A stretch of 63,154 bases of DNA, counting the filler, from Licmophora abbreviata (taxonomy: Eukaryota), in the NCBI GenBank assembly GCA_900291995.1. It is 5 parts of 5 records of this genome, joined end to end, with 100 filler letters (N's around TTAATTAATTAA, not from the genome) between each part and the next. Parts side by side here need not be neighbours in the genome. Positions count along the whole stretch, not along the records: positions 1 to 25,067 come from OLMU01001194.1; 4 more parts are not named here. One strand, written 5' to 3'. The notes below the pieces were generated by a model. The model made no database searches. It was not told the DNA's origin and saw nothing but the letters and a program-made list of their open reading frames with translations. The translations under genes and the position numbers were made by a program. Positions 1 through 63,154 of this stretch are shown here, one piece after another; positions within the stretch are counted from its first letter, which is position 1; each line of letters begins with the position of its first letter.

Positions 1-2
1 GA

Positions 3-3000
3 CGCGTCGGGGTCTGTGCGACGAATACAAAACATGTCGCAGATGGACCCCGTCGGGCTTGGACCGTAACGAGGTGGGATCCACCACCGAAGGCCAGAAT
101 CGCGGACAGTCGCCTCAACAATCTTACCGGGCAAGCATGCCTTCCCTCCGACTTTTCGTCCCCACGAACTTGAATTGTCGAGAACCTTCGACTGCACAGT
201 GCCATCCCAGCCTTCATCGGTGTCGACAGACTTCATGGTAAAAAGGCCAGGTTCTAGCTTGGCTTGCAAAGTAGCGGAAGTATCTTCACTCGTGAGCCCA
301 CTCGTCGGCGTTGGCAATGATCTCGGGTCATCGCTGGCTTGAAGTTGACTATCGCAAACCGACTTCAAGAAGAATTCGGCGATGGACAGCGCCCTCCAGC
401 TTCCCTCGAGAACGAGGTCTTCCAGGCCTCTAGCAGCATTGGCGCCGATGAGAATACTGCACTTGCTTTCTGCGCACACGCCATCTATGATCGGTAGCAA
501 ACGATCTTTCACTAGGTCGCTCTGGACACCCACATATGTACGTCTTCGACGAGCACCACTGCCGATGACTTGATATCGACCCGACTCCTCAGAAGTTCGC
601 CGTGGGTCAGTTCCGGAGCGATTACTTTGGCTCATGGCTCGGATGCAGATCTCGCGGATAGCTGGCACTTGCTTCAAGAGTCCTTCGCTGCTTCCAAAGA
701 TTGAGTTTGATGCTCCTTTCCTCACAGCTGAGTTCGTACTCAAAGACTCGGCGATGAGCTCCGCAGACTGTGCGACCTTCATTGGTACCAGAGAAAGCGC
801 GGGGCATAACTTCTCTAGGTCAACAGACAAGAATCCGGCGACGGCGGCAAAAATGTAGTCAATGCCATATTTCAGCCAGAGCGTAGGTCCCGCAGCAAGC
901 ACTGGGGCGCTCAACGCCAAGTCGAGGGCGTTCCTCGCCAGTGGTTCCGCGACGACATGTGTAGCAGCCGGAACTATCCAGTCGATGCCTCGCCAGAAGA
1001 CGTCGTAGCTCAGTTTTTCCAAAATTTCCGCCTCTGCGCTCAGGACACGTTTTTCCTGTATCAGGACTTCTTCACTGGCTCGATCAAACTGCGCGCCCGG
1101 ATAAAAGGCTTTGTACGACGCCTCAAGCAACGCATCCAACTTCTTCCATTTCAAAGCCTTCTGCGCTTTGTTCGCGATGAAAACACTGCCAAGCAGCAAG
1201 TCTCGCGTCTTCATCTGAGACGATGCTGCTTCGTCCTCCGAGACCATGTTCGAGAATCGATACATGATTAGTGCTGCATGTGCTGCTGCGTCACCGTTCA
1301 GTTCCATGCTCGATGTAATTTCAGTTAGTTCGGTGCAGACGCCAGCAATGGCGCGCTGGTCAAAGGGGTTCCTGCTGGAGCTGGACATTCCTCTAGATGC
1401 ACCAGGCGACTTCAGCGAAGCATCAGAGTTCAGCCCACGGGTCGATTTGACAAGAGACCAGTCCCGCCCGAATACCCAGTTCTGCTGACGAGTACAGTGA
1501 TCACGATAAAGCTCAATTTGAAGACGGATCAGCTCTTCGGCAACCGCCACGCGGCCGCTTTCTGGCCAAGGACTGTTGTTCAGGCTTGGCGGGTCAGTCC
1601 TCTTCCCGTCAATCCGAAGATGATCTCCTGTCATTGGATCCACCGTCACGGATACGCCAGCAATACTTCCGACATAGTTAAGTAGTTGACTGCCGTTGCG
1701 AAGCAGTAGCGGCTGGTAAATACGATCGGGACCTAGGTGGAGATACTTGACTCCCCTTTCAAGTTCTGACGCGCGAACTTTCACCGATGTCCACAATTTT
1801 GGTATATCTTTTGGAGCGCAGCCAAGGTACACTTTCCGGGGAGCGTTCGGAGCAGCTTCTCCGACTACCTGGCTTCTACTGGGGTCGATTCTTCCCATAT
1901 CGTCCTCAGACTGAACCCAGATTGTGCACCGATGAGAACTTTCGAAAGAGCTGACGAATGTTGACCGACGTAGGTCTTCACTATGGTCTCGATGCGCGCC
2001 CTGGATATCTCCCGCTATTAGACGAAACTCGTCGCTAGTCAATTCGCCTCCAAGAAATCCCAAATCCTCATAGATGCCAGACGGTGCCATGGGAGCACTC
2101 GCTTCCACACAAATCGACACAAGCTGAGTCCATACGTGTTCTTTTGCGCTTTCCACATCGGAGGCAAGGGTACCTTCCAGAAGAAGCTTCGAGAATTGTT
2201 TACTTTTGCTCTCGGAATGCGCAAAAGTTACATTGACGCTACGACAACGGTCTCGAATCATTGGGAGTTTCCGTTTAACAACGTCAACAATGCATCTTGG
2301 AATGATTAGCTCTTCCACGCCACTCCCTGGCGAGGGACCACTTGAAGCCGGCTGTAGCTCACGTTCAATGAATGCCACGTTCTTCTCCAACACCATCAAG
2401 GCCTTGGCGGGACTGAAGCCAGATACAGATAATTTCCATATCATTCCATCTTTGGAAGCCTCCAAAGCCCTCTGCTCCTCCATAGCCTCTTCGTCTTCCG
2501 GTGAAACTGGGGGGAGCACTCCAGTTGGCTTTGAGATTTGCTCAATAGTAATTGTGACATGGCAGTTTTGTTGACATCGCTCGATCAAACTTCGTGAGAT
2601 AAATTGCTCTTTGACAGGGGTCTGTACAAAAATGTAACTCTTCATAGCGCGTAGATGTTCCGCATCAGCAATTTTCAACAAGCTTGAGGTTCCCTTCGCA
2701 TTGAGACTTTTCTTGGTAATGACAAACTGTTCAGCCTCTTCGTCCAGAATCATCCAATCTTCCTTGCTCAAGTCTTCCCAGACTTCTTCCAAGTCGTGTC
2801 GATAAATCACCAAATGCTGTCCGTTCGATTCGTCGTATTTGCAGACATCAGCGGAAAAATACTCATGATTCTCTTCCGACAAAATCTTGATACTTCGATT
2901 GATAATTTCTCTTCCTGCTTGACTTGATGGTGGTTTCATCCAATGAGAGCTCAATTTCCGTTCTAACTCATCTTCCTCCATGGATTTGGGCATTTCCAGC

Positions 3001-3761
3001 GTTCCACGACACGATGGTGTCAAGCAATAACACTTGGTGGGTGCTCGTCCTCGTTTCCGATCCCACTTGTAATCAAACGTCAATTCTTCCCCAGCCGCAA
3101 GGTCCTTGAGGGCAAAGACTCCGGCTCGCTGTACGTCACGGACCTTCCATCGTTCGACACGTGCATTAGGCTCGCACGAGTGATTGATATAGCGCGCAAG
3201 TCCTCCCTTTTTCCGTGCATCGATGAAGACATCGTTGTCCAATGCCATGATGTAGAGCATGCGTTCGTTGCTGTATCTCTTGAACAGGCGATCGAGATAT
3301 GCTTTTTTAATGGCTCGGCCGACGTATTCAATGATGAACTCGCCCTTTTTGATATCCTCCAACACGCGCAGGCCCCTGCCCTTGGGGCCGGCATCAATCA
3401 TTTCGACCGACTTCCATTGTTTCCTTGTGATCCGTTGATTGCCACAGAGAGGACCGCATCGACTGGGACACTCTTCTTGACACGCAAACAGTACGCAAGA
3501 CTCGTCCGTGCAGTGCGGTTCCGTGGAATCGGCGCCCGAGGCCGAGGCACATCCACATACATCCGGCGTTGCGTATCTAGGACGTGGGGCAAGCTCACCT
3601 GTTCCGAATCGATCGTCGCCTTCACAAGGCGGGGCCCACTCGACGTCTGAGATGAGTTCCAGTTCGTCGGGAGGGGCTATTTCTTGCGACACGGCGCGAA
3701 CAGATGGAGGCGGTGCACTGGGTGAGGCAGCACTCGCGTCGATCCTCCTCTGGTTTTCCAT
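3..3761 (-). CDS. SET2/ASH1/NSD-like histone lysine methyltransferase (AWS-SET-postSET) fused to Tudor-like, degenerate KH-like and cyclin-box domains; 3' end runs off the window
   Basis: Manual translation from ATG at 3761; segments checked through to position 3 are open and in one frame (absent from the ORF track, consistent with no stop inside the window). Contains Cys-rich AWS (CTDESCVLFACQEECPSRCGPLCGNQRI), KGRGL, ARYINHSCEPN, ELTFDY and postSET CYCLTPSCRG; later a cyclin-like stretch (ALIMYRF...SVFIANK...AEAEILEKLSYDV). Confidence 0.85.
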   Translation of the reverse strand, partial: MENQRRIDASAASPSAPPPSVRAVSQEIAPPDELELISDVEWAPPCEGDDRFGTGELAPRPRYATPDVCGCASASGADSTEPHCTDESCVLFACQEECPSRCGPLCGNQRITRKQWKSVEMIDAGPKGRGLRVLEDIKKGEFIIEYVGRAIKKAYLDRLFKRYSNERMLYIMALDNDVFIDARKKGGLARYINHSCEPNARVERWKVRDVQRAGVFALKDLAAGEELTFDYKWDRKRGRAPTKCYCLTPSCRGTLEMPKSMEEDELERKLSSHWMKPPSSQAGREIINRSIKILSEENHEYFSADVCKYDESNGQHLVIYRHDLEEVWEDLSKEDWMILDEEAEQFVITKKSLNAKGTSSLLKIADAEHLRAMKSYIFVQTPVKEQFISRSLIERCQQNCHVTITIEQISKPTGVLPPVSPEDEEAMEEQRALEASKDGMIWKLSVSGFSPAKALMVLEKNVAFIERELQPASSGPSPGSGVEELIIPRCIVDVVKRKLPMIRDRCRSVNVTFAHSESKSKQFSKLLLEGTLASDVESAKEHVWTQLVSICVEASAPMAPSGIYEDLGFLGGELTSDEFRLIAGDIQGAHRDHSEDLRRSTFVSSFESSHRCTIWVQSEDDMGRIDPSRSQVVGEAAPNAPRKVYLGCAPKDIPKLWTSVKVRASELERGVKYLHLGPDRIYQPLLLRNGSQLLNYVGSIAGVSVTVDPMTGDHLRIDGKRTDPPSLNNSPWPESGRVAVAEELIRLQIELYRDHCTRQQNWVFGRDWSLVKSTRGLNSDASLKSPGASRGMSSSSRNPFDQRAIAGVCTELTEITSSMELNGDAAAHAALIMYRFSNMVSEDEAASSQMKTRDLLLGSVFIANKAQKALKWKKLDALLEASYKAFYPGAQFDRASEEVLIQEKRVLSAEAEILEKLSYDVFWRGIDWIVPAATHVVAEPLARNALDLALSAPVLAAGPTLWLKYGIDYIFAAVAGFLSVDLEKLCPALSLVPMKVAQSAELIAESLSTNSAVRKGASNSIFGSSEGLLKQVPAIREICIRAMSQSNRSGTDPRRTSEESGRYQVIGSGARRRRTYVGVQSDLVKDRLLPIIDGVCAESKCSILIGANAARGLEDLVLEGSWRALSIAEFFLKSVCDSQLQASDDPRSLPTPTSGLTSEDTSATLQAKLEPGLFTMKSVDTDEGWDGTVQSKVLDNSSSWGRKVGGKACLPGKIVEATVRDSGLRWWIPPRYGPSPTGSICDMFCIRRTDPDA

Positions 3762-4212
3762 TCTTTCTCGTGGGTGGCTCTTTCGATTTGACTGCTATCA
3801 GAGGATCAAACTTGAGAAATTAGGGTCAATTGGTTTAGTCTGAAGCGCACGCGATGGGCAATGCCATGGCAAGTCTGGTCATCGTGTGTCGCAACACCAT
3901 CTGTTTGTGTTGGTTGGGTGGGTGGCCGTCCGCGCCCGGCATAATCGTCATGTACCTGGTACCTGTAGAATCCTACGAGCGCTCTACGTAGATGGCTTCC
4001 CTCGATTCGAAAGTGGACACTCGGTCAGACACTCGAAGGTTTGTGGTCTAGCTCCATCTCTTTCTCCAACAATCAACATGCATCCCAATTACTCTACAAC
4101 TAGTTGAATAAACACCCTATACTTCCCTTGTGAACAACATTGTGCTACCCTAACTCTCTAGTAGTTGACTGGAAACTTGACTTCACACAGCTCCGGCGAA
4201 CGTGCCCCAAGT

Positions 4213-7037
4213 TTATCCATTGCGGGCTTCTAGCTCCGCCATTACTTCTTCGCATATTCTGTTCAGGTCTCCATTTTCTTTCGCCAATCGTTCTTTCTCT
4301 GCAACTATCGAAGCTATGCTGATATGCGCGGTGTTGCAATTGGTTTTGGCCTCAGCAAGCTTGGCCTGGACATCCGCCAGTGTCTCACGCAACATGTCCA
4401 GTTCTGAGTTGTTCTCCTTCGTTTGCCGTGCGGCGGACGCTTCTGCATTTGCGATGGCTGAAGAACGTAGATTGTAGAGTGAAAAATTGTGGTTAGAGAA
4501 ATGCTGGTCATGGAGACGAGACGGTCCCATTCGGTATCCACAAACTTACTGGCTTTCAGTTGAGCTAGTTCAGCTTTCATTTCCACGTCCTTTGCCGACT
4601 GGTCTTTCTTCGACACCTCGAGATCTTGAAGAGACACCTTGAGATCTCGTTCTAGCTTTGCAACCTTGGAGACGGTCGAATCGTACTCGTGCTTCAGCTT
4701 CATATAATGCTCGTTGGCTTTCCCGAACTGCTCCTCGGCGGCGGCGATCATCTCCTCCTTCGTTCGCTCAACTGCATCTTCGCTCTTTTGTCGCTCCTCA
4801 TCAAGCGACTTTTTGTGTTCCGCTTTCAAACGCTCGATAGACAGTTCCATCGTTCCAGCCACACTTCGAACCAAGGCAACCTCTCTCTTAGCTTCTTCGA
4901 GAAGCGTACGATCTTTTTGGTGTTCTTCCTCTACCGACGACGTCTTTGCAGTCGCCTCGGCAAGTTGAGAACCCAGAGCTGCAATGATGGCGTCCTTCTC
5001 CTTGACAGCCCTTTCCCGATCTCCAGATCGTTGGTTGTGTTCCGCTTCGACCAAATCAAGCTGCGAGAGCATTTCATCGATCTCCACAGTGTGTTTGTCC
5101 TGGACCGCTTTTACCCTTGCCTCGAAATCTGCGTGTTGCTTCTCGGCCTCCCCTTGCAGTGAATGTACCCTTTCAAGTAGCTCTTTTTCGCGTTCACTAG
5201 AATCTGTCGATCTGGAGGCAAGTTCCGTCTTTTCATCTTCGAACTTCCTTTTTAGTGTTTCCAGCTCGATGTCCATTTCCTTTTGACGCGTCTCGATGCT
5301 GTTTTCCAAAAGCTTATACTTCTCTTCGTGTTTTTGGTGGAGTTCTTGTTTTTCCTTCTCGTGACTCTCAAGTAGCTCTGCTCGGATCGTTTCAGTTCTC
5401 TCGTTGGCTTCCTTGGTGATTCGTTCCGCCTCAAGCTGGTGTTCCTTTAGAAGATTCTCTTGGGCTTCGCGCTCCTTGGAAAGACTCGCTTTCAATGCCG
5501 AAATCTTCTCGAGTAATTTGCTCGTTTCTTCCGAGTCTGCAGCTGCCAACCTTTCTGCTTCCTCCCTTGCAAGATGAGTTTCTGTGTCCAGACGTTCTTG
5601 GAAGTTGCGCTTCAGTTCCTGCTTCTCTGCCTCGTGGAAATCAGTGATTTCCTTCACGTTCTTCTCAGACTCGGAGCGATTGATTTCCAATGCAGCGATC
5701 TGTTCCGATAGACTTGTCTTTTCCCCTTCGATTGTTTCGATCTTTTTCGAATGTTCGCCACTGGACGTTTCCATGTCGGCTTCGAGTTGTGCAATCCGGT
5801 CCAGCATTTCTTTCTTCTGCATGGCATTCGCTTCCTCCACCTTCTCGCTTGATTCTCCTGCTTCCTGTTTGGCAGAAGCTAGCTCCTCCTGAAGCTCCTT
5901 GCGAACCTTCTCCAGCTCTTGCTCGTGTTCGTCACGGAACTCCTGCAGCTGGCGTTGAGTCGATTCTTGAAGCTCCATTTTGGCCGCCTCGAGCTGAGAG
6001 ATCTGGTACATAAGATCTTCTCGGACCGCCGACGCCTCACTTGACTCCTTTGACAGTTTGTCTTGCCTCTCTTTCATTTCTTGTCCATGTCGCTCCTTCA
6101 TTTTTTCCTGTTCACATCTCAACGTGTCCAGCTCCTCCTCGTACTCAGCCGCTTGCATCTCTGCCTTTGCCGAAAGCTCCGATATCTTTTCCATAAGTTC
6201 ACTTCGTTCCTTCTCGCTGGACTCCTTCATTGTCTGTTCAAGTTCCTGTTTGGCCGCTCGCAGTTGAGCTCGTTCCGTTTCCAACTGACTTTCCATCTCT
6301 TTCTTGAGTTGCGCAAGCTCCTGTTGATGCTCCCGATTCCACGACTCGCCGTGTTCTGCGAGCTGCTTCTCCGCTTGCCGCTGCAACTGCTCAAACAGTT
6401 GCTGCTTATCGAATTCATACTTTTGGGAGGCCTCTAGTTCCCAGCATTGACGCGCCTCTAGTAATGTCGCATCCAACTTGGCTTGAAAGGTGTCATCTGT
6501 TGGTGTTGGGTGAGGCACGGTCGCGCTGTCGAGGGCAAGCCGGGTTGGAGATGGCGCTGCCGATCCAGCGTGAGCATTCTCCTTGTTTTCATCCTCATCT
6601 CCTTCCGATTTCTGTTGCTGCATGGAGAACTTCTTCTTAAAGGGAGTCGGGAGAAAGTCTTCGTCGCTCGTGCCTTTCGAGGCCGTCTCGGATGGATAGT
6701 CGTGCTCTTGCTGAGCATCGGCAAAGTCTGTAAGGTCGCTAAAGTCTTCGTTTTCGTCCTTTCCCAGAGGCATGACAGGACTGCTGCGAGGACTGCGTTC
6801 CTTTGTTGTGGTGGAAAAGGGAGATTTGAAGTCTTTCGCGGTCGGCGAGTCGGCTGACGTTTCGAGCCCGCCCATCAGGGGTGGCGTCGAATTAAAGAGC
6901 TTGGTGAGTAAACTGTTGCCATTCTTCTTTGACGACGTGGTGGAAGAAGCCGTTTTGGAAGAAGATGACGGGGAAGGTGTGGACGGAATGTCCAGCAGCG
7001 GCTTGGATGCGGAGTCACTGGCCGTAGATGCTGACAT
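4213..7037 (-). CDS. Long acidic coiled-coil protein with TACC-like C-terminus; join(4550..7037,4213..4457)
   Basis: 907-aa E/K-rich coiled-coil ORF. GT-AG intron 4458-4549 restores the frame into an end KENGDLNRICEEVMAEL, resembling the TACC-domain terminus (KENEELTxICDEL). Confidence 0.7.
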
Positions 7038-7258
7038 GATGTTGTGTGTGTGTCTGAAACGAATTCAAGATTTCTCGAAAGCTGCGACGCCGATTCTCCC
7101 CAGATCAGCTTCTACTGACTTTTCAATCAGCTAGAAACTACTAAATTGCTTCGAAAGGAGTGATAAGACAAGGAGGAAGGCAGCAAAGTCGTCACAACAA
7201 CACCAACAGCAGAGCAACGATCATCGCACTGCTGGATGTGTCTTTTATATTTCGTGTG

Positions 7259-7330
7259 AAAAATGGCGCGGACAGCCGTTAGATAGCCGTTATTCCCACG
7301 AGCTACGAGGTCTTTCACAGTTTGAATTTT
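7259..7330 (-). promoter_or_regulatory. Candidate cell-cycle promoter cluster upstream of the TACC-like gene (two AACGGCT motifs, an E2F-like ATGGCGCG and a TTTGAA)
   Basis: GACAGCCGTTAGATAGCCGTTAT at 7271-7293. The reverse complement includes TCTAACGGCT, matching the plant MSA consensus YCYAACGGYY. Confidence 0.4.
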
Positions 7331-7605
7331 TGTCACTTTCTGATCGTGACGTGTGAGGTGAGATGCTCCCATAGTGACGTGTGACCTTGTAGACAAACTT
7401 AGCCAATCGAAAATTTAGAGTGAATCAGTCAGAATTTGCTTCACAATTTCGAGGCGTGCGTGGTGGAACTGACGACAATCCAACTGCAACAACTTGTTCG
7501 AGGTTGGCGTTCTTCATCAGCGGGTCTATCTTACATTGTACATTCCCTGTCCTCCCTCGACTCTTCGATGGTACTGTACCGTGGTAACACTCTTGAAACA
7601 CCGCC

Positions 7606-8619
7606 ATGACTTCACGACGAAACATTCAGGCCTTGCTGGCTGCTCTGTCGCTCTCTTCGATCGCGGGATTCGGCCTTGTGCCAACCCGGATGCCTACTTC
7701 TAAGGTTGATGGTCTGCTGACCAGACCGTCATCCACGTCCTTATCGGTTTCCACGTTGACCGACAAGGAAACTAGCACCGCTGACGAAGCTTCAGCCAAG
7801 TCGTATCTGGACGATGGTTTTGTTTTTGGACTGGAAGGGTCTGGGTTGGAACGTCCTAGAGGAAAGGAAGCATCGGTCGTGGTCGAGGGGGATTCGCTCG
7901 TAACTCAGCCGTACCAAGTCGCCATGGTCGCAGGTACCTTTCTGGGGCACGCTGCCTTTGCTTCGAATGCTTTCATCAGTATGCTCGCTCAGAATGGAGG
8001 AGATATGGCCTTGACGACTGTACAAGCAATATGCTTGGTAGTATGCAGTTGGATTCTTGCAGACTTTGGAAGTGGCGTCCTGCACTGGTCAGTCGACAAT
8101 TATGGCAATGGACGGACTCCCGTCATGGGAAGTATCATTGCTGCCTTTCAAGGCCATCATTCGGCTCCCTGGACGATTACACAAAGGGGTTTCTGTAACA
8201 ATGTATACAAGCTCTGCATTCCCTTTGGCGTTGCCCCCATGGGACTTATTAACTGGATCAGTGGGCCTTCCACAACACTCTTCTTTACTGTCTTTTGTGT
8301 TATGGAAATCTTGTCGCAAGAGTTTCACAAGTGGTCGCACATGACCAAGGGCGAAGTGCCAGAATGGGTTAATACTTTGCATGGTTTGGGCTTGACTGTG
8401 GGACGCAAGCCCCATGCACTGCATCACATGGCGCCCTACGATGGCAACTACAGTATCATTAGTGGAATGTGCAATGATGTGCTCGACAAGACAGGACTCT
8501 TCAGATGGATGGAACACATGGTTTTCAAGTGGAATGGTGTCGAAAGCAATGCCTGGAAACTCGATCCCGAGCTGCGAGCAAGAACGCTGCGAGGGGAATA
8601 CGGACTTGTAGAAAAGTAG
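7606..8619 (+). CDS. FAD4: Plastid-targeted fatty acid desaturase of the FAD4/TMEM189 (Kua) family
   Basis: Signal peptide ending SSIAG-FGL plus a Ser/Thr-rich transit region; His motifs DFGSGVLHW, FQGHH, QEFHKWSH and HALHH. Confidence 0.85.
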   Translation: MTSRRNIQALLAALSLSSIAGFGLVPTRMPTSKVDGLLTRPSSTSLSVSTLTDKETSTADEASAKSYLDDGFVFGLEGSGLERPRGKEASVVVEGDSLVTQPYQVAMVAGTFLGHAAFASNAFISMLAQNGGDMALTTVQAICLVVCSWILADFGSGVLHWSVDNYGNGRTPVMGSIIAAFQGHHSAPWTITQRGFCNNVYKLCIPFGVAPMGLINWISGPSTTLFFTVFCVMEILSQEFHKWSHMTKGEVPEWVNTLHGLGLTVGRKPHALHHMAPYDGNYSIISGMCNDVLDKTGLFRWMEHMVFKWNGVESNAWKLDPELRARTLRGEYGLVEK

Positions 8620-8849
8620 AGTATTGTTCGATGCTTTTCGATTGTAGCTACAGTACGGCTGTATATAGAGAGTCAAACATTTACTCATGACTACTCATTA
8701 TCTGGTATTGCAGTACTGTACATGTATCGGTATGCGGTATCATACAGTGTGGCGAGAGACATCCAGTGCACCCCAAAAGATCAAAACCTCAACAAAAATG
8801 AAAACATCACCAATCATCCGATACTTCGCGATCGACTCACTCACTTTAC

Positions 8850-10204
8850 TTACCCCGATTTCTGACTACTACGATTGGACGTATCGTCGATCAAGGAGCT
8901 AGTCTTCTTCTGAAAGATGCTGGATCGACGTCGCTCGTGTTCGAGCCCACCCTCGTCGTCCTCTCCACGTACACGTACAAGCTCGTCTCGGACCATCTTT
9001 GCCAGATCCGTCATGCTTGCTCGCTTGTAAAGGTTGTCTGGATGCCAACCCACCTTTAGAATTGCCTGAACCTGTTCGGACAGGGAAAGGCCATCCAATT
9101 TGGGGCGCTTGTGACCCAAGTGCACCTTTTCCTTGTACATTTTGTGAGTATATGTGACGGGGTACGCCTCTCGCAGTGCCAACATTTCGTACATCAGAAT
9201 GGTCATGGAATACACGTCTGCCGTTTCGTTGTAAGGTTTCTCCAATGCGACCTCCGGTGCCATGTAGCACATGCTTCCTGTCATGGACGTGAGTTTGTAA
9301 GTTCCATCTGCCAGACGCTGTTCTGGACGCATTTCCTTGGATAGACCAAAGTCAAAGACCTTGATGCTGCAAAGAGAAGAATCCACGACTGACTTAGCCA
9401 GAGGTGCATAGGAACACACAAAGATCAAGACACACTCAGTCACTGCCAAACTCACTCTCCTCGGACGTCAAATCCGACGTTCTCGGGCTTGACATCGCGA
9501 TAAATGATGAGATTCAAGTGCATATACTCGAGCGCACTGCAGAGATCATAGGCTGCCAAGAGTCGCTCTTGCAGCAGGGCAGCGGCTTTATCCCCTGTCC
9601 TGTCCTTAAGTTTGGCAGCAAACCCCGTAAACTTCTTAGATTGAGACTTCCACTTTTCCATCCTCTTGAGGAGTGTATCGTAGAGTCGATCCATGACAAG
9701 AAAGTACTCCTCGTCGACTGGATCGACGTTGGCAATGGCTCTCAATTTGATAATGTTGGGGTGTTCCAGTGCCGACAAGAATCGCGTTTCGATGTCGATA
9801 TCAATGATTCCGTGGACGAACATTCCTGGATCTTCTAGCACCTCTTTGCTTAGGTACTTGACGGCATAGCGAGCATTTCCCGTTCCTCGAATGCAATGAG
9901 TCGCGATGAAATTTCGACCTTCCCGTTCTCCTTCAGCTACTTGAGGATCTTCTTCGCCCTTTTGGGGTTTCCACTTCTCCACGCCTTCATGAATTTGAAA
10001 GGATCGAATTTCCTTCACGGTTCCGAAACCTCCCTTGCCTAAGAGTTTTCCCATGACAAGCTCCGATCGTTCAAACTGAGGAATCTTGTCGACATGATCT
10101 TCCAGATTCGTGTCTTTGAAGACTTCGGCAACCTTTTTCCGAGCGTAGTCCTTACTAGCGCTCCTGACGGCCGCAGCCTTGGCTTTGGATGCGGCGGTTG
10201 GCAT
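8850..10204 (-). CDS. Ser/Thr (TKL-like) protein kinase; join(9456..10204,8850..9366)
   Basis: LGKGGFG, YAVK, YRDVKPEN, DFG and YMAPE motifs; intron 9367-9455 (GTGAG...GCAG) gives GFDVRGDIKVFDFG. Confidence 0.9.
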
Positions 10205-10569
10205 GATAGAGACGATATCGGGTAGGAATGTGCGGGAGATAAGAGCGTGACACTCGTACCGTATGCGATGAGGTGTCTAAAAGCTGTAAACAGAAAAACG
10301 AGGGGCTTGGCGTGCATGCAGGTTCAAGATCAAAGTCCACGTAGAGCTGTATCATACGAGTTGACCAGGTATGTTGCCTCGCTGAGCTGTCCCTTGTGGC
10401 ACAGACGAACCGTGTAAGGACGTCATGCAGTCGATCTAGTCAATCTATTTAGTCGAGTGAGTCGAGTCACTCATCTCTCAACCAGCGCAATTTTTACGAC
10501 ACATCGGCAAATAGACACAACTGAATCGAATGAATCATTGAGCATAAGTCTGCCGCAGTTCTTGTATCC

Positions 10570-11568
10570 ATGAGTGACAGCAGCAGCGTGGCAGCAGAGG
10601 ATCACAAGGTGTGATTGATGTGCGATGGAGGTCGACAGGCGGTGTCACTGTCCTCCAAAATGACATTGCAAGAGCTAGGCGAGAAGGCCCGACGATCTCT
10701 CCTCATCAACAAGAAATGCAGGACTGGGTCGGTCATCGAACTCAGCATAGGATTTCCTCCTCAGCGGCTGGATCTCAATCATCGAATCGCACGCTCGGTC
10801 ATCCCTACCATGACATGTATACATGTAGCTATCCGAGATAGCATGAAACGTGTACGGGAGGAAGAGCCTGAAGTCAAGACGACAGACTCGCTGGAGCGCA
10901 AGAAGACAGCGCTCATCGGTACGGCGAACGCCAATGCCATTGATTTGGCGAAAGACGATGATCATGATCCAACGCTGGATGATGACGAGGCCTTGGCCCG
11001 ACGTCTGCATCAAGAAGAAGTCTCTGCGGTGGCTCGGGAGCAACTGAAGTACACAACGACGAAGACCGCAGCACAAGACAGGAGACAGGGCGGCATCACC
11101 GACCCGCGTGACCCTACTGTCGTGACGGCAAGCGTGTACTGGATTTGGAAGAAGGGTCCCGAGCTGTATCGTAATGACTCGGTAAGTGGCTTGTCTTCGA
11201 TTCGGCCTCCAGGATTTTTGAAAGGTGGCAGACCATCGCGAGCGCCGTAGCTTCCGGAGAACTGCATGCGGCAGCAGCCAAAAGTCGCTACGAAATTTAA
11301 TTCGGAGATTCAAGGAAATAACAAATCCTATGTTATTTGTGTGTACACATCGGAGGCAAGCATAGATGATGTGGGGATGAGGCTGATTCCGCTTGTGAAA
11401 CGCAACATTCGTCACAAAACGGACGAAGCAACGAGACAGGGTATCTATGCGTCATCGGGTGGAAGCAATATTTCTGCAAAGACCTTGTACTGGAACAACG
11501 GGCAGTCAGGCTTTCAGAGAGTCCGTATATCGAAGAAGTCGCTCAAAACGTCACTGCCTCGGACCTGA
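10570..11568 (+). pseudogene. Disrupted ubiquitin-like/UBX + UIM-like + DUF1917 (C11orf68/Bles03-type, eIF4E-like fold) gene
   Basis: ATG at 10570, premature TGA at 10612, then ...IGFPP... and DDEALARRLHQEE. DUF1917-type motifs GKWLVF (from 11181), AKV, VICVYT and HKTDEATRQGIY require frameshifts near 11180 and 11280. Confidence 0.6.
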
Positions 11569-11648
11569 GAGACGACAAAGGAGAACTGAACGCAGATCCG
11601 ATTCATGACTTCGGCGACCCCACCGTGACCATGAACGATTGGAAGGCC

Positions 11649-13271
11649 TCAGAGCATTGCGTTTCCAATAGCAGTAGCAGCGCCTGCACTACCAATGGTG
11701 ACGGACACACACATCAAAACCTGGGCGATCTTCACAAGCAACATATCGACGGGGTCGCTACTTTCCTCCACAGATTTTCTAAACATCAACGTTGGGAAGA
11801 CAGCGACCACTGCTGTAGCGAAGATTCCGCCACCCACTGAGAGGACGAGCATCAGATCACGCACAAATGCGGCGCCGACTGTAACAATGGATAGAATAAT
11901 CACGGAAAGAGATGACACAGCATTGTCGGTTCGCTCCTCGAGAGGTACTTGTAGTGCATCGAGGACGCCATCACGGAGTCCAACAAAGGGAAGTGGATAG
12001 GTGAAGATAAGAGAAAGAGCCACGGCCACCCGTGAGAAGGTTACTAGAGGGTCAAATGAACTGTAGTTGTTCAATATAAAGCTGTCTGAGTTGGCTCCGA
12101 ACGTCAAGAATCCCATAGCCGCCACAATCATAAAGAAGAGCGCCGACACGGTAAAGGATATAGCAATGACTGTATCGAACCTGGCATTTGTGTGATTTTG
12201 AAGCTCATTGTGAAAGCGCGGAGCATTGTAATGGGCAACAAAGGCCGTTGCCAGTGTACATGCGAGCACGACAAGTCCACCAGGATCAGCAGTAGTGCCT
12301 GTGGCAGCAACATTATCAAACGACGGCTGCAGATCGATTGGAACACCACTCAGAAAGTTTGGCACTTCCGAAGTAGATGAGTAACTGCCATCGAAATACC
12401 GGAGAGCCATTACTGATGTTGTATATCCCATCCCAATGACACCCAAAAGACTGAAAGGCGCCAGAGAAGTCAAGTCTTTCATTAGGCAGAGGGGCAATAG
12501 TGCAACGACTGTCACGGCACCGAGTGCTTCAGTCCGGGTAACGAAGTCAAGCCCAATGGCCATTGCAATGGATTGAAAGGAATCGGCTATAATCATCGAG
12601 TACGCCAGACAGCCTAGTCCAGCTTTCGCCAAACAGGCATAGGCAACCCATTGGCCGGAGCTTGACGTAGTCTCTGCTTCCAATGCCTCCCAAGTGGTGT
12701 CGATTTCTTCTGCTCTTTTCCCTTCGACCGTTCGCTCCCATGCATCTCGATAACCGGTTGCACCAGTCGAGGTGCAGACACGTCCTAAGAGACTAAAGAA
12801 GAAAGCATTCATGAAACCAATAGTGGCAACGAGAATGATGGCCGGGTAGATCAGGGATGGTGTCACTGCTTCTGCCGTTCGGCTACTGAGGTGGGCAACA
12901 CCTGCTGGCAAGGCGAGGACGCCACTTCCTACAATCCCCTTGACCAAGGAAACCGAAAGATTGAAAATCGAGGCCTGACCAGGATCGACTGGTCGGTTGT
13001 CGCTATTGGTGACGCTCTCGTTCTCTGATGTCTCGCGGCCTATCGGTAGGAGTCTGCGTGCTCGGATCCTTGTTGCTGTTGTCATGCTCCTCGATTCTAC
13101 TAGTACAGAATGAGGGTGGCTCGTTCGGAACGTACTGCTTCTTGGAGCAAAGGCATAAGTGTTGGGCAAGAGCATCAATGAGCAAACTGCCGTCATGAAC
13201 ATGTTCTTGGCAAAGAGGGGATGAGGTTGTCGTGCCTTGTTTACAGGAGATGCACCACCGTCTGCCATCAT
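11649..13271 (-). CDS. Amino acid transporter (Aa_trans/SLC38-like), probably plastid-targeted
   Basis: IVGSGVLALP, SLAPFSLLG, AFVAHYNAP and FTYPL motifs with many TM segments; N-terminal signal followed by TYA-FAP. Confidence 0.85.
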   Translation of the reverse strand: MMADGGASPVNKARQPHPLFAKNMFMTAVCSLMLLPNTYAFAPRSSTFRTSHPHSVLVESRSMTTATRIRARRLLPIGRETSENESVTNSDNRPVDPGQASIFNLSVSLVKGIVGSGVLALPAGVAHLSSRTAEAVTPSLIYPAIILVATIGFMNAFFFSLLGRVCTSTGATGYRDAWERTVEGKRAEEIDTTWEALEAETTSSSGQWVAYACLAKAGLGCLAYSMIIADSFQSIAMAIGLDFVTRTEALGAVTVVALLPLCLMKDLTSLAPFSLLGVIGMGYTTSVMALRYFDGSYSSTSEVPNFLSGVPIDLQPSFDNVAATGTTADPGGLVVLACTLATAFVAHYNAPRFHNELQNHTNARFDTVIAISFTVSALFFMIVAAMGFLTFGANSDSFILNNYSSFDPLVTFSRVAVALSLIFTYPLPFVGLRDGVLDALQVPLEERTDNAVSSLSVIILSIVTVGAAFVRDLMLVLSVGGGIFATAVVAVFPTLMFRKSVEESSDPVDMLLVKIAQVLMCVSVTIGSAGAATAIGNAML

Positions 13272-13966
13272 GGTGAGAGGGTGTTTACATTACAGTCAAT
13301 GTGTTGCTTTTCGTACTTCGAACTCGCCGCAAGAAGTTTTCATGCGGTCGTAAACCTGTACGTATGTAGATTTACACGACAGAACTGGCAGCCAAACAAA
13401 CATCCACACAAAAGATATCATAGGAGCATACAGATCACAAAGTTCAGAAAAGAAGGTGATCAAATCCTCAACAACTAGCAGAGGCTCTGATGGTGAGATG
13501 TCGCTCTGATGTCCCTTAATCCCTCGTCTGTTCGCCCTCTATGATGTCTGCCGGAATATACTTCATCATGTTCTCAAAGCCGCAAAGGCGCAGCAGTCTC
13601 TGAGAATCTTGTGGCGGTAATTTTCTCTTGATTTCAGACGCTGTCTCGTTCAAGGTCAAAGTGGATATTGCATACTTGTAACCAGATACGAGGAATATGG
13701 ATATTCCATTTGTATCATACACTATGCGTGACTCGACTCGTGACTCGACTCGACTCATTCGAAACTGTACAAGAATTTGAAACTGCGACGAAAAGGAATG
13801 CATCATCCTACATCCGTCATGCCCGGTGCCGCAAGAATCATTCACTCTGTCGCCACCATACCTTTCTCGTTTTGTAGCACCAGTTTAATAATTTACGCCG
13901 AAAACATCTACTCACCATGTCGATTCCTTCTCGTTTCCACCCTTGCTCTATGGTTCGTGAAGCACC

Positions 13967-16900
13967 ATGCGGCTTCATGTGTTATCCAAACTTGGTGTCA
14001 GCTTCCTCTGGGCAGCTGCTGCCGCTGACGTCGCTTTCGGTTCGCTCTCTTCTTTCAATCCAAGCAAACACAATGCTCTCGGAGGTCTCCGTGACAGGTC
14101 ATCGATAGGTCGAGGAAATGGTCTAGGTGGTCTTCGCAGCTCTGCGCGACGTGGCGTTTCGACGGGCGCCCGCAGTCTTGCTACAGTTTTCTCGCAATGT
14201 GCGTCTCCCGACCTTCAAGCCGGTATCTTCCCAGATGAAATTGACTTGGGCTGTATCTCGATGAGCGATTTTATAGATGGCGCCGACGATGTCTTTACTG
14301 CCGGTGCTGACGACGAGACCGGACAGATTGTGTCAGATGTATTCGAACCTGTTCAGATTGCTCTCAACACGGCGAAAGACGTTGTGGGTCTCGATTTTGG
14401 AGCATGCGTTGGAGACTTTGAAGGAACTGACATTGTTGATCCTGAAGATGACCTGGCTGTTGAGTTGTGCTCTGAACTCCCTCTCAAGGCCGATGCGGAG
14501 TGGTCCATAATTGCTTTCGCGGTCGCAATTCCTGAGGGTCAATCTGCTTCTGTCTGCCCTGGCATCGTTGATGGAATCGAACTATCGGCCTGTCTCGCTA
14601 TCTCAACTTGCGATGACCTTCCTTCTATCGCCTTTGCTGTCAATGGAGGCATGTTGGCTTGTATCGTCGGTGAGCGTGACGCGTAAATTGTCGCGGAAAA
14701 CCCTTCGCTACGTGGTATGATCCTCTCACGATTTCACTTCCATTTTCTCGTCATTTTATAGCGCTTGCGGGCCCAGGGACTGGAGGCATTGCCTCATTGG
14801 TCGGGGCGGCGCTAGATGCTGGGCTTGACTCTGTGGCAGCCGGGTACTCGCTGACTAACGCATTTGAAATCGAAATCCCCCTATACAATGGCTTTGATCT
14901 TCTGACGTACACAAACACCCCTACGATGTTTGACATTATCACTGTTGGTATCGACCCAGAGAGATTTGGACTTGGTGAATGGTTCGAGCTGTCGGGCATG
15001 CTCACTCGCGGGCACACCGTTGTTGCTCCCAGTGGAGCACAGCTCACACAGGCCGACATCGAGAGCGCGCTTGCCGAATTCAATGCGACAGGCGAAAGCA
15101 GTGACATTCTTGTGGCATTTGAGGACTTAACGGTACAGGCTCTGTTCAAGGGTGAGCTCTCAGGTGCGCTTCTAATTGAAGAAATTCCTGTGGTTGGCCA
15201 AATTCTGCCCAACCTCGAGGTTGATATCGCTGAATTGAACGGTTTCCTGAGCACTGGAGAGCAGGAAATCAATGTAGTGGGCAAGGATGGCTTGACGACT
15301 GAAATAGTCTACCCGGGGGTTTCTCTCTTTGTTGGTTCCGCATTTGTTGGAGGTTTTATCGAAAGTCTTGTGAATCTTCTTGTTGACTCTATTGGTGCAA
15401 TTCTTGATCTGCTTCCCTCCTGGGTCCCCATCGACATCGGTGCGGACCTCATAAAAGACAGTTTGGACCTGGACAGCATTGACGATGGTAGTGGTCTTGG
15501 CGCTGGGGTTACATTCAACACTGCGAGGACAGGATTTCTGTTTGATGTCCCGCTCTTGATTACTGGATTTGGCCAGCTTCGAATCAATTGTTTTACCGAT
15601 TACAACAAGTTTGACTGCGAGGTGAAGGCCATCGTCGGTGATCTCCTCGAAGAAATCCTCACTTTCATCACTGGCGCTGCGGAGGAAGTTACAGATGGAA
15701 CTATGTGGGTAATTCGCAAAACAGATGAACTTTTCAGCGAAGGTGGTGAAGTCATTGGGGTTGCTTTTGAAGGAGCAGCGGACGAAGTTGCAAAGGTCTT
15801 TACTCGGCGGAATCTCGAGGAAACGGCCAGAAAAGTCCAAGCAGGAGTTCTAGAAGTCGCTGAAGAACTCGAGGCTGCGGTTGCGATCATGAGCGTTGTT
15901 CTTGACCCATTTGGGAGTGTGGCATCAGATGTTGAGGATGCAGGTGTGTGTCTTGTAGCCCGAATATATGGAGAGTGGAGATTCGATCTCGATTCATTCA
16001 TTGATGTGACTAATGTTCCTCCGTCGTATCGTGTCAGTGAGAGAGGTTGCCGAATATGGAGCATTCCTGTTTGAAAAGGCTGAGGAGGAATTTAGAGATG
16101 CTGAAAACGCGTTCAAGTCAGCCGCTAGAGCTCTTGAAAATGCTTTTAGCTGCAGGAAAGATTCGATCTTGAACGGCGGTCCATGCCGCGGATTCAACAA
16201 GATGCAAGAGGAGCTCGAAGAATTCGGCCATGACATCGAAAAGGCACTCGACGAGATTTTCCAAGAGGTCGGAGAGTTTTTCGATGACGTTGCTGCGGTG
16301 TTCTTTAGCACAAAAACTTCTTACAAGTACGAGGATGTCTCGGGGGAAGTTGATGGTATATTCAAATGTACGTCATGGAGGCTGCGTGCGGCTCTCTTTG
16401 AAATCGGCGAGAAGAACTAACGTTTCTCGTGTTCCTTTCAGGTCCACTTCAAAGGGTGATCAAAACTACCAAAAAAAAGGTGTTGGGAATAACCACAGGT
16501 ACCAAACGGAGGACGGTGTAAGTTGATGTTCGTGTAGCTTGCTGGAGGCGGTGAATTTCGTTTTGCCTCTTCTTACGCACTCAACTTTTTCTGGTTGCCG
16601 AAGGGCAAAGGTACCGAAGGAAAGCTGTATTTGCGCTCGTCTGGAAGAGACTGATGATCTCGTTATCAAAAGGAAGACATCAGACTGGGCAGAGGTGTCA
16701 GTCCAATATAGCCGAGAAAGTTTTTCGGATTCAGTGCTCGGGGCCAATTTTGCAGCTGACAAAAATACCTTGAATTGTTCCAGTCAATGGCTGCGGAGCG
16801 TTGAAGATCAGCTTCCGGCGATTCCTCTTGAGGTAACATGTGAGGCCGACAAGATCCTCAAGAATGGAACATTCACGACTTTCTCTGTAAAGAGCATGCG

Positions 16901-19487
16901 TTATTTGAACGTCAGTGACCAGTTGAACGCTGTGAATCTTGTCAATGAGACTAGGGATGCTTTAGTCAAAGAAATCACGGCAACCATGTATGTGAAGCCA
17001 CTTTTTTGCGTTTTTCAGGCCGCCCCTCCCGGTGACGGAAGGGACACCGACTGCAATACTCTAATCGATGATGACATTTTGTGTAACTACGAAGACGGCC
17101 TCAAAGACTCCCCAGGAACGTTAAGCCTTGGTTCGGCTGACAGGCTATATTTCAAAGATTGCAAGTGCGCTCCTCCTTTCCTCGGCTCCGTTGATCCTGT
17201 CGAGCTCTCGTGCGACGCCGATCGATCTGCCGCTGTAGTCGGCCGACCACCAGTTACATTATCGGGAACGGAGGGGTGTCCAGTCGGGGGTAATTTCATC
17301 GCTATCATGGATACACCTAGCTCTATTCTCAATCCTTTTGAAAACTGTGGTGAGGGAACACTTATTCGGACACACCAATATATCGATGATTTTGGGCAGC
17401 TCTCAAACAATGTGACACAGACGATCAAGCTGAAGGCTCCGTTTCCAGTCATGAATAAGACGCTGATCGACCCTGTCCGTTTTGTGAAGTGTACAGATCC
17501 TATCCTGGAAGCTCCTGATGGCGTTCCTGAGTATTTGTTCTTCCTGGCCCCGGATGAAGAGATCCCGGACGATCTAGGATTGAGCCAGTGCTCAAGTGAC
17601 TTGAGCGAATCCTTTGAGGACCTGTCCATTGACTACAGAGGCTGTCCTGAGTTTCCGGTCGATCCCTCCAGAAACGCCTACAAGGGATGGAACGTGCAGC
17701 GCCGATGGTTTGTTGAAGATGAATGCTTTCGTGGCGACGAGGTCATGCAAGTAGTCGTCCGAGAAGACGAAACTGCACCGACGTTCGATTCCTTCCCTCG
17801 TGTCCGTGTCCAGAGTTGCCGTGCGAGTTTTGAGCCGTTTACCACGGGATTTCCGGTGGTCTCAGATGACTGTGACCCCGCTGATGTAATCAATCCTTCT
17901 GACTGGAGGTTCGAGCCGGAGGAATCAGGGAGAATTAGCTTCAATGACGTGGGCGACACATCCGGTTGCCAACGGGACTTTGTTAGAGAGTTCGTCGCAA
18001 AGGATCGCGTCTGTAACCAGGTCTCGGCCACGCACTCAATACACTCTTGTCCGTTTGATTTTCAGCCTCCGGCGAGAGGCTCCTCCACCGAATATGATCC
18101 TTCGTCGCAGTTACCTATCTTCAATTACAAAGTCGGAGGTGATTCCACCCAATCCTTTGCTGATGAGGTTCACTTTTTCGAATGGAATGGCGACGATGAC
18201 GTGCTGACAGAAATTTGCAACGCGACCTCCGCCGCCTACCTGGGCACTAAGCTTACGCTTGCCAACTGGACAACTATCCCTGATGAGCTTGCAAACGGTG
18301 TGTTCAAATTTGATGACGCCCTACCGTTCGCGATCGAGATCAGTGACGAGAGACTTCCTTTCTACGAGACGGTCATGACTGAAAGCGACGGTGTGGGTGT
18401 ATTTCGTGTGATGCTGTCGTGTTCTACGGAACTCGATGGTGATCAGATCGACATGATGGGCTGTATCATGTTCAAATTGACTCTTGACTCGGTCGGGGTG
18501 CCCAGTGTATCTCCCAGCGCATTGCCAAGCGCAGAGCCAAGTGAGACCCGTAGTGAACGGCCTAGCGCAGAGCCTAGCGAGATTCCAAGTCTGTCACCAT
18601 CGACGTCATCGAGTCCAAGTGCCATGCCCAACGAGTTTGTTGTACGGACTGTTATGCCGGTGGGAGGGGGCGACTCAAATGGCGATCAGTCATGTGCATT
18701 TAGTTTCAGAGCATCCCTGGCTGGTTCTACTACCATTTATGATCCAGTGTCGAATCTCCCCTTGCTCGAGTATGTGATTGGTGGCAGTCCAATACAGACT
18801 TTTGCAGATGAGGTTATTTTCAATGAATGGGATGACACGAGTTTTGGATTCACTCGTCGAACGGTCGATTTCTGCAATGGAACCACTGTCGAATATCTCG
18901 ATACCATTGGCTTCGAACCGACATGGACTGCAGTCCCAGAGGAGTTTTCAAATGGCGTCTTCAAGTTCGACGACGGCAGCCCGTTTTCTATCCAGATCAA
19001 CGACACACAACTCCCCTATTACGAAACCATTCTGCGTGGTGTTGGTGCATTCCGCATCGCGTTGTCCTGTACGAGAGAGGGCGCGAACTGGAAGATGGTC
19101 CTGGACAGTTGCGTTGATTTCCAAATGACACTGGGTATGAAGAGCGAACAGCCCAGCGAAATGACAAGCGAGTCCCCGAGCATGCAGCCGAGTTTGATAT
19201 CGGAAAAGACTTTGTCGAGTGAGTCCCCAAGTGAAACGCCTGGGATTGAAACGAACAAACTGTCCAGTGAGGAGCCTAGCGCGACCCCCTCGGGGGCCAG
19301 TGAGGAGCCTAGCGGTGGTAGTAGTGAGCCACCGACTGTACCAGTGACGACGTTCGACAACACTGAAGTGCAAGTAAAGATATCTGGGTCGGGTGAGGGA
19401 TCGAGAAGTAGTGCCCTTGACGAGTCAGACAAGGAACGGGAATCATCCGACAAGACCATTCACACATTCTTGTTGGGCAACGAATAA
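13967..19487 (+). CDS. Large secreted acidic protein (~1700 aa) with HYR-like Cys-containing modules, a duplicated ~150-aa domain and PS-rich linkers; join(13967..14669,14762..15943,16038..16367,16442..16517,16604..19487)
   Basis: Signal peptide; four GT-AG introns link successive ORFs; DETAPTF...SC...TGFPVVSDDC...REFVAKD HYR-like pattern; PSAEPS/PSETP repeats. Confidence 0.7.
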
Positions 19488-19783
19488 AAGTATGACTGCT
19501 GCAACTGTGTGGGGTAGCGACAGGCTCGAAAACACCCGTCGACTGTCGGCCTACACTTCTCTCATGGTTCGCTACTAGCATACCGGTAGTATTATTCTTA
19601 GTCCCTCGCCACTTTCAGGTCGCAGGTAATAGTCCTTAGGCAGCTCATCCGGCCTACTTTCCCGCATACTATTACTTTTTATATTTATATGATGCAATAC
19701 TGCTACTACTAAACTTGGTTCGTCACGACTCGTCTTATGAGGCGTGCGCCAGTGTTGCTGGTTGTTATATTTTGCACATCCAT

Positions 19784-21102
19784 TCAAATGTTTTCCTTGT
19801 CCAGATCGTCAAAGTAAGCGTGGTTCAAGGAATCCTTGGCCGTGATGCGATCCTTGGGCGAGTAGGCCAAGAAGGATTCGAGCAAGTCGAGTCCGTTGTG
19901 GTCCAGATTGTCCCGGACCGTCTGCGCATAGGGGGTCTTGTACCATGTGGGGAATGCAGTGTTCCAGTCGGGAAGTTCCGTCACCCCAGGCCACTCGTCC
20001 TCCGTAGGGGTTCCCAATTGCCTGAAAATCTTGAAGAGCTGATCAATCTCCGAGTCGCCGGGAAAGAGAGGGCGCTTGGTGACCATTTCGACAAAGATGG
20101 TTCCAAAGGCCCAGGTGTCCATGGGCGGAGCGTAGGTGGGGGATCCCAATAGAATTTCAGGCGGTCGATACCAGAGAGTGACGACTTCGTGCGTGAGGGG
20201 TCGAATCGGGGGACAAAAGGCACGAGCGAGCCCAAAGTCAGCGAGCTTGAGACGTCCATCGCGTGTGACGAGCAAGTTCTGCGGCTTCAAGTCACGGTGC
20301 ATGACTCCACGGGCATGGCAAAAGGCGAGTCCCCGGCAGCACTGATAGAGATACGACTTGACAAGGAGAGGCGAGAGGAGTCCCTTGCAATTGTCCATGT
20401 ACTTTTTGAGGTCCTGATCGAGAAATTCAAAGACGAGATAGAGTTTTCCGTCCTGCTGGACGCAATCCTGGAGCTTGACAATATTTTCATGACTGAGTTC
20501 ACGCAGCAGGCTGATTTCACGAAGCGCCGTTGAGGGGATGCCTTCGTCTTCCACCTCGAGGCGAATGCGCTTCAATGCAACAATTTCATCCGTCTCGCGA
20601 TCCCGGGCTTTGTAGACGACTCCGTAGGTTCCCTCGCCGAGATTGGAGCCCGGCTTTTCGATTTTCTGGTATCTGGAGTGAACAAGCAAAGAGTGCGGCA
20701 TGGTGAGAAGAGCAGCAGGTGCGTTGTGGCAATCTTTGGCGAGCGCAACATGGCCAGGAGCGAAAAGTCGTCGCCGGCTAGTTTCGTTGTCCTCGGTCCG
20801 CCAAAATATTGGCAACGGATTCTCATTCTACGGGAGTAGTGGTAGACTTCTACGACAGCCGTTATTCGGTTCAAAACTAACTCCCGCCATAATCTGTCAT
20901 CTGGTACTCAAAGTACGTGACAATCACGTAGACGTAGGTGTCACGCTCAAGCTGTACCAAGCCGGGGATTGGTTCACTCGAAGCGACCACGATGCGAGTG
21001 TCGGTCGTTTTCGAGCCATTGCGGCGTCTCCATTGTACTTCTGAATACATAGATACACACTTCTGTCTATCCAGCACACAGAAGAGACACTCACCGGTCC
21101 AT
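19784..21102 (-). CDS. CDKA2: Cyclin-dependent kinase, PSTALRE type (diatom CDKA2); join(21095..21102,19784..20672), 298 aa
   Basis: 8-nt first coding exon ATGGACCG|GTGAGT spliced to CAG|ATACCAG gives [37 protein letters not shown] and [10 protein letters not shown]. Confidence 0.92.
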
Positions 21103-21405
21103 GGCTGTCGCATTCACGCTCCAAAGACGACACGAAATAAGAAATAATGACTACCGATGTTGGGAGCTTTGTGTGCCGAAAGTCGAAAGTGGGTCGGCCC
21201 AAGCCCGAGGATGCCCGTACATTCAACGTGTTTCAAGTACTGACTCCGTATACGCCCATACACTTTCTACGAAGGTGCGCCTCATTCGCACCCCCCGAAC
21301 TCCGATTGTCATACGTCTTGCCGTCGAACGACGCAACAGTTTCCACTTCGACAACCGCATGAACCATGGAAGTCGTCTTTCGCGTATGACTGATTCATCG
21401 TCACC

Positions 21406-22719
21406 ATGTCGTCCTCCAAACTAGCCTACCTATCCAAGTACACTACCGGTGGTGGAGGGGAAGAACGGCATGGCGACAAGAAGAAAAAAAGAAAAAGCAC
21501 AAGAAGACCGCCAAGCGGGACAGTCAGTCGTTTGTGCATGAGGTGGACTTGGATGTCGGCATGCCCTCGCTCCCAGCCGTTGATGAAGAGGAGGAGGATG
21601 GAGAAGGTCCAGCTGTCGTTGTCGATCAAGAACAGTCCTATCAGTTAGAAAAACGAAATGCTTGGCAAGAGGAGGGTGACTCTTCTTCGGTCGACGACCA
21701 CCATCGTGGTGTCCCTTCTCCTCGTCGAAGACATGACAGCAGTTCCTCGGAAGAGAGCGACCCTCGTACTCGGCGCAGACGCCATGATTCGGACAGAAGC
21801 AACAGCAATGTATCAGATGCCGACTCAGCAACAAGGAAGCGCCGCCGACGACACGATTCTTCTGCGGAGGAAGAGGAACCTCCTCGACGCAGTCATTATG
21901 ATTCCGTCGATGCAAAAGACTCTCAAGTGATGATGAGGAGAGACGTCCTGTGCGTACAAGGCACGATTCGGATGATGAGGATACTGAGTGTCTTCGGTAA
22001 AGAGATCGTCCAGAGAACGCATGTCTTCAGGGCACGCTGCGGGACTTCAGCAGGCCGAAGACTTTCGTCGTGCGGAATCCAAATTGCAACGGAAGCGTCA
22101 CGAGGATGCACAATCCATGGTGGAGAAACATGGAGTGGGAGACACGGTGTATCGAGATGCCAAGGGCCGCAAGGTAGAGGGTGAGGTCGTGCAGAAGCAG
22201 ATGCGTGCTGAATTGGACGAACAGAGTCAGAAACTGTTGAATAAGGGGCGGGTGCAGAGAGAGCGAGAGGAGTCACATCGACAAGAAATGGAAGAGCTAC
22301 GGGGCTCTTCGTTTGCGAGATTCAAGGATGACACTGGTTTGGAGGATTTGCGCCGTGATGGGATTCGCGAAGGAGATCCAATGGCAGTTCAGGCAGCAGA
22401 GGTAAGTTTATGTTCGTTTGTTTCCTGCTAGTGTGAATGAATCCAAGTTGTCGGCGATCTTTCTTGCGTCTGCTCATCACGCTTCTCATTTCCTCTTGAT
22501 TGGTAGAAACGGGCCCATGTGATGGCTGCCAGCGGGAGACCCCAGCGCCCGGTGTACAAAGGCCCCTCACCCAAACCCAATCGCTATGGGATTCGACCAG
22601 GGTACCGCTGGGATGGAGTCGACCGTGGAAATGGTTTCGAAGACAAGGTGCTGGCACTCAAGTTCAGTGCTCAGAGAAAAAAGGAAAACGCTTACCGGTG
22701 GAGCTCTGCGGACATGTAG
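21406..22719 (+). CDS. BUD13: Pre-mRNA splicing factor BUD13/Cwc26 (RES complex); three apparent 1-nt deletions; intron 22402-22506
   Basis: AYLSKY start, RRRHDS repeats, [25 protein letters not shown] and [22 protein letters not shown]; frame changes near 21487, 21921 and 21987. Confidence 0.85.
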
Positions 22720-22761
22720 TCTTAGGACGGTCAATCGAGCTGAAGCAGTAAGCTGACCAAG

Positions 22762-25067
22762 CTAAAATACTACGGAAATTTCTCCTTCGTTTTCGATGCA
22801 GTCGCCCTGAATCGCAACTGTAATTCGAATGACTCTGCCAACGCAAGATGCTGCTAGCTTGGCATCCGTTCCGGGTGTGTTGCCGATCGCCTTCCACCTT
22901 CCCTGTTCGCCGTTGACTTTAACCTGGATGTCTCGGAGGTCGTGCCGCGGAACGTACACAAAAACGTAGCCCTTTCGGTGATAGACGCAATTGAGATTCA
23001 TTTTGAAGCTGCTCGGCGTGCTCTCGCAACTTTCCACCTCAGTGCCGCAAGAGAAGTGAATGTCACTGCCTATGTACTGAGGCATGTCTGGCGTCACCAT
23101 CCGAATATGAAAGATTTCAGTCTGGTGAGCATCCAATCGCTTGCTCAGTGTCGTCTCTCCTTGTGAATGCTGAGAGTCCGGAAGCCATGTGTAGTTCGAC
23201 GACCAAAACGCGAAGATGTGATAGCCAGGGTGGCTTACAACATCCACATCATTTTCGATCGCCTCGTCGCCATTCTCCTTTAACTCGCTCTGACTGACGA
23301 AAAACGGATGATCCTCATCATCTTCCCATCCTGTTTCGGGGGGAGTGGATAGCGCTAGACCTGGTAGGTGCACAGTCGTGGGCTCGTCACGCCAGTTGCT
23401 GATTGATAGGAGAGTCCATGTCCCAAGACCTTTGCATACGTGGATACAGTTTCTCCTTCTCTCGTTCGGTGGAGGAACAGGCTCGTCTGGAGAGAAAGAA
23501 GTCATTCGACCATGAAATGTTGCCCGTAGATTGTGGTTGGCCTTGCCTTCGTTGATCCCCTCTAGAGGAGTAATTCCGTAGCGATCGGTGCACCACAAAC
23601 GGAGGAGACTGGGCAAGCCGTCGTTGGTGTTGTGGAGGTCCAACACAACAGCAGTAGCTCCCGTCATTGGAAAGATTTTCGAAACGATGTTCATGCGCTC
23701 CGGACTAACTTTCGTGAGATCATCGGAGAGGAGCAGCATTCCACACGTCATGGCAACGACAGATGCAGCGCTCGCGACTTCCTTGTCCGAGAGCTTCGTC
23801 GTCTCGCCAAGCAAGAGACAGTCAGGATCATTGTGCCACCAGCGGTGTCCCAGAGGAGCTCGTGACATGGAGTTTCGGATCATTGCTCGCAACGCAGGAA
23901 GAGTTCCGTTGTCCCACCATGGAAGGGGAAATGGAGGATACCATGTTGGGCCAGTGTCCGCTGAAACACGCATCCCATCAACAAAGCCGACGCCAGTACC
24001 TACTGGACAACCACACCCGATAAGAAACACGTCTGGCCCAGCCGCTGCGCGAACGGTCTGCAGAGCCACATGCATGGCTTCAGCACGGGTCATGGACAAA
24101 TCATATTTACTATTTCCAACCAAGCAGGCAGCGTAAAGGAAATCAATCTTGAGGACTGTAAAGCCCCAGTCATGCACAGCCCGGCGGACAAAACCATGCA
24201 CGTACTCTCGCACTTCTGGATTCGTCGCGTCCAAACCGTAGAAGAACTTGCCACAGTTCGAAGAGTTTGCTGGTCGACCCTCCTCATTTCGAATGATCCA
24301 ATCGGGGTGGTCCTTGGCAACCTGAGAGTGCTTGTCGCATGCAAATGGTGCCAGCCAAAGACCAGGTCGCATTCCGAATGCAACGATATCACTCGCAACG
24401 CCTTTCATTCCGCTAGCCGAAAACTTTCCAGGCTTGAGAGAGTCCCAATCGCCCCAGGCTGTCATGTAGCCATCATCGACGACAACAACGTTGCAAGGCA
24501 CCTGTTTTTGCATGTTTGCCAACTTTTCAAAGTTCTCTCTCAGCGACGCTGCCGAAATATTCTCATAATAATGATACCAACTGCACCATCCTGTAAGCAA
24601 CGGTCCATTCTGCAATGGCCGCGCTTCGTTGTGAGACGCAACAGCGTGCAAGTAGTGCACCATGGGCTCTTCATCGTAGCTGAGAGGAACAATCAACTGT
24701 GCATAGGCCCAGTCCGAACATGTAGGTCGCAACTGCAAGGTCGCATCGGCAGAGGCGTGCATGGCCACATGTTGCAAGTCCTCATCTACCGTGATGACTC
24801 CGAGCTCATGATGCTGTGCCAACCACCCCAGTACCAACGCAGGACCACCCGTCTCATCCAACCAGCGGTACGGAAACTGCCGCTCCGCCTGCATAGCCGC
24901 TGCCGCTCGTCGTAGCAAAGCCCCCGGCCCTCGCAAGACGTGTCCGACGCGTCCATCCGAAGTGATGCACGTGAAAAAGTCCGACTGGTACTTGTATTCG
25001 GGTGGTGTCTCCTGAGCAGCAGAAGGAAACTTCGATTCTCTGTTTCCCTCGTCTTCCAAACTCGTAG
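22762..25067 (-). CDS. Alpha-galactosidase, glycoside hydrolase family 36; 5' truncated by gap
   Basis: GWCSWYHYY, VVDDGY, GLWLAPF, LKIDF, RVSADT and NDPDCL motifs. Confidence 0.85.
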
Positions 25068-25167
25068 NNNNNNNNNNNNNNNNNNNNNNNNNNNNNNNNN
25101 NNNNNNNNNNNTTAATTAATTAANNNNNNNNNNNNNNNNNNNNNNNNNNNNNNNNNNNNNNNNNNNN
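25068..25167. other. Artificial contig spacer (44 N + TTAATTAATTAA + 44 N)
   Basis: Palindromic 12-mer with stops in all six frames, centred in N runs; identical at four sites. Confidence 0.97.
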
Positions 25168-28100
25168 AGCAGCAGTGGCTATATGGGTCTGTTTCACGGC
25201 CGCCTTACATGAGGAGTCAATGCATTCACTTCGATCGGCATGATACCGCAGGCATCCAATGCATCCGACATGACCGCAACAGCTGAACACCGCAACTTTG
25301 TCTTGGGGTAGCAGCTCATTTCCTTCCGAGCAAATGCACTGAGGAGATCCAGATCCAGGGCAGCAGATTGTCGCTCTACTCGCGAGTTGGAACGATAGCA
25401 CCTTTTCAATATAACGAAGACTGCGCATTCTGCCACATAACTCTTTAGCAGCCGCTCGGATTTTGTGGCAATGCTCCCGAAGTTGGTACTTCTTGGTATA
25501 AAGGGAGTCTTCGGAGGTTTCATCCACATCTTCGTTCCCACAGTTTGAGTCCGTGTTTTCACTGCTCTTTCGTTTCTTTGATCTGTTCGCGCTGTAAAAG
25601 TAGTCGATGTCAGGATTGGAAGGATCCTTCTTGGCGGCAACTTGGGCCTCGTATAGTAGATCGATCAAGCGCGCATTTACCTCCCTGTCCGCACCACCGG
25701 ACACGCTTGACATGTTCTCCACGTCCTTAATGATCATTTCGAGTCGGTCCTGCACTTCCCCCTTCTCTGTTTTGGATGTGCCCTTCCAATCTGGTTGTGT
25801 AGCTGTGATGCTTACTCTCTGCCGAATCGCCGCAGCCAGCAGATCTACTAGGTCTCTCTCGCATTCTTCTTTCTGTTGCCTCCGCAGTTTGATGACCGAT
25901 TCGCACATTTCTAACGCACAGGTAGCCCCATGAGTACATTAAAGTGAGCGCAGCGCTTCAACAACGCTTCTTCGGCCGATCCAGAGCCTTCGAGAGCCAT
26001 CTGCATACGGCGCTCGCGGTCCCCTGTTGAGCTTTTCCTACTTTTCAACGCTCGCTTGCCATTCATTTCAAGAGATCTCAAGTGGCTGTCTAATTCGAGA
26101 TAAATGGCTCGCTCCGCGGGAGGGAGGTCTACGGCAATCGTGTGCTCTTCACATTTTATCTCGTCGATCTCCGCAATGTTCTGTCGGACGAATCTGTCGA
26201 AAAATCGTTGGGCAAGGCTGTGGCGCTGCTCGTGCCATTGCATTGAACGAGACTCAAGTAGCGAAGAAAACTTTTCCGTTTCACTTCGGTCCTTGTCTTG
26301 TCCCCGTTTTCCGTTGGAAGCGCCTGGCAAGGGAAAGTCGATCCCAAGGTGGATTCCGATAAGTTTTGCAAGCCCTGCCGCGTCGTCGAAAGTCTCCCTA
26401 GGTGGAGTTCCGGACAGGCACCACCTGTAGCTAGCATTGAGGCCACGGAACAGAGTCAGAACGCGGGCGCGATCTTCCTTCTCCAAATAGGTAAATTCGT
26501 CGCAGACCACGCGATTCCAGAAGAACATTTCCAGCGGAGGACAACGCATCTTTCTGTAATTTTTCTGGATTGACTTGGTTTTCAAATGCCATGGGTCTAA
26601 TTCCGTGCTGGGGAGTGTCGCTTCCGATATCGACGGTTTCTTTTCACCGAGGAGGGTGGTTTTTTTGGTTTCTTCTTCTGATATGCTTTTGTATACCGAC
26701 TTTTTGCCGTCCATCCGGATCTCGTCATCGTCCATCGAGCTGTGAGCCACCGCATCTCGCTTAATCTCTTGGTACGCATTCTCAGTATCGCTTCTTATTG
26801 AAGGAACTCTTTCTGCGATACCCGCTAGGCACTCGTTGTAGATCGAGTCAAAGTGACGCGAGCCTGCCTTTTTGGCGCTGGGCATGCCACTGGCCCTCAC
26901 TCCTGCTAGTCGAGCCAGCCTGGAGAAGTACTTGTCTCCGCTGAGAACGGAAAAGTTGATGATCACTAGTTCCGCAGACAGCAAATCTTCGATTGTGAGT
27001 TTGTTCAGACTGGCCATATCCTTAACGAGGCATGTCTTTGCACGCGTCTTGGGGCCTAGAAACTTCTCTACCTCTCTTGGCCATTGATTCTGTAAGTGGC
27101 TCGGAACAATAATCAGGGTGGCTCTTGTGGAAAACAGCTTATCTCGTAGCTCCTCTGGAAGGCCCCGTTCTTTTCCATTTACCTCCACTGCAGCTCTATG
27201 CAAAGCAAGCGTAATGCAAGTCTTCCCGTACCCTGTTTAAACAATAGTGTAACTTATCAGTTCATATATAATTCACTCACAGTCTTGAGCTGTCGCACTT
27301 TCTTCTCAGAACTACTCACCTACTTCGTCTGCAACGACACCTCCACGAACAAGCACTGGGCGCCTCACTCGTGACTCAGCGCGCCAATCCAGAGACGGTA
27401 GCAGCTCTTCGCAAACTTCTTCCTCGATGAACGGAGATGATGAAGCTTCCTGAGATAGCATCCACATGAGACTTCGTAGCTGCTCAGGCCTCAGTGGAAA
27501 ACGCTCATTGAAACCAGGAGGCTGCGATGCCTGTTGATCGCGTCTATTTGACGTTATCTTCAACTTCGGAAAACGCCCTGCACCCAAGACAACATCCTGG
27601 TCTATGTGCTGGACCACTCGCCACTCAAAAAGGCAATCCCGGGAATATGCAGTATCGTGGGTCAACAGCATCGCTCGACGAGCCTGCGTCTTTCGCGGAA
27701 GTAAACCGAGGGCCCGGTGAGCGAGCGAAGCAGCATTGAAACCGATGTGAAGCTTGAGCCCTCCCGGTCCTGTATCCTTTGATATCACAACATGCCAAGG
27801 ATTGGGGCGGCGTTTCAGTGCTTGCTCGTAGACAGCAGCTTGTTGCCCATCCTCAATAGGAACAAACATCTCCTGACGTCCCTTTCTCACCAGCTTCCAA
27901 TGAATGTCCGGGGGGCGAGGAGAGCAACGTGTGCTTGCTTGCTCCTCCCCGTTCACTCTGTTCATGCCAGTGGAAACTAGTTGTTGCCACGCTCGGGATA
28001 CGGCCTCAGGAAGACTCAGACGACACGTCACAAACGCAAGTTCATCGAAGACCTTCTTAGACTTCCGAAGATTCAATGCGACAGACCGAGACCCTCTGGC

Positions 28101-31100
28101 TCGTTTCTCAAACGCAAGACTTAGAGGTTCGGAATGGCTGATGGGAAGTTCACAGCACAGAAGCTCAGGGCAAAGCTTCCACCCACCAGGACCCATCGAA
28201 GCCGTCAAAGTCGTGCTGTCTGATGGCGACAAAAGAGTTGGTTCAGGAAATGCAACGGCGTCAAGGGACAATCCTTGCGCATCAGCCCATGTGCCAGGAA
28301 GGTACGCACGAACCGTTTTGGGTGCATCGTTGTCAGACACCTTGAGGCTCTCTTCGGGACGGAATTCCGGATCGACCCTGACGATGATTTCTCTGTATTC
28401 CGTCGGATCTGTGCGGTGCTTTGAGGAGGAAAATACGTAACAGTCGTTATCTGCAAGGGTTTTCCGACCACTCTCGAGGAAAAAGAAAAGATCGCCCACT
28501 TCCTCGGCAGACTCCCGGTTCCTTCGCTTGTGCAGGGATCCGCACGCTCCTCCGCACTTTGGAAGTAGAACATAATCGCCACAAATCATCAAGGCAGCTC
28601 TCTTCTGGTCAGGTGACATGGCTTCCCCGGACACTCGAATGATCTCCGGTTGAGTCTCACCACTGAAACGCCCTTTCAGGCCCAATCTCGCCCGCCAGCT
28701 TTGTACTCTTTTCCCGACTGCTGAGAAACTTAGTTCAAGAGGTACTTCGAAGGGTAGGCAATACTGCCAAGACCCCGCCGTCAGCGAGATGGCATTGGTG
28801 GGGCATACGTACATACGAGCCACCGGCCTGATCAGGGCGTCGCGTAGAGGTCCCCGCTTGGACGGAGCCTTGGCAAACAACAGCCAGACTGCTTTGTTAT
28901 CCGAAAGGCGAAGCTCCAGTCGACTTCCGTTGGCAGCAGTGAATAAAGCAGTCCATAGATGGGTTCTGGCCAGTCGGCTGAATCGGAATTCAACTGGCCG
29001 CGGAGCTCCTCTTTCAGAATCAGCGGTTCGATAGACGGTCATGTGGAGCGCCTGCTTCCAGGCTTTCCACAGCATCGTGTCGCCGCATGCCACTTCCTCA
29101 GAAAGACCTTCTACGTTGACGCCACGAATCTGTACAGACATCGGCAAGAGCTTCATGAGCCTGGACCTGAACGCAACTGGATCAACGCGGACCTGAGTCT
29201 CTGGAACAAAATTGTGTTCTTCAAACTTTCTCGCAGGCTCAGCGCAACTTTTGCTTGATGTGTGCGAACATGTCTCGCATCTGAGCAAGTCGCCGTGAGG
29301 AATAGCTATGTCAGCGCCCTCCGCTGTGCACTTTCTGGAAGCTGAAGAAGCCTCCTTCAGCAGTAAACTCAAGTTCAAAGGTGTCACGTTATCGTTGAAA
29401 AGTAGCGGGCCTAGCATGAGTCGAGACGTGGTGTAATCGTCGGCTTGTTGCGAGATCGTGATGTCCTTGGGTACAGGCTGCAAAGCTCTCGGCACCAAGC
29501 TTTCACCCATTGCTATGCTTGCTGTTGAAAACTCTGCAGGCACTTGATCGATCACTTTGTGGCTAACAAGAAGTGCGCCAAGGATACATGCTCCCACAAC
29601 TCTACATGACGCACAAAACGTAGGGGAAGGCAACGTAAGAGGACGCAACATATCAGGTCGCACAACAGTCACAGAAAAGACGCACGTCGTGCTCATAGCG
29701 TTGCCCGCTAAATCCTTCAGTTGCCTCTCCGATTCTCTCGTCAGGATGAGGTCATCGCAGGGAATACCCTGTAATAGTAGGAGCTCTTTGGACGCGTAAA
29801 GGATGTACATCGTGGTGAGATGGACACGAGACGACAAAAGGCTTTCCGCGGCACCCCTTCTTCGATCGATGCTTACCTTCGCCGACAAGAGGGCCTCCTC
29901 GTGCCGTAACGTACGGCACTCCCGTTGGCGTCAGACAACTGCACAATCCGAGCTTTCCCATCGTATCTCTGTCCACATTCTGAGACACATTCCACACCAT
30001 GGTCTTGTAGGACGCATCAATGCCCTCCTTTGCAAGGCGAAGCGTGTTCACGTCCAAAAGATCATGGATACGGTGAACTTGCCTATTCAGCCATTCATTC
30101 CACATAAATCCAGGCATAGAAGTCATCCCGTCATCCGACCACCCGGTGAGAGGACGCTTGTCTCCCAGCTCCTCGTCGGATCTACAGAATTGGTGACGAG
30201 CCTCGCATCGAACCCAATCGACTCGATTGTTAGCCTCCGACGAATCTCCCCCGCCTGGACCCATCAGGCGGGCTCTTCCTCTCAAGACTCGAGGATCATC
30301 ATTGGAGAACATGAAGCCGTCCAGTGCAGCTGACGCCGGTCGCTTCAGGTCCCTTACTATCTGCTCCCAGGCCTTCGTTGTACTATTTGAAGCACCGGGC
30401 CCTCTTCTTATTGCAAAGAGGTAGCCGCGTTTCCTCGTTTGTGGTACGTAATAGTGTTTGGTGTCCATCTTGACAAAATGAGCAAAGTAGCCAAGTTCGT
30501 TGAAGATCTCGACCTTTTTCTTCCAGGGTGCTCCCTGCGGCGGGACGACAAACAAAGAAAACATTAGAACATAGAAACTTACTCTGAATGTCGACAAGAA
30601 ATGCATTTGAGACTTACATCCACATTTTCCAGGATAACAATTGGGGGCTCCGCTTTCCTAATCCAGTCGATGAGCCCACGCCATGTCTGGCCACTCTCGC
30701 CCTTGTCCTGGATTCCTTTCTGTAATATCGAGAGACATAAAAATGGCACGGGAGAATTAGCACAAACTGATTCCGGACGCCCGAGTGTGCAGAGGCGTTC
30801 CGTGTGATACCTTCTGTGTGTTTAGGTTCGAGTAGTCTACACAGGACGTTCCAGCGACAAGTATATCCACCATCCCGGGGTCGTTCGGAACTTTGGCAAG
30901 GGAACCGTAAGCCGTGAAAGCCTCGTCTTTGCCAAGCTCCCTAATATCCCGAAATAATAGTGGGGGCTGAAAGTTCCGCTCGATATACGCTTGCTTGAAA
31001 GGTTCGATTTCGCAACTAAAAACGTGTTTCACTTGTAGAAGCGTATCAAACTGGAGATCGTCTCCCCCTTCGCTATGATTAAGAAAGTCTTCGATCGACT

Positions 31101-32222
31101 TTGTAAGCATGTCCAAAGCGAGCAACGGGGATTCGGTACCTATTGCGACGAGGAGGCAAAGTTGTGGCCGCTGATAAGTGAGACGAATCGCAAAAGGACA
31201 TCGGTGAAACGAGCAAGCCTGCACATACCCGAGCACATGGTGGCGACTTTGAGAGGTCGGCCGTGCAGCGTCTTCATCAGAGCTTTCAGAGACGCCACAT
31301 GCTTCCCCGACGCAGCCAGCTGCGTGGAAATCATATCGTCAAACATTTCCTGGGGCTGCGAGATCACAGGCAGGTCGTCTCCTGCGCAGTAGGCGCTCTT
31401 AGCCTTCTTGCCTTTGGTTTCAATAGTAGTCTTTGCAGTCTTTGGTGTCCTCATACCATCTAGAAAGGCCCAGCCTGAAGCGATCGTTGTCGGTTTCTTT
31501 TTCTGTATGGAGGAACTGTCGTCAAGCTTTCGGGACTTTGGCAGCCGACCTGGAGCAGCAGCCTCGTTCGACCGAGCTGTCTTCGCAGCTTTGGGCCGTA
31601 TTTCTTCGGGCTGAAAGCTTGCATCTGACCCAGTGTCCATTACTTCGACTGACTTGCCTTCTTCTTCGCGAAATTTCTCTTCTGACTCGTCAGTTATGAC
31701 TTTTTGTCTTTTCCCAGGGCGGGGAGCGGGCTTCTTGGTGTCGCATTGAGAATTGGAGAGAAGAATCGCTTCGAATTCCTGTTGAGTATACTCCTCACTA
31801 TCGGAATCTTCATATCGAACGCAGTAGAAGCCTTCAGAAGAATCGTATGACACAAGGCTCCCGTCGAAACATCCAGCACCTTCGAATTCCTGTGGAAGAG
31901 ATTTCGGCAAGGGGCATGAATTGAGCAATGACATTGCGGTGTCCGTAGATGCTGTCGACCGTAAATTTCTTACCTTTCGAACTTTGGTCCCAATTGGATA
32001 CTTAGGACCCTCGTGGGGAGAGGGTTCGATATATTTTTCGTCGTGTGAGCGCACAGATGCGGTAGATGGCGTACCGCTAACCTCTGCTGGCTGCTTTTTG
32101 GACGGGGATTTCTGGTGCATTGGATTCGCACTCGTCATGGACACATGTTTCGCCTTTTCCTTTTTCTTGAAGAATGAAAGCAGGTTTTTCTGGCCGCCTA
32201 GCGATTTCGGATTGGGAGGCAT
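25168..32222 (-). CDS. DNMT5: DNMT5: C5 cytosine DNA methyltransferase fused to SNF2 ATPase/RING, with N-terminal PIP-box and Tudor-like domain; 3' truncated by gap; introns 31890-31973, 31140-31228, 30720-30810, 30535-30617, 29786-29876, 29602-29685, 27233-27319; 1-nt frameshift near 25935
   Basis: ATMCSGTESP, FSCEIEPFKQAYIERNF, AGTSCVDYSNLN, LENV, PQTRKRGY, LAGNAMSTTVVG; SNF2 motifs GGVVADEVGYGKT, VCDEF and LSGTP; RING-like CCGHVGCIGC...C...C. Confidence 0.92.
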
Positions 32223-33374
32223 GGTCTCGGGGGACGAAGGTGACTGTCAATGCGATGAAATCTCCTACAGGCAACCTTTGCGCAACAATGCAATCGTCAA
32301 TACAATGGATGCCAAACTAGTAACTCAGCCAGCTGATGAACGGCCTCTATTTTTTTGGCGCGAAGGACTATATTGAAGATCAACAGTACTGAATACATTT
32401 GATAGAAAAAATCAATTTCTGCTATTTCCTGCGATATCCATGTGCATTTAGCGCTTTTCAAATACTTTCTTTCAAAATTGGTACAATTCTGACATATTTC
32501 TATCTGCATCGGCTCTCCAAAACCTCACACAAAACCCCGTCACCCGTCATGCGGAACGATGGAGCCGCCGCGGAACAAAATGAACGATCGAAGTTCGTTC
32601 TTACTTGGTTAGTTCTACACCTGTTTGCGGTGAGGATCGATCCATTACTGTCATCATAGTGTGACGTGTTGTTGACAAAGGCGGGAAAAAGGTGTGGCGG
32701 AACTGAGACACATGAGAAAGTTGCGCCATCGTCCCTGCCTGCAATGGTCATCATAAATGCAGCATACTAGCACAAGACAAGGTATGTTTACACTTCTCAG
32801 TATTTTAGTCCGCGCGTATCCACTATTGGGCTTGAGCGCCTTCTTCCTATATTTCCTGTCATCTCATCTTGAAAATTGCAATGCTGCAGGTTCTTTCCAA
32901 CATTCTTGCCTGCATCGGGCTGATGCGGATGGAGACCATCGTCGGTCCCTCTGCAGTCAGACAGCACAAGCTCGATGTCGCAGAATGTCTTCGTCGATAA
33001 TTGAGAACAGTATGCTTCTATCAATCGACATTCGCGGATTTTCTTCACTTATGAAAAATACTTTATTTGATAAGATCTACGACAAAATGACGTTTTGTTT
33101 GTTAAAAAAATGTGAGAGAAACTGTTTGAGTTTGATTTCGAAGGCCAGACGGTGTGCGAGATGAAGTTTTTGAGTCGAACGAGTCACAACTGGAAAGGAG
33201 TGAATGAATCGGGTCTCGCTCATGCTCGAAAGGTACACCGCATGATAGATGAGCCGTCGGAAGCTATGATACCAATGGACTACGCAGATAGCGGCATCAT
33301 TAAACCAGCGAATCTCGACAAACAAGGTCAGTGAGATGAAGTCATACGTGATCCTCTACAGTGTTTGGTGCAAT

Positions 33375-36300
33375 CTATCTGCCAGCAGGTGGACGGCCTC
33401 GCCCGCGCAGCGACCCTGACGGCGGACGAGCCGCCATCACTTTGTCAAGCTTCTCCTTCATACCATCTAAAACGACCTTGTGTCGCGCAAGGACAGATTC
33501 GTCGCTTAGATCTTCCTCGGATGCCTCCTCATCGCCACTACTGGCTGGTACATCGTCGATCCTGCGGCAAAATGGTGCAAAGATTGTTGTGCCGGCCGGC
33601 ACAGCGACGGCGTGGTGATCCTCTTTTTGTTTCTTAGCTGCGGTAGAACTCGGCTCTGGTAAAGCAACGGGCTGGAAGATCATTGCCACATCTTCCCACG
33701 GGATTTCGTCCGTGCCTTGGGGTGGACCGTCCCTGTTCACCTTGATTTCGTCCTCACTAGATGGCCACGGGACACCAAGGCTGGCAGACCTTGACAGCCG
33801 TCGTTTCTTGGAACTTTGTTCCCGGATATCATCTTCGTCAAAGCTCATTCGACCAAGCGACAAGGAGCGGCGACGGAGGCCTCTCGTGAACATGCCGTAT
33901 GGTGTGTTTTCAAGTTCGTCACCGTCCCAGAAGAGGGGACTCGAGTAGTGGTTCGGATTGTACAGGGACAAGCTTGTTGCAACGGCAGAACCTGTGCCAG
34001 CAGAAAGGCTGGCATCGCTGCTTGCAAATGAAGACTTTCTCCGTAGACCCCTGATGGCAGATGATTTGCCGCTGCCTCCAGTAGGAGATGGAGAACGTTC
34101 ACTGACCGAGGGAGATGGATCTGAGTACGGACCTGCGATGGAAGTCCCTCCACGGATGTGATTTCGATCCTGCATCTTTTTGAGAGATTTCTGGATCAGT
34201 GCTCGAGCATTCGCTTGTCGAACCAAGTCTTCCCCTCTGAGATTCGGTGTGAATCCTCCGACTGGACGACCGGCGTCTTCCCATCCGGCCGCCGCATCGT
34301 CAACAACACAGTCATACGGAAGCAATGTCGAGGGGATAGTCGCATCAGCATCTTTGGCCAGTTTGAATAGTTCCTTGTGGCCTAGGCCTTCGCCAGCTCG
34401 AGCCATGGCGCCGACATAAGCCTGTGAGAAGTGTTCCGACACAGTCGCTCGTCTCGACAAGAGATTGGAGAGTAAGATTCGCTCCCGTGACTTGGAGCGA
34501 AGAGCACAGAGCCGGCACTCGTCGAGGATATTCACGAGGTCTTCGTAAGCTGCCAATGTCATATCCTAAACAGAAAGCAGAAGGGTCAGATGGTAAGTTT
34601 GTGTCAGTGTACCTGGTACACGATTATGCTGCAGACGATGTCACGCGAACGATGCTCACCGTCTCGTCGTCCAGATAGTAGTCCTTCATCAGAGCCTGAC
34701 TAACAAGTGAGGCAGTTTGAGAATCGGAAAGGGACATCTTGTTGCCACGCTCCTCTTCAGGAGATGTTGGCATTGTGACCGGTTTCGTTCGAGATTCTCC
34801 CTGTGCAACCGCCCCCAAACCCCCGCGCGCCACCGCATCGGCGCGGTCTGCTGCTATCGCACGTACAGAAGTGTTTACCGCTGTCTGTATAAGCCATTTG
34901 CATCTTGGGTCTACATCTATCCTCCCACTCTTTGCAAAAGCCCTCTGGAAGCTTTCTTTGTGTTGAACCCACAGCCAAACAAGAATTGTAAAGCAGATGA
35001 CCTGGTTGCGATGAAAATGTAGGGCGTTTTACATTGTGAGAAGCGACAGTTTCGTCACTGAAAAATTGCAATTCTGGTGGTAGCCTCGACACGTACATCT
35101 CGTGGGATCCCTGGAGTTCCGCTGCCGCCTTGATTTCTCACCGCAAGTGTGTTCAAGCACTCTCTGAGCGGATTATTGACGAGGGCTTTGGGGATCGGGA
35201 CGGCGGCCGCTACTGCTGATAGATATTCGACCAAGGCAGATGCGCGACCAGTGAATGTCCGCAGCCCATCGTGAAAGCGAGATTTTAGGATCAGCTCCGC
35301 GACCGTAGGTGAAATACTTGGCGGGGTGGCAGGTAGGAAGAATTGCATCCCAGCATTGAGGGATGAGGCCGTTATGCCTCCTTCGACAGTTTCCTCGTCT
35401 GGGGGAGTTATGCTGGGTTCGCCTTCAGATCGTCCCTTCGACTCTCCTTCTGGCGCGGTATCTTGTATGCCCTGACCCTCCTCAACACAATCGTTTGGCG
35501 ACTGATCTGCTGCTGAACCGAGGTCGGGAGTGCGCTCGTCTTTATTGTGGCGTATCCTTGAACTTGACCCAGGTGGCTTTGCCGGGCTTGATTTTCCCAG
35601 TGCTTGGTCGTTACGACTTCGGGTTTCGGATTGGGAAAAGTTTTCAGTATCTTCCTGGACCGTCAAGATTTCTTTCTGTTCTCGTGAGGGAGATGATGTC
35701 GGCTTATCGATGTATTGAGCTACGGCCTCGGACTTTTTGTTCTTCGCTACGTACTGACTCGGAGCGGCTGGGCCTGACGGAGCCGCTACCGAACGAGGCG
35801 GCCCTATTATCGGAGGGGCTGCATGATCGTTCACAGAACGACTTAAATGTCCAGCCGGCGGCTGGGAGTACTGGGCTGCACCCGGAGCTACTGGCTGGGA
35901 CCCCAACAACACGGCCGCTTCTTGAGGGGACAGGACAGCAGCCACTGCCGAGACCTGTTGGTGCGCCGCTAGCGCGTGTGCGGCTGCATTCTGCTGTTCT
36001 CTCAGCAGGAAGGCCCTACCCGCTCCATCGCGTACGGAGAGGCCCAGCAGTGCTGCCCGTTGTGGAGCAAGATTCATGGCAGACAGTGACTGGGGCGAGT
36101 CGAGAACTCCAGCAGCACCAATACTTGACCAATCGGTTTCAGCCGCCCTGTTCGTACCTTGAAGTCCCCCTATGGGAGTCAGATCGCCCGCTGGGTGGCG
36201 ACCCTGAGCATGCAGATTTCGAGAGGGCGCTGATGAAGCATGACGATCTACAATGCTTGAATGTGACTGGTTATTCATGCGCTCACGCCCAGATCTGTGT

Positions 36301-39242
36301 ATGCTGGAGCCTGTTCGTGGGTGTCCTCGACCGCTTCTGGGAGGCGAGTAAGGGAGCAAATGGCCGCGGTCAGATTGATGAGGAAGCGAGGTTTCCATGG
36401 GAAATGGCGGTGCACTCGACTCTCTTGCTGGGCTTGATGCTTCGTTAGGGCTACCGGATGATTCGGGTTCGATAGGATTTGCTCGTTCACCCGAGTTTGA
36501 TACAGAGTGTGTCAACTCCATGCCCTTGTTGGAAGAGCCTCCGCTTGTCGTACCGGCGTTGCCTACCACCACGTCTTTATCTGAACCTTCGACGAGCACT
36601 TCACCGCCACCGCGAATCGCGACCACCGGCCCTTCGTCTCGGTCGATGGGATCCCGCCCTTCCGACAGCAATGTCTCTGCCTCGTTGGATTTAAGGCGTT
36701 TTGCGTCCGGCTGTAATAACTGAGCCGAGGGGTTCTTGGGGTCATCGCCGTCAGTGCCTATCGCTCCCTGGCCCTTGACATCGCATGTCCGACGATCCAT
36801 TAGAATTCTTGAGAAGCACCGTCTGTCTGTCTGTATCTTTCCAAGCACGCCTATGATTCTGGCTGCGATGCCGGAGCTCTGTGGACATTTTTCAAACAGA
36901 TCAGCATCAATCTGCAGCGCTCGCCGTTCCTGGACAATCTTGTCGGCCCCTATCTCTGGTATCCCCTGGCGTACGACTCCCAGTCCCTTCAGGACGCTGA
37001 ACGCCAGCACCGGGTCCACAGCCTTCCTTTCAATTCCGAAGGAGGATTCGTGCTCGCCCGAGCAGCCGGTATCGTTTGCATCGTTCGAGGTCGTGGCACC
37101 TGTTCTAGTTCCTCTTGGGGCCGATTCAGTGCTCGACCCAGATCTCGCCGACTGCTGTCTAAGGTGATGAAGAAGTCTGATCTCGCTTGCGCGGCGTACC
37201 TTGCTGATCTGAGCTGATAGTGCTGTCCTCTTAACGCTAGGCGCACTGTCGCCATCCGATGATTGCGACTCAGAAAGCCCCGTTGAGCCAGCCTGGTCCT
37301 CCAAGAACTCAGAAGGAGTGGGCTCTTGCTCTCGCCTCTCTGTTCCAATTCTAACATCGAAATTCGATGTTGGGGCTTCGGTGGGTTCAGAGGGGATGAA
37401 TTGACCAAGAATCATGCACAGTGCTTCGCCGGGCGGCTCTCTGAAGGCTTTCGAGCGATCCAGAACGGGTACTTTTGGGGCGTCCCGCAGCCGTTTGCCA
37501 AAGGGCGCTGCGGGAAGACTCGTCGAATCGTTTGCACGAACGTTCGGCATGCCTGTAGGGAGAAGGGATCTTCGTCCGCCAGCGGATTCTGGGTGCGGGT
37601 GCCGCCAGCGCTGCTGGAAAGATCTGGCACTGGTTGCGCCGACACCTAGGGCTTTCAAGGCGTAGGTCGCTGCGGAAGGCTTGCCTCCAGCAGTGATCTC
37701 TTCAGCATTGGGATTGAAACTGAGGAGAGAGCTCCCCGACATTGACACACCGGTCCTGGCCCGGTTGTACTTGCCAGCACCAGAAGGTGGCTTGAGCGAT
37801 GCCTTCGCTTTTGTCGCCCCTCTTTTGATGGCCTTGACTGACTTTGCTGCAGCCGGTCGCGCTTGCTCCATTCTGGTTGATGACCCTGTCAGCAGCTGCA
37901 AGCTTGCCAGAAGTGCAGCGCTGTCCATTTCTTCTTCAGGAGGCTCGCCGGACATAATCTTCTGTTCTCGTCTTCGTCGACGCTCGGTACGGAGTGCTGT
38001 ACTCCTTCTTGCCCGGTCAATGATCACTTCTGCTGCCGATGCCGCTGCCGCACTAATCCCGGCAGCACGCTGTCCAGTTTCGGGATCTATCGGTCCCCTC
38101 GTGCCAAAACCTTTCACTGTCACTTGAGATTCATCAATATCTTCCTCTGGTAAGACCACAAAACTCAGACCTGCTCCTATGTATGCTAGTTGATCCATTG
38201 TCTCACCATTCCCAAGTGCCGCGTTCGGGAGAGGTGCTCCATCAGGTCCGACCATAGGCTTCGCAGCAGCCAGTTTCTGGGCCTCTTTCTTTTCCGCAGC
38301 TTTTTCCTGTTTCAGTCTCCGTATCTCCGTAGCTAGCTTCCGACCAGCAGCGAGCGGATCCGCTGAAATAGGGTTGACGATAGAATCAATCGACTGTGGG
38401 ACAGGTCGCAACAGGATGTGATACTTTTCGTAAACGCGCTGAGAGAAAATGGATCGTAACTGTCGTGTTTGCTCCAGAGATGTTCGCAGTCTGTGTCGCG
38501 CATCTTCTAAGGAGGTATCGGAAGGATGAATGAAGGGGGAGTATGTACTAATGAGAGGGGCGCGCAGCTGGTCGATGGCGTCGTCGGTCGATGGTGTCGG
38601 TGCTTGAGCGGCCTGGAGAGGTGGAGCCGTTTGATGCGATGATGGAGCGTCCGTCGGGTTCGACTTTATGTTCGCAGTTGTGGATGTGTCTGGTTTCGAT
38701 TTTTCGTCTGCTGCACCTGTGACAACAATATCACCGAATGAGACTTTTCTCGACATCTTACTTGCTGGCGGTGTGGACACCGTCGGAGCCGCCGGCTCTG
38801 GAGCTGCGGCCGCTACGCTGGCGGGAAGCGAAGCCTTTGATTCGCTACCAAGCTTGTCTGTTCTCTCGTTGGCTACTTCGGCGTTGTTGCTCTGCACACT
38901 GCTTACTTCCGTTGTCCCCGGAGTATCTCTTGAAGCCTCACTGTGGGCAGAAGGAGGCTTTTTCGCTTTTCGCTCGACGTTGGTTTTCCGATCTTCCGAT
39001 TTCTCGTGTATCTGTCCTCCGTCTACTTCCATCTCTTGCGTTGCCGAGGCTGTCTGGGACTCTTGCATGCTTCTGTCCGGGTCGCCAACGGCACCATCGT
39101 CCACATTGCTGACTTCGGTCGCGGGCTCAGTAGAAACTGTACACGAAGTTGTACCAGGTTCACGGCAACTGGCCGATTCTTCATTTCGTGGATCTGTCGC
39201 TTCAGAATTCGCTTGTTTTGGGTCCATAGTCGTTCTATACAC
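33375..39242 (-). CDS. Large (~1900 aa) low-complexity protein of unknown function; join(35097..39242,34660..35001,33375..34565)
   Basis: Long ORFs linked in frame by GT-AG introns 35002-35096 and 34566-34659; C-terminal EEDLSDESVLARH resembles a PEHE-type motif. Confidence 0.7.
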
Positions 39243-39642
39243 AATAATCCACCATTAAGCACGTCCAGAGACCCCAAATGATACTCTGTATCGTCAAATA
39301 TCGTCTTGGAAGCGGCGCTGCATGGGATCGTGATGATTTCCTGTGCGCCACCTACGACAAGAAAACTCGTAGAGAAAGTACTGATATCTTTCTACGTGAA
39401 CCTCTGGTACAGCTCAACGGGAGTGAAGAATTGGACACGTATCGGTTCGTACCACGGACAGGCCGTGTCTTGGCACCGAACCGTCCGAGATGGTCACGCG
39501 TTGTCGCTACTCTCACACGTCCCACATTGCGAGAACGCGAGAGCGACCATGGCGGTCCTCATTTTGTCTTGTCGCGAACCTTTGTTCACCTTCTAGTGCC
39601 TGCGTTTTCTGTAGTGCTTCTTATTGACACCGAGAAACTACA

Positions 39643-42600
39643 ATGGCGTCGTCCACATCTGCTTTGGCCGAGCTGCAGAAGTTCCTGACGGTTCCTCCCG
39701 CTGCATTCACGGGCAACGCTCACAATCCAACGGCTGTCGCTCATGCTGCTCTGCAGGCACTCAGAGACACGGGGGACGAACGTTTCTTGTTCTTACGGAC
39801 CATCCTGGAGCTCTCGAGCAATAATGGAACGCAGCACGAGGAGTTAACCTTTCATTGTCTATCTGGATGTCGCCACGTGGTGCTCAACAAGTGGACTCAC
39901 TTCAGCACGGGCTTTCGGGAAACATTACGCGATTTCCTTCTCAGCTTGGCTGTACATGCACCCTTGCCGCGAACCAACAAAATTGCTTGCTACACAACAG
40001 TAGCTTCTTTCTGGAAAAGGCAGTGGAATGACCCTGACAGTCACGAGTCAAGCAATGCTAAAGGCCCCGAAGAGCAGACCCTCCTCGAGGCCATGAGACA
40101 ATCTCAGCCCCACATGGCTCGACTGCAAACAGCACAGGAACTGTTTCAGTATATGAATAGCTTATTGCAACCCGATCAGCATACAGAGGAAGCTGCCAAG
40201 TTCTTGTCGGTCCTAGTGGGAGAATTCATGGGAAAGTCGGCGGTTCAGTATCACCTGCCACTTTTCTTTCACAAGCGAGCCCACGCTAGCCTAGAGCACG
40301 ACGGGTGGCTTGACCAGTGTCTTCAGCTCAGCATGGAAGCGCTCAGTCATATCGTATCACACCTAGGTGCTGTCGGGGAAGTGAAGGGGCACGAAGGAAA
40401 TGTGGCACTGGCGGTGGTGCAATTGACCATCGATGTCTTGTCTTGGGACTTTGGGGCCGACGCTTGGGATGTAGGAATTCCACATTCAAGTGGCAAAACA
40501 TTGATTCGGCCCCCCGCAGCGTGGCGCGATTTCTTGATTCGGCCTGATTTCATCGGCGCCGTCTTTCACCTTCATGAGCAAGTTATTCATAGTCATGATC
40601 AGCTGGCACATGCGTTACGGCAGCTTTTGCTACTTCTCGCGTCCCTCAGTGGGCCCATTTTTGCGGATGGTGGGCAGCGCAAAGCATTCGCTGCATATCT
40701 AACTGAGGGATCTTTGAAGCTAATCTCCATGTGTAGCTCCGTGGAATCCCAGGAGACACCTGAGCTCTTGGACGCGATGTCGCTCGTTTCGCGGCTGATC
40801 GCCAACTTCAAGCTCTCGGTGTTGGTTCAACTCCCCACATTGGTCCCCCTGTTGAATGCCATCACGTCTACGGGCTCCTCGCTACTTCAAGCTAATGTAA
40901 GAGAATGCGAAGAAATGCATGGTGATATAGAAAGCATGGAGCATGGCGAGCATAGAGAAGAGGCATTGAAGCTCCTGCTCGATGGCCTTGTACTACTTTG
41001 TGCGGATCCGTGGCTGCTGTATTCAGGAACGGAGGAGTCGCGCAAAGCTGCCCAGTTATCTCTTTCGCAAGCTCTGGTTCCGTTGTATATCGCCTTTGTA
41101 TCTTCTCGGATTCGCATGGCTAGACTCGAAGAACACTATCTTACAGCTCGTTCAGCTGAACTGGATGAAGTCCGCGAAGATATTTCAGCTCTAGAGCTTG
41201 AGGACGAGATGGCCTCTGTTGCAACCCTTGGACGTCTCGACCTCTTGAGCGCGCTCAAGTGTCTGGCGGAGCACTTCCATCGAATTGTGCCACAACTCCG
41301 TTCATGGTGGGAAGAGCCTAACAACTCGAACGTATCTCCCGAGGGGGCGCTGTTCTCGAAGAGGCACGGCTACTTACTATATGCATTGGCAATTTACTGA
41401 CCGATGATAACAGTGGAGAAACACCCGTGATACCTGAATCTATTGTCATGGCATGTCGATCACACGATGGGACTGCGGACGCGATTGCATCGGCCGTTCA
41501 GTCCGTTCTTGGTCTCGCAGAGCTTCAAGCCTCACATATAGCAAGAAATCCTTCCGATCCTCGGTTGTCGCCAATTCTGGCCACTGCGTTCCTTTTCTTC
41601 CTTGACCGATTTTCCCCGGCGTATGTTCACCCTGTCGACTACGGAACGACTGCCGACGCGGCACCGAGTGGCATCTTGTCTGTCTGGTCGACGGAAGAAG
41701 CGTCCCAGCAAGTTCTATCGTTCTGTTCGACACTGTGTCTACACTACGAGTGCTTTTGGCCTCAGGAGCGGCGAGTGCAGGAAGGCTCACATTCGTTGAT
41801 CCTTTCGCTTGCGAAGCGTGGAAATCCAATACGGGCCCAACTTGTCTCGACAGCATCGCTCGCACAGATGGTTACATTTCACTGTTTGACTTCTGGCGTT
41901 CGCCACGGTGCGCCGAATTCTGAGCTGGAGAATGCCGTGCAATCCAAAGTCCCTGAGATGATGGGATCTATGACCATGATTCGTGGATATCATCGGCTAC
42001 GATATGAGGAGAAAGCGCGAATATTGACAGCGTTGCTCGTGGCGACGTCTGATCCTCAACATGTCCATTCCAAGGCAATGTTTCATGAATGTCTCAATGC
42101 TATCCATGCGGCATTCTCGTCGCTTGTTCAAGCGCTTGCGAGCAAACAGATTTCGCCCGAAGACGTGAACTCAAAAGAGTTAGCTTCCCTCTGCGTGGAG
42201 CTCTACGGTGGTGTAGCCCGCGCCAGTGAGATTGACGAGCCAGAGCGTGTTCCAGTCTTCCTGACTCCTTCTCTTCCACACCTATCGGGCTTGATGGCAT
42301 TCGAAGCCTTTGCGAAAGATCTTTCTGTTTGTGAAGGTCTTCTAAGATTCTTTCGGGACTACACCGAACAATTTGTGGCCATGCTTAATCGAGAACAAAG
42401 TCTTACATTGTTCCAGGCCTCCGCGGAACTTCTCAAGAGCTACTCATCTCATCACTGCGAGTCGCGGGCGATTCGCCGCTTCTCCTCCGCCGAAGTCGAC
42501 GTTGAAGAGGAGCAGAGCTACAGTGACGTGCTCTGCGCAATCCAGCTTCTGATCCATCTTGGAACCAAGGACTTCCTGGATATCTGTACTGGGAGCGCGA

Positions 42601-43253
42601 AGGATGGCCTCGACTCGAATCAAGTGACGGACGTGATCTTCTTCGGTCTGCAGCATCTTATTCCTATGATGACGCAAGGCCTCCTTCAGTTTCCGACGTT
42701 GTGCACGCAGTATTTCTCTTTAGTGGGCTTCATGATGGACACCTATCCTGACAAAGTCTGCGTCCTCCCATATGCGTTGTTCGATGCCCTCTTGGAGTCG
42801 CTGTTGTTCGGCATGTCACACTTGGATCCGTTTGTGTCGAAAAGCTCCCTTCAAGGCATTGCGGGGCTGGCGAAAGAGCACCTTAAAACCAACGCTCTAG
42901 CCCAGCACCTTTTACAGCATCCTGACATCTTTGATAGATGTTCGAGTCGCTTGCTAAAGGACGTGGTGTTTCAGAGCATGGTGTGGGATCGTCTGGAGCC
43001 GTGCGGTATGGCTTTGCTGCCGTTAGCTGCAGTGGATGTTCAGCGGTTTGTCGCGGTCGTACATGTGCTGGCGCAGCAAGTACCAGCCGAACACCAGTCT
43101 CGCCTTCAAGCCGCATTTCAACGCCTAATTCAGCCTGACGCGATATCAAAGGTGGCTAGTGGAGGCTATGAAGGACGAATGAATCGGATCCGTTTCAAGA
43201 AGGACTTTGACGTGTTTGTCAAGGATGTGCACTCGTTCTTGGTTGTCAGATAA
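39643..43253 (+). CDS. XPO4: Exportin-4-like importin-beta family transport receptor; one apparent 1-nt deletion near 41353
   Basis: Two consecutive helical HEAT-like ORFs bridged by LEEARLL...LLTDDNSGETPVIP; LLQFPTLCTQYFSL and C-terminal FKKDFDVFV. Confidence 0.75.
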
Positions 43254-43360
43254 GAGCATAGAATAGAATACGAGCAATTCATTATCTCTTGTCGTTCTTT
43301 TACTCTGTACGTGCCACCAGCTTCTCCGTCCTCGGACCATCGCTCAACTCTAGCTGTTGT

Positions 43361-43930
43361 CTAACCCCCGCCTCCACCCAAGAGCATATTGACACGCTGC
43401 ATAATGTAATCCTGCTCTGGGTCGTACGGAACATCTTTGCTCGGAATCTCCAAGACAGTCGGAATGGTATGGTTGTAGTCTTTCAAGACATGTCGGATGT
43501 CGTTAGCAACGTGCTGGTTGATGAGAATGATCCCGACATCGTCCCGTGTGGAAAAATCCTGAAACGCTTCCTCGACCTGCTGGAGCTTTGTGTCCGACTT
43601 GACAATCAAGAAGTTCGAGCCTTTGGCCGTTCGATGACCGACTCCGGCCAAAAGGAAGCCCGTCACTGTGTCCTGCAAATGAAAAGTGGAGAGAGAGACG
43701 ACCGTGAGATCAGAACGAACTATGATACAACGGCAAACTCCCCCATCCTGCCGAGATTTCTCCGGTTGGGAAAACAACAAGATTCCATCGCCAGGCGCGT
43801 TCTACTAGCCAGAATGGAATCTTCCTCCTTCTCTCGCCAAATCGGCAGTAGCAAGAAATGAAATGATGGTCGTCCAAGGGTGCTCGAGACGTACCTCGTC
43901 GCCGATGACGGCAACCAACTTTCCGACCTC
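43361..43930 (-). CDS. ATP6V1F: V-type proton ATPase subunit F; join(43895..43930,43361..43672); first exon lost in gap
   Basis: KLVAVIGDE|DTVTGFLLAGVG, IILINQHVA and EIPSKDVPYDPEQD. Confidence 0.92.
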
Positions 43931-44122
43931 CTACAAGGGAAAGGGGCAAAGGTACGTACGATGTAAGCGAAAGGAGTTTGATACAATAAGGCAAGAGAAG
44001 CAGACAAAGATCGTGGAGTACAAAATTCGCGAGTACAGATCTTGTTCCACAGAGGCACAATTCTCTCTTCGGGACTAGTTTTTATTTTAGCACTCCTCCC
44101 AGCAAAATACTTCAAGAGACGA

Positions 44123-44222
44123 NNNNNNNNNNNNNNNNNNNNNNNNNNNNNNNNNNNNNNNNNNNNTTAATTAATTAANNNNNNNNNNNNNNNNNNNNNN
44201 NNNNNNNNNNNNNNNNNNNNNN
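44123..44222. other. Artificial contig spacer
   Basis: 44 N + TTAATTAATTAA + 44 N. Confidence 0.97.
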
Positions 44223-45743
44223 CCCATTGTGTCGCGCATTCAATACAGGCAGGTTCGACCAACCGACATCCCTGCATGCTATGAGATTGAAAAGGATTCC
44301 TATCCAGAGGACGAGGCTGCATCCAAGACCTCTCTGCAGTATCGACAGCATCATGCGGCAGCTTTTTTCCGATGTGCAGTTTTGGCCAACAGCGAAAATG
44401 AAGATGACGAGGTCGTCGTAGGCTTCATCTGTAGCACTCAGTGCCATGAATTCAACAGCGAGGCGATGTCGGTTCACGAGCCTTTGGGGACTCTTCTAGC
44501 GATTCATTCTGTTGTCGTTAGCGAGGCATATAGAGGCAATGGAATCGCCACTGCGATGATGAGAGACTATGTGTCCACTATTGAGCAGATGGCGCAGGAT
44601 GGTATACGAAAACTCATTCTCCTCGCGAAGAGCCATCTTCTTGGCTTTTATGTCCGTTGTGGGTTTACGGTGATGCGACCTAGCAAAATCGAGCATGGGG
44701 GTGACCTTTGGTATGAATGCGAGAGAAATCTTTCTCTTGGAGAGATTCGTGCAGAGGGACATTCATGTTGGATCGTTGACGCTTTTGCCAACTCACCTGG
44801 CACGGGGAACCAGGCTGCTGTAGTTCTCCTCACTTCGTCTCCACTTTTTGAAGACGGCAAGATAGAGTGGATGAGATCGGTGGCTCGGGAGTTTCATCTC
44901 TCCGAGACAGCCTTTGTTTGGGCATTGAAGGAGGACAGGGAGAATGATGGGAAGGAATTGCAACACGCGGAATATGGAATTCGATACTTCACATGCAGTG
45001 GCGCAGAGGTCGACCTGTGCGGTCATGCTACACTCGCTTCTGGGGCGATTCTCTTTCAGCGTCTCCCTTTCCAGATCAAGAGTCACGCATCCATTCTCTT
45101 TTCAGCCAAGCAAGATATCTTGACGCTTACGCCTGACCTCAGCACCTGGAACAGGCAAGGCAGGATGAAAGTACATATGGAGTTCCCGCAGAAGCTTCTT
45201 AAAGACTTCACGGAACCGTCGGACCGGTCTGCTATCTTGGCTATGATGAAGGGCGCGTTTCACATGGAAAACACAGCCGAAAATATTCTCTACATGGGAA
45301 TTGATGAGGACGGAGAAGACATCTTGGTCGAGCTAACTTGCGCTTGCTTTCAGAGCCTTGGCGTCAACGATTGTATCAACTACTCCGCCTTGACTATATG
45401 GGATGGCTACTCGAGAGGCATAATTCTCTGTTGCCGTAATCCCGCAACTTCGCTTGTTGAAAATCAGGAAACCGAGGACGGGGCACAGGATGAGCATGAG
45501 CTAGAGCCAGATTTTTTCTCAAGATTCTTTGGACCGAAGGCAGGAATCGACGAAGATCCGGTCACTGGGTCTGCACATTGCCGGCTGGGACCTTACTTCG
45601 GTGCTAAGCTGGGAAAAGATGGTGTCGTCGGTCGACAAACATCGACTCGGGGAGGAACAGTGGAATGCATGCTACAGGATGATGGAAGGATGAGTATCAG
45701 CGGCTACGCCGTTTCGACTGTGAGTGGTACCCTTCTTCTTTGA
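44223..45743 (+). CDS. GNAT (arylalkylamine N-acetyltransferase-like) + PhzF/PhzC epimerase-isomerase fusion; true start probably in gap
   Basis: YPEDEAAS, IHSVVV...RGNGIA and FYVRCGF, followed by VDAF...GNQAAVV, LSETAF, EVDLCGHATLA and EDPVTGSAH. Confidence 0.88.
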   Translation, partial: PIVSRIQYRQVRPTDIPACYEIEKDSYPEDEAASKTSLQYRQHHAAAFFRCAVLANSENEDDEVVVGFICSTQCHEFNSEAMSVHEPLGTLLAIHSVVVSEAYRGNGIATAMMRDYVSTIEQMAQDGIRKLILLAKSHLLGFYVRCGFTVMRPSKIEHGGDLWYECERNLSLGEIRAEGHSCWIVDAFANSPGTGNQAAVVLLTSSPLFEDGKIEWMRSVAREFHLSETAFVWALKEDRENDGKELQHAEYGIRYFTCSGAEVDLCGHATLASGAILFQRLPFQIKSHASILFSAKQDILTLTPDLSTWNRQGRMKVHMEFPQKLLKDFTEPSDRSAILAMMKGAFHMENTAENILYMGIDEDGEDILVELTCACFQSLGVNDCINYSALTIWDGYSRGIILCCRNPATSLVENQETEDGAQDEHELEPDFFSRFFGPKAGIDEDPVTGSAHCRLGPYFGAKLGKDGVVGRQTSTRGGTVECMLQDDGRMSISGYAVSTVSGTLLL

Positions 45744-45896
45744 TTGGTGGACATAGGCTGAGACAGATAGTGTTGAGATTCGCTTTTACTCTCGGAGCAA
45801 GCTGGAAGTTACCCAGGTAGACTAGGTGCTGTTCGCATGGACTATACGAAGTACACGTACTTCGTACCTGGTAAATACTTGTAAAGTATTAAAACG

Positions 45897-46199
45897 CTAT
45901 TTGTCATTGCTACCGGTAGCTCCTACGGTATTCCAGCGTCTGAGCTCGCGGAACAATGCGTCCTGTCGAGCAGAAACACTTCTTTTTGACGAATGATCCT
46001 TGTCAGTAAGGTCCTGCAGATCGCTGAGTACCTCGTTCAAGCTCGTCAAGGTGTTCAGAACTGCGCTGAGTTCCACCAGAACGGCAGCGTTCCGTCTGGC
46101 TTGTTTATCTGTTGAAGCAACGGAAATTGTGCTTGCGGGTGCCACCGACTCGGCCGTTTCAATGACAGGCACGCGTTCGGTCGTCTCATCGATGTTCAT
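45897..46199 (-). CDS. Small helical protein (100 aa), function unknown
   Basis: ATG-started ORF with an amphipathic heptad segment (VLVELSAVLNTLTSLNEVLSDL) occupying an otherwise empty gene slot. Confidence 0.45.
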   Translation of the reverse strand: MNIDETTERVPVIETAESVAPASTISVASTDKQARRNAAVLVELSAVLNTLTSLNEVLSDLQDLTDKDHSSKRSVSARQDALFRELRRWNTVGATGSNDK

Positions 46200-46397
46200 C
46201 CTCTTTCCCAGACCCTCAAAGTTTGTTGTGGGCTGGATTGAACGATCAATGATGCTTTGAGATTTGTTGCGTGTTGCGCGCGGTGTCGTCTTTGCCGCCG
46301 CGCGTGAGTAACGCAAAACTTTTCTTCCAGCTCTCAAGCTCTCAATGAAACTGTGGCCGGGGCTAGCAATCAGTGCCAGATCTCGTCCTTGGACACA

Positions 46398-47015
46398 ATG
46401 AGCTCATCGTCAACCTCAAATGAACATGAATCGCGCCCAATGAACGACACAACGATGCCCCCGCCGAAAAAAGGGACTCAATTACCTCGGCGAAGGCTAA
46501 AACAAGGTGTTCGAAACGGCTTTGGATTGCACGACTGGCATCGGCTGGTTAAATCGTCGAAGAATCTCTCGCTGGCTGGGAGTGCCGGTATTCGCAAGAT
46601 TCGTCCTTCTGAAATACGCCAGCACAATAGTGTTCACGATGGGTGGGTCAGTCTTCATGGAAAAGTTTACAATTTGAGCCCGTACATGGCATATCACCCT
46701 GGTGGATTGGATATTCTCAAGTCGGTCTTGGGAAGAGACGCCAGCGCGTTATATGACAAGTATCATCGTTGGGTTAACGCTGATGGATTGATTGGCGCCC
46801 TGCTCATCGGATACCTTGAGAAAGATGACGGGAGTGAGGACGAGGACACTCCGTCCTACTTACCTCCGCAACATCATACAGCTCGGTCGGATAGTGATGG
46901 CTTTGCGATTCCTGCACCGAGACGCGCTAAAGCCGGCGTAACTTCACTTCTCACACCGAAAGGCGGCGACTCAGAGGAAGAGGAGGAGGACGGCAAAGAA
47001 TCATTTGGTGAATGA
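46398..47015 (+). CDS. Cytochrome b5-like heme-binding protein (Irc21/CYB5R4 N-terminal type)
   Basis: GFGLHDW, HNSVHDGW, GKVYNL, YHPGG and YHRWVN. Confidence 0.88.
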   Translation: MSSSSTSNEHESRPMNDTTMPPPKKGTQLPRRRLKQGVRNGFGLHDWHRLVKSSKNLSLAGSAGIRKIRPSEIRQHNSVHDGWVSLHGKVYNLSPYMAYHPGGLDILKSVLGRDASALYDKYHRWVNADGLIGALLIGYLEKDDGSEDEDTPSYLPPQHHTARSDSDGFAIPAPRRAKAGVTSLLTPKGGDSEEEEEDGKESFGE

Positions 47016-47156
47016 TAAAACATATCGAGAGAGGCAGAGTCCCCATGGCTTGATGAGCTTCATCAGAGTCACTAGATTGAGAAGAACGGAACGAGGGCAC
47101 ATGGCGGACACTCTTGATCTAGAATCTACTACTGTACTCGATTGTGTAATCCTAGC

Positions 47157-47918
47157 TTAGAGCTCCCCCTCCGTAATATCTCCGTTCTTGTTCATCTGGG
47201 GCACCATGGCAAAGTAATAAACAAATATCAGCATTCCGACACAAGACAACCAGAGAATCAGGAGAAAACGGTTCTTATTGGCCTCCTCATTTTCGCGAGC
47301 CTTCATCATGTCCACCAAATCTGGATTGATTTTCATACAGATATCGAAACTGTCTTTCTGCATCTTCTCAAGTCGAGCCTTGGAGAGAGGCTGTTGCTCG
47401 TTGTAGAGAGCCATTTGCAGATGACTCCAGATGCCGTCGATCCATTTGGAAATCACTTGGAGCTGCTCGTTTTCTCCAGTGCCGCTGGCATCGGCCTTTC
47501 CAAGGGGACCGACCCGGGTCGCTCCAGACCAAGTCATCGCTGTTTCGGTTTTGGTGGGATTCTCGAAAAAGGTCGTGAACTTGCTATCGCCGAGTCCCAG
47601 TAATGCATACTGCAGCCCACTGAACATTTGGTTGGGCGATTCCAAGAGTGTGTCACAAAACTCACGAAAGCGGTATCCACCGAGCGGTGCCTGCCCAACG
47701 CCATAGCTACTGAGAACAAAAACGACGAGGCGTGTCCATCTGCAGCGCCGGCGCTCGAGGAAATCATCAAGCTGCATACTGCGAGCGGAGACGACAACGG
47801 ACGGAGTTGAGAGCCTCTTGGGAATCTCCTTGCAGAGCTGCTCGGCAGCCTGCTCCGAGTTTCCCGTCTGAGAGGCGTAGAGGACCAGAATCTGCTCGTA
47901 GCGGACGTTGAAGGACAT
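47157..47918 (-). CDS. Stand-alone flavodoxin-like FMN-binding domain (P450-reductase type) with C-terminal membrane anchor
   Basis: LYASQTGNSE, SSYGVGQAP and YALLGLGDS; hydrophobic FLLILWLSCVGMLIFVYYFAMV near the C-terminus. Confidence 0.85.
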   Translation of the reverse strand: MSFNVRYEQILVLYASQTGNSEQAAEQLCKEIPKRLSTPSVVVSARSMQLDDFLERRRCRWTRLVVFVLSSYGVGQAPLGGYRFREFCDTLLESPNQMFSGLQYALLGLGDSKFTTFFENPTKTETAMTWSGATRVGPLGKADASGTGENEQLQVISKWIDGIWSHLQMALYNEQQPLSKARLEKMQKDSFDICMKINPDLVDMMKARENEEANKNRFLLILWLSCVGMLIFVYYFAMVPQMNKNGDITEGEL

Positions 47919-48246
47919 GGTTAGATCAGAATAGACAAAGAAGAAGACGTGTGTGTGTGATGAAGAAAACTGAAAATTTGAAGTGCCGTTGACGAGCCGT
48001 TGGAAAGAGAGAAGTTTGGGACTGAAAAATGAGGCTCAGAACCTGATCAGCGATGAACTCACCGACGTTTCATAACCTATTGGCGGGTGCAGGACTGACG
48101 GTCATGGGCAAACCCAAAAAGCAAAAAGCGAGTTTCGAAAAAGGACGACCAACCACAACTTGAAACTAGTACGAAAGCCATCATCGATCATCGCATTGAT
48201 CGACAACGAACGCCTACAGAGTGAAAGGATCTCTCGCGCTAACACC

Positions 48247-49964
48247 ATGAGCGATATTCAGAAGAAGATCGAGGAGCTGGAGGCCGAGATGGCCAGAACG
48301 CAGAAGGTAAGTCGCTAAGAAAAGGATGCGGCTGGTGGACACTGAAATCGAGTCTCGACCGAGAGTGTCTATCTAGTCGTCCTACGATCATGATGTTCGA
48401 TTGGCTTACAGCGTGCTTGCATGTATCCCCTCTCCGAACGGTAGAACAAGGCAACAAACTATCATCTTGGAACGCTAAAGGCTAAGATTGCTAAGCTCAA
48501 GAGTGAGCTCATCAATGGGCCCGGGGGAAAGAGTGCGGGAACGAAGAACGCTGAAAGGTGAGTAACTCGCCATGTACAATGACTCTATCAGCGCTGCGGC
48601 ATATACCAAACATGAATGACCCTCATTGTTTCGTTGAGCTACAGAGGGTTTGACGTGACCAAGAGCGGTGACACCCGGATCGGGCTGGGTAAGTGAACCA
48701 TGAGCTGCAATTGCATGGTTGCTCCCTCGACCCAGTCCAACAGACTGACCTCTTGCTTCGTTCGCTCTTGCTTCGTTCGAACAGTGGGTTTTCCCTCGGT
48801 TGGCAAATCAACGCTTTTGACTCAGCTCACAGGGACAAGAAGTGAAGCTGCGGCCTACGAATTCACTACGTTGAGCTGCATCCCTGGCACAATGAAGTAC
48901 AAGGGAGCGCGAATCCAGGTGTTGGATCTTCCAGGTAAGTCCCGGAAAGCAATTCAAAATACCAACCACTCCTTGGAAGTGTCCACTAAAACGATCCGCT
49001 CTTTCTATTATAGGTATCATCGAGGGTGCAGCGGACGGTAAAGGACGCGGACGGCAAGTAATTTCAACCGCTCGCACATGCAACCTGATCTTGGTTGTGC
49101 TTGACAGCTCGAAACCTGTCACGCACAAAAAGATCATCGAGCAGGAACTATTCAACTTTGGTATCCGACTGAATCAATCGCCGCCGGATGTCAAGGTTAT
49201 CAAGAAGGACAAGGGTGGGATCGGATACCAGGAGATTGTACCACAAACTCAGGTAGGTGGAGAATCCTCGCTTGTTAGGCTTCTTTTTTCGACATGTTCT
49301 TACATACATGATGGTCCTCTGCTTCGCAGGGCATGTCTGCGGACGCCTGTCGGCTAATCTGCAAGGAGTACAGAGTAAACAGTGCCGAGATCATTCTGCG
49401 GGAAGACATTACTGTCGACCAGTTCATTGATGTGCTTGAGGCGAATCGGGCGTATATTCCCTGCTTGTACGTATTCAACAAGATTGACGCCCTGACAATC
49501 GAGGAGCTGGACATCTTGGATCAGCTGCCAAATTACGTGCCGATTAGTTCTAGAAATAATTGGAATTTGGAGGAGTTGATGGAGGCTGTATGGGCGAGAT
49601 GCAACATGATGCGTATCTACACAAAACCAAAAGGACAAATCCCTGACTACGACGAGCCTGTTATTCTGCACAGTGAAAAAAGCCCGACCATTGAAGAATT
49701 CTGCAATCGCATTCATCGATCATTAATGGCAGAGTTCTCTCATGCGCTAGTATGGGGCCGATCGGCGAAGCACCAGCCACAGCGATGCGGAAAAGACCAT
49801 AGTCTTATGGACGAGGATGTGTACGTGAATGTGTTTGCGATGTGAACGCATTGTGTTTGGACTTTTGTAGAGACCACTCCCTTTCTCAACAAATTTGCAT
49901 ACACTTATCTTTCGTCTCTCCTTTTCATAGTGTGCAGGTTTGTAAGAAAGCAGGAGGTGCATAG
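48247..49964 (+). CDS. DRG1: Developmentally regulated GTP-binding protein 1; join(48247..48306,48445..48557,48645..48688,48785..48934,49014..49252,49330..49820,49931..49964)
   Basis: [47 protein letters not shown] and a TGS domain; six GT-AG introns. Confidence 0.92.
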
Positions 49965-49968
49965 GCTT

Positions 49969-50043
49969 TGGGGGTGATGACGGATTGAAACTGAGAGTAG
50001 CGATTGAAACTGGGGGTGATGATGGATTGAAACTGAGAGTAGC
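49969..50043 (+). repeat. 42-bp tandem duplication (about 1.8 copies) directly after the DRG1 stop codon
   Basis: TGGGGGTGATGA(C/T)GGATTGAAACTGAGAGTAGC at 49969 and 50011. Confidence 0.9.
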
Positions 50044-50213
50044 AGTAGTTGAAAGACTTTGTAGTTCTAGCTGTCGCAGACGTCTTGATCCTCATGGACG
50101 ACCTGCCAATGCGATTGTTATAACGGCGTGCCATTCTATTGATCTAGCTCTTCCGGCAACATTTATATGAAACGCTGTGTTCTCCTTTTCGCTGCTTAGC
50201 CAACACGCCCCAA

Positions 50214-51293
50214 TTACAAGAGCCGCAAGTGATTGATCTCAAACACACGGACTTCATGGGGATCTCCGCTGTCCTGCACTAGACTGTCCAGGACATGCCT
50301 GTCAGATACGATCTTCCCGAAACATGATTCAGCATCATCAGAATAGTCGTCGTCCGATGATGGACCATGGGCATTTGAGTTATTTTCGGTATTCACGAAG
50401 AAATCGGGGCCCTTTCTCGAGAAGCCAAGAGTGTACTGCAAGTGGGGAAACTCGGACGAATACTCAGAAAAGGCGAGTCGACTCAGGTGAGCCTCTTCAA
50501 ACCTACCATTAACTCGCGTCGCACTCGAAATCTCCAATGGAGTAGCTTGAATGACATGCGGGCTTCTAGCTTTGTGAACAAAAGCGAGTCCATCCCACAT
50601 TTTCTCGGACACCATGCGTAAGAACTGATGAACAGAGTGAGGCATGACATCCAACGGCGCAAGCTCCACCGTAAACTTGTACTGCGTTTTCTGATCTAGT
50701 CCACTAGAAGCAAGTTTTGGAGATACCGAAATCTCGACCCTGTGTGGCCCCTGCCCGAACTTTTTCATGACTGCGGTACGACTCCTTTCCTGAATGTGTC
50801 GCTCTAGACTGTCAATGTTGCTTATATAAGCATCTTCAAGAGCTTCCATCTCAGAAAACGTCTCCTCAACGGCATTGAGTTGACGTCGACTCATCCTCAT
50901 GTCGACAAGCAGACGATCGTTCGCATTTTGCATTGTTCGGATTGTCCCTTCGAGGTTGCTTAGGGTGGACGACTGTCTGTGCAAGTCGCGGACACTTCTC
51001 TTTTCCCACATCTGGAACTCCTGGACTTCATTTGTTAGAGTTTTCCATTGCTTTTCGATGAAACTATGCTGGACCCACGGCAATGAAACCAAAAAGATTC
51101 CCAGTGAAACCCATACCCACCCGGGCACATTTACCGCGCATGACGACCACGATGAGCGCCCGCGCCACTGATGGTCTGACCCCCTCGGGGATTGAGACGG
51201 CCATTGTTGATCGTAGTAAGTCGCGACGCTGTTAAAATGATCCACGGGATATTGTGGTAGCGAGCCACTGCGTGTGACGGATTCACTGGACAT
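50214..51293 (-). CDS. Membrane-anchored coiled-coil protein with C-terminal cyclophilin-like domain
   Basis: One TM segment, a coiled coil, then VELAPLDVMPHSVHQFL, YTLGF...GPDFFVN and CFGKIV. Confidence 0.7.
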   Translation of the reverse strand: MSSESVTRSGSLPQYPVDHFNSVATYYDQQWPSQSPRGSDHQWRGRSSWSSCAVNVPGWVWVSLGIFLVSLPWVQHSFIEKQWKTLTNEVQEFQMWEKRSVRDLHRQSSTLSNLEGTIRTMQNANDRLLVDMRMSRRQLNAVEETFSEMEALEDAYISNIDSLERHIQERSRTAVMKKFGQGPHRVEISVSPKLASSGLDQKTQYKFTVELAPLDVMPHSVHQFLRMVSEKMWDGLAFVHKARSPHVIQATPLEISSATRVNGRFEEAHLSRLAFSEYSSEFPHLQYTLGFSRKGPDFFVNTENNSNAHGPSSDDDYSDDAESCFGKIVSDRHVLDSLVQDSGDPHEVRVFEINHLRLL

Positions 51294-51906
51294 AGTCGGC
51301 AAAGGCGTACCCACAGAGCTTGAGCGGCGACTCGAGATCATACCGAGAATCAAAATTAGATGAAAATACTTTCAGCGTGATGACGAAGGGAGTGATGAGA
51401 CAGGTAGAGAGTTATGGCACGAAGCACTTGCGATCGTGATCGTGGAAGGGAGTGGTTTCTCGATGGACTACAATGGGCATGCGTGTGTTGGGTGTGTTAT
51501 GTGCCAACATCGCAAAAAGCAAAAAAGTGACCATCGCCATCTCATATGATGCTTATATTCCTTCCTCATTGCCGAATGCATATATATTTAATATAAGATT
51601 CATACGTGAAATTAAATCAATAGTCGCCAGTCGCCAGTCGAGTATGATAGGTCTAATGCACGATATTCCCGCGCGGTCCAACGCGCATGGAGTCAGCGCG
51701 GTCTGGCAGTCCTCCGGATGCATCTCGCAGAGCCTCACGCTCACTTTTTTCTTCGCCTTCATTTCGTCATCGGTGATCGGTGGATGCGGTTATTACAAGT
51801 ATCATAGTTGCTCAAGTCGTCGTCGTCATCGTCGCATTGAGGAATCTCTTTCCAGGTAGCAGCTTATATTCACAGAGGGACTCGTGGGAGCGTTAAGAAA
51901 GAAACC

Positions 51907-53786
51907 ATGATGTCAACTGCTGTAAGGACAATCTTTGGCTCTGAGCTGCGGCGCCGTTTCACCGGCCGTCGAGTGATCTCGTCGACATCGCTGCCTCCGA
52001 GCTTGACCAAGGAAGTCCCCTTCTTGACGTTTTCAAACGGTTTAGAAGACAGCGGTCAGAATAGTGCGCCTCGTTGGTCATCATTTGGCATATATCCAGG
52101 CTCTCGTCAGCCAGTCGTGCAGTCCCATCTCAAACTCGTCTCGCACTCGGCCCGACGGTTCTCAACTGCTCCGGAAGGTGTGGAGTCTCTGCCCTCCTAT
52201 TCGATTGGACATCGCTCGGGGGTACGAAGTGTAGCCATAGTAGCTCACATTGACCACGGGAAGACCACCCTTACCGATCAGTTGCTGAAAGTTGCGAACG
52301 AGTCCGAGGAACATCAAGACCTGAATCGCCTCTTGGACTCCGGAGAACTGGAAGTGGAACGAGGAATCACAATCACAAGCAAAGTGACTCGACTCGACTA
52401 TACCAACGCAGACAACGATCATTACACTATCAACGTGGTAGACACCCCTGGCCACGCTGATTTTGCAGGAGAGGTTAACAGGATTCTCTCCATGGTCGAT
52501 GGGGTTTGTCTGATTGTCGATGCAGCGGAAGGACCAAAGTCCCAGACCAAGTACTTGCTTTCTAGAGCCTTGAACCTCGGACTCAAACCGCTAGTTGTCC
52601 TGAACAAGGTTGACCGGGAGGATGCGATGGGACGAGTTGTAACTGGAGAAACTGAGACGCAGATATTGGACTTGTTTGATTCATTGAACGCAACAGACGA
52701 TCAAATGGACTATACTACTTTGTACGCGTCTGGGCGTAAGGGATGGGTCACCGACGACGCTGATGTAGCCCTTGATATCGCAAAGGATGCCGATGCACAG
52801 GGTTCATCGATGAGAGTCTTGCTTGATGCGATCATTGAGAACATCCCACAACCGTCTGTTCGCTTCTACGATGTTGATTCAGAGAAACCAACAGACGATG
52901 CTGAATTATTCAAGGCTGACAAGTTCTCGCTGGCCGCTACAACCGTTGGATTTGACAAGTATCTAGGGCGCACATGCACTGGGCGCATTTATTCTGGCTC
53001 TGTATCCATGAACGACTCGATTACTGTGCTGAAGCGTGATGGAGACGACACGGTCGTTCCTCCGACTGCTGTCACAGGACTCTTTGTCAATCGCGGGATC
53101 AGTCGAACGCCGCTCGAGCCTCCCATCGCATCAGCTGGTGACATTGTGACACTGGCGGGTATACCTGACTGTATTGCAGTAGGTGATACTGTGACTAGCG
53201 CGAAGAACTCGATTGGGTTGCCCATCGACACTCCTCCACTGGCACCTCCGACGCTGTCCATGGATTTTGGTGCAAACACTGGCCCTCTTGTCGGACGGGA
53301 AGGCGATATTATCACGTCCTCGCGTATCAGATCCAGATTGCTAAGCGAGACAGATAACAATGTGACGCTCTCTGTCACCAAGAGCGAGACTGATGCCGAG
53401 AAGACCATTGTCTACGGCCGAGGCGAATTGCAGCTGGGCATTCTGATTGAGCAGATGCGTCGAGAAGGATTCGAACTCATGATTTCTCCTCCGCGGATTG
53501 TCACGAGTACCTGTCCCGATACCGGGAAGAAACTTGAGCCTTATGAGGAGGTTGTCGTTGACGTTGATGCCGAGTACTCGGGAACTGTGGTGAACGCCCT
53601 CACGGGCGATCGCAAAGGGGTACTGCTCGAAATGACGGAGAACTCGGCCGATGGGAAGACTCGCTTGGTATTTGAAGCGCCAAGTCGGGGACTCATCGGC
53701 TTCGGTCCCGAGATCGCGACAGTAACACGAGGGAGTGCGGTGTACCATCATTGCCATCTCGAAGACCGCGAATATGCTGGAAACCT
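51907..53786 (+). CDS. typA: TypA/BipA translational GTPase, probably mitochondrial; 3' truncated by gap
   Basis: AHIDHGKTT, ERGITI, DTPGHADF, NKVD, GRGELQLGILIEQMRREGFE and LEPYE; Arg/Ser-rich N-terminal extension. Confidence 0.92.
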
Positions 53787-53886
53787 NNNNNNNNNNNNNN
53801 NNNNNNNNNNNNNNNNNNNNNNNNNNNNNNTTAATTAATTAANNNNNNNNNNNNNNNNNNNNNNNNNNNNNNNNNNNNNNNNNNNN
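53787..53886. other. Artificial contig spacer
   Basis: 44 N + TTAATTAATTAA + 44 N. Confidence 0.97.
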
Positions 53887-53959
53887 GCAAACAAACCGTG
53901 TGACTTATCATATTATGCGCACATGTAAGCTCATCTCTTTGTCTCCTTTCCTACTACAG

Positions 53960-55506
53960 CATTTCGGTTCGAGGAAGGGGTTGCGTTCGACCAGCCCAAT
54001 TTCTTCTCCAATCTGTACGAAAACTTTCAGCAGCAATACCGAAGCGTGATGGACTCAGCCGACTTTAAACCAATGAAGAACTTTCGAAATTTCATGGCGG
54101 AGACCCGGCAGCACATTGCCGAAGCGGAAGAGACCGCTGTAGCCAAGGCTTCTCAAATGTATGACAATGCTTACCACACGCTCGTAACTCCGGGATCCAG
54201 TATGGACAAACAACTGTCAGCATTCTCACACATGACTCATGTACAGCTGACGGAAGCGTGGAACTCTGTAAAAGAAATGAAGGGAAGAATGGAAACTGCA
54301 AAGTTTCTTTCTGCCCAGCGCAAGAGGATACGACAGCAAATGAAGGGATATCGGCAGTTGCTGAGTCGAATGAGAGAGTCGACGGTCCCGTCAAACCAGA
54401 TGGCGGCGCTCATGAGAAAGATGACCGAGTGCAATGAGGCCATGGAGCGACTGGAGGGGTCGGCTCGAGAAGCTTTCGTCAATGCGACCGGCTATGCGAG
54501 GAAGAATATGCTGCCCCACAAAGAGCCACAGCGATACGCAGGGTATTCAGCCGACCCGCTGCTCGGTATTGCCACGTACCCGTTGGGTATACATCTCCTT
54601 CTTCTCGCAGCAACAGAAATTCCTTTGCGTAGGGCCATGAAGAACCGAGGCTTCAGTCGACTGAGTGTTGGGCAGGTGGCGTATTATTACCACCCCGGAA
54701 CCTCAAACGAGAATGGTACCGGGGATGACGACGAGGAGAGGGAGGAAGAGATTCCCATTGTGTTTGTGCATGGCATTGGTATCGGTCTCATTGTGTACCT
54801 TCCCCTGATTGACTCGTTCTTGGAGTCGGGTCGTGCCATACTGCTCCCTGAAATTCCCTACGTCACGGGTCTTCGTCCCTGGCAGAGCCCCAACGCTGTG
54901 CTACCGCCTGCAGCCGTGACAGGCACGATGACTACCGTCCTCGCGACGCACGGGTACCCGAAGGCCACATTTGTTGGTCATTCGTATGGTACATCATGGG
55001 TCAGCTACATGTGCAAGTATGCGCCCGAGGCCGTGGCTGCGGCTGTATTTCTGGACCCCATTTGTTTTTGCCTGCATGTACCGCGGCTCAACATGAACTT
55101 TGTGTATCACCGGCCGGATCCAGGGAGCATAAGTCATTTAGTGCGAACGGATGTAATGGTGAACTGGACAATCCAGCGCAGTTTTCCTTGGCATTGGATC
55201 ATTCTATTTGCGGAAGACATGCATGTTCCCTACTCGGTATTTCTCAGCGAGAACGATGCGTTGGTTCCCTCCGCCAAAGTAGTGAAATATCTAAAGGGAA
55301 GAGGTGCTCCCGCCCGAGACTTTGACAAGGTGGACAGAGAGCACTTTGAAAGCGCGGATACCACAGTGACTGTCTTTCGAGGTGATGGGCATGGCGACTG
55401 GACTGTCGATGCCTCTCACTACGTCCCTCGTATCGCGGAATGTGTCGAGGTGCTCTGTTTGCGAGCGGAGGGGGGCGATGATTCACATAGAGAAATGCCG
55501 CATTGA
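53960..55506 (+). CDS. Alpha/beta hydrolase fold protein, last exon; 5' part lost in gap
   Basis: Acceptor TACAG ending at 53959; VFVHGIGIG, GHSYG nucleophile elbow, ENDALV and GHG. Confidence 0.8.
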
Positions 55507-56052
55507 CAAAATATGTGCAAGTCTTTCCTTCTGGCATGACGCGACGTCTTTGAGGCGCTACCATGTTTGAAGTGTCGCGGCACTACCGGCACGCGTCCAG
55601 TAAATCCCAATTTGTCGGGAAGGAGTGTCTGCATGCCTTTTCAGCCTAACTTTAAATAGGACGTCAGTAAGACTACCCCATTCTCTATATTTTACCTGAT
55701 AAGGCGACGTAGGCTTGGCGATTCTATTGATTACAGCGAGTATTCACTGCAAGCCGCCTACGTCAGGGACTTGGTTCGCGAAAGAGAGGAGACACCCAGA
55801 GATTTGCAATAGCTTCAAGAATTTGAACATCATCTCCTGCTTCTTCATTGCCAGAGCTCGTAGAAAGCTCGAGCTCATCAAACTGATGCCGCAGTAAAAC
55901 TGCCCGGGCATCATCGATTTTGAATTGACCAACCATGGCGCAAGACCAAAAAACTTCCCACGAGCGGAGCTTCTCTCAGAAGACAAAAGAGTAAACTCAC
56001 ATTCTTCTCAACAGGGGAGAAAAATTAATTCAGACGATAGAAGGTCATAGAC

Positions 56053-56565
56053 ATGAATTTCTGTAAAATGAGGAAGAAAAAAACGTCGTCTTCTGAAGGC
56101 TCTTCACGACGACATCAGCCAGTCGAACTTGGGACCATCCAGTACGTGAATCTCACTCCTGACGGCCGCCATGGCGACCTGGAGATGGCCTTGCAGGCTG
56201 CTCAAGCCACACAAAAGCCTCTTTTCGTGAATTTCGTAGAGTGGTCAGGCTGATCCGGGTGCAAGGACGCTGGGAAGATTTTCGCTGATCCCGTCGTCCA
56301 ACGAGCCGCCGAAGAGTGTTTTGTTCCTTGCGCATTCAACACCTGGGATCGTAACGATACGACGAGGAACAAGGCCATGAAGATGTGGGGTGCGGGACTG
56401 GCTCACTCATGATGGGGGTACCTGCGGATCGTCGATCCGCAGGGCAAACTCGTCATCAATGGAACGAGGCAACTGACATCGAAAAGGAATCTCGACGAGG
56501 TCAAACAGGTGATGCGAGAGGCATTGGAGGATTTAGGGTTGGAGGTGCCCGACTATCTGGACTAA
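56053..56565 (+). CDS. Thioredoxin-fold selenoprotein (170 aa) with UxxC motif and a second in-frame UGA
   Basis: Frame continues through TGA 56251 (KPLFVNFVEWSG-U-SGC) and TGA 56410 (AHS-U-WGYLRIVD) to TAA 56563; a SECIS element follows. Confidence 0.88.
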
Positions 56566-56584
56566 GCAGAAGAAAAGGGCTAGT

Positions 56585-56670
56585 GTGAATACACGGGATG
56601 ACCTGAATTGGAAAGCGATGGACATTTCATGCTGTTCCATGGCACCGATTCGGCGAAAGAGTGTAGTCAC
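56585..56670 (+). promoter_or_regulatory. Eukaryotic type II SECIS element
   Basis: Helix I GTGAaTACAC/GTGTAgTCAC; core A-TGAC/CGAA; helix II CTGAATTGG/CCGATTCGG (9 pairs including 2 G-U); unpaired AAA at 56612-56614; apical mini-stem ATGGA/TCCAT. Confidence 0.9.
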
Positions 56671-56929
56671 CTCGTCCTTCTTCTGGAGGGTCACCTCCAC
56701 TATGACAGTTATCGCTTTTGCTACTAGCCGTGTTATTAGTTAGAGCCACGCTGTGGGCTTTACAAGTGAGAAGGATCTCTACGCTTCACCTGCAAAGGCC
56801 ACAGCATGACCAGTATCACGGGCTCGAGGTGGCAAGAAAAGCGTCATCTTGTCGCCACAAGGCCGTCTATACTCCATCCCTGCGTATGCCGTGCCGCTCA
56901 CTTGAGAATGACACGATCACGCGGCCTTC

Positions 56930-58842
56930 TTACATTCCACCGGAAAAGTCAAATGTCTGCTGTTGACTGTCCATACCAAACGAAAAGTGATCGCCGTCCC
57001 CTTGCGGAGCAACCTGGACCATTTCTTCCTCGTCTTCAACGCCAAAGTACGTCTCCAAGATTCGGACGGCTTTTTCGTACAGATCATTGTTCGCGTGCTG
57101 CTGAAGCTCCTCAATCTTCGCCAGACCCTCCGCTTCTGCAACGTAAGTCGCCATGGTATTGTGCGTGCCGGACTCCTTGGATTCTTCCTCTCCCACTCGG
57201 AGAATGTTCTCGAGTCCCTCCAGGGCAATCGTAACAATCTTTGCATCGTTGACCGTAAGCAAATCGCACAGAGGACGAATGCAGCCTTGCGACACAAGAA
57301 ACTTGATCTGCTCAGGACTGCCACCAGACGTGGCATTCGAAACCGCCCAAGCAGCCTCCTTCCGGATATCGAACTCCGCATTCGTCAACAGCTGAATCAG
57401 TGGCGGAACAATGTTGTTGTCAATGACGGCTTGGATCTGGTCCTTGTTGCCAGCAGTAATGTTGCTTATCGTCCAAGCACTCTCTTTTCTCAGTCCTTTC
57501 TTAGGAGAGCTCATCAAGGCCAACAAACAAGGGAGAGCGTTGTGATTGATGATGAACTGTGTCTGCAAATCATTTCCTGTGACAACGTTTCCTACTGTCC
57601 GCAATGCCGGAGTCTGCACCGAAGGAGACGGATTCAGGAGTAACTCCACCAGACGACGCGACACTCCAGCCTCAATGACAGCCTGGATCTTTTCATTTGG
57701 TCCATCGCTCAGGTAGCTCAACGCCCAGCATGCGTCCGTCAAGACTTCTTCGTCGGGACTGAATATGAGCTGTGCCAAGGTAGGCAGCGAGTCACGAACG
57801 AGCTCAAAGTCGGGCTGAGGCTTGCCGCGGCAGAAGTTCGACAGAGTCCAGGTAGCGTTTCGCAGCATACTAAGCTTGGAGTTCTGGTGCAGCTGCTGGA
57901 GCAAGGGCTGCATGGCGCCAGCCTGCAAGACGTAGTCCCGACACGGTGGCGAATCACCCGCAATGTTGCCCAAGGCCCAGACGGCTTGTTCCCGCACATC
58001 ATCGTTGGGAGACATGAGGAGACGAACAAAGATGGGAACAGCGTCGACCTGCATGACCACCTTGGTGTGCTCCGAGGTTCCGGACGCAATGTTCGTGAGC
58101 GCCCTGCAGAGATGAGAACGAGAGTGCGAGAAAAACATGAGCCGTCGATAGTGTACACCATGATAGAGTTAAGCAGAATGGTTCTCACCAGGCAGCTTCA
58201 AACTGAAGGGCAGGATTATCATCTCGCTGTAGGAACTCAACGAATCGAGGGACGACTCCACTCTCAATGACTTGTTGAATGGGAGGATTCTTCTCGATGG
58301 AAAGGAGACGGCGAAACTGAGTGGTACATTCCGTCTGGACAGTCGGATCGTTTCCCATGACACCCGCAACCATCTGCGGCAAGTTCTCTAGACGATTGGC
58401 CTGCTGCAGGGCGGCATTCTGTGATGGATCGGACTGCATCATGGCCATGTCGGCGTACGTGTCATTGCCGAGTCCCTGCAGCATGCTGGCCGCTGCCATG
58501 CCAGCGGGGGTGGGAGCGGCTCCGGCTCCCCCCATTTGTCGACGCTTGGCCATGCGAACATCCTTTTTGTTCTTGCGGATCTGCAGGGTCGTTTCTTCGC
58601 GACGACGTCGGCCATCGTCGGCATCGACTGTCTTTTTAAAGTCCTTGAGTCGCTGTGTTACGTAGTATTGGAGAGTGAAAATGGTGTTCGTGAAAACTGT
58701 GAGCCACGGTACGTAGAACCAGTACGACAACATCGTGGAACGGGCAACGACAACGAGAGCATGACGATCCTGGGCAAGAAGTAGACTCCAATTCAAGACT
58801 CTACAGCAGTTCACCTACCGTATTCTCCTTCGTGGAGCTCAT
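56930..58842 (-). CDS. Importin subunit alpha; join(58819..58842,58189..58652,56930..58103)
   Basis: IBB domain (RRRREE...IRKNKK...KRR) and ARM repeats ([37 protein letters not shown]). Confidence 0.95.
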
Positions 58843-58958
58843 AGCGACGAGTATAGTAGTGATCGATGCAATGAATCAGCCTCCAATAGCTTCAATCGGG
58901 CACACGAGACACAGAAAAGCGACAGCTGAATGGCTTCGACCTTTTTGTCATTATGAGA

Positions 58959-59058
58959 NNNNNNNNNNNNNNNNNNNNNNNNNNNNNNNNNNNNNNNNNN
59001 NNTTAATTAATTAANNNNNNNNNNNNNNNNNNNNNNNNNNNNNNNNNNNNNNNNNNNN
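58959..59058. other. Artificial contig spacer
   Basis: 44 N + TTAATTAATTAA + 44 N. Confidence 0.97.
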
Positions 59059-60006
59059 ATGCGTCCCGCGGTCTCCGCAAAGTTACTGAACTACAAGAAG
59101 TGCTCGGTATCGAGCCACTCGAGAAGATGGTTCGGTCATCCCTCGTGCACGATGTCGTATACAACTGGATGGATGTAGCTCGCTCGTATGCTGGAAAGGG
59201 ACACCCGACCGAACATGACGAAAGCGTTGACAGCCTGGTGCAGAAAAGACTGTTCCAATCAGAAGGTTTCCGATGCTACGACTGGCCAATGGAGTGTGTC
59301 AGATCATGTATGGGCGTAGATCTGGAGAAGAAGGTAGCTGCTGCCTCGTCTCTTTCGGCCCCTATTGGGTTCGCTATGATGCAGGTCGACTCGGAAGAGA
59401 GAGGTCTGCTGCGACATTCCTCGAACCCACTGGTTGTGTTCAGCTCCCGGAAGCGTGTTCCTCTCCTCGGCGGCTACGCGGAAGAAAGTTGTGCACCGGT
59501 TGTTGACAACTCGAACCCTCGAATTTCAATGCTGCCCACATCGTACACTGACTTGTACGCGGAACTCGGCGCGCTATGCCCGGACGGCGAACAAACTGGG
59601 CTTTGCCTTATCTGCGGCGAGGTAAGTCTGTGCAACCACTCCTCATCTCTTCTACTTGCCGGCCATGGGCTAACCTCTTGGTATTTCTCCTTTTGAATAG
59701 GTCCTGAACGCGGGAGGAAAGGGAGAATGCACGAAACACTCGTTCAAGTGCGGTGCAGGCTCCTGTATCTTCTTTCTGTTGCAGGAATGCGTCGGGCTTT
59801 TGATGCACAACGGAAAAGCCGTCTATGTTCGCAGTCCCTACGTAGATAGTCACGGCGAGACACCTCAGTATCGAGGTAGACCTCTGAACTTGGATTTGGA
59901 TCGCTACGAAGTGTTGAAGGAGCTATGGTCTGGACACGCGAACAGGCAGAAAGTGGTCGCCGAAAGAGGCTTAACCAGTCAGCAGATCATTCTCGATTTC
60001 TACTAA
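59059..60006 (+). CDS. C-terminal part of a UBR1/PRT6-type N-degron E3 ubiquitin ligase; intron 59622-59700; 5' truncated
   Basis: LPTSYTDL, LCLICG, GECTKHSFKCGAG, SPYVDSHGET and RGRPLNL. Confidence 0.85.
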
Positions 60007-60193
60007 ATAAGCGGTGAACGACAAGTATCGCAGGATTCAAAAAGATATGACGACATCGTCTCACTGAGTTGTCCATCCTGTGCGTGTCGCTGCGAGGCAT
60101 ATTACAGTGGAGAGTGAGCGGGACTGTTACTGGACACCTCTGTCACCTTTCGGCCTTTGTCTGTTGAGACATTGTCTTCTTTCGCCGCATACT

Positions 60194-61189
60194 TTACCCA
60201 CCAAGCCTTTCACCCCGCTGTTTCTGTTTTTTCGGATCGAACCGGTCTAATACAGACAAATCAACCTTGTTTTGCATGGAGGACTCGTGGATGTAGAGGG
60301 TTTCGCCCCACCTCGAGAATCTCATCATATGCTTGTAACCGTTACTTTCCAAGTGATTTCTTAGAGGCTCCAGGGGCTTCTCAACCGTAAGGATCGAGAT
60401 GTTGTAGTCTGTCAGCGGGAAGCTCTTCATGATGAACTCTTCGGCTCCTTCAACGTCGAGGGACAGATAGTCAATGTGCCGTGGGACGTTGTAGCGTTCC
60501 AATATTTCTTTCAACGACACAGTATAGCGCGGCGTCGACACTCGCTCAAACTGTTTGCCATTGTAGAATCCATCTCCAACAATTCCACTCTTGTCGCCTG
60601 CATCGAAGCGAAAGTGCACCTCTTGCATCCGCGTGTCTCCCACAACAGCCCCCACTACCTGACAGTCCCGATAAGTCAAATTCGCCCAGTAGATTGGATT
60701 CGGTTCGATACACAGTCCCGTCCATCCATATCTCTGTTCTAGTACATACGTGTTGGAAAGTACAGTAGCATCATTGGCAGCCAGATCAATGAAATAGCCG
60801 TTGCGCTTGCCGCGGAGCAATGCCACGACGAGCTCGTCTTGTCGGCACTGCGAAAACCACTCGAGGGAAGCATCTGCAGAGAGATGTTTTGCATCACCAT
60901 AAAAGACGTCAATTGAGTGCCATCCATCCTTACTAGACACCCCTTGCTGCACGCCTTCGCTTGTCGGCTCGACCAAATTCATCAAACTACTCGCTTCATC
61001 GATGGCGATGGCGCCGCTGTTGGACCATACTAATCGGGCATGCAAATGGCCCACCACGATGCCTGCCACAAACACAAACGAGTATTTCCATAAACCGCTG
61101 GTTGTTGAGCGCGAAGGATGGGGCGAGGAAGTACTAATACCGGCAGTAGAAAGGGGCAGTCGCCTCCGTCGTGATGATGGGTTCGCCAT
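60194..61189 (-). CDS. FkbM-family (Methyltransf_21) methyltransferase with N-terminal membrane anchor
   Basis: FSQCRQD, YFIDLAAND...SNT, WTGLCIEPN and IDYLSLDVEGAE. Confidence 0.85.
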   Translation of the reverse strand: MANPSSRRRRLPLSTAGISTSSPHPSRSTTSGLWKYSFVFVAGIVVGHLHARLVWSNSGAIAIDEASSLMNLVEPTSEGVQQGVSSKDGWHSIDVFYGDAKHLSADASLEWFSQCRQDELVVALLRGKRNGYFIDLAANDATVLSNTYVLEQRYGWTGLCIEPNPIYWANLTYRDCQVVGAVVGDTRMQEVHFRFDAGDKSGIVGDGFYNGKQFERVSTPRYTVSLKEILERYNVPRHIDYLSLDVEGAEEFIMKSFPLTDYNISILTVEKPLEPLRNHLESNGYKHMMRFSRWGETLYIHESSMQNKVDLSVLDRFDPKKQKQRGERLGG

Positions 61190-61424
61190 GTTCGAAACAT
61201 GAAAACTGAAAATTGTCAAGATTTTAGATTTTGACATGTGAAGCTCGCGCTTTAGGTGAAGATACTGTCATTGAGAGCTCGAATACACTCTTCAGTTTCA
61301 TCCGTATTTTCGACAAAAAGTGAAAATTAAAAGTGAGAATTCCTATCCACATTGACAACACACAACACAACATGCATGACAGCGAGTGTTGCCCCTTGTG
61401 TGTCCACATTCTCTGTCTATTACC

Positions 61425-62882
61425 ATGAGCGAAAGCTTGTTTGTAACGACACGTTCGACTTCGTCGCTGGTACAAGGGGAGCAATTCGAAACACCCGTTT
61501 CTGCTGCTGACGAAGGAACCAAGGAGCAAGAGCATCATCAGGGGGATGCATCAGGAGAAGTCACTACACCGCCTGTAGAGGAGCCGGCGGCAAACGAAGC
61601 GAACAACTCCGATTCGAACGATCTAGCGAGCTCTCTATTGAAAACTTACAAGAGTACCAGGTTGAAAGGATACATCACGCTGGTGCTGGGCTGTGCTATC
61701 AACTACGATTCTGCGCGGGCATCCGCAGATTCCGTTCTGAACAACGCCGTTCCAGCCACAACGCGACAACGACGATATGCCATGACAGCGGCACTGCTCA
61801 GCATGATTGTAGCGCTCTCTACGGTCGTGGCTCATCTCGATCGATACTCTCCACTGAAACGTTTCTGGGATCGAGCCTTTGCACCCAAGAGCAAATTTGA
61901 GCTCTTCTTGCTCATGTTCTTGTTGCTCTGGTGGATTATCGCCACATGGATTCAGACAGGCGTACGCGGCGTTGCTGGAGATGGAAAAGGCCAGTACAAT
62001 CTATATTTCAGCTGCTGGGCTTGTCTCTGGACCGCAACTTGGACACTGGAACGTTGGATGGTGTCCGCGGGTCTAGCCTCCTTCCACAAGTTCATGGCAA
62101 GCTGGCCGAATCGCGCTCCCGGGTGGATCGCTGTCTTTATTCTTTCACTTGCAACGTTGATGTGCTATCTCGATCTATTCTTGAACTGGGAAGCTTCCAA
62201 AGCAAGCGAAGCGGTCAAAGTGCAATTTCAGGATGTGGGAGACGGGCAGTGGGAATGGCTCCTACTTGTGGCTAGCTTTACTGTACCGTCGGCACTTGCC
62301 TTTGTGCTGGTGGAGATTTTTCGAGAGAACAAACCGGTCGAACGGGATCAGCCAGACGCAAGTGGTCAAGAAACTAATCCTACTACCTCATCGACGACTC
62401 CTGCGCAGCCCAACGAAGGAAAGTCAGAGTTGGAGAACGTGTTGGAAGGCTTCGTCTTGTTGATACTCTTTTTGGCATGGATTCCTTCCTTGATCATTGC
62501 CACGTCTCCTGGTGGTATTGCCAGCCTGGTGGGAAACTCGTATTTCTTTACATGGGCGACTACAATTCTCGTCGTCGAAACTTCCGTCTGGTGGGTTCAC
62601 GATTGGAGGAAGCGGATTCATCAAATTCTGCAGTCCCAAGAAGAAGAATATCGGCGGATTCAACAAGAAGTACTCGAAAAGAGTCGAGAGTCGGCGCTTA
62701 TCACTGCGGCTCATAGACGAGCTCCTGCTTCCCCGGCGCGAGAAGAAGAGGAGGAGCGCTTGTCGGTTCACGATGAGGTCTCTGAAGAGGAGGATGAAGA
62801 CAACGAAGAAGAAACGGAAGAGAATGACGACGACGAGTCTGAATACTCCGACTACGTCATTCCTGATGTCGTTGGTACATAG
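61425..62882 (+). CDS. Multi-pass membrane protein (two MARVEL-like four-helix halves) with acidic tail
   Basis: About 8 hydrophobic segments; repeated E..LL..L..W and NLYFSCW / NSYFFTW pattern. Confidence 0.65.
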   Translation: MSESLFVTTRSTSSLVQGEQFETPVSAADEGTKEQEHHQGDASGEVTTPPVEEPAANEANNSDSNDLASSLLKTYKSTRLKGYITLVLGCAINYDSARASADSVLNNAVPATTRQRRYAMTAALLSMIVALSTVVAHLDRYSPLKRFWDRAFAPKSKFELFLLMFLLLWWIIATWIQTGVRGVAGDGKGQYNLYFSCWACLWTATWTLERWMVSAGLASFHKFMASWPNRAPGWIAVFILSLATLMCYLDLFLNWEASKASEAVKVQFQDVGDGQWEWLLLVASFTVPSALAFVLVEIFRENKPVERDQPDASGQETNPTTSSTTPAQPNEGKSELENVLEGFVLLILFLAWIPSLIIATSPGGIASLVGNSYFFTWATTILVVETSVWWVHDWRKRIHQILQSQEEEYRRIQQEVLEKSRESALITAAHRRAPASPAREEEEERLSVHDEVSEEEDEDNEEETEENDDDESEYSDYVIPDVVGT

Positions 62883-62930
62883 TGTTTTGGTAATTTGATA
62901 AAAAATAGATCAGCATGTGTATTCACATCG

Positions 62931-63152
62931 TTACGCGGGCTTGCCCATAGGAAACAAGAGTCCAAAGTAGTCCACCTCGGATTCGCCTTGCTTGTCGCTA
63001 ATCGCCTGAAAGCCAACCTTTTTCAGCACAGCAACCGAAGCGGGGTTTCCATGTACCACTCCAGCATGCAGAGCTCCATCGTAACCGCCCTCACGAAGGT
63101 TCTGAACGAGTCCTCGCAGAAGCTCGGTCGCTAGACCCTTCCCCCAGAACCT
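62931..63152 (-). CDS. 3' end of a RimJ/RimL-type GNAT acetyltransferase (runs off the window)
   Basis: Manual translation RFWGKGLATELL...NPASVAVLKKVGF to TAA at 62931-62933. Confidence 0.8.
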   Translation of the reverse strand, partial: RFWGKGLATELLRGLVQNLREGGYDGALHAGVVHGNPASVAVLKKVGFQAISDKQGESEVDYFGLLFPMGKPA

Positions 63153-63154
63153 CT

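Follow-up and report, generated by a model that had tools for sequence, protein, structure and literature searches.

A SET2-like methyltransferase of diatoms fused to a double cyclin box and, in its orthologues, to a catalytically dead CDK-like domain

Introduction

Set2 and SETD2 carry an SRI domain that binds the phosphorylated CTD of RNA polymerase II, and this interaction is their route to transcribed genes. In stramenopiles, active diatom genes carry H3K36me3 (PMC10421102); for one oomycete, in which an SRI domain was not found, how the H3K36 mark is laid down has been called unclear (PMC10013772).

A protein of related build has been described in the oomycete Phytophthora: PITG_14137, a fusion of a SET domain and an inactive CDK-like domain, received a one-paragraph note in 2010, and the available portions of that report restrict its orthologues to P. 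ramorum and P. sojae (PMC3019232). The same portions describe four P. infestans CDKs that have C-terminal cyclin domains, carry an Asp-to-Asn change and are predicted to be inactive, and state that such cis-fused CDK-cyclin genes of oomycetes are absent from diatoms (PMC3019232). Among the papers found, as far as their available text goes, only this one notes the SET/inactive CDK-like fusion, and the cyclin, KH and Tudor parts of the family described below go unmentioned (PMC3019232).

Here, we describe a diatom gene that was initially annotated as a SET2-like histone methyltransferase fused to a transcription-type cyclin, together with its stramenopile relatives. The annotation knew of no characterized protein of this architecture, a view that needs amending for the SET and inactive CDK-like parts, already noted in PITG_14137, and that holds insofar as the available text does not mention the cyclin and leaves that protein uncharacterized (PMC3019232).

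Results

Extent and domain order of the gene

The window comprises 63,154 nucleotides, filler included, in five joined parts of the Licmophora abbreviata genome assembly (GCA_900291995.1), of which the part at positions 1 to 25,067 comes from OLMU01001194.1. An open-ended ORF search and translation yielded, on the minus strand between positions 3 and 3761, one stop-free frame of 1253 codons with an ATG at 3761. The frame overruns the sequence edge at base 3, so that the 3' part of the gene is missing, and because it runs off its source it is absent from a closed-ended ORF listing. The initial annotation had likewise seen a single frame missing from the ORF track. The 1253-residue product is colinear with an orthologue of 1761 residues (P0002), at 59% identity over 1266 columns, and the colinearity reaches the window edge, which corresponds to P0002 residue 1267.

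What the window covers of the gene amounts to the N-terminal 1253 residues of a large multidomain protein of nuclear type. It begins with an AWS-SET-postSET module of the H3K36-methyltransferase kind and a Tudor domain, followed by an array of about four KH-like units, then by a double cyclin box and finally by another KH fold:

3..3761, minus strand: open frame of 1253 codons (ORF search, translation, colinearity with P0002)
2994..3566, minus strand: AWS-SET-postSET module, residues 66-256 (Pfam SET, PDB sequence matches, motifs)
2745..2921, minus strand: Tudor barrel, residues 281-339 (structural model matched to the RDM15 Tudor 7de9_A)
1479..2636, minus strand: KH-like array of about four units, residues ~376-469, 482-553, 568-669 and 672-761 (secondary structure of the model, KH matches)
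672..1379, minus strand: double cyclin box, residues 795-1030 (AlphaFold model, VIA-align, Foldseek)
306..554, minus strand: fifth KH-fold unit, residues 1070-1152 (structural matches to KH chains)
3..284, minus strand: conserved segment preceding the orthologues' pseudokinase, residues 1160-1253 (invariant or near-invariant alignment columns)

As an observation, the SET2-like/cyclin fusion is therefore confirmed as a whole; the interpretation first attached to it is partly supported, as detailed below.

The methyltransferase module

Pfam recognizes a SET domain at residues 128-232 (E 1.6e-24), within nt 2994-3566, where the AWS-SET-postSET module had been placed at ~3570-3000. The closest PDB sequences are yeast Set2 (7ea5_K, E 5.7e-39), followed by ASH1L, SETD2 and NSD1-3. 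The SAM-binding and catalytic motifs expected of a KMT3/Set2-type enzyme are intact, including NHSC, ELTFDY and the post-SET cysteines (CxCxxxxC). By its sequence, this is a module of the Set2/ASH1L/SETD2/NSD kind, predicted to be of H3K36 type. An SRI domain was not matched by Pfam in the window protein (E<=1) or in 42 scanned relatives, full-length or partial; for the window gene, this absence rests on the orthologues, because its own C-terminus is missing. Likewise, neither the window protein nor the 42 relatives scanned with Pfam yielded a match for WW, PWWP or PHD.

Tudor barrel and KH-like units

In a structural model covering the Tudor domain and the KH array (pLDDT 85.3), residues 281-339 form a five-stranded barrel of about 60 residues. 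It matches the RDM15 Tudor 7de9_A with Z 9.9, rmsd 1.0 and 26% identity, 58 of 58 residues being aligned, and Foldseek gives this match an E of 4.4e-4 and a TMt of 0.93. Further Foldseek matches are the Tudors of SMN, SPF30 and PHF19, and relatives give weak Pfam matches to PTM_DIR17_Tudor. The Tudor-like barrel suspected at ~2905-2750 is thereby located at nt 2745-2921.

The several degenerate KH-like segments of the initial annotation were also recovered, at residues ~376-761 plus 1070-1152. The fourth unit (residues 672-761) is a clear type-I KH fold. Model residues 415-505 match MEX-3C KH2 (Z 10.1), KSRP KH3 (Z 9.0) and at least 20 other KH chains at Z 7-9, and the tandem KH of IMP1 (6qey) is matched by Foldseek at E 6e-5 over 192 columns. 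At the equivalent site of relatives, KH_1 is significant in Pfam (49.4 bits in P0167, 48.6 in P0278 and 47.7 in P0170). The fifth unit (residues 1070-1152) resembles FUBP1 KH4 (6y24_A; Z 8.5, rmsd 1.7 over 72 residues), PCBP2 KH3 (Z 8.2) and at least 12 other KH chains. Both the fourth and the fifth unit show the type-I β-α-α-β-β-α fold, at Z 7-10. The defining nucleic-acid-binding loop of KH domains is the GXXG loop. It is degenerate in unit 4, where it reads LRNGS, and no G-x-x-G occurs in the sequences read of units 1, 2 and 5; nucleic-acid binding by the diatom KH units is thus uncertain.

The cyclin fold

The AlphaFold (AF2) model of residues 795-1030, the greater part of which has a pLDDT above 90, is a double cyclin box of two tandem five-helix repeats. 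In VIA-align, its best 22 matches are all cyclins (Z 13.2-18.2, ~190-230 residues aligned), led by cyclin L2 (9qkt_C; Z 18.2, rmsd 2.9, 206 residues aligned), cyclin T1 (Z 17.0), Ctk2 (Z 16.5) and cyclin C (Z 16.4), with the B1, A2 and K cyclins at about Z 15.5. The best 50 Foldseek matches are all cyclins as well, starting with cyclin T1 (4imy_B, E 5.6e-5) and ranking T1, T2, L2 and K first. On the evidence of this model, the region (nt 672-1379), suspected to be cyclin-box-like at ~1400-640, is confirmed as a true cyclin fold, and the failure to adopt such a fold, which the initial annotation had named as grounds against itself, did not materialize in structure prediction. That the cyclin is of the transcription type receives modest support: L2, T1, Ctk2 and C match best, but they lead the cell-cycle cyclins by only about 1-3 Z units.

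At the sequence level, a profile reached a single PDB cyclin, namely cyclin T2, and that weakly (E 0.089). Pfam Cyclin_N scores 14.7 bits on the window protein (E 0.026) and 18.3 bits on the cyclin part alone (E 0.002), below the curated gathering cut-off of 23 bits. Within the family, 19 of 20 members match Cyclin_N at E<=0.1 (best 3.9e-10), and the cut-off is exceeded by 7 of 12 relatives on re-scan and by 5 of 22 in a second set.

A C-terminal pseudokinase in the orthologues

The relatives are about 1700-2100 residues long and extend into a C-terminal CDK-like domain. From these sequences, we infer that the protein of the window gene would run about 500 residues further into such a domain, which lies outside the window and is predicted for this gene from orthologues at no more than 59% identity. 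The segment that meets the window edge, residues 1160-1253, is modelled with low confidence (pLDDT 45-79) and harbours, at nt 74-94, the family signature GLRWWIPP; a scan with G[LF]RWW[IVL]PP[RQ] and S[LM][QN][RP]WP[SP][ED]K retrieved 25 related metagenome loci.

The kinase-like part of the orthologues scores 50-80 bits against Pkinase and is nearest in sequence to CDK1, CDK5, Cdc2 homologues and CDK2/3 in the PDB (E 1e-22 to 5e-29). Pho85 and Fus3 are also among its nearest sequences, the CTD kinases CDK7/9/12 are not. It has a kinase fold with a PSTAIRE-type αC helix (SP[AS]ALQEM, conserved in the orthologues), which is the cyclin-binding element, as well as an APE motif and a CMGC-type C-lobe. 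In an alignment with CDK1, HRDLKPQN is replaced by LRTFQADQ and DFG by GGL. Across 51 aligned members, the αC Glu never varies and the APE motif persists, the β3 Lys position is mostly Gln, and the HRD and DFG Asp are missing in all 51; the catalytic-loop Lys and Asn are also gone from the orthologue domain. Having lost both Asp residues throughout, the CDK-like domain is a pseudokinase. Its activation segment bears a long charged insert.

Distribution of the family

Proteins of this architecture were found in diatoms and oomycetes as well as in Triparma and Chrysoparadoxa. A search with residues 720-1253 found 112 relatives, of which 111 have a kinase Pfam match, 95 a SET match and 94 both; a precomputed domain list flags Cyclin_N in 12. 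The transcript-derived MMETSP ORF P0074 of a related diatom, 1963 residues long and marked complete, contains SET, Cyclin_N (24.8 bits) and Pkinase, and in P0278 Pfam by itself detects SET, Tudor, CCCH, KH_1, Cyclin_N and Pkinase. In oomycetes, P0222 of Globisporangium ultimum has AWS, SET, Cyclin_N (28 bits) and Pkinase, and P0195 of Aphanomyces stellatus has the domain order of the diatom family. Triparma columacea P0296 and Chrysoparadoxa australica P0175 have SET and Pkinase, with no Pfam match to Cyclin_N. In databases, family genes are annotated as 'serine/threonine protein kinase', 'SETD2' or 'nuclear protein SET'.

Conservation and predicted pairing of cyclin box and pseudokinase

Majority-residue conservation of the cyclin-like and kinase-like parts is 0.52-0.54, roughly the level of the whole protein (0.50). 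Of all 15-residue stretches on the C-terminal side of P0002 residue 800, none is better conserved than the PSTAIRE-equivalent helix (0.77). In the first cyclin box, the best-conserved stretches are helix 3 (LLANKAQK) and helix 5 (AEAEIL), whose Lys and Glu, respectively, are invariant in 20 of 20 sequences; a stretch of the second box, GPVLAAGPTLWLKYG (0.71), is conserved slightly above these two. The PSTAIRE helix and cyclin helices 3 and 5 are the elements in contact in solved CDK-cyclin complexes.

A complex prediction that did not use alignments, pairing P0002 residues 812-1050 with 1180-1715, scored 0.42 against 0.00 for the best of three controls, which counts as 'weak support'; as CDK-cyclin is a textbook pair, this pass may reflect likeness to solved complexes. 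The runs share at least 34% of contacts, with a partner pLDDT of at least 74. In calibration, 51 of 78 solved complexes and 2 of 108 mismatched pairs attained the pass mark, but scores of 0.60 or less belonged to just 5 of these 78 solved complexes and to all 4 passing mismatches.

These observations bear on the initial proposal that the fusion hard-wires a CDK partner to a chromatin writer. A CDK-like domain is indeed fused in cis in the orthologues, but it has lost the catalytic residues in 51 of 51 members and is by sequence nearest to Cdc2/CDK1/2/3/5-type CDKs, not specifically to CDK9/12. As the fused domain lacks the catalytic residues, the wiring is literal, yet kinase activity could not be delivered by it alone.

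Discussion

The explanation that we consider best, tentatively and with somewhat less than even confidence, is a pairing in cis between cyclin box and pseudo-CDK. The resulting dead CDK-cyclin module would dock the methyltransferase or regulate it, and may take the place of the missing SRI. The two parts would fold together within the chain and act for binding or regulation rather than as an enzyme. In the version that we prefer, the pair would bind a ligand resembling a Ser/Thr-Pro substrate, for which the RNA polymerase II CTD or another transcription-elongation factor is the most plausible candidate; this docking would bring the SET domain to transcribed chromatin and so substitute for the SRI of Set2/SETD2. 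Nascent RNA or single-stranded DNA may be contacted by the KH units, which are joined by a CCCH finger in distant relatives, and the Tudor may read a methyl-lysine mark. In its complete form, in which stramenopile H3K36 methylation would be coupled to transcription through such a reader of the CTD or a Ser/Thr-Pro factor, with KH/CCCH holding nascent RNA, the proposal seems rather doubtful to us. A CTD-specific role is not favoured by a pseudokinase nearest to CDK1/2/3/5, Pho85 and Fus3 rather than to CDK7/9/12.

Alternatively, the cyclin box might bind and activate a separate, active CDK9/12-like kinase in trans. One complex would then deliver both CTD phosphorylation and H3K36 methylation, and the pseudokinase would have its role elsewhere. 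The closeness of the fold to transcription cyclins suggests as much, and the invariant helix-3 Lys and helix-5 Glu (20 of 20) suggest that the CDK-binding face may be intact; however, the chain invariably has a CDK-like domain of its own, whose PSTAIRE-type helix is highly conserved and which would compete for that face at very high local concentration, and the co-fold of the two cis parts gives weak support (0.42, controls at 0.00). We regard this scenario as unlikely. Similarly improbable is a role as switch or decoy, in which the cyclin-pseudoCDK senses CAK, CKS, CDK inhibitors or phosphorylation of the insert and gates the SET domain, tying H3K36 methylation to the cell cycle. The likeness of the pseudokinase to cell-cycle CDKs (CDK1, CDK5, Cdc2 homologues, CDK2/3), its long charged insert and the expanded cyclin and CDK repertoire reported for diatoms in the available part of PMC2872877 speak for it, while the accompanying Tudor, KH and CCCH domains suggest contacts with chromatin and RNA over cell-cycle signalling.

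The pair might also be a relic that binds no partner, making the protein a large ASH1/NSD-like methyltransferase with inert spacers. The loss of all kinase catalytic residues and the window's Cyclin_N score under the Pfam cut-off would fit, but both parts are retained from diatoms to oomycetes, are about as conserved as the protein overall (0.52-0.54 versus 0.50), and have their interface elements as best-conserved stretches, so that we find this very unlikely. Finally, we give almost no credence to the frame merging two or more genes, with SET and cyclin made as separate proteins in L. abbreviata: 3759 bases at ~50% GC are stop-free in one frame and have many stops in the others, the frame runs colinear with 94 orthologues that combine SET and kinase, and the complete, transcript-derived P0074 has all three domains.

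With its H3K36-type SET and dead CDK-cyclin pair, the family is a concrete candidate for an alternative transcription coupling. The cis pair, if real, would be a rare natural case of a CDK-cyclin pair retained for binding over catalysis and fixed in one chain. The family is conserved both in diatoms, themselves major primary producers, and in oomycetes, some of which are plant pathogens, so that its function would bear on the chromatin biology of a large and little-studied branch of eukaryotes. Even if the module were a relic, the annotation of the family genes would be corrected.

Comparison with known systems

Set2, SETD2, ASH1L and NSD (KMT3-type) proteins share the AWS-SET-postSET module with its intact catalytic motifs, whereas Pfam matched no SRI, WW, PWWP or PHD in the window protein or the 42 relatives scanned, and the family instead has Tudor, KH-like units, cyclin box and pseudo-CDK. 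With the transcription cyclins T1/T2, L2, K, C and yeast Ctk2, the window cyclin shares the two-repeat fold (Z 16-18, rmsd ~3 Å, ~200-230 residues), but it is only about 12-15% identical, sits mid-chain in a protein of some 1800 residues and has a presumed kinase partner that is dead. The cis-fused CDK-cyclin proteins of oomycetes and ciliates also join kinase-like and cyclin parts in one chain; as described in the available text, the kinase precedes the cyclin there, the reverse of the window family, and SET is absent (PMC3019232). Giant-virus clusters with Pkinase and Cyclin_N (Atlas), which are unaligned language-model look-alikes, have this kinase-then-cyclin order without SET, too.

PITG_14137 is a stramenopile protein that, like the window family, joins SET to a CDK-like domain without catalytic activity; going by its description, it probably belongs to this family (PMC3019232). 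The oomycete proteins P0222 and P0195 can be aligned with the diatom family, and in them, too, the catalytic Asp is missing. Relative to the available portions of the PITG_14137 report, the family is broader, encompassing diatoms, Triparma, Chrysoparadoxa, Pythium-like oomycetes and Aphanomyces (PMC3019232).

Open frame and domain organization

The gene is encoded by a single open frame of 1253 codons at positions 3..3761 on the minus strand, which begins with an ATG at 3761 and is free of stops up to the window edge. The initial annotation had described this frame as absent from the ORF track, and we can confirm this: it is missing because it runs off its source, and is listed only when open ends are allowed. 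The sequence surrounding the frame has a G+C content of about 50%. An adjacent long ORF (4314..7037, minus strand) encodes 907 residues rich in Glu, Lys and Gln, with a coiled-coil-like appearance and a Ser-rich N-terminus; it and the SET gene converge head-to-tail across a gap of about 550 bases. The elements named in the annotation are all present at the positions proposed for them, as judged by Pfam, sequence matches and predicted structures:

Domains of the window protein
Residues 66–256, nt 2994–3566 (minus strand): AWS-SET-postSET, from PDB sequence matches
Residues 281–339: Tudor barrel, from predicted structure
Residues ~376–761: KH-like array of about four alpha/beta units, from predicted structure
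Residues 795–1030, nt 672–1379 (minus strand): double cyclin box, from predicted structure
Residues 1070–1152: fifth KH fold, matching FUBP1 KH4 (Z 8.5, rmsd 1.7 over 72 residues)

Within the first module, Pfam recognizes a SET domain at residues 128–232 (E = 1.6e-24). The nearest sequence to the AWS-SET-postSET module is yeast Set2 (7ea5_K, E = 5.7e-39), followed by ASH1L, SETD2 and NSD1-3, and far below these by SET domains of the H3K4 and H3K27 types. With intact NHSC and ELTFDY motifs and post-SET cysteines, the domain is, by its sequence, apparently of the H3K36 type and catalytically active.

The remainder of the chain was covered by two AlphaFold models built from family alignments, for residues 254–780 (mean pLDDT 85.3) and 781–1253 (81.7). 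The Tudor barrel superimposes on that of Arabidopsis RDM15 at an rmsd of 1.0 Å, with 58 of 58 residues aligned (Z 9.9), and Foldseek gives this match an E of 4.4e-4 and a TMt of 0.93. The last unit of the KH-like array (672–761) matches more than 20 type-I KH structures at Z 7–10, and for the two units preceding it Foldseek finds a match in the tandem KH1-KH2 of IMP1 (E = 6e-5). In this last unit, LRNGS stands in place of the GXXG loop, which is thus degenerate. In the distant relatives P0278 and P0269, the stretch from Tudor to cyclin box holds a CCCH zinc finger together with a KH_1 domain that is significant by Pfam, so that the diatom KH-like units look like degenerate descendants of a true RNA-binding block. 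For P0278, Pfam alone returns the entire order of AWS, SET, Tudor, zf-CCCH, KH_1 (48.6 bits), Cyclin_N (30.7 bits) and Pkinase, which lends independent support to the Tudor and KH readings.

The cyclin box is harder to see in sequence. Cyclin_N at residues 808–921 stays below the Pfam cut-off (14.7 bits against 23), and a single-sequence phmmer search of the PDB with residues 721–1253 gave no match at E<=10, so that the cyclin is revealed by profiles and structure only. Even a profile of the cyclin part retrieved just cyclin T2 (E = 0.089) and an unrelated ice-binding protein (E = 0.26) from the PDB sequences, matches too weak to set the cyclin subfamily by sequence. In an alignment of the cyclin parts of metagenome relatives and the window protein, Cyclin_N is found at E<=0.1 in 19 of 20 (best 3.9e-10). 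Searched with Foldseek, the cyclin-box model has cyclins as all of its best 50 matches, led by cyclins T1/T2, L2 and K. A structural search against representatives places cyclin L2 first (Z 18.2, rmsd 2.9, 206 residues), followed by cyclin T1 (17.0), yeast Ctk2 (16.5) and cyclin C (16.4), with B1, A2 and K below at about 15.5; its top 22 rows are cyclins only, with TFIIB and the Rb pocket further down. We also considered whether this helical region resembles TFIIB or an Rb pocket and rejected this, since such structures match one repeat only or reach lower Z values (<=12.9), compared with 22 cyclins matched over both repeats. The predicted structures thus show the cyclin fold of the window protein to be genuine.

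The missing C-terminus

A search with residues 720–1253 yielded 112 relatives, including shorter partial proteins; the full-length ones mostly measure 1700–2100 residues, and those with a name are mostly diatoms (Seminavis, Nitzschia, Cylindrotheca, Discostella, Mayamaea, Epithemia). By a hand count from the table, Pfam assigns a protein-kinase family to 111 of them, SET to 95 and both to 94, and flags Cyclin_N in 12. When 12 relatives were re-scanned, all had a C-terminal Pkinase and 11 an N-terminal SET, the exception (P0057) being a C-terminal fragment; Cyclin_N lay between the two above the cut-off in seven, below it in two and was absent in three. The best match, the 1761-residue ortholog P0002, is colinear with the window protein up to the latter's last residues (59% identity, 1266 columns) and extends about 494 residues beyond, with the kinase-like domain in this extension. 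We therefore infer from the orthologs that the window gene, too, would end in a CDK-like domain, cut off by the window. A search for RNA sequencing runs with positions 1–4300 returned none. For one related diatom at least, the SET, cyclin and kinase-like parts reside on one mRNA, as they are all found in P0074, an ORF derived from an MMETSP transcript and marked complete. After the pseudokinase, all eight family members in one alignment share a basic-then-acidic tail (KRKAML ... DDLYD ... K-rich), which may be a nuclear-localization or partner-binding motif.

A dead CDK-like domain and its possible pairing with the cyclin box

For both the C-terminal fragment P0112 and the family profile, the nearest solved sequences are CDK1, CDK5, apicomplexan Cdc2 homologs, CDK3, CDK2 and Pho85, with Fus3 among them and CDK12, CDK13 and CDK11 lower. 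Compared with CDK1, LRTFQADQ replaces HRDLKPQN and GGL replaces DFG. When 51 members, oomycetes among them, are aligned, the HRD and DFG aspartates are missing in all 51 and the beta-3 lysine position is mostly Gln. The alpha-C glutamate never varies, and the family retains the APE motif as well as a CMGC-type C-lobe. An active, atypical kinase is ruled out, as four separate catalytic positions are gone; these alignments show that the C-terminal CDK-like domain of all full-length relatives is catalytically dead.

In the C-terminal half, no 15-residue stretch is more conserved than the PSTAIRE-equivalent helix (G-F-S-P-A-A-L-Q-E-M; 0.77). Conservation within the first cyclin box peaks in helix 3, where a Lys is invariant, and in helix 5, which holds an invariant Glu; a stretch of the second box, GPVLAAGPTLWLKYG (0.71), is conserved slightly above both. 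In solved CDK-cyclin complexes, the PSTAIRE helix and cyclin helices 3 and 5 are in contact. Co-folding residues 812–1050 of P0002 with 1180–1715 scored 0.42 ('weak support'), against 0.00 for the best of three controls, with at least 34% of contacts shared between runs and a partner pLDDT of at least 74. In calibration, 51 of 78 solved complexes and 2 of 108 mismatches attained this mark, and scores of <=0.60 comprised only five of the 78 complexes along with all four passing mismatches. As CDK-cyclin is a textbook pair, the score may also reflect likeness to solved complexes. We infer that cyclin box and pseudo-CDK may pair in cis.

Distribution of the family

Searched against 1.84 billion representatives, a profile of the cyclin-to-kinase part found 93 proteins at E<=1e-30, and relatives are encoded at 25 metagenome loci. 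Distant named members are:

Globisporangium (Pythium) ultimum K3WW64: AWS, SET, Cyclin_N (28 bits), Pkinase
Aphanomyces stellatus: AWS, SET, Cyclin_N (30.7 bits), Pkinase
Chrysoparadoxa australica
Triparma columacea
Fistulifera solaris, annotated 'SETD2'

An apparent dinoflagellate member (P0082, labeled Alexandrium tamarense in EukProt) was discounted: its catalytic-loop string is of the Thalassiosirales type, as in Discostella-type members, and by this sequence it is probably diatom contamination of the A. tamarense transcriptome. In Atlas, a protein-language-model search, the family forms its own cluster of 67 members (Pkinase in 100%, SET in 97%). The same search returned Nucleocytoviricota clusters of about 548 residues with Pkinase in 100% and Cyclin_N in 65% of members; these language-model look-alikes, a lead only, suggest cis-fused kinase-cyclin proteins in giant viruses. 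The source names of family members range over 'serine/threonine protein kinase', 'histone-lysine N-methyltransferase SETD2', 'nuclear protein SET' and 'H3 lysine-36 and H4 lysine-20 specific', and none reflects the cyclin part or the lost catalytic residues.

Discussion

Part of this architecture has been noted before. Judelson and Ah-Fong (2010; PMC3019232) describe PITG_14137 as a fusion in which a histone-lysine methyltransferase precedes an inactive CDK-like kinase, report orthologs in P. ramorum and P. sojae only, and list four further CDKs with C-terminal cyclin domains as absent from diatoms. Beyond that study, we found no description of the SET-cyclin-pseudokinase architecture in the literature outside subscription journals. 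A paper on diatom SETD2 (PMC10421102) describes motifs IV-VII as conserved and without a known role, and the words kinase and cyclin do not occur in its available portion. According to a P. sojae study (PMC10013772), an SRI domain was not found in that species and about half of H3K36me3 remains without PsKMT3, which leaves room for such an enzyme.

SRI, by which Set2 and SETD2 bind the phosphorylated Pol II CTD, was matched by Pfam neither in the window protein nor in the 42 relatives scanned. We favor the reading that the cyclin-pseudo-CDK pair would dock a Ser/Thr-Pro ligand, e.g. the Pol II CTD, without acting as an enzyme, and would thereby replace SRI. Against this reading, the pseudokinase is nearer to cell-cycle CDKs than to CTD kinases, the fold's lead for transcription cyclins amounts to only 1–3 Z units, and the one profile match to such a cyclin, T2, is weak. 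The protein may instead be a cell-cycle-linked switch. Alternatively, it may recruit an active CDK in trans, as the initial annotation had envisaged for its SET2-cyclin fusion. The annotation's interpretation as a whole is borne out in part and extended: an H3K36-type SET domain, a Tudor barrel, KH-like units and a cyclin fold do occur in one chain, but the protein is not an active cyclin-CDK, the CDK-like domain of its orthologs being dead. Lacking SRI, it is not a Set2/SETD2 ortholog in the strict sense either, but an uncharacterized, stramenopile-wide variant, an H3K36-type writer with a built-in dead CDK-cyclin pair.
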